From assembly GCA_030167865.1 (NCBI GenBank), contig JALAGF010003801.1:1-64000 (forward strand): 64,000 bases of DNA. Direction: 5' to 3'. The notes below the pieces were generated by a model that did not search any database, was not told the DNA's origin, and was given only the letters and a program-made list of their open reading frames with translations. Positions 1 through 64,000 of the stretch are shown here, in pieces (position 1 is the stretch's first letter; the number at the start of each line of letters is the position of its first letter). The DNA comes from Craspedostauros australis. Its lineage: Eukaryota. The translations under genes and the position numbers were made by a program.

Positions 1-1056
1 GATTGTCTGGAGCAAGCAAGGAACATTAGTGCCCATGTCGTCTTGTTGCGGAATGAAAGAATCAAAGCAACGAACGTTCATCCATCATCATCTCTTCGGA
101 TTGTGCCGATCGTGTTCTGTGGCCAATCGTTTGCGTGTTTGTGTCCTCGCTTTTGGATACGAGTGGCGTGTCTTCGTACTTGGAACATGATGATGAAGCG
201 TTCTTTCTCACTCAGTCTGATCTAAGATCATCAGGGTGCTTGACTCAACATGCGGCACGGCTTTCGTGCCCACTCCTCACTTGAATCACAACTTTGGAAC
301 TCCTGTTGGTCCAAAGGCAAGCAAAAGCAGGAGCAAGAATCCCAACACCATCTTTCCATGGCAAGATCGAGCTTGGTGCTGTGGAAGACACAGACACCGC
401 TCTCTTGTTGTGCCAAACCACATGTTGATGTCCACCGACAACCTCCTCCTCATCTTCATCTTGATCTTTGTCCCCAGGATCGTCCGAAGTCTCGCTGACG
501 ACTTGGCGGCAGGTGTCTCCGACATCATTGCAAGCACTCTCGGTGGCACTCCAGCAGAACTCGTGGGAAACTCCACCCTTGCAGCAGTCATAGACGACAA
601 CAGTGAATAGTGGTGACTGCTGAAGATTGCAAGACCAAGGCAAACAGAAGCAAGCGCATCTTCAAGTCAGGAAAGGCCACGATCGTAGTCAAGAGCGATG
701 GCCCGTGCGAGTAGAGACATGATGGTAGAAGCCTTGGGTGAGCGACGAAGCTGGGGATCCTCCAACATGATGACACTGTATGCTCTACCTATCAAATGGC
801 AATGTTATCAATAGTAACGGAACCTCTCTAGAGAGAATCGAGCCGTTCGGAAGGCAAGTGCAGTCTCCGTCGCGGCCATGCCCTGCCACTCCGCTAGCAA
901 GACATGATCAGATACTCAAAGCCTTGTTTGGACATACTCTTACGTATGTGCGTATGAACGTCCAAATGTATGTGTGGTAGTCAAGATGTCTTAGTTTACC
1001 TCCATGCTGTCGACGAACAGAAGTGAGCAAGTCGATACCTGTTGGCAGCGCCCCTA

Positions 1057-2034
1057 CTAGTTCACCTGCTCCTTCAACACGCCGGAAGCCTTGAACTTGA
1101 TCCGTTGCTTCTCAGGGATCTTCATTTGGGCCATCGTCTGTGGGTTGGTGCCCATTCGCGCCTTGGATGTCTTTCTAGACAAGCTTCCGAACTTGGTGAG
1201 TCTGACAGTCCCGCCATCCACAATGGTCTTTTCATTGGTGTGATCAAGAAGCGTCGTGAGTACAGAACGGCAGAGAGAGAGAGAGAGAGAGTGGTGAGTT
1301 GTTGAGTGCAAGATGTGGCAAGGTGACTGTATCATCATCAGCAGAAGCAGCAACAGTGGTGACGCTATCTCGTCATTGGAATGACACATGCTGATGGGCG
1401 ATCATCAACACAACGGTCCCAGTCAATGATCCGATTTACGCGCGAAGTCAAGTACGAGGACTCATTGTTTGCTGCCAACAACCGATGAAGCGATGATACA
1501 ATGGATCAACCACAACCACGCATGCACACAGCTGTGGAACGAGCTACCATGAGATCACATGTTCATCCACTCGCCCAGTGCAATGCAATGCAACTCAGCC
1601 CAACCCGTCTCTGATGGATAGATGATGGATCGTGCCGTGCGAAACGAATGTGCGTGAACTGGAAGTGTAGAATCACCTCTACTCTAATATGCCACCTCCC
1701 ACCAGCCTGTGTGTGCGTATACACGCATCGATACATCCATGCATCTGCGCTTGTTGCGCTGACTGAGGTTCCTTACTTGTGTCATGAAGTCAACGATGGA
1801 ATCCACAATCCGCTTCGACTTTGCCTTGGAGAGTTCGTGTTCGGCGGCAACATGTTCAGCGATATTGATCTTGGTGATGAGATTGCTCTTGGACTTCGAT
1901 TTGGCTGCCATGAGCACGCTCTGCGTGCTGGAGAAGGGCCGCGCCATGGCCATCTTCATTGCGCTTGCGCTTGCTGCGCCATGCTGCATCTGCAACCGCC
2001 GCAGCACCATTCGAGACGAAGAAGACATCATCAT
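1057..2034 (-). CDS. Bacterial-type histone-like DNA-binding protein (HU/IHF family) with mitochondrial-type presequence; 2 exons, ~142 aa
   Basis: Exon1 2034-1777 (MMMSSSSRMVLRRLQ...ARPFSS...ITKINIAEHVAAEHELSKAKSKRIVDSIVDFMTQ), GTAAGG donor at 1776, AG acceptor at 1229-1228, exon2 1227-1057 (TIVDGGTVRLTKFGSLSRKTSKARMGTNPQTMAQMKIPEKQRIKFKASGVLKEQVN). The phase-0 join restores the HU pattern V-x-L-x-x-FG...AR-x-G-x-NP-x-T...I-P...FK. Confidence 0.9.
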
Positions 2035-2332
2035 GTTGCGTTCGAGTTTAGTTGTGCAAATGTGGTGGTTGTGTGTTCGAGAGATGATGTTGTGATTGTT
2101 GTGGTTGTTGTGGCTGTTGTGGCTGTTTTGTTTTGCTTTGTGCGGATCTTCTGAACTTCGTGTTGGTGGTCTTCTTCCGGGTTTCCGTCCGTTGCGCTTC
2201 ATCAACTTATCGAACGACAGGTAAATGGCGGTTAAACGGTGTCAAAGTTGAGATTCTATTACCCAGGCAAAAGTGGCGAAAGCCTGACACGTTCCCGAAA
2301 GTGGCGAAGTTCTCACGGACGTGACCATACCT

Positions 2333-2353
2333 GCTCTCTCTCTCTCTCTCTCT
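2333..2353. repeat. (CT)n microsatellite
   Basis: Direct run of ctctctct... Confidence 0.9.
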
Positions 2354-2453
2354 ACCAATAGAGTACTATTATTATCCGTACTCTCCTATTGCTAGGAACA
2401 TACTCTTCCTGTTACTCCTGCACTTCTCTCGAGCAGCACTACACGATCAATCA

Positions 2454-4013
2454 TCAAGCATGCTCGTTGACATGATCATGATCCGCAAGAGGCTCGTACT
2501 TGTAGTGAAAGAAGGACATCAGATCCTTGTCCAGCGCCTCCTGCGCGGCACGCAACTGGAAGTTGGGATAGTTGAGACGCCTCGTGGTGCTGTTGCCGTA
2601 CTTGATGATGGAGTTGAGCAACCCGTTCTCGCTGTCCGATAAATCGATGCCTTTGTTCTGATTGGCGCTGTTGGACGTGTGCACGAATCGACCATACGGC
2701 ATGAATTTGAAGTCCACGCACTCGCAGATCTTCTGAATGACATAACGTCCATGAAAGACCAGATCCTCCAAGCGTACTACAATACGCGGGAAGTCCGCCG
2801 TGCGCAAGTACTCCCGGTACCAGTCGTTCCACATGTGCGCCAAGGATCTGTACTTCACCTTGTAGTCTTCCATGTAGGCCACGTTGACGGGCATGTACTT
2901 CAGTTTGCCGTACCGCGCGTAGCCTCGGATGTCGTGCTGGTACGGCATGATGTTGGGACACAAGCTTTTGTTGTGCGCAAAGTGCGCGTTGTACGATTCC
3001 CTGCACATGGACTGCATCCACGTGTAGGGATCACGCACGACGACGATGGGAAGCACTGCCGTGTGATTGTACCTTTTGTATTGCGTCGCGTTGTGTTTGT
3101 GCCGCATGCCCGCTGGGAAGTGTTTGCCCCATGGCACTTGCCACAGGACTCCATGCGGCTTTTGTCTGTACTCCGGATTGATGCAGTTGGATTCGATGAG
3201 GGAGTGCAACAGGTTCGTACCCGAATTGAAGCTGCCCGCAACTGCGATCACCCGTCTCTTCATTTCCTTGATGTCACGGTATCGAGCGCAGTGCTCCTCC
3301 AATCCGTAAATGCGAGGCTCCGATCCGTACAGATCCATCACTTCGGACCATTTCGGTATCTGGCTCCATTTTTCCTGCGTGATGTTCGTCAGAGTTGAAT
3401 TAGCCGATCGCAGAATGTCGAGGATGGGCTCGATTTCCTTCTTCTTGTATTCATCGGCAGCGAGAGCAGCAGTGGCTGTGGCTGTGGTGGTGATGGCTGT
3501 GGTTATTGCAGATGATGAAGTGGTGCTGTCAGCAGTACTCGTGGTCGTTGTCGTTGGTGCAACAGGGGTTGTTGCTTCCGTCGTGGTCGAAGTGGTTGTA
3601 GTGGTGGTGGCAGTGGTGGTGGCAGTGGTGGTGGCAGTGGAGGAAGTAGTTGTGGTGCTCGTAGTGGTTGCTCTGGAAGTGGTGGTGGCCCTTCGTTTGA
3701 CTGTACTACGATTGTCTGACTTTGATCCCCCAGCGACCGCCTTTGGACTCGCACGTTGTGCTGCTCCTGTCGACTTCCCTGGTAACATCTGATGCTGCAT
3801 CTGATCCTGATCAAAATCAAGAGACGTGTGCAGATGCACAGCCGCCCAGAAGGTCATGGCCCAGGAAAGGAGCAGGAATGCCAATGACCACTTGAGGATC
3901 GTGCTCCATCTTCCCAATCGGACGGCACCAACAGAAAACGAGGATCTGCTGGCATGAGCGACGGTCGACGCCGATGCTTGCGTCAATTGTGATGCGCGAT
4001 GAGGGATGGCCAT
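2454..4013 (-). CDS. Type II membrane sulfotransferase-like protein with Thr-rich stalk
   Basis: 519-aa ORF. N-terminal TM (WSLAFLLLSWAMTFWAAV), Thr/Ser-rich linker, PAPS-binding-like motifs VAGSFNSGTNLL and VVVRDPYTWMQS, plus VRLEDLV. Confidence 0.75.
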   Translation of the reverse strand: MAIPHRASQLTQASASTVAHASRSSFSVGAVRLGRWSTILKWSLAFLLLSWAMTFWAAVHLHTSLDFDQDQMQHQMLPGKSTGAAQRASPKAVAGGSKSDNRSTVKRRATTTSRATTTSTTTTSSTATTTATTTATTTTTTSTTTEATTPVAPTTTTTSTADSTTSSSAITTAITTTATATAALAADEYKKKEIEPILDILRSANSTLTNITQEKWSQIPKWSEVMDLYGSEPRIYGLEEHCARYRDIKEMKRRVIAVAGSFNSGTNLLHSLIESNCINPEYRQKPHGVLWQVPWGKHFPAGMRHKHNATQYKRYNHTAVLPIVVVRDPYTWMQSMCRESYNAHFAHNKSLCPNIMPYQHDIRGYARYGKLKYMPVNVAYMEDYKVKYRSLAHMWNDWYREYLRTADFPRIVVRLEDLVFHGRYVIQKICECVDFKFMPYGRFVHTSNSANQNKGIDLSDSENGLLNSIIKYGNSTTRRLNYPNFQLRAAQEALDKDLMSFFHYKYEPLADHDHVNEHA

Positions 4014-4100
4014 GGCTTCGACATCTCCCCGTGCATAGGTGTGTGCGTGTATGAGAATAGCAATGAGGGTGGAATGGGTGCACGAGCAAGACTTGGTTGC

Positions 4101-4154
4101 TTGGTGTTGGTGTTGGTGTTGGTGTTGGTGTTGGTGTTGGTGTTGGTGTTGGTG
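4101..4154. repeat. (TTGGTG)n hexanucleotide repeat upstream of the sulfotransferase gene
   Basis: About 9 tandem ttggtg units. Confidence 0.9.
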
Positions 4155-6624
4155 CTGTTCCTCTCGTGCGGAGATGTGGTCACGGTTTGTTGGCGTGTGA
4201 CCACAATTGGTGTTGTGGTCATTGGCAGGATTGGATTGTCAATGTGAGTCCCTAATTGGATTCTAGCCAACATCTGTAGTCTAGAAAGAAAAGATACCTT
4301 TGTTGCCAAAGACCAAAAAACTTTTGGCGAGCGAGAAAGGCTTCTGTCGCGCGTGGCAGACAACAATCCAACAGAACAAAAATGGACACGAACATCGCCG
4401 ACCTCCTCAAACACGCACGCATGTGCTCATCGCACTAGTGTTGGCACAACCACCAGGATGGATCGCTCTGGATAGGATGCTCTGTAGTCGTACCATACGG
4501 CTGATGCGGTGGGTCATGGTTGCTGGTTATTCGCAGCGTGGAGTATTATCCTATCCAATAAATCCTCTCTCTGCTCGTAGTGATGCGGTGTTTGGAAGGA
4601 AGCTCTTGGAGGACAGTCTCTCTCATCCGTCATCCCCAACCTGTGTCTCTGTCCCTTTGCTTTGCTCTGCGAGGATGACATGTTCTCCGCTCTGCCTGGA
4701 GAGTCGGAGCCTCCGACGTCGCCATCACGTTCGCAGCTTTCGTTTTCGCATCCCCAGAGACAGGTATAAGTGTTGATCAACACGTTTGGAAGCAACACCG
4801 CCATCAGCGTCATCGTCATCATCATCGTTGTCAACGGAGCGAAGACTCTCTGTCTGGTCGTGATCTATTCCAGGCGAAGCATCGGAGTTGCAACCACATC
4901 CATGCCACCAGTTGGAAGAATCCTGACGCCGTTGTTCCTTTTTTGGCCAACGGAAGCTGTTGGCTTTCACTGCATTGGCCATCACGATCCGCGTTCACAA
5001 GATTGTTCGTTCTGGTTTTGAGAAATCACTCTTGCGCTTTTCCGGCCTTGCCGTTGTTGCAGTGGGGAAACTTCGGTGATCGCCAAATTTTCGTGCCGAC
5101 GCGTAAATCAACATCAACGGTTGGGCTGTATCGGGCCTTCGCCTGTGGTGATCTTGACATGGTGCGCGATGTCGAGCGTGCAGAGGACATTGTTGTGATG
5201 GCGTATCCTATTCTGTTGTCTTCTGCCGTTTGGTGCAGGGCAGCATTCCTTGGCTCTCTCTTCGGATAGAGAGCAAAGTATGCAGATTAATGTAGAGTAT
5301 TGCAGTAGTGTAGGACTGGTCGAACGTTGTTGGTGTGTTACGAGCAGATCGTCGCGTAGGCGACACTACTCGTGCGCTACTCAACTGCCACCGTCGCTGC
5401 TACCTCCTTCATCGTCACCCCTTCGTCCCGAACGCAAACATGCACATGAAGATACACGAAACAGAAACGAGACATGCGCATGCCAAATACAGATGGTCCG
5501 TATGTGCACCTTTGCGTACGGGAACCAAGTCTCCCCACCAAGCAATCTTCCTTGTTTGTTCGTATCCTTTGGTCGCCTGCTGATTTCGATTGCTAATTCG
5601 GCTTCGCCTCATCTGTGTGTTGGTTGTTTCTGGATCGATCCAATGCAAGGGACAACTTGAAGCAACACGAATTGAAGGTTGGGCCAATCGTTTTGGATCC
5701 TTCGATGGAAGGGTTGGAGGTTGTCGTGCAGGAGTCGTTGGACGAAGGGCAGCGCACTCGGATCTGAAACGTGAGGGTGATGGCTGTCCAAGATTGAGGG
5801 ATCGTGGCACCACCTCTCTTCGGAATGCAAGATACAAGTCCCGGGTTGGGTGATTCTTATGGTCCACCGGCGTGCTTCTTCTAAGTACCGAAAATGATAT
5901 ATTCATGCTTGTATTTTGCATTTATCGACGAATGTTAAGTATCCATGTCTTTCGTCGGTTTGTTTCCGTTGGGAAAAACTCGCAGATCGGCAGCGCACAA
6001 TTTTTCGCCCAAGGAATCAACTTCTCGTAAGTGCCAGAGTCACAGGGTTGTGCGGTATACGTAAAACTGTAGCGTTGCGTACTGTACCACGAACAGTGGC
6101 ACGGTGCGGATGCGTCTCGGAGCAAGCATGGCACGAGCGTGTACAGGTGTGGTACACGTGTACGCCCTTGTATTTTCCGTCTTCTTGTCAGTGGCAGAAG
6201 CCGGAAGAGCGACGACACTGGCAACTCCAACAGTGACACTTATTGAAAGGCGCGAGTTCGAGGCGCAGTGGTGCAAGAAGAGTGAACACAAGAGTGAGGC
6301 CCATCTCCCTCCACCTCCACTTCCTCTAACTCACTGAGTGCGCGGAACACACACATACAAACCCCACGAGCCTCACAAAGCACACAAACACCAATACTCC
6401 GTGGCAGTCGCTCTCCTTTCCTTCCTCCCTCCACCCCTTTGCTCTGCTCTTTCCACATGAACCTGCGACAACAACAAATTCCCACAACATCATCAGTTCA
6501 CAAAAACCAAACTCCCTCCAACTCAACAACATTCTGCAGCAATAGCAACAGTCTTACCAACAGTATTGCCAGCACCAACAATCACACAGTACAGCACAAT
6601 ACAGCACAGCATAACACAGCAACC

Positions 6625-7818
6625 ATGCCAAAGATCGAGTTCTCACCACTCACGTGCGCCGATTCACGCACGCACAGCAGCAGCACCATCTCCTCCACAT
6701 CGTACTCTGTGGATGCCACCCCCGAGTGCGGCTCCAGCCCATCGTCGTCGCCGTCGATGCCTGCCGCCAACGCATCAGACGACACAGAGCTGGTGCTGGA
6801 TCAGCTATCCATGATCCTGCACGCGGAGATGTCGTACCACGTGCCCAGCATCGAGTGCAGAGCCACGCACATCGAGGACGACCGCATTCCGTACGGCGAA
6901 TGGCGAAGGAAGATCTGCCAATGGTCCTTCAAGGTCATCGACCACTTCCGCCTCGACCGCAGCGTCGTCAGCTGCGCCATGAACCTCTTCGACCGCTACC
7001 TCGCGCTGTCCACCAAGTCCTACAACATGGACACCTGCCCTTGCCCGGCCTGCCAGCGATCCGTCGACAGCCGCACCTTCCAACTCACAGCCATGACCTC
7101 CCTCTACATCGCCATGAAGCTCAACTCCGAGAACGGCTGCGACGCCGTCGCCGGCTCCAGGCGGCTGAGGCTGCACTCCTTCGTCGATCTGTCGAGGGGA
7201 CAGTTCACGGGCAGCGACATCCTCGCCATGGAGCGCGTCATGCTGGCGGAGCTCAGGTGGAAGGTGCACCCGCCGACCCCGATGAGCGTCGTCTCCTACC
7301 TGCTCAGGCTCATGCCGCAGGCCCACGCCGTGCCCCACACCTGCCGTCAGAGCTACGATCTGGTGCTGCACGTCCTGCACGAGCTGGCCAGGTACCTCAC
7401 CGAGCTGTCCGTCTGCCTCGGCAGCGCATGCAGCTCGTACTCGCCGTCGCAGGTGGCCTACAGCGCCATCCTCGTCTCCATGGACCTCCTCACCGACATG
7501 GCCCTGCCGCGGCAGGTCCGCGATACCTTCAACGCCGGTGTCGTCGCGCTGTCGGCGTCCGGCAACGGCACCATCCTCACGCCTCACGACGAGGCCGTCC
7601 AATCCCTCATGCACAAGCTGCGCAACTCCTTCTGGCCAGAGATGCTCATGGATGATTGCGAGGCCACCGATCTGGGCCATCCCATCTCCATGGCGCGCGA
7701 CTTTGGTCTCCTCGAGATCGGCACCTGCAAGCCGACCGCTTGGCATCCCAGCCCCAAGTCGGTCCTCGACGATCCGCAGGTCTCGCCTACTTCTGTTTCA
7801 CGCGGAACCAGAGTGTAG
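6625..7818 (+). CDS. Cyclin (diatom-specific-cyclin type)
   Basis: ATG in aaccATG context at 6625. Cyclin box WRRKICQWSFKVIDHFRLDRSVVSCAMNLFDRYL...FQLTAMTSLYIAMKL...LSRGQF...ILAMERVMLAELRWKVHPPTP; C-terminal fold ARYLTELSVC...PSQVAYSAIL. Confidence 0.93.
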   Translation: MPKIEFSPLTCADSRTHSSSTISSTSYSVDATPECGSSPSSSPSMPAANASDDTELVLDQLSMILHAEMSYHVPSIECRATHIEDDRIPYGEWRRKICQWSFKVIDHFRLDRSVVSCAMNLFDRYLALSTKSYNMDTCPCPACQRSVDSRTFQLTAMTSLYIAMKLNSENGCDAVAGSRRLRLHSFVDLSRGQFTGSDILAMERVMLAELRWKVHPPTPMSVVSYLLRLMPQAHAVPHTCRQSYDLVLHVLHELARYLTELSVCLGSACSSYSPSQVAYSAILVSMDLLTDMALPRQVRDTFNAGVVALSASGNGTILTPHDEAVQSLMHKLRNSFWPEMLMDDCEATDLGHPISMARDFGLLEIGTCKPTAWHPSPKSVLDDPQVSPTSVSRGTRV

Positions 7819-9451
7819 AGGAAGAGGAGACAAATGCACGCACGCACTACAGAGTGCGGGTATAGCATCGTATCATATCATACCATACATGCTTACTCCA
7901 CATACCCGCACCATACATGTCATCGGCGGATGGGGATCAACGATGTCACACATCGAACGTCCACCCACCGATCTATCAATACGTCAACGACAGCTTGTAA
8001 AAAGCTGACCGTCCAATGCACACACACATACTTACGGGCAACTGCCACTGGCTGCTTCGGTGCTACACCAGCAATACTCACACGCAAACACACAAGCAAC
8101 ACAAACACAAACAACCCCTACTTGTACAACCTCCATACCCCACACATACTACATGTACGATACATCACAATCAACATGGGCTCCCAGTCCAAACTATGTC
8201 AACATGCGCTGACGCTGAAGTCATGCATGTATGCAGGAATGCTCTCCCACAGGCACAGCATCCAATCAATGTTAATTCACATCACTTGATGATGACAACC
8301 CAACTAGACAACCCGAACAAAATAGATGACAATCCAACTCCGGCTCATTCCACCCTTCTTGTTGTTGTCCCACATGCGCATGCGAATTAGTCGACATCAC
8401 ATGTTGGATGTGAGAAACCTCCAAACAATTAGCGCGCTCATCATCGGCATTCACCCCACAGACACAGACCGCAACTGACCCGGACAACGCGCCCACGTGT
8501 TCATCCTCGGTTTTTATTGTTCACATCCCTTCCCCCACTCACAAGAGAGAGAGAACAATTCTTCGTCCGCAGCCAATGAGGTGGGAAATTTGGACATTGA
8601 AGGAAAGCGAACCAACCGTGTTCGGCACCAACCCCTCTGTCGTCGACATCATCGTCTCTGTCTCCATGGGCATGGCAATTATGGTAATGCCGTGGTCCTA
8701 CTCTTTATGATAGCCACCAACCAACCGGCTATCGTCGTCGTCGTCATCGTCATTCCGCTTTTTGTCCATGTCGTGGACCAGTAGACCATCAACCTACTCG
8801 CCCGAACACGACGATACCACGCCACCACACCATACGGCACGGTGAGATGCTCGTCATGACCTTGAAGGACATGACGCAACCCAGCAAACAAATCCGAACG
8901 AATGCAAAACCACACATCCACAGATACGGCATGCAACTACGCCCGCTGACGATTGCCGGAATTATCCCCATCTTGTCATCGCGATGGACAGCGTTCCAAA
9001 ATTGTGGCAGTTCCTCATTTTTTCATCGACCGGCGAAGCGAACGGATATCCCATTCGTGTCTTCATTGGCTCAACAGCGTTGGGTGTCCGTTTGATTGGC
9101 ATCCATGTGACACACATCGTGTGGTTTGGCGAGCATGTCTATACGACGTGAAGGAGACGTCGTATGTGACATGTATCATAAATAGCCAATCATGAACGTC
9201 TCAACAGAAGTGGCGTGACACACAACATCTGCTGCCGCCTGTTCGCGAAGCATTTTGGATTCGGTCGGTGATGTCTTTGTGACGGCTGTCGCGGAAGGCG
9301 TTCTCATTCTGCGCTCTTTGCTGTGTGAAGGATACGAACACGACATCGACAGAGAGAAGAGACGAACATGCGATGGTGCCAACCAACCGCTGTCAGCGAA
9401 TCCGCCCAAGTGGATGCTTGTGAAGGTCATCGTCTCTCTCACCAGTCAGCG

Positions 9452-9518
9452 AATTCAATTCAAGTATTTCAATTCAAGTAATTCGATTCAAGTAATTCGA
9501 TTCAATTCAGTTCGATCC
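9452..9518. repeat. Short degenerate tandem repeat (aattcgattcaagt-like units)
   Basis: aattcaattcaagtatttcaattcaagtaattcgattcaagtaattcgattcaattcagttcgatcc. Confidence 0.6.
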
Positions 9519-9658
9519 ATCAATCCGTTGACCTGCTCACAGACCAATCGATCGACCATCCATTCATCCATTGCTTCCCATCACCAGAGTCCGTAGAGTG
9601 GAAAGAAAGGCATTGACCATCAGTATTGACTGACCAGTCCGTATAGTATTGGTGAGAC

Positions 9659-12600
9659 ATGAGATACGCAACCACCATCATCCCCGCGAAGGCGCTGGGG
9701 ATCATCCTGCTGATTGCTGCATCCACCACGGTCCCTCTGCTGGTCGAATCCTTCCTTTTGGACCATCATCAGCCCAACACCAACCATCGTCGCCATCACG
9801 GCTACAGCTACGGCTATTTTTCCCAGCAACGAGTTGCCACGGGCACCCAGAATGGCACACCAATACAGCATGTGCAGCATGCTGGTGCTCGCAGCAATCC
9901 ATCCTCGACTGCACGACATGTGCTGCTTTCGAACTTCTTGGTCACGTGGAAGTTCCCCAAAACGAAGGAGGATGACGATGACGATGGCAACGGCGGCAGC
10001 GGTGAGAAGAAGAAGGGTTCGGGTGTGCCATCGGGCGATTACATGAGCGCCCTGGAGCAATCCAGCCAGGAGCCAGCAACGTGGGATCAGGACACGACGA
10101 CCATGCTGCAGGAGCAGGACAAGGAGGTGCCGGCGCCCTTCCCGCCTCCGCAGGCCTTCGATGCCACGCCGTTCGAATCGGTGGATGCGAACGGGCGAGT
10201 GCAGGCACCGACAGATCCACCTCAGCGGGAGCAGTTGCTGCAGCAGGAGCAGGAGCAGCAACATCAAGCGCAAGAGATGGAGCTGCAGCATCAACAGCTG
10301 GAGCTGCAGCGACAGAAGCATCTGCAGCAGCAACAGTTGGAGCTGCAGCGCCAACAGCAACGCGAGCAGCAGCAGCTGGAGCGGGAGCGACAAGAACTGC
10401 TGCAACGACAGCTGGAGCAGCACCAACCACAGGTTCCGCTTGGGCAGAGCGAAGCTGATGCTGGGAGCGCCAACAGCGATAGCAACGGCAGCAACCAGGC
10501 ATGGCCGCAACCGGATCAGCCAACGACCCCGCCACAACCACCAGGCAGGAGAGAGGTGCCCAACATCCTGGCCAATACTCCAAACGCCAACGGCAATCAA
10601 ATTGGAGAGATTCGAAGACAAGCCCCACGGTACCCGGTGAGAACTCCGCGCCAGAACCCTTATCACACGAAGAAACCCACCCGAGATGATATGTTCCATA
10701 CTCAGACGATCCCCTTTGGCTACAATGCGAGACCTCCAATGGGGAACCAACCACCCAATCAAGGCAACGCTACTCCTAACCCCGCTCGTGGGGGTACGGA
10801 CATGCAAGTGCAGGGAGCAGTACCGCCGGTCGCACCTGAGCCGGACGTCGCCGTCCCGCCACAGCAGCAGCAGCCCATGGTGGACGAAAGTGCTGTATCG
10901 CCAGCCGGTAAGTTGGAACGCAGACTTCATATCAGCTCATACTCACGTTGCAGCGCAGTGTAGTGCAGTGACGTGACGTGCAGTGTCGTCTATCTTCATG
11001 ATGACAGCATTCGGCACATCAACCACAACCCAGCCACGTGCGCTACATACTTGACTTTACAATTGCTCACGCAAACGCGAGCGTCATTCTTTCGAATTGA
11101 AATCATGTCCTCTGTTCCCCTCTTCATCTCAACACACATGCATAACATCACCATGCATTCCCTTCTTCCGGCACGCACCGGACAGCAAGTCAACATGAAC
11201 TGACATACGACAACATCGACGACCCAACTGAATCATCCGAGGCCAAGGTCCTGGAATCAACGGGCTTCAGTTTTGATTCTGTTGCTGGCGACCAAGGCGA
11301 CGAAGGGGAAGAACATGATGCCGGGGATGGAATGCCATTCTTCATGCAACCAGCTGCGCAAGAGGCATTCCATCGATCATATCCATCGTATCGTGAGGAT
11401 GCCGATGGAGAACCAGACGCAGCCTCGACAACATCGAAGGCCGCAGCTAGCCACATCACCCCCTCCCCACCTCCCTTTGAGTATGACACATCTGACGATG
11501 AGGACGCCAACGAGGAATCTGAAACAGCGAAAGCATCAGATACGCACACATCTTCCGAAACAACGCCCGTCGCAACGACACCAGGGACACCATCAGCAAC
11601 GACACCAGCAGTGACATCGGGAACCGATGAAGAGCTCCCACCCGGCGCTGTCCGATCAAACGACAACCCAGAAGAAATCGAAGTCCCGACACCAACATCA
11701 GGACTGTACGAGGATGTCTCAGCCTTGAAGCATACCGTGTCAGCGTTGACGAAGGTCGTGTCAGCACTTTCCACTGATCTGTCACTCGTCGTCGTCCAAA
11801 CGCAAGAAGTGGCAGCCGCAGCGCAAACCCCGCCACCACCTCCGCCTCCAAGCAAGCTTGAGGAGAACTTCGGGAAAGTGCTGGAGAATCAGCTTGAGAT
11901 CACGAAGCAACTTGGCCTGTCCGTTGCGGAGCTGCGAGGCATTCAGGAGCAACAGGGGGAGTTCATCCAGATCATGGCCCAGAATGACATGGAGATGACC
12001 ACGATGCTGACCACTTTGCGCGATGACGTCGGCGAACTCAAAAGCAGCATGCTGGATTCGAAGCAGTATCAACTCTCACTTGCGCAGAGGCTCGAGACCT
12101 TGGAGGGACTCGTGCGCATGAATTCACAGCGAATCATTCAAACAGATGGGAACACGAGGCAGCTGGCCATCGCTATCAATGCGACTGCCACCAAGACAAA
12201 CAGCATTGAAGCGAAGCAGCAATTGTTAGCATCGTTGGCAACCGCGGCAGCAGCAGCGGCGGCAGCAGCCAAGGTTCCGGTGGCACCATCCAATGCATCC
12301 GCAACAGCAGCCACAACGACGACAAACACGACAAACACAACGAAGATGGTAGAAACTACAGAGACGACGGCATCATCTGAGGCAAAGGAAGCACCATCGA
12401 AACCAGCCGCGCCAAAGCGTGCGGCCACACCGCAAGCGTTGGAACTGATCAAGAAGAACAAGCTTGACATAGATGAGATTGAGGGTTCTGGGAATTTCGG
12501 ACGAATTGTGGTGGATGATGTGAATGATTTCTTGAAGACGAAAGAAACGGTCGGCGAAGAGGACGACAAGAATGACAAGCTTGCAGCAGCAGTTGACGCA

Positions 12601-13389
12601 GCGGCAACAAAGAGTGTGGGAAACGAGGAGAAGGAAGACGAAGAGACGAGCGGTTTGGAGCTGGATAGCATAGAGATCCTGATGCCATCTTTCACACAAG
12701 TACCGCTGCAGGATAAGTTCGTTCGATTCACGGAGAAGCAACAAGACATGGCATCCAAGAGCGAAGCATCGCTGCAGATCCCAACATTCCGTGTCAGCCG
12801 CGAAATCAAGATGGACAGGTTTCATGCGCTGTTCCAGTCGCTGAAGTCTGAAGGAGTTTCCGTCACCTCCCTGCTGGCAAAGGCGGTTGCCTTATCCGTG
12901 CAAGAGCATCCCGTCATCAATAGTTCATTTGACGAGGGCGGCGGGTTAATGTACAAGGGAGACATCAACGTCGCCATGGCCGTCGCAACGCCAGATGGCG
13001 TCATCACGCCGACGATCAAGAACACGAACCTCAAGAGCGTGCAGGAAATCTCGACGATGTGGAAGGACCTGGTGCGCAAGGCGAGGGCAGGCACCTTGCG
13101 ACCGGAGGAACATCAGAATCGCACCATCACGATCACCAACCTCAGCATGTACGATGTGACCAACTTCGACGCCCTGCTGGAAGAAGGGCAGGGCACGGTC
13201 GTTGCCATCGGCGCGATGCAGGAGAAGTTCGTCGAGTCGGAGGACTCCATGCTGGGGTACGCGGCGAGCAAGACCATGATCGTGACGGTCGCCTGCGATC
13301 ATCGGCAGATCTATGGCGCCGACGCGGCCTTGTTCCTCACCTCGCTTGCCAGCATCATGGAGAAAAGGCTCGATGCCTTGTTGGAATGA
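9659..13389 (+). CDS. Plastid-type dihydrolipoamide acetyltransferase (PDH E2)-like protein lacking lipoyl domains; 2 exons, ~1150 aa
   Basis: Exon1 9659-10907 (signal peptide ...LLVES-F, Q/P-rich), G|GTAAGT donor at 10908, CAG acceptor ending 11185; the phase-1 join is in frame with exon2 11186-13389. Peripheral-subunit-binding domain ATPQALELIKKNKLDIDEIEGSGNFGRIVVDDV; catalytic domain with DINVAMAVATPDGVITP and CDHRQIYGADAA. Confidence 0.85.
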
Positions 13390-14203
13390 GTGGGAATCAT
13401 GTGCAAGTGGCCTGTCATCCAATACGCTGCGAGCAGCGAGTAGCGCGCAGCTCGGAACTGGGGGGAGAGCCGAGAAGCGATACAGCAGCGTGGTGGATGC
13501 TCGTGCTCGTACCCGTAGAGTATCGTGCTATTTGTACCCGCGCGGGTACGCAGCGTGAAGAATCCGTCGAGAACCTATCGGCAGCCACATGTTGCACAGT
13601 ACGCAATGAAGTATAGTGTAGTCGTACAACTCGTATTGTAAAATATTACATGTGATAATAGGAGAATAATCAACAGTGGTGCGAATGATACCTGCACTGA
13701 GGATGAGGGGAGTTGTCTGGGAGCCCCAGCGTATGCCTCGCTCACGCGTTCTCATGTGTTGACACCAGGCTTGTTCCGTGAGAGCGTTGCACCTTCGCGG
13801 TTCTCAAGTGGTTTCGCACAACACCGTGAACCACAACATCGCGAGTGTGGTGTCCACCCCAGATCAAACACGCAATGAAGACACAGCTCCAAGAGTATTC
13901 AGCATCACGCCACTGTGCATCCACCTTCTCACAGCAACACATCATACCATACACACAAGAGCTTCATCACAATTAATAATTCACACGAGCTAGCCTGGTT
14001 AATTGTCGACGCACGCAGACGACAGCAATGATTGGTGCTGCAGCCACGAATCCAGGACGGGTGGTCGCAGAATGCATTGCTCCGACTTGGCACCGTTCCT
14101 TCCATTGCCATTGTTATTGCCATCGCAATGGCCGTTGCTGCTATTGTCGCTGCTGCTGCCGTCGTCATCATTCCCACAACCATCGCAAGAGGGGATCAGC
14201 ATG

Positions 14204-17200
14204 TTACTGAAGGGCCGGGAGGACTTCGTTGAGCTTTGCCTTCACCTCGTCCTCCACCTTGCTGGTTGGTGCCACAGCCTCTGTGAATATTCGCTTCAGC
14301 TCCGGCTTCTGGGCCACGGCATCCGGGTGGTTCATCTGGACGAGTCCGAGGAGGCAGGTGTATATGGTCTCGTTCTCCGTCATGTCCGTCTTCAATGGGA
14401 GGAGCTTCAGCATGGCTGGGAGGACCTGTGGCATGGGCAGGTTGTTGGGGCACGCCATGATCATTCGGGCGATGGCAGCGGCGGCGTTGTCCACGCATGC
14501 CGCAGATGTCTCTCCGCCTGTAGGGTTGATGTGAAACAACGGTTCCAAGGCCTGCAGGATCTGCGGGTAGTTGTCGACGACGCGTTCCTTGAGGTGTTCA
14601 CAGCACACACCGGCGCAGAAGGCGGCGTTGCGCTTGACGTCTTCGGATGGATCGGCGAGACCGGCCATGACTGCCGGGAGGAAGACTGTTTGCCAGTGCT
14701 CAAAGATTGCGCCTTCGAGTTCTTGCGCAACCTCGCTGAGCCATCCGAGGGCCATCGATCGATCACGCGGAGGTCTTGAGGATTTTGCGTATTCGCAGAT
14801 GGCGGCGAGGAATTGTGGGAGGTACTGGGCGAACTGTGCTCCCAGGATACGTCCGAAGCCGCCGACCAAGTCGCAGGCGGCCTGTGTCACGATGTCGTGA
14901 TCGTCGTCGTCCTCTGGCGATTCACCGTACAGCTCGTCTGCTGTTTGGCACGGTGCCGCCTTGATGAGGAGCTTGTGGGTGTTCTCCATGCACTCCTGTG
15001 CGACTGGGAGGAGAGCGTGCGGTCCGCAAAGTTCGATGACGGATTGGATGCCTTCGCATGCCTTTCCGACCGTGGTCTTGTCGTCGTCCTTCATCAAGGC
15101 GATGAGCTCGGCCAGTACGGCAGAGACGATGGCATTGGTTGGCTGGTCCATTGGGTTTGGACCAGTCACGTCGCCCTTGGTCCACTGGATCTCGCCGTCG
15201 TGGTACGCGGAAACGCATGGCACGACGAGATTGGGCATGGCATCTGCGACTTCGCTCTTGATGAGCGGATGCCAGTTGGTCGCGGCCTTCTGAAGGACCT
15301 GCATGACGACCTCAAGATGCGGGCAGAACGCAGCGCCGGTGTGGGCTGCCATCTCACCCACGGCAGTGATGGCACCCTTCTTGACTTCGAGAAGGGCGGT
15401 GCGGACATGCAGCACGAAGTTTCCAGCGCCTTCATCCTCGTTGTCGGAATCGTCCAAGTTGTTGAATTGTCCAGCCTGTGGGGTTGTGAAAAGTAACGAT
15501 TGCAACTCACGCTGTTAGCCAAACGAATGAAGACAGGCGCGAAGTCAGTGTGGTATCCTGTTTCTCTCTTTCGCTCTCTCTCTCTCTCTCTCTCTCTCTT
15601 TGTTGCACATGCACACATGCACACGCACGCATGGAAGCAGGCAGCAGGTATTGCACAAACACACAGAAAGCAAAAGTCGCGCACCCATGCAATGCAATGC
15701 TGTACGCATTGTACGTTTGTGGATCGTGTTTGCTTACCCTCTCAACTTCTTCGGCTGGCTCCAATTGACCTTCGTCGGTACCGATGACCTGCACCAGGTG
15801 CGGAACGAGCTGCGGCAAGGCGGGGGCAAATTCCTCCTTCATGACCTTGGCGAGGTTGGCGAAGACAGCGTAGGCAAACTCGTGCAGGTCGGTGGAATCG
15901 CGGGTGAGTCCCTCGCAGGCACATTCCATGGTGGCCTTGAAGTAGGGGCGGAAGGTCTCGCGTCCGACGGCGATGGCCATGTGTCCCATGCACTCCAGGG
16001 CACGCCCGCGCAGGGAGTACAGCTTTTCTTCCGTCAGCGCCATGCACTTCGTCATGAGCGTGGCGACGCCTCCCACGTAGGGGGTGAATTCCTCCTCGGC
16101 GGCCACGGCTGTTGCAGCGAGCGCTGCCACGGCCATTTCCTGGACGCTGCGCTTGGTCGTGCCTTCGAGCATCTGGGCGAGCTTTCGGACGAGGGCGTCG
16201 AGCAGCGGTCTGACAGCCTCAGGTTCCAATCTCTCGCAAAACATTTCCAAAACGTAGCACGATGTTGCCTGGACTGCCACCTGGTTGTCGTCGAGGAGCT
16301 TGAAGACGATCGGCAGGATCTGATCGGAGTAGGACAGGACCTCCGGCTGGCAGTGTTCGGATATCTGTCCGAGGCAGAAGCAAGCGCATTCCCGGACCTG
16401 TGCGTCGGAGTCGCTGGCGGCATTCAAGACATGCGGCATGATTTCCTGCAGGTGCTCCCGGAGCGGCTCGGAACAGCCTTCGGCAATGACGCCGAGCCCG
16501 GCGATGCCCGCTTTTCTGTGATTGGCCTGTGGAGAAGTCAAACGCTGCACACATCTGGACACGGCCGGTTGGAAGATGTACTTCTTTGGGATTTCGCACG
16601 CCAGCATGTCGAGGGTTCCCTGCGCCATGGAGGTTTCGGATGGCGAATCGAGCTCCGGATCGTACTCATCCTCGTCTGCGTCCTCCAGGTCCTGCCTCCA
16701 GGCCGGGTTGGACTCGAAGAGAGCGCCGGCGGCGGAGTCCGGGGAGTTTTCAATAAGCGCAAAGAGAGTTTCGAGGACCTGGGCGAGGAGCTGCTCGTCC
16801 TTGCCGAAGGTGCGTGGCTTGGATTCTGCGAGGGTGGCGATGACGAGGGCCGCGGAATCTCTGACGCCCATCTCCAGGTCCTTGGTCTGGATGCATTCGA
16901 GTCCGAAGTGGACCATCGCGATGAGGTGCACGGCAACGGCCTGGGAGGGCGAGTAGGCAAGATCGTAAAGGACATCGAGAACGGTGCTGACCAACTCCTC
17001 CTCGCTGTGCATCTTCCTCTGCTGGCTGGCCACCTGCAGGATGGGTGGGATGAGACCGGCGAAGACCTCGACCTCCGGCTCGTCGGCCAGGTAGGAGAGG
17101 AGCTGGCCGAGGGCCTTGACCGCCGCCCTCTGCACCTTGGGATCCTCGGTGGGGACGAGGGCCTTGGCGAAGAGTCCCGAGATGGGTTCAAACTGTGCCT

Positions 17201-18132
17201 TCAAATGCAATCCGATCGTCTCCGTCATTTCCTGCAGCAACCAAAACGCCAACTCCCTCGCCTCTACCTGCTGCACATCGGCCGCAGCGGCTGCCGCGAT
17301 GAACTGGAAGAGCTCTGGCCAGGAGGTGCCGCCTGCCCCGCATTCCAGCTTTGCCAAGGATGCAGCCACGCCGACGAGTCCATTGCGGACGGATCGCTCT
17401 GGTTCCTGTCCGATAATTACCAGGATTTCAGCCTTCAACGACGTCTTCATTGGCACGTCGAACTTCGCGTAGTGTCCAGCGAGACGCTTTCGCAAGAGGA
17501 TGCCTGCCACATGACGAACAGGAGGTGGCTGTGATGGAGTGCAAATATAATATCATAGGTAAAGTAGGTGCAATAGGTAAAGCGGGCATGGAGTGGAGTG
17601 TAGGGTGATTGGAGATGAGGTGGAAATTCGGAGAATGGTGGTGTAGGAGAAACGAGCATGGGTCAATGGTTGAGTGGGTTGAGTGAGTGGGCGTCATTTG
17701 GTGTGATGTGATGTGAGTGATGTGATGTGACACAATGCGATGAAACACAAAGGCATATCCGTAAGTCCCTAGCAACGGGTGTCACGTAAGCCTCCATCGA
17801 ACCATCGCAATGACGGAGAGGTCAACGATGATCGCTTGATTCTTTTGTTTGTGTGGTACAGACACAGAACGCAGGCAGGCGATCGAAAGCAATCGAAAGC
17901 AAAGCAAGAACAATGCTATGCAATGCTATGTCCATGCTACGCAACATGCCGCATGACACAAAGAGCAACGTACGTGGACCTCTTTTGCCTTGAGGATCTC
18001 CACCAAGGCTGGAACGCTGCGTGGATCCTTGAGCAGGGGCTTCAGGGAAAGTTCGGCCTGTCGAATGGCCTCCGTGTCCGGCTGAGTGAGCACCGCAAGC
18101 AGTTGGCTGAGCTGAGCGGCGTCGGATGACAT
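14204..18132 (-). CDS. IPO4: Importin-4 (karyopherin beta, Kap123-like); 3 exons, ~1073 aa
   Basis: Exons 18132-17974, 17528-15738 and 15475-14204 joined by phase-0 GT-AG introns. N-terminus LTQPDTEAIRQAELSLK...VRHVAGILLRKRL; HEAT repeats with GVIAEGC, VRECACFCLGQISEHCQPE, LRGRALECMG, VKRNAAFCAG, DNAAAAIARMI, LPLKTDMTE. Confidence 0.92.
15573..15599. repeat. (CT)n microsatellite in importin-4 intron
   Basis: Direct dinucleotide run. Confidence 0.85.
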
Positions 18133-18309
18133 GATGGAAGACTCCTGCTTGCTTCTTGCTTCGTGGCTGTTGCTTCGTCTTGGTCTGCCTCTCGCTGATG
18201 CTGATGTTGCTGATGCTGCTGCGAAGAAGTCAATGGAAGTCCGGATGGATGGGATGCGCTTGATGCAATCTTTTATGGTGCGCTCAGAGCGAACCTCTGC
18301 AGCGTACTT

Positions 18310-18510
18310 GTGTCGTGCTCGTTGTCGTGCTCCTTGTCGTGCTCGTTGTCGTGCTCGTGGGATGCCTTGTGGTGGGTGTTTGCTACTGCTGTCCCTGCTT
18401 TGTTGCTGTGATTCTCACTCTGTTGTGGAGGCAGGCGACGAGTAGCAGAGTTGATGGTGAGGCACGGATGGTGATGAGGATGGTGATGAGGATGGTGATG
18501 AGGATGGTGG
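18310..18510. repeat. Two 12-bp tandem arrays upstream of importin-4: (tgtcgtgctc[g/c]t)x4 and (gatggtgatgag)x3+
   Basis: Seen directly at ~18311-18358 and ~18467-18508. Confidence 0.85.
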
Positions 18511-19112
18511 TGGTACTTCGTCGCTCGATTCTCTGCCGTCTTTGCCGCAAGCAGGAGTGTGGCCAATGGTTGGAACGGCGGTGATCTTCGAAGCAAGTGG
18601 TTGGTCGAGAGCACGTTGTTGGTCGGGCGATTTCGTGTCTTCGCCGTCCTGTCACACCTCCGCCACCACGAATTTCTCACGCTGATGTTTCTCTTGTGTC
18701 CTGTCACATAGCCACGACCACGATGACCAACCGCAAAAATCCTCTGCTCTCTGCGACACCACCAGCGAACGCTTGGAATACCGTTGTTCTTCCCTCCTCT
18801 TTCTTTGTCCATCGTCCATCGTCCATCATCCAGGCATCATCACGTCACATGGGGTTGCCTCTCGTTGCCGAATTTTTGGTTTGCACAAACTCCACCACAA
18901 TCCAATGGCTGCGAGGGACACAGACAGACGGGTCACGAGGATCCACTTCCAAGACTGAACTGTGTGTGACTCCGACTTGCCATGATTGAAAATAGGAGAG
19001 GCTTTCGAAGTGTGTTCTTGGCTTCACCAACACATGGATGTCCTGTTTACGTGGGACCAGAGAAATCCTATCTGGTACCCACTATCATTTCGCCGATACT
19101 CGCAATACTCTA

Positions 19113-19507
19113 CCGTTTCGCTCGGCTTGGAAACGGAAGAGAGGTGCGCGGTGAGTCGTGGGCTTCGTGAAAACGGAAGTACGACTCGCCCTGTCATCCA
19201 AACTCTCTCCAGATTTGTGCCCACGTAGCCGTTGGGCTAAGTTTTTCGAAGATGTCGGCGAAACTATCCGTTGATGTGGGTTGCCGTTGGCGGAGACGCC
19301 AACGGAATTTGCCGTTGGCGCGTGACCGTATCTCGCCGTTTTGTTTGGTCATCTTATCGGCATGGTGTTGGCAGCGCCTCGGGCGCGACAGAAACCGTTA
19401 TCGCAACCTCTAAACATCGTGCCGAGCCTCCTCTCACCACCACACAACAAGAGAGCGGTGCGCCAATCTGTTTAGCGTCCCACAATTTGAATTTCGCGAA
19501 ACCCAAT
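19113..19507 (+). promoter_or_regulatory. Cluster of MYB/MSA-type AACGG elements with CCAAT boxes and a CHR-like TTTGAA (G2/M-type promoter)
   Basis: AACGG/CCGTT at 19113, 19132, 19172, 19229, 19268, 19284, 19301, 19312, 19336 and 19395. 19226-19236 reverse complement CCCAACGGCTA fits the MSA consensus YCYAACGGYYA. CCAAT at 19463 and 19503; TTTGAA at 19486. Confidence 0.65.
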
Positions 19508-19794
19508 CAACGAAGACACCAACAAACATCAACAGACAGCTCACAGTCAACCCTTTCCATTTCAAAGAGGCGCTCACCACCAAACACACGCCATCTACCG
19601 CCATTTCCGTCAGCGCAACGTCGTACCCCACGAGCAACTCCAACAAGCAACAGAAACAAGAATTCCAACAACAAGGGCGCCAACTCCAACAGCAACACCA
19701 ACAGCAATAACAACAGCACTATCTGCACCAGTGCCAACAAGAACACCATCATCCCATTGCGGACAAGCACAAAGAAGCAGGAAAGGAACCCACA

Positions 19795-21175
19795 ATGGCG
19801 ACGCAACAAATCAACCGCAACGGCAACAGCAACAGCATGAATAACATGAACACCATCATCATGAGCAGCAACCACGGCAGCATCACTGGCGCCAGAACGC
19901 AGGGAGGCCGCAAACCACTGCAGAGCATCAGCGTTAACTCGACCTCATCACCGTCTCCGGCGAAGAGGACCACAATGGTGAGCGAACATTTCCTTATCCG
20001 GCATCAACTGAGTTAGCGCGCATGTTGAAGCGCGCACCCCCTGCAAATTCAAAATTGGTCATCCACGATCATTCCAGCTGATCGCCATACTGTATCGGCA
20101 CGGAAATACTCGCCGACTGTGTCTCAACGGAAGTCGTACAAGCCGGTTGGCTTTTCTACGATTGCGTTGCCCCCACCAAAATTTTGTCCAAAATAGGCTT
20201 GCACCATGCCAGTCAATCGTCCGAACGCTGTCACATGCAAATTTTGGGCAAACTGCACACAGAGCACCAGTATCGTACTCGCACTCATGCGAACATTCCC
20301 ACTGACCCCCATACTCACACCAACCTTTCATCACGGTGAAACGCTCCTCGATCTCATTCATCCACACTTGTGCACAATGCAATCGATTCCTTCCATTCCA
20401 CCCTCCTCGGTCTCACAAAATCCAATCAAACTCACAAACGAAACATCATACAAACGCAAACGCACATCCACCCACACCCACACACACGTTCAAATACACT
20501 TTCAAACCATCCCGCAATTGTATCAATCATCCTCCCTCCACTCTGCACCCACAATCGTTCAAACCAAACCAATTCATTTCACATCGCGCCTCAACAAAAC
20601 ACAACAACGACGATACAAACAACATGACTGCCACAACCATGCCTGAAATGACTTGCTCCATCTCCACACAAACCGGCCACAAAACGCAACCCATGTCACC
20701 ACTCTCCGTCTCCGACCTCCCCATCCTGCAGCTCTCCAAGCCAAACTACACGGTGGACTTCCGCAAGAGAATGACAGCAACCACTCTCCCACGCAACGAC
20801 AAGCTCCGCATCCTCAACGAGGTCGGCGAGCCATCTGAGGCAAACATCACCACCATGACGGTCAGCACCTTCGACAACGAGCCATCCACGCCATGCCTCG
20901 AGGCAGAGAACTCCGAGGAGCTGCACGAGTCCAAGCCGCTCATCTTCCGCGATGCGCCACGGCTTGCACTCCCGGCACTGGATGAGGAAGACGAAGACAT
21001 CTTCGTCCTGAAGAGAGCCAACCCGGTGTACGACAGCGAGGACGAGGAGTACTTCATGAGCAGCCCAGCAAAGCGACGCCGAACAAACGAGTCCGAGTCC
21101 ACCATTGCCCTTGGCTGGAGCGACCGAGTCTCCGTTAACGACGATGGCAACTTCCGCATCCAGTTTCAGCTGTAA
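19795..21175 (+). CDS. Hypothetical disordered cell-cycle protein with D-box-like and CDK/NLS motifs; 2 exons, ~208 aa
   Basis: Exon1 19795-19977 (RKPLQSISVN, SPAKR), ATG|GTGAGC donor at 19978, CTGCAG acceptor ending 20731, exon2 20732-21175 in phase 0. Exon2 has coding-like C/G third positions, an acidic tract and SPAKRRR. An alternative in-frame ATG lies at 20624. Confidence 0.65.
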
Positions 21176-21670
21176 GCAGCAGAACGCGCGACCGTCCCGG
21201 CGATAACAACGACAGCACAAGCTGTCACGCCGCTCCCCATCATCATCGTATAACCCCGTCGTCTACCACCCTAAACATCACCGACATTACAAGCATCCCG
21301 CAAAATAGAAAGAAATCACACATCTTACACCAACGTCAACATGGATTTGTCTCTGTAGCTATTTCGTGATTTCGTGTGAGTGAAACACGACCAGCGCTTC
21401 TACCATGATACGGAGCGTTGGAATCGTGTTGTTGGAAAGAAGAAACACAGACGTGCTCTTCGTGTCATGGTTCGTTGTCCGCAGACTCGAAGAATGAATG
21501 GGTGCGCAATCTTGCCTACGATGAGAATAAAGTTGGGTTGAATTGGGCAGTGATGTGGGCTCATCCTTTGCGTACGAGCACCGGTACTACTATCATCATT
21601 GCGTGCATGCACACCAGTTCGATGGCAATACATAGTGGCCAGGGTGCTACTGCTCCTGCTCCTGCTCCTC

Positions 21671-22399
21671 CTACGCAACTTCAAGCTCTCCGTTGGAATG
21701 AAGGGTGCACCGTATCGGTTCTGCATTCACTGGGCAGATGGATGCGGACTGCAGCAAAGCCTTGATGACATAGAAGTGACAGACGATCGCGATGGTCGTT
21801 TCGGACCGCTCATCGTACAGCCATTGCAGGATGTGACTCGCCCTGTCACGGCCGGAAGCGACGCCGCTTGTTGGTCTCGACGACTCGGTATCCGCATCAA
21901 CGATGTGACGATCGTCGCCCACGTCCAGTTCTCGCAGCACGGTCTCCATCTTGCGTGGCCAGTTCTCAGGGATGCCGGATCCCATCTCTCGCAGGTCGTG
22001 CTGCACGACGATATCGTGCTGCCGAAAGCCCAGCATCGCCGTGTGCAGAGCTCGCGTGAGCGGCGACGAGACCACGAGCTGGATGGAGCCCATTTGCTCC
22101 TCAGTTAGCAGGCGCGGGATGTCTTTCGCCTGCTGAACGCCCAACCTGGTCAATCCGCAGTCTCGCAAGGACGGATCCGTCTTTCGATTCAGACCCATCA
22201 TTCTTGCTGTCTGACCCAGCGATTGACCGTGGCGTACGAGCCAGACCGTCTTGGTTGCGGCGCTGCTCTCACTATCTCGCTTGTGATTCCCCGTTGAGGC
22301 ATGAGTGGTTGTTGCACCACGATTCGAGGAGGCCATCGTGTTGGATGCAGGTGGAGGGCTGCGGCGCTTCTGCCTGCCATGGGAGCTACGTTTGGGCAT
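21671..22399 (-). CDS. Histidine phosphatase / phosphoglycerate mutase-like protein
   Basis: VWLVRHGQS, LT..G..QA, VVSSPLTRALHTA, LREM, IAIVCH motifs. Start uncertain (MPKRSS at 22399). Confidence 0.85.
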   Translation of the reverse strand: MPKRSSHGRQKRRSPPPASNTMASSNRGATTTHASTGNHKRDSESSAATKTVWLVRHGQSLGQTARMMGLNRKTDPSLRDCGLTRLGVQQAKDIPRLLTEEQMGSIQLVVSSPLTRALHTAMLGFRQHDIVVQHDLREMGSGIPENWPRKMETVLRELDVGDDRHIVDADTESSRPTSGVASGRDRASHILQWLYDERSETTIAIVCHFYVIKALLQSASICPVNAEPIRCTLHSNGELEVA

Positions 22400-22828
22400 C
22401 GTCCGGCCGATGATCGTTCCGAGTGATGTCAGCAGTGGTTTCCGTAGCTGAGGTGGTTGCGCGAGGACGACAATGAGGAGGATGTTGGCAAGTGGTGCTT
22501 TGTCTGTGAGTTGGTATGCGCGCTGATCGTTGCATGTTGTGGACCTTTCGGAGGGCATTTGTTGTTGGAGTGAATGGCACACGTTTGGACCATCGTGCTC
22601 ACGACTGAACTTGAAACGGTTTGTCCGTCGTACGGACAAAGAAATGGCGCCAAATCTGCTGTCTACCCGAATGTGATCATGGTAATGTCCCAGGTGGTCC
22701 AGGTTCGCTCTGAGTACCATCAACATAGGTGTCATGCAGCGCTTCTGCAGGGTCCAATGCAAAGGGTTCTTGGTGTCGATGCTCTGGCGTGCTCCAGCAG
22801 GGCTAGCTCGGTGACGAAAGCGCTAAAT

Positions 22829-22856
22829 CATAGAATAGAATAGAATAGAATAGAAT
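22829..22856. repeat. (ATAGA)n pentanucleotide repeat
   Basis: atagaatagaatagaatagaatagaat. Confidence 0.85.
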
Positions 22857-23399
22857 CGTAAGATGTTATCCCTCGCATGCGCCATTGTGATTCGCGAATC
22901 GCAGAAAGGAGGTGAGCAGCGGGGGATTGTTGGTTCACGATCCCTCCTGTTCCATTCGAAGCCTCATTGCATGACTATGTCCATGTCTATAATTGTTGAC
23001 TACGTAGTTGCTCATAGTCAGGTGCACAATAGCATGCGATCGCGTACCATGTTCAATGCCGGCCCATGCTCAGCGACAACAATGAGCGCTGCGAACTAGT
23101 TCTTTCGCAAGCAACAGCTCTCTGTGAAGACGGTCATAGGGGAATGAAACGCGAGCAACAGTCTACGTTAAGCGTGGGTTGCAGACGAGACGAGACGAAG
23201 CGAAGGTGGCCAAACTTCCCCATGAACTACGCTTGCACCATGTCGCTATCAACGCGTGAGTCAATCGCGACATCTCGCGACAACCACCTTGCTCTATCGC
23301 CAAATGCTGCTCCATGACGTAACGGAGCAATGAGCACATTGCGCTATCCCTCATTGCCATCATTGTCTGTTGTCATCCAGAATACGAGGCACGACACAA

Positions 23400-24047
23400 T
23401 CACTCCATGGGCTCCAGTCGATAATCATCCGTGATCTCCATCTTCAAAAATTGTCTTGCCGCCGCATAATCCTCCTGCTCCGGATACATCTCCACGCGCC
23501 AGATGCCCGGCACGATAACCCGCACCTCGAGCTCCTTCCGCAGCGCCAGCTCGTAATCCATCTTGAGCTGCTCGACATCCTCGATCGACGACGACGACGA
23601 CGATAGCAGCTGGGCCTGCCCTTGCCGCAGCCGTTGCAAGGCGGCCTGCCGACGCGGTCCCACCACATCGGCCAGCTCATTGAACCTCGCGTCGTAGACG
23701 TACCATCCCCAGATGGCGAGGAAGATGACGAGGAGCACCGGCGCCGAGACGAGGCTGCGGATCTTGGGACTGCTGAAGAGGGCGCCCGTCAATAGCAGCG
23801 TGCGGTAGAGTTGCGAGCTTGTGGCCTTGTTCCATAATGAAGGCTTGTCGTCATCATTGTCGTCATTCTTGCGCGCTGCTGTCAGGGCCGTGTGTTGTTG
23901 TGCGTAGCGTGGCATCGTGGTATGTCGGCTTGGGAGGAGCGATGTGATATGCGTGTGAGAGAATGCTGTTGACGACGGCACGATCGTGCAGAGAACGGCG
24001 AGGAGCAACGCCGTCGTTCGGTGAATGGTCGGTGCGGCGGGCATCAT
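23400..24047 (-). CDS. Hypothetical plastid-targeted membrane protein
   Basis: Signal peptide ending STA-F (ASAF-type), Ser/Thr/His-rich transit-like segment, hydrophobic segments LLLTGALFS and VSAPVLLVIFLAIWGWYVY; high-GC coding pattern. Confidence 0.7.
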   Translation of the reverse strand: MMPAAPTIHRTTALLLAVLCTIVPSSTAFSHTHITSLLPSRHTTMPRYAQQHTALTAARKNDDNDDDKPSLWNKATSSQLYRTLLLTGALFSSPKIRSLVSAPVLLVIFLAIWGWYVYDARFNELADVVGPRRQAALQRLRQGQAQLLSSSSSSIEDVEQLKMDYELALRKELEVRVIVPGIWRVEMYPEQEDYAAARQFLKMEITDDYRLEPME

Positions 24048-25489
24048 GGTCGTTGGCACAAAGTGTTGGGTCGATCAAATGAATGGTCTGACCATTGATG
24101 TGGTTTCGTGTCGAAGATACGCAGTGCTCTGTTATTGACGATGGTGTTGGCGACGTCATCTTGTGGCAACAGTTGCGGTGTTGGCTGAGTGATGTGTGGA
24201 TTCTGTTCTGCCGACGCAAGTGGAAGAAAGATACAATGTTAGTACCATAATTATGGTTTCTCTACCACTTGAATCAACGTTCATATTGTAGATATACCTT
24301 ATATATAGTACATTGTGACAGATGGCCGAACAGACACGTTTTGGGGACACGATGGTGACCAAGCACGTTTTCCGTTCCACACAGAACGGAAGCGCGTGTG
24401 ACAAATTTGTGGAGGAATGAGAAGTCACATCGGACGCGGTTGGCTGAAAAAGACCGACATGACGCAGACACAACACAAGAGAGGTCAGACAGAAAGAAGA
24501 GAAAAATGGGGGAACTCATCGCGCCATCTCTGCGCGTTTAGCGATCGGCGGTGGTCCGAACAGAAAAAAACTGGGGTGACTGATGTGGAAGCGCGGCGGC
24601 GCAACACGCGAAACGTGAAGCGCGTTGAGGTATGACACAAACACTCCCTCCACCCACCGACTCACTCACCCACCAACACGCAAGCGGTTCTCGTCCTCGT
24701 GACACCCCCTCTCTGACTCCATCCGCACTCTTCACCTCATCTCATCTCTCTCCCTTGCAGTAGCGTCAGATCCTCTGTTCTGTTCCACATCACTCACACA
24801 CACACACACACACACAGATACAGAGGTGCAGAGAGACGGTGTCCTTCAGATCAACAAAAAGGACGAGCAAGTCAAGGCCAAAAATTCAAACTCCGCAGTT
24901 TCTTCGCGTTGTCTTGCTATCTTCGTTTGCTGCTTTGGTTGGGTCCTTGGATCATCATCGTCATCATCTTGCTCCAATCGGCAACGATCCACCACCATTG
25001 TGGCAATAGAGAGGATAGGAGCACTGACACCACAAGGCATCTCCCCCCGCTTTCCACATCGACACCTCCCCAATCTCTGCTTCAACCACAGTCGCAGTAC
25101 CGCCGCGCACACGCAATAGTTCGCGCCACACACAAACAACACAATAGTCGTACGACACAACACGGCAAAGTGCGACAAGATACACGGCGCTCCGCGATAC
25201 TTCACGTCGCTCTGCCATCCGAACTTCCAAATTTCAGCTTTCTCAGCGTTCTCAACACAAAAGATCTCCATCGGAACCATCATCGGACCTTCGCACAATC
25301 GCAAGTTCCAGCACCATCCACCTCAACATCACGCTCAACATTACCCTCAACAGCCGCAACAGCAGCCGCAACAACGCCGATAGGAACACCATTGCTCGTC
25401 CTGCAGAACACCCGACAATACCAACAACTATACTCATACCGACACCCACCATACCAATAGTAACAGCAACAGCAGCAGCAACAGAAAAG

Positions 25490-27067
25490 ATGACAGAGGT
25501 AAGAATCAGCATGCCAACCAGCGGATCCATCGGAACCAGCATCGACACCAAGTCAAACGGCAACGACGACATGCTGGAGACCATGCTCAGGGAGGCCGAG
25601 ATGCTGGCGGCCAAGATGGTCTCTCCCAAAAGCGCAAAGCCCAAGAATGCCACGGCGGGCAACTCTGCCGCCACTCGTTCCACCGCGACATCGGCGGATC
25701 TCAACCAGGTGCCGGATGCCATGGAGGGATCGTTCGCCAACCAGGACGCCAGAAGCGGCTGCTCCAAGTCGACCGACGTCCCCAACAACCGCGGTCCGCG
25801 ACCAGCCAAGGCCGAAGACCAGGGCAATCTGGACGACGTCCTGCGCCAATCGGAGGCCCTGCTGGACAAGATGAAGACCAAGGGCAGCACCGACGCATCG
25901 GCGAGCACGCCCGTCGAGAACCTCGCCACCGAGGCGCCCACCTCCGTCTACGTCCTGCACGAGGCCTCCATCCCGGACGACGTCTCCTCCGTGGGATCCC
26001 AGTCCCTGCGACACGCCGCCTTCTCCAGCAGAGGTGCCAAGCTGGCCTCCTCCATGGTCAACGTCACGGACGCGCTCAACACTTCGCGCTACATGGCGGA
26101 GTCTCTCCGGCAGCTCACCAACATCGAGGAGCCGCACCCCTCCACGCCGACACCGGCGGAACCCGACGACAGCACGCCCGTCGACCACAGCTCGTCGTGC
26201 TCGTCGTCGGCCAACAAGCAATCCATCTCGTCGCGCTCCGCGCGCTTCCAGGCGCCCATCCCTGACTTCCACAGGCACAACCCAAACGCGACGTGGGAGA
26301 AGGTCGTGTCGGCGCAGGCCGGCGACGAGGACTACGTCGAAGTCGTCGACTTTTCGGCCGAGAAGGGCACGAACCTCATCGCACCGTTGCCGCAGCGCAA
26401 GACGCGTCTCGAGAGCTTCAAGGAGAAGGCCAAGATCCGGAGGAAACAGCAGCTGCGCACTCTTGGCGTCAGCATCGTCCTCCTTCTCGTTCTGGGTGTC
26501 GCCGCCTTTGTTCATCAATCTAAACATCTTCCGGCACACAACAACAACAACAACAGTGTCGGTGCCAAGCGCAGCATTATCGATGGCAGCAACACGCACA
26601 GCAGCAATAGCAACAACAGCGTTGGCAATATCAGCCAACGCGAACTCGACATGGAATCCATCAACAGCGTGATGGAAGGAAGTGCCGCTGAGCAGGAGAC
26701 AGGCGCCACCGCGGCCTCCGCCGCCGCCCAACCATCGCATGCCATCGTGGGCAGCATGGGCGCTGTCAGCGTCACCGAAGACCTGCCGGAAGCCAAGGTC
26801 GCCAAGACCAAGTCGTTCGTCGAACATCTCTTCGGACAGAACCAATCCATGAAAACCGAGCCAGAGGAACCAGCCGAGATCGCCGTGCCGATCAACAGCA
26901 ACGCGCTGTCGCTGGACTCGGCCAGCATGCCCAAGGGATGCAGGAACTTCTTCTTCCGCGTCTTCCGCAAGAAGTGCCGTGCCGTCGTGCGCGAGCGCAA
27001 GGAGAACATCAAGGTGGCACAGCGCGAGGCCAAGATCCAGCAGCTCATGTCCGCCAAGAATTATTAG
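25490..27067 (+). CDS. Hypothetical single-pass membrane protein, 525 aa
   Basis: Long ORF with strong GC3 bias. One TM (LGVSIVLLLVLGVAAFV) after a basic stretch; C-terminal C-x(10)-C pair. Confidence 0.75.
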   Translation: MTEVRISMPTSGSIGTSIDTKSNGNDDMLETMLREAEMLAAKMVSPKSAKPKNATAGNSAATRSTATSADLNQVPDAMEGSFANQDARSGCSKSTDVPNNRGPRPAKAEDQGNLDDVLRQSEALLDKMKTKGSTDASASTPVENLATEAPTSVYVLHEASIPDDVSSVGSQSLRHAAFSSRGAKLASSMVNVTDALNTSRYMAESLRQLTNIEEPHPSTPTPAEPDDSTPVDHSSSCSSSANKQSISSRSARFQAPIPDFHRHNPNATWEKVVSAQAGDEDYVEVVDFSAEKGTNLIAPLPQRKTRLESFKEKAKIRRKQQLRTLGVSIVLLLVLGVAAFVHQSKHLPAHNNNNNSVGAKRSIIDGSNTHSSNSNNSVGNISQRELDMESINSVMEGSAAEQETGATAASAAAQPSHAIVGSMGAVSVTEDLPEAKVAKTKSFVEHLFGQNQSMKTEPEEPAEIAVPINSNALSLDSASMPKGCRNFFFRVFRKKCRAVVRERKENIKVAQREAKIQQLMSAKNY

Positions 27068-28204
27068 AGGAGACAAACAAGCAAACAAACAGCAACAACA
27101 CGAGCAAGCAAGCAACACAGAAAGACTTAGAACTTAAATTTCGTTCCATTCAATCATTCGTTGGTTGGTTGGTTGGTTGGTTGGTGGTTAGATTCCAATA
27201 TTGTTGCTTGGTGTTGGAATAGGTTCGCGCTTCGGGGAGTCCCGATGAGAACGGTACAACCAAAGCGGCACCTTTGCATTGATCCGAAACGTGTCGCTTC
27301 AGGAAGTTGTTTTGACCGTACACAATCATGGATGGCCGTATGACAACAACATAACACCCGTCACAATAAACGGTCGAATACAAACTGTTTCACGACACGG
27401 TCGACTGCTCCAACAGCGAACAAGAAGTCATTGAGTTGCGAATGTGACATCAACAAGACGCCAACTCAGCGAAGCGTTTGGCATGACTACTTCACACTGC
27501 TACAATTGCGGTAAATCAGATATCTACCTTGATACAGTCAACTTGTGACCTTTCTCATCAATGACCAGACAATACAAAGATACTGCAAAACAGCCGCGTG
27601 ATCGACTGAGTCGACCACTGGTTTAGCGAAACTGATTTCCGACTTTTCCAGAAGTGAACAAGAAGTGACGAGAACAAGCTGAAAAGGCGCGTTCGCTGCT
27701 GTTGATGTTGGACCACGACTCGGTGAGCAAGCGGCATCAGAGGAATGACTTGGTGTTGTGTCAACATCACCGACCCGGTGAATACCAATACATCACTTGT
27801 GCAGCTATCGTGCTGTAATTGAATGAGCGAGCTACAAGGATGCAACCTTGGTTGGCGTTTCTCCATGCCCGTGTGTTGCAAGTCTCTCATGGCTGGTGAA
27901 GTACGAGTCGCTACCTCCCCTGGATGGTGAGCGTCAGACGAGGACTCGCGTTGTTGGTGCTATTCGTGCTGCGATCTCCAAAACCACAGGGGGGAGTTCC
28001 AGTGAGGAGCCATGAAGAGAAGAGATCTTCACGCAACCACCGCGTCCGACAAGAGGTGAAACCAACAAACAGCGAAGCCCCATCCCGTCTGCCAAAGATC
28101 TCGACACAACCCACAGCCGAATCTCAACAGCACACAAAAAGGATTGCACAAAAAAAACACCACCACCACCAACAACACATCGAGATCCGTCGCAGTTTAC
28201 AACG

Positions 28205-31200
28205 ATGCACAGTTTCACGGCATCATCGTTGCTCCTCGTGTGCGCCAGCATCCTGTGCGGCGCCGCAACATTGGCTTCGGCATCGGTACGTTTCCTGCAA
28301 ACTGGCTGTTGCTCGGATTGGCATGGCGTGGCGCAACGTAATTCGAGAGTGGCACAAGAGGCAGAGTCGGAACCGACACAACGCCAACATTGCCGCAACC
28401 AACCACGAGGAGACAGAAAGATAGAGGACATCTGCCGCACCATACCATACGCCCGGCTCTACTTCGCGCCATCTCTTGCTCCTTCATGAGCGCGTTGCCT
28501 CTCTCCCCCCTTCCTTTTCGAATGCAGAAAACGCCCCAAGTCTCACAGTGCCATGTTCACCGCCTGCTTCGTACCCCGCATTCCGTACCACCCATCGCTG
28601 CATCGCTACATCCTTACACCGTGCGCTATGCGCTGCGCGTCGTACGACGCTGGATTCTTTCAATCATTACACGCCTCATGCCCTCATGCCAACCAAACAG
28701 ACGGAAGACAACCGTTTGCTGAAAGAGCCCTGCTCTCTAACCACCTTGGTCACCCGCTACACCGACAGACCAACCAGGGAGCGCCCGTACTGCCGCCTCG
28801 AGGGAGACGATGCAGCCGTGCACGGCCACACCCTCCTCAAGATCCCAGGACTGACCACCGCATGGATGAAAGAACACCATGTCCGTCCAAAGCAGCCCAA
28901 GCTGCACACGTTGTTCCTGGAAGGTGCCGTGATCAACCTCAACAGCCACACCCTGGAGTTGCCGGACGGTGAAACGATCGATAGCATGTTGATCGACTAC
29001 CTCCCCGGCCAAGAGGACGATTCTCGCTTGTTGAAGGGTTTGGAGCCCTCTGCAGATACTCTCGCTACCCGTGCGGCGCTGGCAGGCGGCCGTTCGGAGG
29101 AGCACGGGAGAGAACTGCAATCAATGCTCAGGGACTCTACTGGAGAGAAGACGTTCTTCATCCTTCGCGTGCTATTTTCAGGAGGGGAGAGCGTCCCGCT
29201 CCAATCCATCAAGGACGAAGTGTTGAACTCGGATCCCACTTTCATGGATCAGTTCGCGGCTGTCTCCTACAACAAGTTGACATTCACAGCCAAGGATACT
29301 GCCGGATCGGTTGGCGGGATTGCAGACATGGATGTTGGCATCGACATCTCTGAATCCACATCACTTGATATCACAATATCCATCCTAGAAGAGTTGAACA
29401 CGACGATCGACATCTACGATGACTTCGATCACTTTCTGTTGTTGTTTCCCTACGGAACTGTGGAGGACGACAGCAGTCCTCCTTCCACCGAATGGGTCGG
29501 TAAGTCGCATGGTGCTGCGTTTCATTTCATTGCATGCTGTTGCTATCTGGCGGTGCATGTCACATGTGTGCACGACTACCACATTTCCGAAAGAGGCGAT
29601 GGGTTCTCTCGCAATCCACCAAGCCACGCCACGCCACGCCATGCCTGCTTGTCACTATCCTCCTCTTACACTCGACCATTACGCTCTACTTGATACTTGT
29701 ACCCCGTCGTCTGATAAAACCGAAATTCTCCTCCTTCCAACAAAAGCCTACGCCGAATCATTTGGAAAAGTCTCTGTCTACAATGGAGATGTCGACTTTC
29801 CCGACCAGCACTACGCATTCAACAACATCGTGGTCTTGCACGAAATAGGCCACAACATGGGACTTGACCATGCCAACGAGTTCGATGAGGAATATGGTGA
29901 TATAAGGTGAGTCCGCGATACAGTGCGGTAATCTTCGTGAGCTTGGCAAGCAATCCTTTCTGTGTTGTGCTTAGATGCCATGGTGATATCCATCGCCGCG
30001 ATCTGTTGGTGCATTTGAGAACTGCTGCTGAGTGCCGTCATCTGTCCTCTCACCTACCACAAACAACGCCTCTTCCCTTTGATTCACACACAAACGGCAA
30101 TCACAACCACGATACTCCGCCACTTCAGCGGGGTGATGGGTTCAAGTGACCTGATCGGTTCCGAACTCAAGGGCTTCAATGGTAAGAACACGCTGAATAC
30201 CGAGTACTGTGCACTAACTCGGTGCATAATGTACGAATGTCTATGCCATGTTGGTTGATGACCGTCTCGTGCTTGTCCAGCATGCTGCATTGCGGAAGGT
30301 ACAGCGACGAAGGGACACAAGAACTGGTGACCGATGCCAGTGCCGTTGCGATGCGGGCGCTTGTCGCGGAGCAGCGCTCGACGGTACTCTACATATCATT
30401 GTACCCCTACTCGTACATGTCATGCTACGCACCCTGTCGTATATATTACAAACGGCACTGTTTCCAATGCTCTCTATTCGTACACGATACTGCGTATCCG
30501 TCCTCACGCTCTCTGATTCAACCTCTGATTCAACCTCTGCACAACACTGTCCACGCAACAATACCAATGCCATCACTCACTTTCTTGCTCACCCAATCCA
30601 CATATCAGGCGCAAAGAGTTGGGAACTTGGATGGTACGCTGATCAGGCAATCGTGCTGGTACCTGGTGCAGACATTGACTACACCACCAGGCTTTGTGGC
30701 GTGGTCGATTACAACCCCTCTGATACCAGCTACAAAGTTCTCATCCGAATCGATGATCCCAATTCCATCCTCAACTACGTCGTCTCCTTCAACCGAGCGT
30801 CTGGATTCAATGCCGACTCCGGGGAGGGCCGCGATGCCGTCTTGGTCATGAGCTTCAACGATATTCTAGCATCGGAAGAGGATGACGACTTTTCAAACCT
30901 AGAGGCCAAGCTCGGTAGTGGTCAAGTCCACACGATCAACGAATCAAGCTCCACATTGAATGGGCTCCGCATCATCGCTTCGCAGATTGACACAGATACC
31001 ACATCACCCATGTGCGCAACTGTGCGTGTGCTGATGGATAACAGCGTCTCCCCAACATTGATGCCAAGTAGTTCCAGCGCTCCAACAACAGGATGCAGGG
31101 CATGGACCAATGCGAGAGCCCCGCTCTTCTTTTTCGATGACAGCGTCCTATCATTCCGTTTTGATGTTGATCTCAAGAAGGATGTCGACATTTTCGCAAT

Positions 31201-31879
31201 GCGACTGGTATTACCTGGTGACTCGGATCAACCGTACACGATCTACTTCAGAAACAGCACTTGGTTTGCTGATGGAGGGTGGACGCAGATCGCGGCAGGG
31301 ACAATCAAGGCGAAGGGTGGCGATGACTTCACGGATGTCATTACGTTCGATCAGCCGCTGGCGCTGCTGGCAACTGATGGCACCATTGCTCTCCGTGTTG
31401 ACACGGCAACGAAGCCGCCAGACAAATACACTGGCGATGGACAAGTTCCGCATCCTGAGGAGGATCTAGACTGTCCTAATTGTCCATTCCAGGTCAAGTA
31501 TGGAAGGTCAAGCAGCGATGCGACGGACTTCCCTGACGGTATTCTCTCGTCCTTGTTTGATCCCTTCCTGGGCACACTCATGTTCTGCGACCCGGCCTCT
31601 TCGATGCCATCTTTCGTCCCCACTCCATTGCCATCTTCTTCCCCATCGGCTCGCCCATCTATTTCCCCGTCAGCTTCGCCGTCGATGCTCCCAACTGATC
31701 AGCCATCTTCCAATGCCACTTTTGCACCTACCTCGGTTCCAACCTCGGTTCCGACCTCGGCCCCAACCTCATCGGCGCCTGGGCTTTCTCGCACGAAGAC
31801 GAGCGGATCAGTCTGGCGATTCGCCCCTTGGGTGACGGCATCTTTCGTCATGTCCGTATCGCTGCTCTTCAATTCGTAG
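28205..31879 (+). CDS. Secreted/cell-surface M11 (gametolysin-like) zinc metalloprotease; 5 exons, ~787 aa
   Basis: Exons 28205-28285 (signal peptide), 28701-29499, 29747-29906, 30129-30181 and 30609-31879, all GT-AG with consistent phases. The spliced product has HEIGHNMGLDH, Met-turn YGDISGVMG, FNGAKSWELGWY, a P/S/T-rich stalk and a hydrophobic C-terminus. Confidence 0.88.
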
Positions 31880-32967
31880 GTAGCTGGGTAGGCCAAACCG
31901 TCGGTTGCAAACAGAGCAACACCACATCACACCTGCAGGCACACCCGAGCAGAGCGCTTTCGAGTGAAGGGTCTCACTTTCCATCGTGGGAAAACATGCA
32001 CATCCCGCATGCTGACATGCTGTCTGCCAATATTCTTGGAATATGGTACGGACAGTTATGCACAACTACGCGCTCATCTCTCTACGACCACCCCGCGCCG
32101 ATGCTCTGCCGAACTACCACAGATTGCGATGAAGAACAACACCACCAAAAACAAGCCAAACGGGGATCTTCCATCTTCGTTGTATTCCCAGCGATTCGAT
32201 TTGTTGGGCTCATGATCAGCCGCTCCCTGCCCACTGAAGCTAATGGGGGCATGCTCTGCCCGCATTCGGTAACACGCTAGTGTGCCATGCGAGTACATGT
32301 ACGATTACTCCTAATACGCTATTGGACTTGACATTAAAAACTAAAACACAGACATTGGCATCGACACAGAAGTCGATAATCGTTGCTGCAGTGATGCCCC
32401 GAAGGTTTGAGCTTATCCCATCCCATCTCATCTCATCAATCAGCCGACGCGGCAGCCGTCACCGCAACTGCCACTTTCAATCGGAGGAAACTAACCTGTC
32501 AGGCACCGATGTCAGCATGTGAGCGAGACCATTTATTGATGGTCTCGCTCATCACGTCCCGTGGCGATCAATTTGGTTTGAGATCTCTGTGAACGCGCGC
32601 TTCGGCTTGGTTGTTGAACGCCTCTCGTCGTTGAGGTTTGCTACCGTACTTCATCTCCTCCATCGCGGATTGCTAACTTCTACGTCGTACCCCAATCTAT
32701 CGAGAGAAATGGGCGAGTGCAGGGAACCGGACGGCGATGCTGCTTGATGGTTTGCCAGGAGGCGATCATGCCGGCAGCGTCATGAATCGAATGAACAGCG
32801 TTTGGTGGCCTGTGTCCATGAGAGATGGCTTCATTTTGGTAGCGGCTGAGTAACGCACTCATACGAGTACTCGTGCCATCTCTTCATATCGGTCCAGTCG
32901 GCGTAGTGATTGCATGCGACACCACGAATTGATTGTGTGCAATGGCTTGATGCTTGGTGGAATCGCT

Positions 32968-34953
32968 TCACGGTTGCACGCCAAGACGCTTCGCAAATTC
33001 CGCAAGGTACAGATCCATCTGATGCGGTTGTCGATGGTCAAAGACTGGCTGATAAGCCTCGATCAAGGCTGATTTGCGCTGGTATTCGGACTCCGGCTGG
33101 CTGAGGATGTGCTCCATCGATTCGATGAAGGTTTGCTGATTCGTCATGTTCACATAGTAGGACAGCTCCTTCCATGGCACGAACGACGGCATGATATCGT
33201 ACTGCTGCGGTGCAGTGAAGATCGGCACGGTGCCTGACATGACAGTGTCCATCAGTCGGTTGGCACCCCAGGTATCCCCACGGACGTGGAAGCCGTACTT
33301 CGACTTGGCCAGGGTTGGGCACTGGACACCCTTTCCGCACGCGCCGACTGAATAGTTGCCCTTGTCGAGCCAGTCGCACAAGTGCATCCTATCAAGGTAG
33401 TTCGGATCCTCCACGTTGATCGATGCGATCATGGAGAAGTCGTAGATCTTGTTGCTTTGCTTTTCTTTTTCACACGGGGTTCCGACGTAGAACGATGGGA
33501 TGTTCAATCGTTCGCTGTCGGGAAATTGGCGTTGCGGCAAGTCGGTGGTACCAAGGAGGGGCGTGGACCGCTGGAAGTACTCCGTGTACTGATCCGCACG
33601 CGCCATGCTTGATTCGAATCCAATGCTGTTGCAGCTGTGAAGGTTGGAGAGGAAGCCACCCCTGTTTTGTTGCTGGTTCCGCTGGGCTGATTTATCGGGT
33701 GCGGTCATGCTGGTTGGCAACACCGCCCTGTACGCCTTCTGGAATTGGCGATAAATCCAATACTTTTCGTACCGTGCCTGAATGCGCTCCGCCTTCGTTC
33801 TTCGTCGACTTTTGTTTTGGTGGCGCTGCAGAAACTGCTCCACCTCCTGGTCGACCTCCTTATCCTCGATCGCCTTCCTCTCCAGGAACTCTCTCTGCAC
33901 TTGATTGAGACGCTCCAACTGAGTCTGTGAAATTGTGGGGACATGCATTTTTGTGTAAACATTTGGCTGCGACTTGACGATGACATGGTCCCTCCCTTGA
34001 TGCTTCTGGAACCATGGCGATCGTCCCAGAGCCTGATCGGCGCGATGGAGGAACCGCCTCAGCATTCGCCTTCTCACGATCTCGTACGGGTCGATTTCCG
34101 TGATGATGGTGCCGCAGAACTTTCTTCGGTATGTCGTGTAATTGGACAGCTCCGGCAGCGGCGAGTCGGGATCGTACTGCGCGATGCACATGTCGAGATC
34201 CGCCTTCGATATCACCCAGTTCCACAAGATCGGGACGAAGAAGAGCTTTGCCTCGGAGGGATCCATGGTGCGCATGGGGTGCTGCCTCGCACCGCGCAGA
34301 AGCCAAAAGTCATCAAAGTGCTTGTAGGAGTACTTCGCTCTTTCCAAAGTGTCGCGCAGCAGAGTCGTGTTGCTTGTGGAATTCCACCAGTCCAGTTCGG
34401 CACCTTCGTACATGTAGAATGGAACGTTCAATGCCGACAGAGTGTCGCCAAACGGTGGGGACGTCGACACTGGAGATGGTCGGTGTGGCTGTGGCTGTGG
34501 TTGCGGCTGCGATGGCTGTGGCAGTCCCCCAAGCAATTGCAAGCTGCGCGCTTGTTGATTTGAAACGGCACTGTCGTTGTGGTCCGACAGAACAACGTGC
34601 ACGTAGAGGTATGGAAACGAGGCAACGATGGCAACCAGCAAGTAACCGACGAGGAATGTGCTCGTACTTCTCTTCATCGTGGCACGCCTTCTGCCAGTGC
34701 CATTGTTGATGCCGCCACGGCCGCCCTTCGCTGCTGTCCTCCCTCTCATTTTAGAGCTCATGGAGCCCATTTTGCGGCTCTCCGCCTCCTGGCACATGTT
34801 TGTGGTCCTTCCCTGTTTTTTCAGCATGGTTGACTTCAAAGTTGATGTCGATGTCGGTGTCATTTTTTGGTTGTGTACCTCCTTCCCTGTTCGTCCTGGC
34901 CTGGTTGCGGTGAGGCTCTCTGGTGCTGGCTTTGGTTTCGATTTTGGTGGCAT
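32968..34953 (-). CDS. Exostosin-family (GT47) glycosyltransferase, type II membrane
   Basis: TM FLVGYLLVAIVASFPYLYVHVVL; motifs HPMRTMDPSEAKLFFVP, SPWFQKHQGRDHVIV, SKYGFHVRGDTWGANRLMDTVMSGTVPIF. Confidence 0.9.
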   Translation of the reverse strand: MPPKSKPKPAPESLTATRPGRTGKEVHNQKMTPTSTSTLKSTMLKKQGRTTNMCQEAESRKMGSMSSKMRGRTAAKGGRGGINNGTGRRRATMKRSTSTFLVGYLLVAIVASFPYLYVHVVLSDHNDSAVSNQQARSLQLLGGLPQPSQPQPQPQPHRPSPVSTSPPFGDTLSALNVPFYMYEGAELDWWNSTSNTTLLRDTLERAKYSYKHFDDFWLLRGARQHPMRTMDPSEAKLFFVPILWNWVISKADLDMCIAQYDPDSPLPELSNYTTYRRKFCGTIITEIDPYEIVRRRMLRRFLHRADQALGRSPWFQKHQGRDHVIVKSQPNVYTKMHVPTISQTQLERLNQVQREFLERKAIEDKEVDQEVEQFLQRHQNKSRRRTKAERIQARYEKYWIYRQFQKAYRAVLPTSMTAPDKSAQRNQQQNRGGFLSNLHSCNSIGFESSMARADQYTEYFQRSTPLLGTTDLPQRQFPDSERLNIPSFYVGTPCEKEKQSNKIYDFSMIASINVEDPNYLDRMHLCDWLDKGNYSVGACGKGVQCPTLAKSKYGFHVRGDTWGANRLMDTVMSGTVPIFTAPQQYDIMPSFVPWKELSYYVNMTNQQTFIESMEHILSQPESEYQRKSALIEAYQPVFDHRQPHQMDLYLAEFAKRLGVQP

Positions 34954-35595
34954 CTCAAGTGATTCGTGGCAGCGTTGTTGCACACATTACTGTTCCTCGC
35001 ATTAGTATTGTTTTGCCGCTTTGGCCATCCTCCTCCAATCGTGGTGTTTGGTGGTGTTGGGCTGGTGGATCGACGAGAACACCCCGAGGTCGAGTCTGAA
35101 TTTCCGGAACTTGTTGTGGGGTGTGTGCGTGCGTGCGTCACCAAACAGGTTCCGTTCGATTGCACGGCACTGCACGCGTCAATTTGCTGCGTTGTCTGTT
35201 TACTGAAACGTATAGTTAACGTTAATATCTTTTTTGTGATGAAACCAATGCGCTCTGCAACAAATGAGAGTCGTGGATACAGACGACATCGGAACGATAC
35301 TATGGAAAATGGAATTATGACAGCAGATCCCAACGATTGAAAGAGGAGGAATCGAGATAGAGTGCAGAGCAGCGGACTGTCAACGAAGCGAGCACACAAG
35401 AATGATTGTGCGCAAGTTGAGAATGCGACCAGGTATCGCAATGGAACTGATGCAGTCACCTGTGCCATACAGCCTCTGTTGCTTGTTCACCACAACATGT
35501 ACGAGTAGCTGGGTATTGTTGTAGTATGATACATTCAGCAACGGAAAAGAAATGCATCGAGCAGGTGCATCTTGGATGAATCGTACGCTGTGCTT

Positions 35596-37119
35596 TCATG
35601 GAACTCGTCGGTACACTATCGACAACTCGTTGCTCTGGGGGATGTGGAGAGGCTCCAGCGTGACGACGAAGTTCCTGATGCCATCTCCATGGTTGAATCT
35701 GCTTCTCCAATCTTTCTTGCTGCTTCTGGCCGTAGTGCAACTGCTGTCTCTTGCAGCATTTGGGGAAGTTGCGGGGGTTGCAGGAGTGGCTGGGATCGAC
35801 GACACTTGCATCTTGCAAAACTTCGTGGAGTGCCCTTGGATGAACGGCGAGATCGCAGACAAGGAAAACCTTGACGATGTCAGCAGACCGTGCTCCAAGA
35901 GATGGCGCTTGAACATGTTGTCTTGGCATATGACTTTGACGATATCATCACCAGTGAACTTGCCTGCCAGTGTCGGATAGGCCAGCATGTTGCTATTCAG
36001 GACGTCATTGTTCCGACAGCTGCTGTCGATGTTACCTATGTCATCTGCGAACATATCAAAGAAGGACTTGCCAACAATGGATGGGCCGAGCAATGTGGTT
36101 GCTGCACGATTGGCGAAGCATATTCGAAAGGGAAAGGATGACAGCGTTATGAGGCTGAGGTGCTCAAGATACAAGGAGTGAATCGATGGAAAGAATGGGG
36201 TGAATGATGTACTCTTTGCCGAGTGCGCGTGCATCGCCATAACCGTACATCATGCAAGATGAATCACGCTGAAAACGCGGGATGTTCGTTGTCAACAAAA
36301 CTGCCATCTCCACCAAAAGGCTGTGAATGCTATGTACTTGCACGCCGACTTGACCAACGTTCGAACCATCGCGATGGGCACCAATCTCAATATTGACGCA
36401 GTCATGGACAGCGTAGAGAAGAGTGACCAGTTTACTTACGTTGGTTGCCCGTTGGCATGCCGCACCATCCAACATGGACTGTGGGTCGAAGCTTCATCGT
36501 CGCTTCTGGCGGACATGATTGACGCGGATCTTACCCTGTCTCCAGCACCACCCTGATCCTGATTTTTTATTGTGCTCACTTTCTGCCGCTTGGCTGCCGG
36601 AAATGGCAAGTCGGGTATGCGCGATGTATGGTTGGACTGGAGATGCTGCGGGAGACGAATAGTCGAGAATATGGCATCAGCTGTACGAGAATGCATATGA
36701 TGAGGAGCACCATGCACCCGGACTCCTGGCACATACGAGGGCATCTCACGATCTGATGTAGCAGCTGCAGCCCGATCATGAGACATGAGAAGCATGAAGC
36801 GAAACTTCCAGTCATCAGCACATCCATGCGTTGCTGAAGAGGAAGTGACGGAATCATCCTCAGCGCACCGTGCCGCTGGAGGGATTGATGCGACATGGTC
36901 CGAGGATGAACTGCTGCTCGTTTGCTCCTGAAATGACGCAGTCGAGTCGGATGACGAAGACTGGTACGAGAAATGATTGTCGTCACTGGAAAGTTGTCCT
37001 TCACCGACAGGAACCGTTGAATCGGTATCAACATCGATGGTTGCTTTGACGCCAACAGTGGCAGTGGCACTTTCTTCGCAGTGATCGTAGTCAGGTTGGG
37101 GGTTGACTTTGTGATCCAT
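35596..37119 (-). CDS. Putative PAS-like domain protein; 3 exons (tentative)
   Basis: Exons 37119-36440, 36320-36249 and 36154-35596, with phase-2 GTAAGT and GTACGG donors and CAG acceptors. The join gives ...MILITLSSFPFRICFANRAATTLLGPSIVGKSF, resembling the start of a PAS fold (PF-x-I-x-x-x-N-x-A). Ser-rich N-terminus with a KRQK NLS-like motif. Confidence 0.5.
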
Positions 37120-38795
37120 GGTATTATATAACGTAGTATAATATGATGCAACACCAGCGTATTGGTTGTATTCTCGTATGATTGTGGAGGGTGATGCTCG
37201 TCTACTCGTAGCTCGTACAGCGCTGACAAGACCCTTGCGTTGTCGAGACCACAGCAAACCTCTCAGCCCTGATCGAAATTCTCTCGTTGCGACCCAGAAG
37301 CTCTTGTCTGTATGATGTGATCACAAAGATGTGGAGATATTGGAGGAGAGGGGCGCCTTTCTGCGATTCTAATGCTGTTCTCCGCTTGATGTGACGACCT
37401 AGGCGGAGCGAGCAGGGTCCTCGTGGGTATGGCGAGATGGTGGCAATCTCCGTGCTGCGAAGTCTGATCTGATCTGATGTGTGGATGTGCGCAGTTGTGC
37501 CCCATGCAACCACGAGCGAAGGAGAAGGAAGACAGCAGGGAAATAAATCAACTGGCGTTTCACGTTAGGTCGTACTCCACTACAAGCACGAGGATACCTA
37601 CACGAAGAGCCACACGCTCCTTCACCACCATCTGGCGACATCGGAAAAACGTCACCTTCTCTTTCCCAATTCTGTCATTGCCTGCTGGATTGGTGTCTGT
37701 GGCCATCAAGCCTGTTGTATTGTCGAAACCGAACTTGACGTGGAGAGTCAGTACCATTTTTGAGTGCGCACACTCGATCACATTAATTCGATCTATACCT
37801 TGTCTGTGTCCAGTTGATGTCTCTTCGATAATTGAAGCATGACGTACGACCACATCATCATGCTCCAAAACACTGCGTCACAACAACAGTTCAGTCCTCG
37901 AAGCGCTCCAAGGAATCCTTCGCCGACCTCGACCTCAACCTCAACCACAACCTGAACTCTGTAGCGGATGTAGCAGCACCCTGCTTCGCTCCGCTCGCAG
38001 TAGCCGATCAGGACACGAAGCACGATCGCGATGATCTGTCGTGAGAAAACTCGACGAGTCTGATTTTGTACCATACTTTCAATTTTGACGCGAAAGTGCT
38101 GTGGCGCTGAGCAGCCAGTTTGCAACTGTTAGCACGATTCTTGCAACCATATCTTTAAAGGAAGAGGCGATTCATTTCAACCTCTCACGCCGTGCCAATT
38201 CTTTTGATGGATCTGAGCTCTTTCTCACCTCTTCTGTTTGCACAGTAACTTGTGCGAGATGCTACAGTTGTCGTTTCAGCTTCGCCATCGAGTCATGTGT
38301 ATGATTCCTTTCACGAGTTCTCTCACGCGTTCGTCGTCGTCACAACGAACATCGGACTTCTCGCTTTTTCGGACAAATCGCAGAAGCGTCAAACTCTTCT
38401 GACGTCCACGACTCGTTGATTCGTGACAACTTTCTGGTTCTTTGTGGTGTTCGAACGAAAGCCCAACATGTTCGATTGGGAGGAGACGAATGACACCAAC
38501 CCCAAACGATGCGGCACGATGATGCGCCGCACGTTCTCAGCAACACCTCCAAGGCAGACTCCCCATGGAGAGAGAGAGAGAGAGAGGGCGTCATCGAGCC
38601 GTGCAAGGTCGCGTGTTGGTTCATGTAATAGATACCATCGCACAGCATAGGTCGTAATTCAGCACGACACGACACGACACGACACAGCTGAGTAGACCAG
38701 AGCATAGCACAGTATCAAAAGAAGGAACTGAGGCGAATCTTCGACGACAATCTCCAAACGATACAGAAGACGCAATTGGCAATCCACAGCGAGTA

Positions 38796-40010
38796 ATGAC
38801 CATCGATCTGCCAATGCAAGCAACGATGGGGCCGGGCCTACCACCCTCCTTTCTATCAGCCACATCTTCCATGTTTGGCCGAATCCATCGCCAGCTTGCG
38901 GTCTGTCTCATTCTCGTCCTCCTTCTACACCAGGGCCAACAGTCCAACAGCGTGCTCGCTCAGCAGGATGAATCCGAAATGCTGGATTCGACGATTTGGC
39001 GGAAGAACGCCTGGACTAGCTTTCCGACCTTGGACGAGACTGTGGAGATGGCAAGGCTATCCGGCGTTGTCTACGACTTCGTCAAGCAGAAGAAAAATGC
39101 ATGCGAGTCGTACAAGGATGATCTTGGAACCACGTGCGAATGGTACTACCACGACGTCACGTTGGGCACGCAGGTGATGATCGTCACCAACGCCAAGCTG
39201 AAGTACATCGCTGTGGTGTACGCCGGAACGGATGACATCCGAACGACGTTGGAAGACGTTGACGTGCACAAGAAGAAGTTCGGCGACAAGGCGCAGACGG
39301 TCCATCTGCCGCAGACTGACGGCAAACCGCTCGTCCACGGCGGGTTTGACAACGCCGTTTTCGATCACGGTATATGGATGAACGTCTATCAGCACGTCAA
39401 GAAGTTACAGCGCCGGCATCCATTTTCGAGGCTGTGGACCACGGGGCATTCTCTGGGCGCCGCAAACGCGGTGCTGACATCCGTCGCCTTGTCGCTTGAG
39501 GGCTACTCTGTCACATCAATCAACTTTGGATGCCCTCGCATTGGCAACGATGCTTGGACCGAATTCTTCCGACAATACGTCCCATCATCGAAGATTGCGG
39601 GCCGTCTGGGAATTTGGCGAGTCGTGCTTGGCACCGACATCGTGCCGCGGTTGCCAGACTTCTTCACACATGCCGGCCACACGATCCAACTGTGGTCCGA
39701 TTCCCACCATCACAAGAAGGACGACGATCAGCATCCCATCGTCGTCCAGGCATTCTACAACCACTACGGCGACGCAACGCTTGGCTATGCGGGCGTCCCC
39801 AAAGGATGGTCGAAACGATCGCATGTGTGGAACCCACTCTCTCTCGCCGCACATCACATCTGCAAGTACAACGAGTTCCTGCAATCGATCCAGGCCGACC
39901 ATGACATCGACTGGGTGTCAAGTTTCGTGACCGTGGAAAACGATCAGGTTGATGACGATGAGTGGGTCAATCCGCCGGATGATGTGTACCCGCAAGCGTA
40001 CTTTCGTTAG
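38796..40010 (+). CDS. Secreted class-3 (fungal-type) lipase
   Basis: Signal-like LAVCLILVLLL; IAVVYAGTD, VHGGF, nucleophile GHSLG, NFGCPRIGN, DIVPRLP, HAG. The start may be a downstream Met (38871). Confidence 0.92.
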   Translation: MTIDLPMQATMGPGLPPSFLSATSSMFGRIHRQLAVCLILVLLLHQGQQSNSVLAQQDESEMLDSTIWRKNAWTSFPTLDETVEMARLSGVVYDFVKQKKNACESYKDDLGTTCEWYYHDVTLGTQVMIVTNAKLKYIAVVYAGTDDIRTTLEDVDVHKKKFGDKAQTVHLPQTDGKPLVHGGFDNAVFDHGIWMNVYQHVKKLQRRHPFSRLWTTGHSLGAANAVLTSVALSLEGYSVTSINFGCPRIGNDAWTEFFRQYVPSSKIAGRLGIWRVVLGTDIVPRLPDFFTHAGHTIQLWSDSHHHKKDDDQHPIVVQAFYNHYGDATLGYAGVPKGWSKRSHVWNPLSLAAHHICKYNEFLQSIQADHDIDWVSSFVTVENDQVDDDEWVNPPDDVYPQAYFR

Positions 40011-40478
40011 AACCTTGCATTGGCAAATTTTCGGAAACGGTAGTGCACCTCTGTGTGTAATCATATTACAAGTGCTGTATTGTATGTTAAGTAAGCACTC
40101 TATTCTGTTCATGTTTCGTGCTCCTACCAACTACACTCATGGTCCCGTCTCGTGCTGGCGTGGGCACGCACAACAAGAGCGCGTCGGGATGATACGCTTT
40201 TGATACCATCGGCCAGTTATCGAATTTGATGCCAAAGATCGGCGAAAGATTTGCCAAAACGTGGACTTCGCAGTCCCTCACCAAACACCAAACCGGCAAC
40301 AGCCAAAGAGAGAACATTGGCATCCAGACACTCCTCCGCTGCCCAACAGTAGCAGCATCAGCAGCAGCAGTGATCATACCATACATACTCGCACTGCAGT
40401 GATCCGCCATAAAGGAGACCATTCCGCAATAACTATTGTACATTAATACATTGACTACCGCAACAACGAACGATCGAG

Positions 40479-42793
40479 ATGGCATCCTACCACCGACATG
40501 TCGATCACCGCAGACGGTGGAGCACACAGAGCCTCGTCTCTGTGATGATGGTGTGGTCCTGTCTCTTCGCCTCCTCGCCACGCTGCTTCGCGTCCGCTTC
40601 TGCTACCAAGGGAAAGAACGGCACCGCATCGGGCGAAAGCGGACTGCTGTGGAACGACCTGTCCGTCACTTCCCACAACGGCCACCTGCTTTTGCAACCC
40701 AGCCAGGGATTTGTTGCCAGCGGAGAGCTCTGTGCCGTCATCGGCCCCAGCGGGGCTGGCAAAACGACCTTCCTCTCCTGCCTCGGCAGCACAGTCTCCC
40801 CTTCCTCCGGCCTTCAAGTGGATGGCGATGTCCTGTACCACAACACCGACTTGGGACGCAGCGAAGAGCTTCGGATGCAGGGCGGCCAAGTCGCCTGGCT
40901 GCAGCAGAAGGATTCCTTCTTTCACATGCTCACCGTGAGGGAAACGCTGGAGCTGGCTGCCTTTCTCGAGCTGCCGCAGTTCACGGAACGCCAACGGCTT
41001 CGAAGGGTCCAGGCCAACATGGACTCCTTGGGCTTGTCCAAACTGCAGCACAGGAGGGTGGGCAACGCCATGCGCCACAACGGACTCTCGGGCGGAGAAC
41101 AGCGGCGCCTGTCGTTGGCATTGGAATTGATCTCCAGTCCGAAGCTGTTTTTGGCCGATGAACCGACGTCGGGACTTGTAAGTTTTGGATTGTGGTTTGC
41201 GTGTCTTCACATTCGCAATCATGGCACAGCATGGTTTCATCACGATGTTGCTCGGTAACACACTTCGATGGAGTACTATCGCAAACTGCAGTGGTGCAAT
41301 CAGATGCTTGCGAATTGCTTCCATCTCATGCGCCATCCCATTTCATTGCTTCGTCGTATCGCGCTCACGCATGCGCATCCACGCATCTACATGAATCACC
41401 ATCCCATTTATCAACCTTGCCATCTTCGCAGGACTCCACCATGAGCCAAAAGGTCATCACCCTGATCAAGAAAATGTGCAAACAGCGAGAGATCCCATGC
41501 GTCCTCTCGTTGCACCAGCCGAGCTCGTCGATTTGGCGACAGCTGGACCAGCTGGTTCTCATGGCCCCGGGTGGCAGAGTCTGTTACTCTGGACCCAAGT
41601 CGGGTGCCATCTCACACTTTGCGAAGCTGGGATTTGATTGCCCGCAGCAAACCAATCCGGCGGAATTCCTCCTCGATCTTGTGTCCGTCGACTCGGAAGA
41701 TGTGTACCAATCGGAGAAGGATGAAGCTCGCATCGCGAGGTTGGCAGAGGCATTTTGGAGCAAGACCAAGGATTACCCGGTGGACAATGCACTGCCGGTC
41801 GTCCACCAGGATGCTAATGCAGGCGTCAAGAAGCGTCGCAATTGGGGAAGGCGGCAGATCCGACCATTCCACATCATCGAACGCTTCAATCGATTGCTCC
41901 TGCGTTCCTGGCGACAGAACATTCGCAACCGGGACGTCAATATCATCCGGCTGCTCCTTTCGGCAGGCAACGCCTACCTCTTCTCCGGCATCTTCCGATC
42001 CATCAAGAAGGAAATCTTCACGGCCAAGTCGGTCGCTGACAGAACTGCAATCTTGACATTCGGCATCATCAACATGACCATGATGGCGGTGATGAAGACC
42101 ATCGATCTGTTCGCCAAGGAAAAGCCGGTCGTCCAACGTGAACAGCAGCGCGACAATTATTCGAGCTTGGAATACCTGTTCTCCAAGTCGCTGGCGGAGA
42201 TACCGCTGGATGCGATCTTTGCGGCAGTTTTCACAACAGTCCTCAAGGCAACGACGGGACTTCGGATTGGTTGGAAGGATCTGACGGCAACCTTCAGCCT
42301 AATGACCGTCGCTGGCGCATCCCTGGGCTTCGCCATCGGTGCGTTCAGTCCCAGCAGCGAAGCAGCGTTAGCAACCGGCATTCCAATGCTCGTCATCCTC
42401 ATGGCGGTTGGCGTCATCAACCCCAGTGGACTCTCCGATGCCGAACCCCAACCGGCAATCATCCAGGCACTGCAGGAATTGAGCCCTATCGCGCATGCGG
42501 TCAAGGCCGTGTGCATCGCCGAGTATGGTGGGATGGAATTCGAAAGCGAACAAAAGTCCGTCCTCTCTAAAGGCAGGGCGCTTGCTCGCGATTTACCCAA
42601 GATGGGCGCATTTGCTTTGGTCCAGAATGGAGAGCAGGTGCTCAATGAATTGGGATTGAGCGATGTTACCTACGCGGGCACGATGAGGCAGCTGGCAGTG
42701 CTCTCTGCCATCAATTTGTTGGTGAGCTGGATGGGAATGAGGTTGCAAGCAACTCAGCACAAGTCATCGTCAACGGCCTTGGTGCCGCTGTAG
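40479..42793 (+). CDS. ABCG half-transporter (NBD-TMD); 2 exons
   Basis: Walker A GPSGAGKTT, signature LSGGEQRR, Walker B LFLADEPTSGL|D across intron 41178-41431, H-loop SLHQP, NPAEFLLD, then six-TM-type domain with LAEIP. Confidence 0.93.
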
Positions 42794-43029
42794 ATACTCT
42801 CCAGGGTATGGTACATCAGTGATATGGCGTGGGTGGAAATACGAAACGGGATGGAGCTAATATCGTCATGACATTGAGCATCTGTGCTCCATTTATTCCA
42901 AGTGTACTCAGACCGTGTTTGCTATGTGCCACAAGTATGTGGAATGCAATATTTAACACGGTGCAAATTGGATTGCTCTCCTCTCTGTATGGTACGCGCT
43001 GCAGGAGAAGATCTACACGTAATGGGACA

Positions 43030-44637
43030 TCATTGGCATGGCTGCTGTTCGGCTTTCCAAAATGCAACAACGATTGGATTCGGATAGCGCAGGGTAGCAG
43101 CGTACGAGGTCTCCCCAACCCACCCGCCTTTGCCACTTGCTCCTGTGCTGCTCATACCTTCGTCGGCAAACCTCCACTTCCACTGGTCTTCCAACAGACA
43201 CTCCAAAGTCGCCGAAATACACACCAAGGATAGAATGCCGGCCGGGCAACTCCGCTTTCCCATTCCAAATGGAGCCGGATGACCCGCCTTCCGTCGGTTG
43301 TCGGGGTCGAATTTCCACGTGTTGATCTCCGTTTCTTTCACCGATGTGATGCCATCGTCGTGGCCGTGTTCACTGGCATCGGCATCGTCGACATCGCCGA
43401 CATTGGCATCCCTGTCGACGCACGAATGAGTAGGAAGATGCTTGAGATGCACCATGGCCAACGTATCGACGATGAATCGAGAATTCGGCGGGAAGATCGG
43501 CATTGACGCAAATGCCGATTGATTCTCACGGTGTTCGTGGATTGCAAAATCTGGATTGCATCTGGGCAAGGTTGCGACGGGTGGCAGGATCCTCAAGGTT
43601 TCATTCGCCACTGCTCTGGCCAAGCTCTTCAATTCCGCGGCAGTGTCCGGTTTGCGTTGGAACTTTCCGTCGTGCTCAGCCATGTGTGCCATGCAGCCGG
43701 CCAGCGTTGTCGCCACGGTCTGCGTGCCAGCCAGCAAGGCCGAATGGCAGTTGCACACCACTTCTGATCTCGTCAAATAGGTTTGGCCATCGTTGCTGCT
43801 GCCAGTGCCCTCGTAGCCTTGCAAACAGCTGGCGAGACAACCGAACAGATTATGGGTGCCATTCGTAGAATCGGGATCGGAATGCGACTCAGATTTGTTT
43901 TGGTGCCGTTCGGTTGCAATGAGATTGACCAGTTGAACCACCACGGCGTTCAATTCCAATTCTTCTTTCCGGCTTCGCGCGCTGCGCAAGTCTGGAAGGA
44001 AGCACTTCTTCAATTTGGTCTGCAATTCGGTCCTCAGCTGTTTCACTTCCAAGGAGAGTTGTTCGTCATTTGCGTTGTCGCTGGAACCGAAAACTGCCAC
44101 CGCAATGGCCGCGACCGCAACATTCAATGAGAGGTCGCGAATGTCCAATCGTGCTGAGTTGGATGCGGACTTCCATGAATCTTCCAGCTGCCGTCGCAGG
44201 CAAGCTACAGCAGCCTCGCAGGCCTTCGCGCGAATTGCCTTCGACGAAGGATTGGTGCCGAATGCCTTTTGGACGATGCCGCGCTGACGTAGCCACGTTG
44301 CTCCATTCACGTTCGTCAACGCATCTCTCAATAGAGGAGTGCCTTTGTCGGGTTTGCTCAGAAGAAAGCGGTCGTTGGTTTCGTGCTCGTTCATCAACTT
44401 GGCGGTCATGTGAGGACAGACGATCTGGAATGAGGGGTTGGTGTTGTTGGGGCTGGACAAAGAGTAGCAGCATCTTCCATGCTCTTCCAGCGCTACCTTG
44501 CCATACTCGGCTCTCTGCACGGCTGGCGGGGATCGTCGCTGCTTCCCTGTTGCTGGAGTTGGCGGTGTTCCTTCCCTTCCATCCAGCGATGAAGAAGAGC
44601 CGTATGACGGGAAGAGCCGACTGAAACACTTGAACAT
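43030..44637 (-). CDS. Divergent cytochrome P450
   Basis: C-helix WLRQR, I-helix AGTQT, K-helix ETLR, FDPD meander-like motif, heme motif PFGMGKRSCPAG. No N-terminal TM visible. Confidence 0.85.
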   Translation of the reverse strand: MFKCFSRLFPSYGSSSSLDGREGTPPTPATGKQRRSPPAVQRAEYGKVALEEHGRCCYSLSSPNNTNPSFQIVCPHMTAKLMNEHETNDRFLLSKPDKGTPLLRDALTNVNGATWLRQRGIVQKAFGTNPSSKAIRAKACEAAVACLRRQLEDSWKSASNSARLDIRDLSLNVAVAAIAVAVFGSSDNANDEQLSLEVKQLRTELQTKLKKCFLPDLRSARSRKEELELNAVVVQLVNLIATERHQNKSESHSDPDSTNGTHNLFGCLASCLQGYEGTGSSNDGQTYLTRSEVVCNCHSALLAGTQTVATTLAGCMAHMAEHDGKFQRKPDTAAELKSLARAVANETLRILPPVATLPRCNPDFAIHEHRENQSAFASMPIFPPNSRFIVDTLAMVHLKHLPTHSCVDRDANVGDVDDADASEHGHDDGITSVKETEINTWKFDPDNRRKAGHPAPFGMGKRSCPAGILSLVCISATLECLLEDQWKWRFADEGMSSTGASGKGGWVGETSYAATLRYPNPIVVAFWKAEQQPCQ

Positions 44638-45630
44638 CGTCCAAGTCAAGAAGGTGGATGCAAGTGCGAGTGCGAGTGCGAGTGTGAGAACGGGACGAGT
44701 AATGACGAAGTTGGGATGCTTTCCTGTGGTGTCAGTTGCTTTCCTGTGATGTCACAGCTGCTGATGTTGTTGCTCAAGCTGCACATGCTTGGAATAGATG
44801 TATAATGGATCGTAGAGGAGGTATGAGTGTTGATGGTGCGGTGATGCTCTCTTGATGCTGTCTTGGTGTCTGGTTGTTCGTGGTTGCACCTGCCTGTCCC
44901 GCGAGGTTGGTTTTGTTGTCCTCGTTGTTGTCTCTTGTTCTTGTTTGGATGTGTTTGAATGCAGACGTGCATTCGTATTGTTTGAATATCTCCAATTTGG
45001 TATAGTTTTGTATCGAGAACTGTTTTCCAGCCCCACAGTTTGACCAGCGCAAACCGAACCATGTTCTCCTTCGCGCAGGGAACAGATCGCTACCAAACAA
45101 TCGTGTCATCTCACAGAGTTCCCATTCCTCGAAGTTCTTCGCCCACCAAAACGAACACCATGACACCTCTGGAAGCACGAAAGTTGTGCAAGCAACAGTG
45201 ACAAACAACACAGAGCGGTGATGTTGGCGATGACGATGTTTGGTTTCCACACGAGAGGTGTCATCACGTGTTCTTCCACATCGAAGCGCACCCGCACATC
45301 TAAGTGCACAACCAACACATACACCTCGCACCAACCACAACAACAACGGCAACAACGCTTCAACAAACGCAGCAAAGCACGGTAAAGCAGAGCAGAGCAA
45401 AGCTCCACACCAACACTCAGATAGTCACCGCCTCAAACGCAGGCACCAGCGGTGGCAGATCGCAAAACGACCACGACGTTGCCGCTTGGCCTGGTTCCGC
45501 CAATCGCGTTGGAAGCAACAAAAGGCCTTTGCTTCTCACAATCCAACCAAAGCCGCGGCAACCGTTCCTCCTCCCATTGCCTCTTCTCTCGGCTCTTGCC
45601 TTGAGAGACCGACGCAGGATCACACACAAC

Positions 45631-47571
45631 ATGGAGGCGAGCTTGCACACCACGATGACGGCGCCCAACAAGCAGGGATCAGCCTGGGATTCCAAGGAGA
45701 TCTCGCTGGATGCCGTGTCGAATATCATCCCCAATGGCAGCAGCGTATACATTGGGAGCTGCGGATCGAGCCCGGAGACCATATTGAAGGCAATGGTGGA
45801 TGATTACAAGCTGGCGGACATCCAGATCGTCCAAGGACTGCCCGGCGGGAATCTGCCGCATCTCGACGAGAATGTGGACCGCTTCCGCACGAGTTCCTTC
45901 TTCTGCTTCACTCGGACCACGTACTTCAAACCAGAGTACGCGACAAGCACGACGAAAGAGGGACTCTCCGATTACACGCCGGTATCCTTCTCCGCAATAC
46001 CTCGGCTGATCCGAGAAAACAAGCTGAGAGTGGACGTGGCCATCATCAAGGTCACCAAGCCACACAAGGGCTTCGTCAGTTTGGGGATGGGCGTGGAATG
46101 CACGAAGGAGGCTCTGCACCATGCCAAGATCGTGATTGCGGAGGTCAACGATCATCTCCCATGGACCGAAGGCCCTTCGAAGATATCGATCGATCACATC
46201 CATCACTGGATCCGCAATGACACCCCGCTTCTCACCTCGTCCCAGCTATGGCCTCAGTACTTCCACGCGAAGACGCATGACAAGTCCATTACGGACGCCC
46301 TTGGCAAGAACATCGTCAAAGAAATTCCGGACGGTGCTACCTTGAAATTCGGCTGGAGCCCGACCGTTTTCTGCGCCTTCCCGTTCCTGCGCCTGCGCAA
46401 GGACCTGGGGCTGCACACGGACGTCTTGACAGAAACCTTATACCAGCTGCATCAGGAGGGTGTGATCAACAACTCGAAGAAGACGATCGATCAAGGCCGC
46501 TCCATCATCACGCAGGCGCACGGGAGCAAGGAGCTGTACGAATTCCTGGATCGCAACCCCGCCATCGAGGTCCATCCAGCCGTGTACGTCGACGACCCGC
46601 AGGTCATGGCAAAGATCGACAACTTGGTCGCCGTCGTCGGAGCGCTGAAGGTTGATCTCACGGGGCAGGTTGCGACGGATTCCATCGCCCACAAGTTCTA
46701 CGGCGGCGTTTGGAGCGACGAAGACTCCATCCGCGGTTCGCGCTTCTCCAAGGGCGGCAAGTCCATCGTGGCATTGACATCCATGAGCCTGCATGGTCGG
46801 TCCAACATCGTCTTCGCACTACCGTCAGGAACCGGCGTGTCGATCACGCGATCGGATGTCGAGCACGTGGTGACCGAGTACGGCAGCGCCTACCTGTACG
46901 GCAAGAGCATCCGCGAGAGGTGCCTCGAGCTCATCCAGATCGCGCATCCCGATTTCAGACAGGGACTCCTGGAGGAGGCCAAGAAGCACCTATACGTGTC
47001 GCAGACCCAGCCAGGTTTCTTCTTCAACAGCAAGTACCCTGTCGAATTCGAGCAGATGCACCGCACCAGGAAAGGATCGCAGGTCTTCACTCGGCCCATC
47101 AAACCCGCCGATGAGGACATGCTGCGGCACTTCTTCCACCAGCTGTCGGATCACAGCGTGTACCTGCGCTACTTTCGCAGGTTGAAATCCATGCCGCAGC
47201 GCATCCTGCAGAAGACAACCGATCTCGACTACTCCAAGGACATGGCCTTGGTGGTGTTGCACCCAGCCCAGGCAGATCATGAGCATCAGGAGATGATCGC
47301 GATCGGCCAATGGGTGCACGACGCGAAGGATGGCGTTCCAGAGATCGCATTCCAAGTGCGAGATGACTGGCAAGGCCAAGGTCTCGGAAAGTTCCTGTTC
47401 CTGCGACTGGTCCAAATGACGGACCTGTACGAGATCCCAAAATTCAAATCGGACGTCCTGGACGGAAACAAGGCCATGAAGTCCATCTTTGAAAACTCTG
47501 GCATCCCGTACGAGAAAAGATCCGACTTCGGCGTCGTGACGTACACCTTCGATCTGACCGCCAACAAATGA
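45631..47571 (+). CDS. Acetyl-CoA hydrolase/4-hydroxybutyrate CoA-transferase-like domain fused to a C-terminal Pat-type GNAT acetyltransferase; intronless, 646 aa
   Basis: VDVAIIKVTKP..GFVSLG, VIAEVN, IPDGATL, DLGLHT, VDLTGQV, SKGGKSI, VVTEYG.A.L.GKSIRER..LI.IAHPDFR. GNAT: RPIKPADE..LRHFFHQLSDHSVYLRYF, DLDYSKDMALV, EIAFQVRDDWQGQGLG. Confidence 0.92.
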   Translation: MEASLHTTMTAPNKQGSAWDSKEISLDAVSNIIPNGSSVYIGSCGSSPETILKAMVDDYKLADIQIVQGLPGGNLPHLDENVDRFRTSSFFCFTRTTYFKPEYATSTTKEGLSDYTPVSFSAIPRLIRENKLRVDVAIIKVTKPHKGFVSLGMGVECTKEALHHAKIVIAEVNDHLPWTEGPSKISIDHIHHWIRNDTPLLTSSQLWPQYFHAKTHDKSITDALGKNIVKEIPDGATLKFGWSPTVFCAFPFLRLRKDLGLHTDVLTETLYQLHQEGVINNSKKTIDQGRSIITQAHGSKELYEFLDRNPAIEVHPAVYVDDPQVMAKIDNLVAVVGALKVDLTGQVATDSIAHKFYGGVWSDEDSIRGSRFSKGGKSIVALTSMSLHGRSNIVFALPSGTGVSITRSDVEHVVTEYGSAYLYGKSIRERCLELIQIAHPDFRQGLLEEAKKHLYVSQTQPGFFFNSKYPVEFEQMHRTRKGSQVFTRPIKPADEDMLRHFFHQLSDHSVYLRYFRRLKSMPQRILQKTTDLDYSKDMALVVLHPAQADHEHQEMIAIGQWVHDAKDGVPEIAFQVRDDWQGQGLGKFLFLRLVQMTDLYEIPKFKSDVLDGNKAMKSIFENSGIPYEKRSDFGVVTYTFDLTANK

Positions 47572-48505
47572 CATGAAACTGGAGCTGGAACTGAAACTGG
47601 AAGGTGAGGACAAAGAAGAGTGCGAAGCAAGAGGAAAAGGGATATGGAAGTCAGAGTGAGAGCGAGAGCGAGAGCGTAAGTGGCGGATTCGACTTGACAC
47701 GTCATGGCGGATCTCGGATCTCACGATGTATCGATGGCGCTTCAGGCGGCCGACCATGCTGTCTTTCATTCCAGCCCAACCCACGCATGCTGGCCCATTC
47801 CATTCCGATTCTTTGCGCCATAGTTCATTACATGCCCATACATGTATTATACGATAATGTAATAGATTATCCATCACAGTGCAAGTATTGCCTTGTACTC
47901 TATCTGAAGTAGTCTAGAGAGAGAGAGAGAGAGAGACCATACAAGCAAGCTTCAAGTCCTCCAACTCTTCGAGGAGTCCGATTGCGGTTCCATTCCACGA
48001 GTTACTCCACTGGATCCCGCCCGCCAACATGTCGACATCAAAGTTCGCGCTGTTCTGCCTCACCAGGTGTTGGCTGGTGCACCAGTGGGACACCTTTGTG
48101 TTGTTTCGTCTTGTCCGCGTGCCCAGCGCTTCGTGTCGCATCATCTGAAGCGCGTTAATTGCGACGCCTCGAATCGCGCGTCAGTGAGATCTTCGAGTCA
48201 CACAACACATACTTTTTGGGATAAAATTTGTCGTCACACTGCATGGGCGCAGGCGAAGGTTGGACGTCGCGTTTTGGGGAGGAGAGATGAGTGGAGAATC
48301 CCTTCATCCAGCAACCAGTCGCGAGTTACGAGCAAGGAGATGGACAGATCGCGCTCTTGGCCACGCCATGACACTGCACAGCAGCGAAACGCCTCCATTT
48401 GTCGACCAACCAGCACCGTTGGCTCATAATTTCACGAAAGGGATTGGAAGCAACCATCACCATCACCATCATCATCATCCAAAACGACTGACGGCACAGA
48501 GCGAA

Positions 48506-50425
48506 ATGATGGCCTGGAAGCAATGGCACTGTGGAGGAGAGGGGGCGTTCTTCTGCCACCCGACAAGGTTTCTGCGGACGCTGGTGGCGCTCATGCTGCT
48601 AATGCCGACCCTTGCTGCGACAGGAAGTGGTGGCGCCAAGCATCATGGTGATGCGGTTCTGCAAGACGGCAATGTTGCCATGGACGGCAACAACTACGAT
48701 CACCACATCGGCATCAGCGGACCGTTCGACCATCTCCGACCACGCAAACTGCAACAGGACACGCCCGACGATGTAACGTCGCTCATCCCAGACTTCCCAG
48801 CTTGCAACACATTGCTGCACACGCTCAGCAAGGCGCAGGTCGCGACGATGATGACAGCACTGATCAACGGTCGGAGCAGGTTTTCGGATTTGGAAAAGTT
48901 CATTTTCAGAGCCCAATTTGTTACCAACATCAAGCACGGCGTTGAGATCCGTCGTGTTTGCGCGTCCTGCGACGACATTCCGCAGTTTGTGAAGTCAGCA
49001 TCTGCGCAGGTCGCTGAGAGCGTCGAGTCTTTCTGCGGCGCCGATGTGTACGGAAGCGACGTCCAGTACTCTGGATTGCTCGTGATCCCAATCGATGAAA
49101 ACGCAAGCAACGACGCACCATCGCGCATTGTGAAGGGCCCGTTGCGGAGCTTCGTCTACTTCCACACCACCTCGCATTCGTTCAATGTGCCCAGCATTCG
49201 CGAAATCCGCAACACACTGGAGCCGGCCCCGACGTTTGGTTTCGATTTTGAAACGGGGCTCCAGCTGACCTTGGCTGCGCATGGCGCGGTGATGTTGGCA
49301 CCAGACTTCATGGGGTACGCCGAGAGTTACGATAAGATCGTCAAGGGCTACATTCTGCGCAAATCTTACGAAACCTCCTCCATCCCGCTTTGGTTTAAGG
49401 CCAAGGAGATCGTGCGGGTGGAGACAATGTGCGAGTCCGAGATGGCCAACGTGGCTGCGGGTGTCGGATTCAGCGAGGGTGGCTACGCAGGCATCGTGGT
49501 TATGGAATTGCTTTCGAAGGTATTTGGCGTCGACGTCGTCCAGTACTACGCCGGCGGGGTCCCTGCCAAGCTCGGTTCTGCCGGCGTCTTGAGCATCATT
49601 CAAGCGGTGGTGGATGGCACGCTGGAGGAAGATCGTCGGTACAACTTGGCTTACCTCGGCGTCGCCTACTCTTCCACTCACACCGGCGCAAAGAACTACA
49701 ACGTTGGGCAGGATTTCTTGGCAACACATGCCCGCGAAAATGTGACGAGGGCCGTGAATGAAAGCTACACCCTCGCATGGGTCAATGACGCCGTACCGCT
49801 TGGAGATGAGCTGTCGGTCTTCAATGATACCTTCACAAAGTTCGCCTTGGACAACCTTGACGACGACAACTTCACACTGTGCCACAGCGACGACGCGGTG
49901 CTGCGAGAGGTGGGCGTGGAGTTGCTGTGCGATGCATTGAAAGACAACGAGCTGTTGGACACGATGGAGAATATCCAATTCCCACTCACGGTCTGCCAAT
50001 CTCCGGATGACGAGATCGTCAGCATCGACAACTTGCCCGACTTCAGCAAGAATGCAAACTTGACCAGGGTCGATGTCACAGGAAGGCACACGTCAGCGGG
50101 ACTGCAATGCATTCTCAACGGTGCACAGTTCGCCGTGGACGAGGCCTTCCTCAACTATCCCATTCAGAGCGACATCCATCTGGACAACCTGAACTGCGAT
50201 TCGCCCGCTCCATCCATGATCCCAAGCATGGCCCCCACTCCGTCGCCCACATCAGCGCCGACGAATGCTACAGAAACGGGTGCGCCCACATCGGCGCCAA
50301 CGAATGCTGCAGAAACGGGTGCGCCCACATCGGGTGGCACCCAGCTAGGCGCAGGCGCGTGGCTATTGGGTCGAACCGCCATGTTCGCAACTATCGTTGC
50401 TGCCCTGTGCTCTTCCTTCGTGTAA
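48506..50425 (+). CDS. Secreted alpha/beta hydrolase (secretory-lipase-like) with PT stalk and GPI/TM-like C-terminus
   Basis: Signal peptide LVALMLLMPTLAA; APDFMGY, nucleophile GFSEGG, SPDDEIV, GRH; 13-aa APTSAPTNA[T/A]ETG repeat; hydrophobic tail. Confidence 0.82.
   Translation: MMAWKQWHCGGEGAFFCHPTRFLRTLVALMLLMPTLAATGSGGAKHHGDAVLQDGNVAMDGNNYDHHIGISGPFDHLRPRKLQQDTPDDVTSLIPDFPACNTLLHTLSKAQVATMMTALINGRSRFSDLEKFIFRAQFVTNIKHGVEIRRVCASCDDIPQFVKSASAQVAESVESFCGADVYGSDVQYSGLLVIPIDENASNDAPSRIVKGPLRSFVYFHTTSHSFNVPSIREIRNTLEPAPTFGFDFETGLQLTLAAHGAVMLAPDFMGYAESYDKIVKGYILRKSYETSSIPLWFKAKEIVRVETMCESEMANVAAGVGFSEGGYAGIVVMELLSKVFGVDVVQYYAGGVPAKLGSAGVLSIIQAVVDGTLEEDRRYNLAYLGVAYSSTHTGAKNYNVGQDFLATHARENVTRAVNESYTLAWVNDAVPLGDELSVFNDTFTKFALDNLDDDNFTLCHSDDAVLREVGVELLCDALKDNELLDTMENIQFPLTVCQSPDDEIVSIDNLPDFSKNANLTRVDVTGRHTSAGLQCILNGAQFAVDEAFLNYPIQSDIHLDNLNCDSPAPSMIPSMAPTPSPTSAPTNATETGAPTSAPTNAAETGAPTSGGTQLGAGAWLLGRTAMFATIVAALCSSFV
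50245..50335 (+). repeat. 39-bp coding tandem duplication (APTSAPTNAxETG)
   Basis: Two near-identical units plus a partial third. Confidence 0.85.
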
Positions 50426-51171
50426 GTGAAACTCTCGATAGAGGGGACGTCGCAAATTAAGACTGATAGTAGAGTGCGCCCACTTTCCCTTTGCCATTCC
50501 ATGTGTTAAATGCATCCGTATTAGTTATTGTCTTTCAGAAGCAACGTGGACGACGGATGAGAGCGGTGCTGAATGCCATTGGCAACGAGAGGGCAGAAAA
50601 TGTAGCCAAACTGCTCCTACCCGTAGTCCATTCACAACTAGACATGGCATGGAATGGCTTGGGCTGCAAGCGGCTGCTCTACCACTATTGCCCCCAAAAT
50701 AGGTATATATGTCGGGAATCACAGATGCTATGAAACCGCATGAAGAACAGCAGCATGTCAGTAGCACACCACATGAAGAGAATTGTACGAGTGGAACAAC
50801 GAATGTAAAGTATGAATACAGGAAATTATGTGACAATGTGGAAATCCTGGTCTCATAATTCGCCATCGAGAACAACAACACAACAAAATAAAAAGCACAA
50901 GTCGTGTGAAACAAGGACACTCTGAATTTACGCCAAGTGGATTTCTTAACATCCACTTTTTGATTGTTAATGTCATCGCAGGCCTCTTGTGCGGCAATGC
51001 GTGTGTTTATAAAGTATCAGCATACCACGTTCGTTTGGTATGATTGCAGAACGGATAGAGTAGAGTAGAGTCGTATGTAGGTACATCTTGTACGTGCGTC
51101 TGCAGAGCGCAAGCAAGCCCGTGGCACTTGCACAGTACCACGGATACATGCCAGCCAGAAACACCTCCGAT

Positions 51172-53808
51172 TCAGTCATCGAGTTCGTAATCCTCCGGTT
51201 CCATCGCGGCCTTCGTCTCTTCGTAGTAATTCCACATGACGTCCATGAGCTCGGTCTTCTTGACTTCACGCCACTGATCCAAACTCTTGCCATCGATCGA
51301 GACGAAGTACCGGCGTCCCTTCAGTTGTATCTTGATGCCGCGGTACACCCTTGGATCATACTCCTGTTCGCCTTGAATTAACAGGACGTTGCGAACTGCC
51401 TGAAGGAACGTGATTGTGCCTGGATGGTCTTCATCCTCGAAGCAGACGTCCGTGGACTTGGGTACTTCGCTGCCGCGCACTCGGATGCTCGAATGTGATC
51501 GCGTGCTGTGCTGGGTGTGGTGCAATGAACCATCCATGGCTTCTGTCGTGTCGGTGGCAGAGGAGTCGAGCGTCTTCCTCTTTGGCTTTTTCTTCGCCTT
51601 CTTCTTTGGCTTGTCAATGTTGTGATTGCTGCCGCTGACGTTGCTGCTGCTGCTCTCCGTGCTTTTGGTGCTCCTGCTGGACTTCGAGGATCGGTTGCCC
51701 TCGTGGATGTAGTCATCCAGCTCATCGATTTCGAAGCTCTTACTCGAGGACGCGACGGTGGATGCGAAAGAATCGACCGAGTTGAGACCGGACGACCATG
51801 ACGAGTCGTCATAGTCGACAGCACCATTACCGTGACGCCGCGTCTGGCTGTGACCTGATTGCTTCTCGGCAACCGCCTTCTTGGATGCCTTCATTGATTT
51901 CGCCGACTTCTTGGACGTCTTCTGCGTCCCAACCGAAGAGCTCGCCGTGCTGAGATTCGATGTCGTGCTGCCGCGCTTTGCTTTCAACTTGGTGGCAGAG
52001 GATGATTGCGCCGCGATTGGGTAGTCAAACTCATGATCGCTATCCTCGGCGAATTCCGCATCTGTACCATCGACGTCGCTGCTCGTATCATAGTCATCGA
52101 AATGCGAGGGCGGCGGTGCCAGTGGAATTGTTGTTGCGACGTTTTGTTTTTTGGTTTTCTTGGACTTTGGTTTCTCCAGCGGAACAGCGCTGTCCTTGCT
52201 CTTCTTTGACAACTTTCCCATCTCCGGAGAAGCAGCTGCAGTAACACCCTTCTTCTTTTTCTTCTTCGATGTCGGGGTACCCTCGGCAACTTCCGTTGCT
52301 GCGGCTGCCTTCTTCTTCTTCTTCGCCTTTGGCGTCTTCTGCTTGGCCGTCGCCGCCGATTTGTCCTTCTTCTTGGACTTCTTGACGCGCGTGAGAACGC
52401 CCGCAGCCTCGTTGTGGCGCGTGATGCTGCTGCTATCCGAATGGTGAGATGATTCTTCAAGAATGATCTCCTGAGGTGGGATGTGCATGCGTCCCGAAGA
52501 ACGATCGCTCGTGGTCGTGCTGGAGCCAAAGCTGGCGGAGTGCTGGGGTGGGTGACGATGCGTCGAAGATGCGTAGGGGTTGCGGTGCATTTCGGGTGGA
52601 GCATAGGGTCCATTTGCATGGGAGGAGAGAGACATTTGATGGCGCCGTCCGGGCGTGGATGGGCCGTGTCTGCTGGTGCTGAGCGAGCTGTGCATGGAAG
52701 ACGACAAGGATGGTCCACCCATCCTCCTCGTCGAATGCTGTCCGTGTGATGACATGGATAGGCCCGCTCGCTTGGCGTGCGGGTTTGGTCGCCGCTGCGG
52801 CGGCTGTCGCTGCCAGTGCATGGCCATTTGCTGCGATTGCAAGGAAGAGAGCGGTTCGTCTAGCCCCTTCGGGTAGACGGCATAACGATTGCTGTCCGGC
52901 GGTTGCGGCTGTCTGTTCATGCTCTGGCTGTGCCTGGCGTTGCTGTGCATGGACTGCGACAGACCCATATCAGGTCCTTTCATGCTCTTGTTGATCGGCT
53001 TGGACATCATCGTGGGCGGTTGCTTCGATCCGTGCATGGATGCAGACAGACCTCTTCCAGAACCTGCGGCAGGTCTGCTGCTTGGAATTCGCTGAAACCC
53101 GTACGTGCCGGCGGTGGAATGTTGCATCGGTGGCTGTTTCGATCCATGCAGAGATGACGAGAGACCCATCGCTCGCATGGACTTTGGCGCGGCGGATTTG
53201 CGTGGACCTGGTGCCTGGTGGAACTCCACACGCCTGGATCCCTGGGCCTGCACGTTTCTGCTTGAACGTGCCTTTTGCATCTGCCATTTTCTGCCTGCTG
53301 TTGGTGACGCAGACGCATGCCTGCCATGCGAGTCTGGCGCTCCTGTCATGGGGACGCTGTTGTGGAATCGATTCTGTGGATGCGGATGCTGATATTGTTG
53401 CTGATAGTGTTGCTGTTGTTGATGGTATTGCTGATGGTGTTGCTGTTGCTGACGGTGTTGCTGACCATGGTACCCAGCGTGCTCACCAACGTCTCCGCCT
53501 TCGCCGAAGCTGCCGAAGCTGATGAAGCTGTCGTTGAGCCGGTACTGATCTTCCATGTCGAACATCACATCGAGAGGGACCGCCATCTGCTGCTGCGTCT
53601 GCATCTGCGGCTGAACCTTGCCCTTGTTCTTGTTCTTGTTCTTGCCCTTGCCCTTGGTCTTCTTCTTGTCTTTGTCATTCTTCTTGGTCTTGGCCTTGAC
53701 CTTCTTGCCGCTCTTGGAAACGAAGGGGCTCTTGAGGTTGATCGGCAGCGCCATGCCCTGGCTGGGCCGGTTCACCTTCTTGCCGCTGCCAAAGAGCTTG
53801 CTGGGCAT
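51172..53808 (-). CDS. Low-complexity Lys/Ser/Gln-rich protein, 878 aa, with a small C-terminal globular domain (possibly DUF6824-like)
   Basis: Long intronless ORF; poly-K tracts; repeated LSxSxH motifs; C-terminal DVCFEDEDHPGTITFLQAV...GRRYFV...WREV. Confidence 0.8.
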   Translation of the reverse strand: MPSKLFGSGKKVNRPSQGMALPINLKSPFVSKSGKKVKAKTKKNDKDKKKTKGKGKNKNKNKGKVQPQMQTQQQMAVPLDVMFDMEDQYRLNDSFISFGSFGEGGDVGEHAGYHGQQHRQQQQHHQQYHQQQQHYQQQYQHPHPQNRFHNSVPMTGAPDSHGRHASASPTAGRKWQMQKARSSRNVQAQGSRRVEFHQAPGPRKSAAPKSMRAMGLSSSLHGSKQPPMQHSTAGTYGFQRIPSSRPAAGSGRGLSASMHGSKQPPTMMSKPINKSMKGPDMGLSQSMHSNARHSQSMNRQPQPPDSNRYAVYPKGLDEPLSSLQSQQMAMHWQRQPPQRRPNPHAKRAGLSMSSHGQHSTRRMGGPSLSSSMHSSLSTSRHGPSTPGRRHQMSLSSHANGPYAPPEMHRNPYASSTHRHPPQHSASFGSSTTTSDRSSGRMHIPPQEIILEESSHHSDSSSITRHNEAAGVLTRVKKSKKKDKSAATAKQKTPKAKKKKKAAAATEVAEGTPTSKKKKKKGVTAAASPEMGKLSKKSKDSAVPLEKPKSKKTKKQNVATTIPLAPPPSHFDDYDTSSDVDGTDAEFAEDSDHEFDYPIAAQSSSATKLKAKRGSTTSNLSTASSSVGTQKTSKKSAKSMKASKKAVAEKQSGHSQTRRHGNGAVDYDDSSWSSGLNSVDSFASTVASSSKSFEIDELDDYIHEGNRSSKSSRSTKSTESSSSNVSGSNHNIDKPKKKAKKKPKRKTLDSSATDTTEAMDGSLHHTQHSTRSHSSIRVRGSEVPKSTDVCFEDEDHPGTITFLQAVRNVLLIQGEQEYDPRVYRGIKIQLKGRRYFVSIDGKSLDQWREVKKTELMDVMWNYYEETKAAMEPEDYELDD

Positions 53809-55949
53809 GGTGCTGTGTCAATGGTACAATGAGTACGTACAGGTATTGTGGGATGGTGCTGATTCTTGCTTGATGTTTGATGTTTGCTACAGTTGTTGCT
53901 AACGATGGACGAAACTAAGCCCATGTGTGTGGCTATGTGTGTGGATGCGTGTCGGTATGAGTTGTGAATGTGGAGCAACACGAGGTTCAGGAGCTGGCCC
54001 TCTCTCGAGTGTAGTAGTAGTTGATGTTGTTGTTGTGTCGATGTGGAGTTTGTCAACAAGCTGGATGTCTGGTCAAACACGAGAACTCTTGGGAGTTTGT
54101 GGTTGTCTTTTCAGGCGTGCACTTCAATTGGTTGCGGCTTTCGCAGTCCACCACGACAAGCCCTTCGGCATGTCCGCCCGAACTGTGTCAGTAGTTTTGC
54201 CGGTCGCTGGCCTTCTCAGCCTGCCCTGCACAGAGTCGATGCTATTGTACGTGTTGGAGACGCAAGAGACCGCAGCGCTGGGGTGCTGTCGCGCTTTCTT
54301 CGCTTGTTCTTTCTTCTGGTTTCGCGTGCTCGCTTCTTCTCCCTCTTTGTGCACAAGGAGTTAGGTTCATTCACAGCCCGATTCAGCGTGGAGTAGCTAC
54401 TGCAATGCAATTAGAGATCAGCCGCTTTCTGTGCTCTTCCCCTCTTTGTCGGATGTGTCTCCGTGGTCTTTTGCTCTCTTTTGTCAATTGTCCTTTCTCT
54501 CTTTGATGGTCGGTTCTGCCAACACACCAACAGACCGACCCTGCGCCAGGGTTGGCACACTTGACAAAACCCCGCAACACGATCAAGAGCACAGAGACGA
54601 GAGAGGTTGTTGGTGCGCATGCGTATCGTTGATGGACCAGGGATTTACTCTTCGCCTCTCTGCGTACCTTGGCCCCGAAACAGATTGTTAGACTCGTGTG
54701 CTGTGCTGCATTTCGTGATCCCCTCTCCCTTGGTTTCCGTCATGCAGGCTTTGTTGTCGCCGCTGTGCCTGTTGTCGTTGGCCTTCCTGTCTCTGCTTCG
54801 CTCTCTTTGCTGTCAAACCAATTATCGCTGCTGATGTCGCCGTCGATCAATGCCCAGTTCCGCGTGAGCACTTTCATCCATTCGTACTTCTGTGACCGAG
54901 CAGAAACCAAGCGCGGAACTTGGCGCGATGAAGCTTGGCGAGCCTTCGTCTTGGTTTGTGTCAGGCAATAAAAGCGAGCTGATCGTAAAATGCGACATCC
55001 AAATGCCACATGAATAACTCCATGGTACCTGAATTGTGATGCTCCGCACATAACGAAAGCGTGCGCGAGATAAGCCCTATGATTCCATAGAACATAGAAA
55101 ATGTCATCTTAAAGGTACACGACCTTTGTCAATGTCCGTCAGTCATGCCTTCTTGCGTTTCGCACGCGGCACTGCACACGACTCGTGTGTCCGTTGGCAT
55201 TTGCCCTACGCGACTTAATCGTAACGTTCAACGTTTTTAATACTCTTCATTGTGTATCGGTGTATCTTTGATGTTCTGTACTCTTTCTATAGTATATTGG
55301 ACATTGTTGAGTCGTGACGTTGACGGTCACGACTGGGCTCGAAACACAGAACATCAACAAAACGAGAAACGTAGACGTGCTTTTGCGCGCGCTTGTAGCT
55401 TCGTTGATGTTTGTTCCTGCGTTTTGTGGTGGCGATGCTTTGGGTGGTACGACTACGGGCAGTGGTTGGTTGGAGCTTGCTGTGGACACTGTTCTTTGTT
55501 TCTCCATCTCTCCCGTGTGGTTGCGGGACACAGCTTGCACCCCTGTTGGACAGGATCTTCTCTTCTCCCGTGTCCGCTTCATCCGCCAACCGCCCATTCC
55601 GTTATTGCCATACTTGCATCCTCAACGCATTTCGTCTCTCACTTGCACACACCACAAGTCCCTGTTGCGACAACCTCCCAACCAACAACTCATTGGATTA
55701 GGTATACACCTCCCGGTCGCAAGTAAGGAACTGTTGTACAATAGATACCAGTCACTGGCACCGAGCGTTCCAAGCAACACCCCACCAACACAGGTCATTG
55801 TACGAGAATCGAAAAGTGCAACCATCGTCACCGAGACTGGCATCGACTCTGGCGCGTTAACCTCAAAGCCCGAACAGGCAACCATTCATCGAACGATACA
55901 CCCACCGAAACATAGCTGCTGCTAATACAAGCACTCCACGTACTGCACC

Positions 55950-57320
55950 ATGGGAGCCTGTTCATCGTCATGCGGCATCTGCCAAAACAGCGACGCGACG
56001 GTCGTGCAACTGCAGGTCATTCCGCCAGAAACGGACCTGCTGGATCTTTGCAGCTTGGCCACCGACGACACGATCCGCCTCGAAGCATTCGAAATGATCA
56101 AGACGCGAGTCGCCAGCCACCCGCGCGAGGCACGCATGTGGAACGAGCAGCGCCGCTTGCCCATCCACATGATCTGCGCCTTGCCCGATATGTGGGATGA
56201 AGCCTCGGCGCGGCACATCATCCGTGTCCTCGTCAACGCGTATCCGAAGGGCCTCACCATGCCCGATGGATCCAATGATACGCCGTTGCATCTGACATGC
56301 GAGACGCAGGGGTACGAAGTGGCAATGACCGTGTTCCAGGCCATGCGCACCGCTGTTTCCATCAAAGGGAAGGAAGGAAATCTGCCGATCCACATGGTGT
56401 GCCGTCGGTACGTTTGTTCAGATGAGAAAAAGTGGCTCGACGTCCTCCTGCAAATGCTGATGGAATATCCGCAAGGAGTCTTCGAGAAGGACGAAGAAGG
56501 GTTGACGCCCATGAAGGCCGCATGGGTTTTCGACGCTGATCTCAGGCCGATGATTGACATCAACAAATACATGTGCGACACAACAGAAGCCTCGGGCCGC
56601 CAAATGCGCTGCCATGAGGTCGCGCTCATGCTGTTGTTCTTTGCGGAACGGCACTTGCGAAAAGATGGCAAAGCAGCAAAGATTGTTGAGAAGACCAAGG
56701 CAGTAGACGCGTCACAGCCAAATCCTGCTGGCGGCGACAATGGCGAGGATACCGACGAACTCGAAGAGACGGATTCTATGGAAGACAGCGAGGAGACGGA
56801 GGAAACGGAAGACAGAGAGGATGTGTCGTCGCAGGACGCCCAGTCGGCACAGGAAATGGACGAGGCGGCGTCCCAGCAGCCGCATGGTGCGCTCCCACCG
56901 ACTCAATCCACAAGATCCAGTCAGTCTTCGAGCTCCAGTCAGTCTGCAAGTAGCGACGAAGATTCAGAAATCGAAGAACAACTGAACGACCCAGAAGTGG
57001 CTGCTCTGCGAAAGGCCATCATAAAGCGCGATGCGTCTTCCCGCGGTCGCCCCCCGCTGGCAGCACCAGCGACGTTGTTGTGGCTGGTCAAGTATGGCGA
57101 CAAATGCAACATCCCGATCGCGCTCTGCAAGGCTATTGTCGCGCATAATCAAAGCCAGCTGCTGGTGCCGGACGCAGAGACAGGCAAGTTACCGCTACAT
57201 ATATTGCAACAGAGGAAGACTGAGCCGGGCACGGATGAATCGTACCTGACGAGTTTGACGAACGTGGTCGAGAGCTTTCACAAGCGAGTGTCGGATCCCA
57301 AGCGATGCAGATTCCTCTAG
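55950..57320 (+). CDS. Ankyrin-repeat-like protein with N-terminal myristoylation/palmitoylation motif
   Basis: MGACSSSCGIC N-terminus; repeats RLPIHMIC, DTPLHLTC, GNLPIHMVC, GLTPMKAA, GKLPLHIL; acidic insert. Confidence 0.8.
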   Translation: MGACSSSCGICQNSDATVVQLQVIPPETDLLDLCSLATDDTIRLEAFEMIKTRVASHPREARMWNEQRRLPIHMICALPDMWDEASARHIIRVLVNAYPKGLTMPDGSNDTPLHLTCETQGYEVAMTVFQAMRTAVSIKGKEGNLPIHMVCRRYVCSDEKKWLDVLLQMLMEYPQGVFEKDEEGLTPMKAAWVFDADLRPMIDINKYMCDTTEASGRQMRCHEVALMLLFFAERHLRKDGKAAKIVEKTKAVDASQPNPAGGDNGEDTDELEETDSMEDSEETEETEDREDVSSQDAQSAQEMDEAASQQPHGALPPTQSTRSSQSSSSSQSASSDEDSEIEEQLNDPEVAALRKAIIKRDASSRGRPPLAAPATLLWLVKYGDKCNIPIALCKAIVAHNQSQLLVPDAETGKLPLHILQQRKTEPGTDESYLTSLTNVVESFHKRVSDPKRCRFL

Positions 57321-58218
57321 GACAACGGCAGGCATATAGTGCACTGCGCCTCATGGGCGAAGCGGCGGAAGACCGTTTGCAATACAATGCGTCTTGAGCG
57401 AGCGACCTTCGAGGAACTAGGTCGAACCGAGGCCCCCTGCTGATTTAGTGCTGGGAGAGGAGGAAAAGGAAAGGGACTTCTCGAAGAACAACATGAAGAA
57501 TTGCAGGTTTGCATGTGGTAGAAAGGCGGTGTGCACGACCGAGTTATAGCGGTAGTATACATAACAACATATGGTCTCATTGTGCTCGCATGAGGACGAG
57601 GACAGGAAGGCGGAGTCGAGTTGTCTCTACTGTGGCTGGAGCAATGTAACTGCGAGCTGACCAGTCGCGCTCCACCAACACGAGCAGGTCGGGTTGACAA
57701 CGGTTGCATGCGAGTCGTGGATGCTGTGTTGAATCTATTCCCGTGAGGCGTGACAGTTTGGCCTCCACGCTCGTGTGTGACGCGCGGGGCCGGCCAATCC
57801 GTTTCGCGAAAGTGCTCACAATTCTATCGCCAACAAGGGAGTTGTCGACCGGCAAATCCAAGGGCACGACCAAAACAAGACGTTTTATCAGAAGAAATGA
57901 AACGCAGAGGTCAACCCTGCCTTTTCGCCGTTCGTGTGATACCGTCATTCGTTCAATGACAATATTCGCTTTTCGCAACACCAAGAAGCAAGGTTTGCTG
58001 TCGCACAAGCACCAACCTCAGATTTGAAATCAACCGCAACAACGAGAACAGCAGTTGCAGGTAGATAAGAGGACCGAACAGTTCCATTTCTGCGTCACCA
58101 TCGACATTTCCGTCTCCATCTGCATCTCCAACGCCGACTTCTCCATCGACATCAACATCATCAGCAAGAGCAAGAACACGAGCAAGGACAGCGGCCGCAC
58201 CGCCATAGATGGGCCACC

Positions 58219-60780
58219 ATGGATGGCGGAATGAGCATCAAGGACCGCCTGGCGGCATGGGGCAAGGCGACCGAACCTCAGAGCTGCCAATCTTCGATGC
58301 CGTCTCTCCTGGGCATCACGTCCCATGATAGCAGCGACTGCCGCGAAGACATGAAGTCCATATCCACGAGCAAAGGAGACTACAGCACGGACGATGCCTC
58401 CCTCGCGACGGCTGAAGTGCGCGAGGAACCACAGGAAACCGTCGAACGAACCTACGCAGGCAGTACGAGAGTGAAGCTGAAGAAAGTCGACATCGTGTCG
58501 GTGGAGCGACGATCCTACTGCCCTCCCCCAGAAGAGGAGCCGACATACTCGAGGGAGGCGAAGCTGTTGCGACCTGTGGACATCGATCAGGTTGAGCGCA
58601 CCAAGACGATCGTGCCCATGGCAGAGCCAGCGTACCGTCAGATCAGTCTGAGGAAGGCGGGGTCACGCAGCTTGGGCAACGCGATCACCACCGCGTCGAA
58701 GAGCTTCGATGACAGGTCTGCAAAAGATATGCGAGATGATGCCATCGTCTCGCCACCCGACGCTCGCAACCACAGGCGGAGCTTTGGCCACAGGAATCAT
58801 CGAAGGAGCCGCAGCAGCGTGGATTCATACGTATCCAATCTCAATATCCCGATCATGAACATGAATATGAACATGAGTATCAGTACGAGTAGATCGGCTG
58901 AGGGCGAAAGGACGCCCATAAAAGCGCAAGTCAAGGATCGCGAAGGTGCAAGGGATCCCCAAGATGCCGAAAGTCATGCGAAAGCTGACGGTCTCCCCAG
59001 CAACACAAGCAGTCGCCTTCCAGTCAAACTCAACAAGGTTGACATTGCCGCAGTCGAACAACAGCAGAATATCCCGCAGCCCAAGGCTCCACTTTACAAG
59101 AATATAAACCTTCGCAAGGTACACCGTCCTGATCGATGTGCCGAGAGCGCCTCGATGACACCAACGGACGCCAGCTTCACCAGCTGCGAAGCCACGAGCG
59201 AACGGAGCAGACCGGTGATCCGTACACCATGCAAGTCATCCAGGACTTCGAAGCCCTCGTCCATCCAATCTTCATCACTTCCACCACCATCACTGTCGAC
59301 GGCATTGCCAAATGCTTCTTCTCCCGCAATCACCAGAACACAGACTCCAGGAACCTCCTCGGGGTCAGCTGGGCAGCGGGATGGTCGACAGCCCCGTGTT
59401 GTGCGACGAGTCCAAAGTCCTCCCGTCCATCCACGAGATCCGGTGAAGAGCAAGGTCGTCATCACGCCAATCCATTCCTCAAGGATGGCAAGACAAGGTA
59501 ATACGGGCACGGGTGTGAAGCCCGATACCGCGGACATCCCATCGGTCGTCGAGGTATCCGAACCGGGAAGGCGATCCCCGTACCAGGTTGTCAGCACAAG
59601 CACCAGGCCTGCATCGCAGCGATCCGCTTCCCCTGTTGCGTATGAAGGTGCAACAGCAACAGCAACAGCAGTCCCTCGCACCCCACCGGTCACATGGCGG
59701 CCCAAGTTCAAGCACAACAGGTCCAAATCATTGTCGATGCCGCCCAAAGTACTCGATACTGCCGCTGGTGACGACCAATCGGCCAAACAGGCTGCCGCCG
59801 ATGGCCATGGTGCTGGTAGTCCAGCGCCATTGAATGCCCGAAAAGCTCAGGGCAGCTCTGCATCACTCACGCCGGTGCGAATGCATGCACTTGGGTATTC
59901 CCGATCTCGCCTGCGCAGGACGGACAGGACCCCAACGAAGATCCTGGAGAGCACGACTTCAGAGGGGGCACAGAGCATGGCCACGTCGACAGTGCCATCC
60001 TCTTCCTCCTTCTGTTCTTCGTCGTCGTCATCATCGTCATATGTTGCCGACTCATCCTCCTCCGTCGTTTCATCATCCACCGAAGCCCCGCCCGCATCAA
60101 CCGCAGCCACGGCCACTGCCACATCCATTGCCAAATGCATGGTCACTCCAACCAAGAAAACGGGCGTTCCTACTTATGCGAAAGTCCACTTGCGACGTAC
60201 CGACGTCCCGATGACACCACCCCTCGCCAAGCCCCCATTCAAGCAACGACCGCACACCGCTAGGACAGATATGCAACCGCCGCATTCGAGGTTCGGAGAG
60301 GCTTCGGTGATCGAGTTATCGTCTGAAGACAAGCAGATGAGCGCACATGCCGACGATGGTCCCAAGAAGGTCAAGTGCAGCGCCGCGCCTGCGATCGAGT
60401 CACCGGTCCCATCATACGCGAAGGTCAGCCTTCGTCGTGTCGATATGTTACAAGAAGAGGGAGAACAACACCCAGCCCAAGTTGAAACGGTCGCATCGCC
60501 TCAGTGCACGCCAATCAAGGAGATGGTCCGTCTCAAGAAGGTCGACATTGAGGAGGTCGAAGCCAAACTGAGGACAGCGCATCTTCAGAATGTGCCACCA
60601 GAGCCTGACACATTCCTGCCGCTGGCTGCGGTGAAACTGAAGAGCACCGAGGAGCGAGAGGCGGAGGCACGGCAGGCAGAAGAAGAGGCGCAGCACAAGC
60701 AGGCGGATGCAAGCAGACTTGCTTCCGAGGCGCCGCTGTACAGCCGCAACAGCTTACGCAAGGTCGCCGATCGGGAATGA
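58219..60780 (+). CDS. Disordered Ser/Pro/Thr-rich protein, 853 aa, with about 11 L[KR][KR]V-type motifs (putative actin-binding)
   Basis: Long intronless ORF; motifs VKLKKVD, LLRPVD, ISLRKA, VKLNKVD, INLRKVH, RLRRTD, VHLRRTD, VSLRRVD, VRLKKVD, VKLKST, SLRKVA. Confidence 0.8.
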   Translation: MDGGMSIKDRLAAWGKATEPQSCQSSMPSLLGITSHDSSDCREDMKSISTSKGDYSTDDASLATAEVREEPQETVERTYAGSTRVKLKKVDIVSVERRSYCPPPEEEPTYSREAKLLRPVDIDQVERTKTIVPMAEPAYRQISLRKAGSRSLGNAITTASKSFDDRSAKDMRDDAIVSPPDARNHRRSFGHRNHRRSRSSVDSYVSNLNIPIMNMNMNMSISTSRSAEGERTPIKAQVKDREGARDPQDAESHAKADGLPSNTSSRLPVKLNKVDIAAVEQQQNIPQPKAPLYKNINLRKVHRPDRCAESASMTPTDASFTSCEATSERSRPVIRTPCKSSRTSKPSSIQSSSLPPPSLSTALPNASSPAITRTQTPGTSSGSAGQRDGRQPRVVRRVQSPPVHPRDPVKSKVVITPIHSSRMARQGNTGTGVKPDTADIPSVVEVSEPGRRSPYQVVSTSTRPASQRSASPVAYEGATATATAVPRTPPVTWRPKFKHNRSKSLSMPPKVLDTAAGDDQSAKQAAADGHGAGSPAPLNARKAQGSSASLTPVRMHALGYSRSRLRRTDRTPTKILESTTSEGAQSMATSTVPSSSSFCSSSSSSSSYVADSSSSVVSSSTEAPPASTAATATATSIAKCMVTPTKKTGVPTYAKVHLRRTDVPMTPPLAKPPFKQRPHTARTDMQPPHSRFGEASVIELSSEDKQMSAHADDGPKKVKCSAAPAIESPVPSYAKVSLRRVDMLQEEGEQHPAQVETVASPQCTPIKEMVRLKKVDIEEVEAKLRTAHLQNVPPEPDTFLPLAAVKLKSTEEREAEARQAEEEAQHKQADASRLASEAPLYSRNSLRKVADRE

Positions 60781-61381
60781 AGTGAAGTCAAGCGGACGCC
60801 AACTCTGACGATGGCGATTGCGATAGATGAGCTTTAGATATATGTTCCAACAACAATGATTGCAACGTAACCTTGGATGTGGCTCCGTATGGGCGATTGT
60901 TCCATGCGGGCTCATGACAGCACGCAGTGCGCGGCAACAACAAAAAACAAACAACATTGGTGATGGCAAGAAGTGATACAAGGACATATGTGGATGGTGC
61001 GGTGGAAATTCCAAGGGTGGGAGTCAGAAAGCAAGTGAAATGCTGCTGCACTGAAGCGCCTGGTGGAGATAGAGACAACGGATCAACAATCAAAGTAAAA
61101 GTAAGTTAAGTATGCGAAGTTCTGACGAGTGTGATGTTCCATGCAACTGTTCACTTTGGTTTTTATGTGGAATATGTTTGGATGTTGAGACATCATGTTG
61201 TTGGATCGAACTGGGATGGCGGTGCGTTGCCTTGCCTTGCCATGGTTCTTGGTTGTGGAAGACGTTGCTTCCGCCGCAACGCGTTCCGTTGTTCTGCTCC
61301 TGAAGCACATGGCAACCAAGATGGTATTGCACGAGCGACGGGCGAGACACCACCAAGTTCCGGACGGCGTGCGTCCATACT

Positions 61382-63199
61382 CTACACCTGGCCGATCTCC
61401 TTGACCATCTTCTGGAACCACTCCTGTTCCACGTTGAACGCCTTTCCGCCCTTGATGCGTTCGAACTCGATGGGGCGGATGGGGTTTCCTTCCTTCTCCT
61501 CGTCCTCTCCCATGCATCCGGACACGCCGCGAATGGCAGACCTGACAGCCTCGTCGGCGCAGTTTCCGATCAGCTCTCGGTCGAACTCGTTGGCTGCGGC
61601 AGAACGCGCGAAGTATCCAGACTTCTGGACAATGGTCTTCTCCGCACCGACGACCTCCGCCAGACGCTTCGAGAAGTAGCTGCCTGGGTTGACCTTGTCG
61701 AGCTTCACGTGTCCGAAGGCATCACGTGGCACCTCTTCGCCCTTGGACTCCATGTCGCGGACGATCTCCTCGACGCCTGTACCTTCTCCGAAGAACACAT
61801 TGACGCAGCCGTAGGTATCCATGAGCTTCTTGAGGCGTGCGCCTTCGGCCATGAGGTCCAGCTTGACTTCTGGGATCCAAATCGCGTGGACATCACGAGA
61901 TTGACGGTGGGATGGGAAGAGCGGGCTAGCGAACTCCTTCTTCTGCAGCGATTCGCGGTAGTAGTATGCCGTGCGGGCTGTGAGGAAGCCGGAGTCACGT
62001 CCCATGCACTCGTGCAGGATCAGCATGCGCGGGTTGGCGGATGATTCGCTGACGATGTTGGAGAAGAAGAGGGCTCCTTGGCGCGCGGCCGTGTCGGCGC
62101 CGAAGGTCTGCTTGATGGGGATGACATCGTTGTCGATGGTCTTTGGCATTCCGACGACAGTGACCTTGCCGTTGTGCTCGTCCAGAAGGTACTTCGAAAG
62201 CACAGCCGCCTGGGTGTTGGTATCGTCACCTCCGATGGTGTGAAGGACGCTGACCTTGTCGGTCAGAAGAGTCTGGGATGCAACCTCCAGTGGCGTGCTG
62301 CCCTCCTTGACGTATCCTCGCTCGATGCAGTTCTTGACGTTGGTGAGCTGAAATGGAAAAAAGTCAGAATATCACGAAGAAAATTCGACGCAGTTTGACG
62401 AATGATGGTATACCAGAATCGTATTATCGTTTGTTTGTTTGTTTGTTTGTTTGTTTGTGTGGAATGTGGTTCATGCGAGGTGGACAACGAGTATGGTAGT
62501 TCAAGGGATCCATGGATGCACGGATCGTGATGGGCAATGTTTGATGAAATGAAACAGTGCAGCCAACGAATGGATGTGAGATGAGGTGGGGGCGGGAAAA
62601 CAAGAGCAAAGTGGAAGGGAACGGAAGGGACAAAGTCGGCAGTTTCGCCAGTGATTGTTGTTGCGTGCGCAATCCTGATTGCAGCCGCACCCAGTCCTTG
62701 ATCTGGTGCTTTGTGTCGATGCTATTCGAATGGCGATCAAGTTGTTACGATGTCTCGCATCATGGTATTATGGCATCATGGCATCGAAATTCACACCCAT
62801 ATCCAAGAGCAGCAACAGCAGCAGCAACAGCAGCATATCCAAAAACCGGTGGGACAAGTCAACCACACGCCCAATGAGCCGAACCGAAACGAAGACGCTT
62901 TGACTTACCTTGACACGGGAGTTTCCGATTGGGGAGCCACCAATCAAGTCCAAGGCGTCCATGGTCGGCCATTCCGCCTCCGGGACGACGAAGGAGTCGC
63001 CGATCAACAGGCCACGGTACCCGTCCTTGTAGAAGCGGATGGTCAGCCCCGAAATCTCGCCGGCGCGGTAGGACTTGATCCAGTGCTTGGCGAGGTGGCA
63101 GATGCTGGAGCTGAGGCATGGTGCGAGGCCGCCGGCCGTGAGCATCGCCACGTTGACGTGCTTGCCCTTGAGTTCGAAGTCTGCTGCGTTGGATGCCAT
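61382..63199 (-). CDS. pfp: Pyrophosphate-dependent phosphofructokinase (bacterial/protist type); 2 exons, ~418 aa
   Basis: Exon1 63199-62909 (VAMLTAGGLAPCLSS, GYRGLL, GGSPIGNSRVK), intron 62908-62348 (GTAAGT...CAG), exon2 62347-61382 (HTIGGDDT, PKTIDND, HECMGR, FGHVKLD, QKSGYFARS). GGDD plus PKTIDND indicate PPi use. Confidence 0.95.
62430..62457. repeat. (TTTG)n microsatellite in pfp intron
   Basis: Direct tetranucleotide run. Confidence 0.85.
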
Positions 63200-64000
63200 G
63201 GTTGCTGTGCGTTCTTGTTCGGTTTGTGTTTGTGCTGGTGGTGGTGCCTGTGTTGTCTTTTGCTTTTTATGCGCACTTTCGGCGCCGTGCTTGCCTTCGT
63301 TTGACTGGGTGGGGTCCTGCATGGTGGTACGAGTAGTTGTAGGCGTGTTCGTGTTCGTATTCGTGTTCTTTTCCATCAAAAGAGGGCAAGGCATCAACGA
63401 TGTGAAAATGTGGTCACAACAAGAAAGATCTCCAAACAGCTGCACATTTGGTGGTGTGGGGTTTTCTTCCATGTCTGTCGTGTGGACGACTTCGGTTCAG
63501 TTGTGCAACTCGAAACCTTATTGCATCCACACCAGAATTTTGGTGCAATTCTGGGAGAAGATTCCATCGGAATTGATGGATGCTACTGGATGTACACGAG
63601 GGAATGGAATCTTGATTGAGGGTTCGCATTTTTCGATGCCTTCCACATGGAGAGAAGAATACGTTCTTCGGACGCACATTGCGTCATTGGCCAGCTGCTG
63701 GGCGCATAATTTCCGGTGTCTTGGTGGACAGGCGGTGATGGGAGGTTGTTTGGATTTCGGCTGGTTGTGTGCACCTGGTTGGAACAGGATTGTTCTCTCT
63801 TGGATTTGTTCCACTCTGCGACAGGATCCTCTTCCGACAAACGCACTTGTCGGTTGTACGAGTAGGACTACCTGATGCAAGCAGGCACGTCCTTGTGCCG
63901 TTCGCGCAGATGCAAGTGCAAGTGCCCATCACATCACGCCCGTCCGAGAAAGATCTTCGAGGAGCTTCGCAAGAGATCTTTTGCCGTTGCCGGAGGCGAA

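Follow-up and report, generated by a model that had tools for sequence, protein, structure and literature searches.

A dense cluster of candidate Myb sites upstream of a diatom gene with two putative alternative first exons

Results

The locus and its neighbourhood

The window, by which we mean the whole stretch of 64,000 nucleotides that was analysed, comes from a raphid pennate diatom, judging from the nearest named relatives of a cyclin encoded at 6625-7815 (Cyclin_N and Cyclin_C). This cyclin has 212 relatives, and those with a name belong to Nitzschia, Cylindrotheca, Bacillariaceae MAGs, Pseudo-nitzschia, Fistulifera and Seminavis ('diatom-specific cyclin'). An earlier sequence-only reading of this DNA had already assigned it to a diatom, and the cyclin bears this out. 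The region of interest contains the following features:

17975-18133, minus strand: first coding exon of an importin-5-like gene (IPO5 and HEAT families), the divergent neighbour, judged not to be the target
19113-19399, no strand assigned: cluster of ten AACGG/CCGTT cores, from a motif search on both strands
19128-19179, plus strand: two TGRAAACGGAAG copies, 40 bp apart, with a purine preceding AACGG; possible second site type
19229-19318, no strand assigned: four CCAACGG heptamers, including the full MSA match CCCAACGGCTA and the repeated TTGCCGTTGGCG
19460-19507, plus strand: proximal block with GCGCCAAT, TTTGAA (19486-19491), the palindromic TTTCGCGAAA (19492-19501) and CCAAT (19503-19507)
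19508-19794, plus strand: CA-rich stretch with CAACAG-type repeats, the putative 5' leader of the exon 1a transcript
19795-19977, plus strand: exon 1a, 61 codons, ATG at 19795, GTGAGC donor at 19978
19978-20623, plus strand: part of intron 1 of the exon 1a transcript, presumed promoter/leader of the second start
20624-20731, plus strand: exon 1b-specific coding part, starting with MTATT and contiguous with exon 2
20732-21175, plus strand: common exon 2, acceptor CCTGCAG/CTC, in phase with exon 1a

The start codon of the importin gene is located at about 18133 on the minus strand, 1.0-1.3 kb away from the core cluster, and the divergent intergenic region measures 1.66 kb. Just upstream of this start codon lie 12-nt tandem arrays of the TGTCGTGCTCGT and GGATGGTGATGA types (18311-18368 and 18466-18512), which are noncoding by codon score.

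With the importin exon as query, 80 metagenome loci (523 kb) were obtained, among them L003, L064 and L033; together with the 64-kb window they make up a comparison set of 587 kb. In L003, where the importin is 83% identical, tblastn matches were obtained for the His-phosphatase, for the 183-aa body of the plus-strand gene and for residues 28-61 of the ORF starting at 19795, and the order and orientation (His-phosphatase, gene body, exon 1a, importin) are those of the window. L064 (75% identical) likewise contains the gene, including an exon 1a homologue with a donor. Between the importin gene and the exon 1a/1b gene, L003 carries a DTW-domain gene (5081-6106, minus strand; Pfam PF03942, E 4e-22). 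A DTW gene is also located upstream of importin in L033 (184-1104), a contig that ends before the exon 1a/1b gene; it is absent from L064, and the intergenic region of the window contains neither the gene nor a remnant of it. According to their source labels, two Cylindrotheca fusiformis proteins, the cyclin relative P0045 and the exon 1a/1b relative P0140, share one scaffold as models.24 and.28, in agreement with the order found in the window (cyclin, unknown, 2-oxoacid dehydrogenase E2, importin, exon 1a/1b gene).

The plus-strand gene and its two first exons

The gene downstream of the cluster (19795-21175 in the window, 3722-4633 in L003 and 5049-6213 in L064) appears to have two alternative first exons and two promoters. 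Exon 1b and exon 2 together form an ORF of 183 aa (20624-21175) that is present in the public protein collection with one close relative, and exon 2 carries the conserved C-terminal domain (IFR...LKRANPVYDSEDE...KRRRT...W). Exon 1a has a codon score of +0.16 in frame and encodes R-K-P-L-Q-S-I-S-V-N, which resembles a D-box, as well as S-P-A-K, a CDK-consensus site. The exon 1b form would contain neither the D-box-like motif nor SPxK.

Three genomic loci and the transcripts of other species suggest a splice from 19977 to 20732, which appears to join exon 1a to the 183-aa protein body. Exon 1a ends in phase 0 at a donor in all three loci (GTGAGC in the window, AAG/GCAAGT in L003, GTAAGC in L064), and each of them has a phase-0 acceptor CAG just before the 'SKP' codons of the body. 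The L064 body lacks an early ATG and its frame contains a stop shortly before the acceptor, so that it would be expressible only when spliced. When the spliced window model was aligned with P0162, a single block spanned the junction (residues 18-202 vs 2-158, E 2e-22). In P0162 and P0154, both derived from MMETSP culture transcriptomes, an exon 1a-type N-terminus with the motifs R[RK]P[LF]Q...VN and SPSPAKK is joined directly to the body. A different N-terminus (M..SR.LTC.YNRRR), the counterpart of the one that starts at 20624, is found in P0002, P0133, P0140 and P0146. Both alternative first exons are conserved across diatoms.

The ORF 19795-20016 (73 aa) had no match among 1.84 billion representative proteins and is absent as an exact sequence from the public protein collection. 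These empty searches had cast doubt on the 19795 gene, a doubt removed by P0162 and P0154 together with the exon 1a homologues of L003 and L064.

Contigs of X1, a small run presumed to be RNA that contained 20% of the sampled window words, match 20642-20897 and 20913-21207 at full identity with no joint, and the first of them is continuous through 20731. In this comparison over 13500-24500, X1 matched exon 1a, the leader and the cluster by nothing but a 33-nt CAACAG repeat in the leader, which has no bearing on their expression. The sole transcript evidence from this organism is the exon 1b form.

The gene had been regarded as an orphan, but a profile search revealed a family of 50 unnamed proteins, eight of which have a source label. 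The protein is small and fast-evolving, and its named relatives are all from diatoms, except for P0162, which is labelled as ciliate culture. Pfam searches at E values up to 1 with seven family members and the window pieces of this gene gave no family, a PDB sequence profile search with this protein returned nothing, and an ESM Atlas search with P0001 gave no usable match. The classical D-box reads RxxLxxxxN, and D-box and SPxK sites are common to many mitotic APC/C substrates. The motif R[RK]P[LF]Q...VN is kept in five of six aligned sequences, with F replacing L in two, and its N is located one residue further out than in the classical form.

At the other end of the protein, the C-terminal domain can be multiplied. 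L064 encodes it at 5049-5834 (minus strand) as three near-identical tandem copies (DLPPQIFRE...LKRASPVYDS...KRQRLSQE...W), and the collection proteins P0124 and P0125 contain two copies.

A cluster of ten AACGG cores

The cores of the cluster start at 19113, 19132, 19172, 19229, 19268, 19284, 19301, 19312, 19336 and 19395; AACGG is read from the minus strand in seven of them and from the plus strand in the other three. They are located 400-680 bp upstream of the exon 1a ATG, in a region that the codon score marks as noncoding (ORF 19241-19837: -0.13). The sequence-only reading had counted ten cores in about 290 bp against roughly 0.6 expected and six YAACGG in about 170 bp, and both counts were reproduced here: in 287 bp 0.55-0.61 cores are expected, and six of the ten are of the YAACGG form, lying between 19229 and 19395 (175 bp; 0.16 expected, P 2e-8). 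Ten cores have a Poisson P of 4e-10, which rises to about 9e-8 when multiplied by the number of segments of this size, and with a background of noncoding sequence only (codon-score mask, 2.13 cores per kb) P is 1.2e-9. In the whole 64-kb window, the 122 cores (1.9 per kb) compare with a mean of 110 in dinucleotide shuffles.

When all 5- and 6-mers were ranked by their most extreme 290-bp cluster in the window, AACGG came 23rd, and the 22 words above it are all simple or codon repeats (CA-, GA-, AAG- and GCAGC-type). The AACGG cluster is thus the strongest non-simple-repeat 5-/6-mer cluster in the window. The related contigs (80 loci, 523 kb) contain at most five cores per 300 bp, with at least four cores at 12 places.

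The extended MSA consensus is YCYAACGGYYA. One of the ten cores matches it in full, as had been claimed before: TAGCCGTTGGG at 19226-19236, which reads CCCAACGGCTA on the minus strand. Three further cores carry CCAACGG, and the resulting four heptamers (19229-19235 minus, 19284-19290 minus, 19299-19305 plus, 19312-19318 minus) are packed into one 90-bp span (19229-19318), out of 13 in the window. A purine precedes AACGG in four of the ten cores, two of which share the longer word AAACGGAAG and may represent a different site type.

The cores have differing flanks and occur on both strands. The only local repeats in the cluster are TTGCCGTTGGCG (two copies, 28 bp apart) and TGRAAACGGAAG (two copies, 40 bp apart), and with just these two short repeats present, a long tandem duplication was ruled out as the origin of the cluster. 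Two other readings were discarded. A heat-shock-factor reading of GAAACGGAAG was rejected by eye because its GAA units are direct and not inverted, and an snRNA-type Myb (SNAPc) promoter is unlikely since an Rfam scan of the whole window gave no family match.

Recurrence of the CCAACGG cluster at an orthologous gene

The 80 loci contain 45 CCAACGG heptamers in addition to the 13 of the window. In the 587 kb, at least two of them fall within 200 bp at two places only, 19229-19318 in the window and 4313-4477 in L003 (a post hoc statistic), and the three heptamers of the latter place are all the copies present in that 9.3-kb contig. Both clusters are located in the 5' region of orthologous genes. 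Their positions differ: the L003 cluster lies downstream of exon 1a and before the exon 1b start, the window cluster upstream of exon 1a. The 5' region of L064 has no cluster (two cores vs 1.04 expected), and noncoding alignments of the window with L003 and L064 showed nothing shared beyond words of 8-11 nt. An exact 11-mer, GTGACCGTATC, occurs in both clusters (19322-19332 in the window, 4342-4352 in L003); it is adjacent to the GCCGTTGGC site in the window and 76 bp off in L003, and its sharing may be due to chance (E 0.67 in a small comparison).

This recurrence is the main evidence for functional sites that would belong to the plus-strand gene. Since CCAACGG clusters only there and at the L003 orthologue, the motif can be assigned to the plus-strand gene rather than to the divergent importin gene. 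The sequence-only reading had proposed control of the downstream gene; the recurrence in L003 speaks for this part, whereas its gene model has to be revised, the 19795 ORF being exon 1a. Regulation of the importin-5-like gene would be conceivable because the cluster lies within the shared 1.66-kb intergenic region. Against it, none of the 31 importin loci for which 1.2 kb or more of upstream DNA was available has a comparable cluster (at most five cores per 300 bp), and in L003 the DTW gene separates the importin gene from the cluster, which stays with the exon 1a/1b gene; we therefore regard the importin gene as a highly improbable target.

It might also be that the cluster has no function and arose from local duplication of short words or by chance. 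The two short repeats inside it, the lack of a cluster in L064 and the unconserved position would fit such an origin, but a P value of about 1e-9, sites with different flanks on both strands and a cluster of the same heptamer at the L003 orthologue and nowhere else in 587 kb make it very unlikely. The Myb-site cluster is probably a real control element, because one related diatom has a cluster of this motif, though a smaller one, at the same gene.

The proximal block

Between the cores and the CA-rich leader, GCGCCAAT reads TTGGCGC on the minus strand and overlaps a CCAAT at 19463; TTTGAA (19486), TTTCGCGAAA and a second CCAAT (19503) follow. CCAAT, TTTGAA and TTTCGCGAAA had been reported from the sequence at these positions and were found there. 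For CCAAT, two boxes occur in 81 bp where 0.19 would be expected (P 0.016); for TTTGAA, the single copy contrasts with an expectation of 0.02 (P 0.02). Both P values are post hoc and uncorrected, and the enrichment of these words is nominal only.

In animal late cell-cycle promoters, CCAAT boxes are located upstream of the CHR with a spacing of about 31-33 bp, and a CDE, which is present in CDE/CHR promoters only, lies 4 nt upstream of the CHR. Here, the CCAAT boxes are 40 bp apart with TTTGAA between them, and TTTCGCGAAA abuts the 3' side of TTTGAA on the plus strand, while a minus-strand reading gives a 3-nt spacer. Neither the CCAAT/CHR nor the CDE/CHR spacing is found at this locus.

LIN54 has been described to read TTYRAA in the available text of one study (PMC4974476). 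With 48 TTYRAA, the window lies below the mean of 59 obtained in shuffles, and eight of the 48 fall within 1.56 kb at 19004-20563. The stretch 19978-20623 holds four TTCAAA (20048, 20489, 20501 and 20558) and one CTCAACGGAAGT (20126), and its TTTGAA/TTCAAA count of four compares with 0.17 expected. TTYRAA is thus locally enriched, mostly before exon 1b. For the animal-type CHR/CCAAT promoter that had been proposed, this means that the local TTYRAA enrichment lends support and the layout of CCAAT, TTTGAA and TTTCGCGAAA does not. L003 and L064 showed no such enrichment when scored as TTTGAA/TTYGAA, and in L003 a TTTGAA comes 11 nt after one CCAACGG. Two of the three TTCAAA at 20489, 20501 and 20558 are contained in a repeated word, CGTTCAAA. 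By eye, 20300-20626 is a C/A-rich sequence of about 320 nt without an AG dinucleotide before the ATG at 20624.

E2F-like words precede exon 1a in all three species. The window has TTGGCGC at 19315 and at 19460 (minus strand) as well as TTTCGCGAAA, L003 has GCGCGAAA, the exact TTTCGCGC and GGCGCGAA, and L064 has TTCCCGCG. The words of the proximal block match TTTSSCGC at seven of eight letters and none matches exactly; an exact TTTSSCGC is absent from 19000-19794 and 19978-20623 of the window and occurs once before exon 1a in L003. A promoter that is mainly of the E2F type (G1/S), with the Myb cores in a secondary or modulatory role, could be read from these words, all the more as TTGGCGC is cited, in the text available to us, as a CDE that E2F can bind (PMC4974476). 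However, TTSSCGC is not significantly enriched in the window, L003 or L064 (P 0.09-0.38), the window lacks the exact word in its 5' region, and the Myb cores give a much stronger signal, so that we consider a mainly E2F-driven promoter distinctly unlikely.

Discussion

We lean towards a homotypic site array that would serve a 2R- or 3R-type Myb factor and act on the adjacent plus-strand gene. A predicted Myb-domain factor of the R2R3 or R1R2R3 type would bind the array through the core YAACGG, with CCAACGG as the best-defined form. The array would then be a cis-regulatory module of the plus-strand gene and would, in this species, drive the exon 1a promoter. Transcription from exon 1a would add an N-terminus with the D-box-like motif and S-P-x-K, and the exon 1b form would come without both. 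Output tied to division, late in the cell cycle or in meiosis, may be expected by comparison with plant MSA elements and with the Myb and CPP motifs of Cylindrotheca. We grade the Myb-type regulatory module as probable and its mitotic reading as plausible. YAACGG itself does not separate 3R from 2R Mybs, nor does it fix a phase of the cell cycle.

The array resembles the MSA/MYB3R promoters of plants (CYCB1, NACK1, SCL28) in that several AACGG cores, oriented either way, lie no more than a few hundred bp from the presumed gene start, and one site fits the extended consensus. In plant MSA promoters, the number and orientation of the sites near the start vary, and the plant examples in the available text have two to four cores (PMC10905365), unlike the ten found here. 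Further differences are the stramenopile lineage and the location of the cluster before one of two alternative first exons, at a place that differs in the related species. The c-Myb response element (YAACNG/YAACGG) is matched by the six YAACGG cores, in contrast to the four cores with a purine before AACGG.

A comparison within the lineage comes from Cylindrotheca closterium, also a raphid pennate diatom, for which a regulatory network with the same two motif classes and division-related genes has been presented (bioRxiv 10.64898/2026.03.25.714157). According to the available part of this preprint, Myb3R genes exist in diatoms, expression during meiosis and gametogenesis can be predicted from Myb and CPP motifs, the Myb targets show an enrichment of M-phase genes, and Myb3R5 is silent in vegetative cells (bioRxiv 10.64898/2026.03.25.714157). 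The network is a machine-learning prediction from 500-bp promoters in sexual stages, and its available text mentions neither an individual locus nor a cluster architecture nor the present gene family.

The MSA-like sites, the nearby TTYRAA, the D-box-like motif and SPxK of exon 1a and the Myb/CPP report of the preprint together argue for division-linked output. A more specific form of this idea is the switch proposed in the sequence-only reading, of the plant/animal G2/M type, in which an R1R2R3-Myb and a MuvB-like complex, with a CXC/CPP protein reading TTYRAA, would activate the exon 1a promoter. It is supported by the MSA-like cores with one full consensus match, by eight of 48 TTYRAA in 1.56 kb with four TTCAAA against 0.17 expected before exon 1b, by the CCAACGG of L003 that is followed by TTTGAA 11 nt on, by the conserved D-box-like motif and SPxK, which by analogy recall mitotic APC/C substrates, and by the diatom Myb/CPP motifs and M-phase targets in the part of the preprint at hand (bioRxiv 10.64898/2026.03.25.714157). 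TTYRAA and CCAAT near the presumed start are also known from animal CHR, CDE-CHR and CCAAT promoters (MuvB-LIN54, B-Myb-MuvB, NF-Y). However, the block departs from the animal layout: the CHR is placed between CCAAT boxes 40 bp apart and not downstream of them, and the CG-rich element abuts its 3' side instead of lying 4 nt upstream. To our knowledge, animal CHR-type promoters are usually without Myb-site arrays. In addition, TTYRAA (tested as TTTGAA/TTYGAA) is not enriched in L003 and L064, and among the papers listed by a literature search on LIN54, LIN9 and DREAM none mentions a diatom or stramenopile, which leaves the CPP family as the basis for a diatom MuvB. We therefore treat a G2/M switch of this type as a tentative possibility that is more likely wrong than right. 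A division-linked switch to exon 1a made by the Myb module together with TTYRAA, which would provide a destructible isoform only around mitosis or meiosis, is in our judgement rather unlikely.

Exon 1a might instead be switched on in meiosis or gametogenesis, and not in the vegetative cycle, by a sexual-phase Myb network of the Myb3R5/Myb2R2 type. Such timing would agree with the preprint, where, as far as its text is available, Myb/CPP motifs predict meiosis and gametogenesis and Myb3R5 is vegetatively silent (bioRxiv 10.64898/2026.03.25.714157), and with the fact that the only recorded form of this organism is exon 1b. The exon 1a-type proteins P0162 and P0154 derive, however, from MMETSP culture transcriptomes, and we hold a purely sexual-phase use of exon 1a to be improbable.

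An MSA-like promoter module of Myb sites is known in kind, but no such locus was found described in this lineage. Our literature search, part of which ranked papers by term counts and is thus no proof of absence, found no locus-level MSA-like or CHR-like promoter for diatoms, and the C. closterium preprint of 2026 (bioRxiv 10.64898/2026.03.25.714157) was the sole relevant literature found on diatom Myb/CPP division motifs. In a diatom cell-cycle survey of 2010, CDK inhibitors and CDC25 were not found, and the words Myb, MSA and promoter are absent from its available text (PMC2872877).

If the division-linked switch to exon 1a by the Myb module and TTYRAA were true, stramenopiles would have their first case of MSA/CHR-type late cell-cycle logic at the level of a locus, and the protein could be a regulator, for example a CDK inhibitor, that was missed by diatom surveys such as the one of 2010, as far as its text is available (PMC2872877). 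Any link of the Myb array to division would extend Myb-driven late cell-cycle transcription to stramenopiles, and diatom research would gain a promoter with phase-specific activity as well as a new candidate cell-cycle protein; without such a link, the locus would still be a clean example of a homotypic Myb-site module. In either case it offers a compact test case, with ten candidate Myb sites in less than 300 bp, a partner cluster at the orthologue in a second species and the use of exon 1a versus exon 1b as an easily scored readout.

Besides the cluster at 19113-19399, the window contains one other YAACGG cluster, located at 4832-5230, with five CAACGG in 290 bp and an AAACGG at 5226. It sits in a noncoding stretch of 2.4 kb between the ORF 2457-4238 (minus strand), which is coding-like and has no Pfam family, and the cyclin gene (ATG at 6625). 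The ORF 4679-5266, which overlaps this second cluster, is noncoding by codon score.
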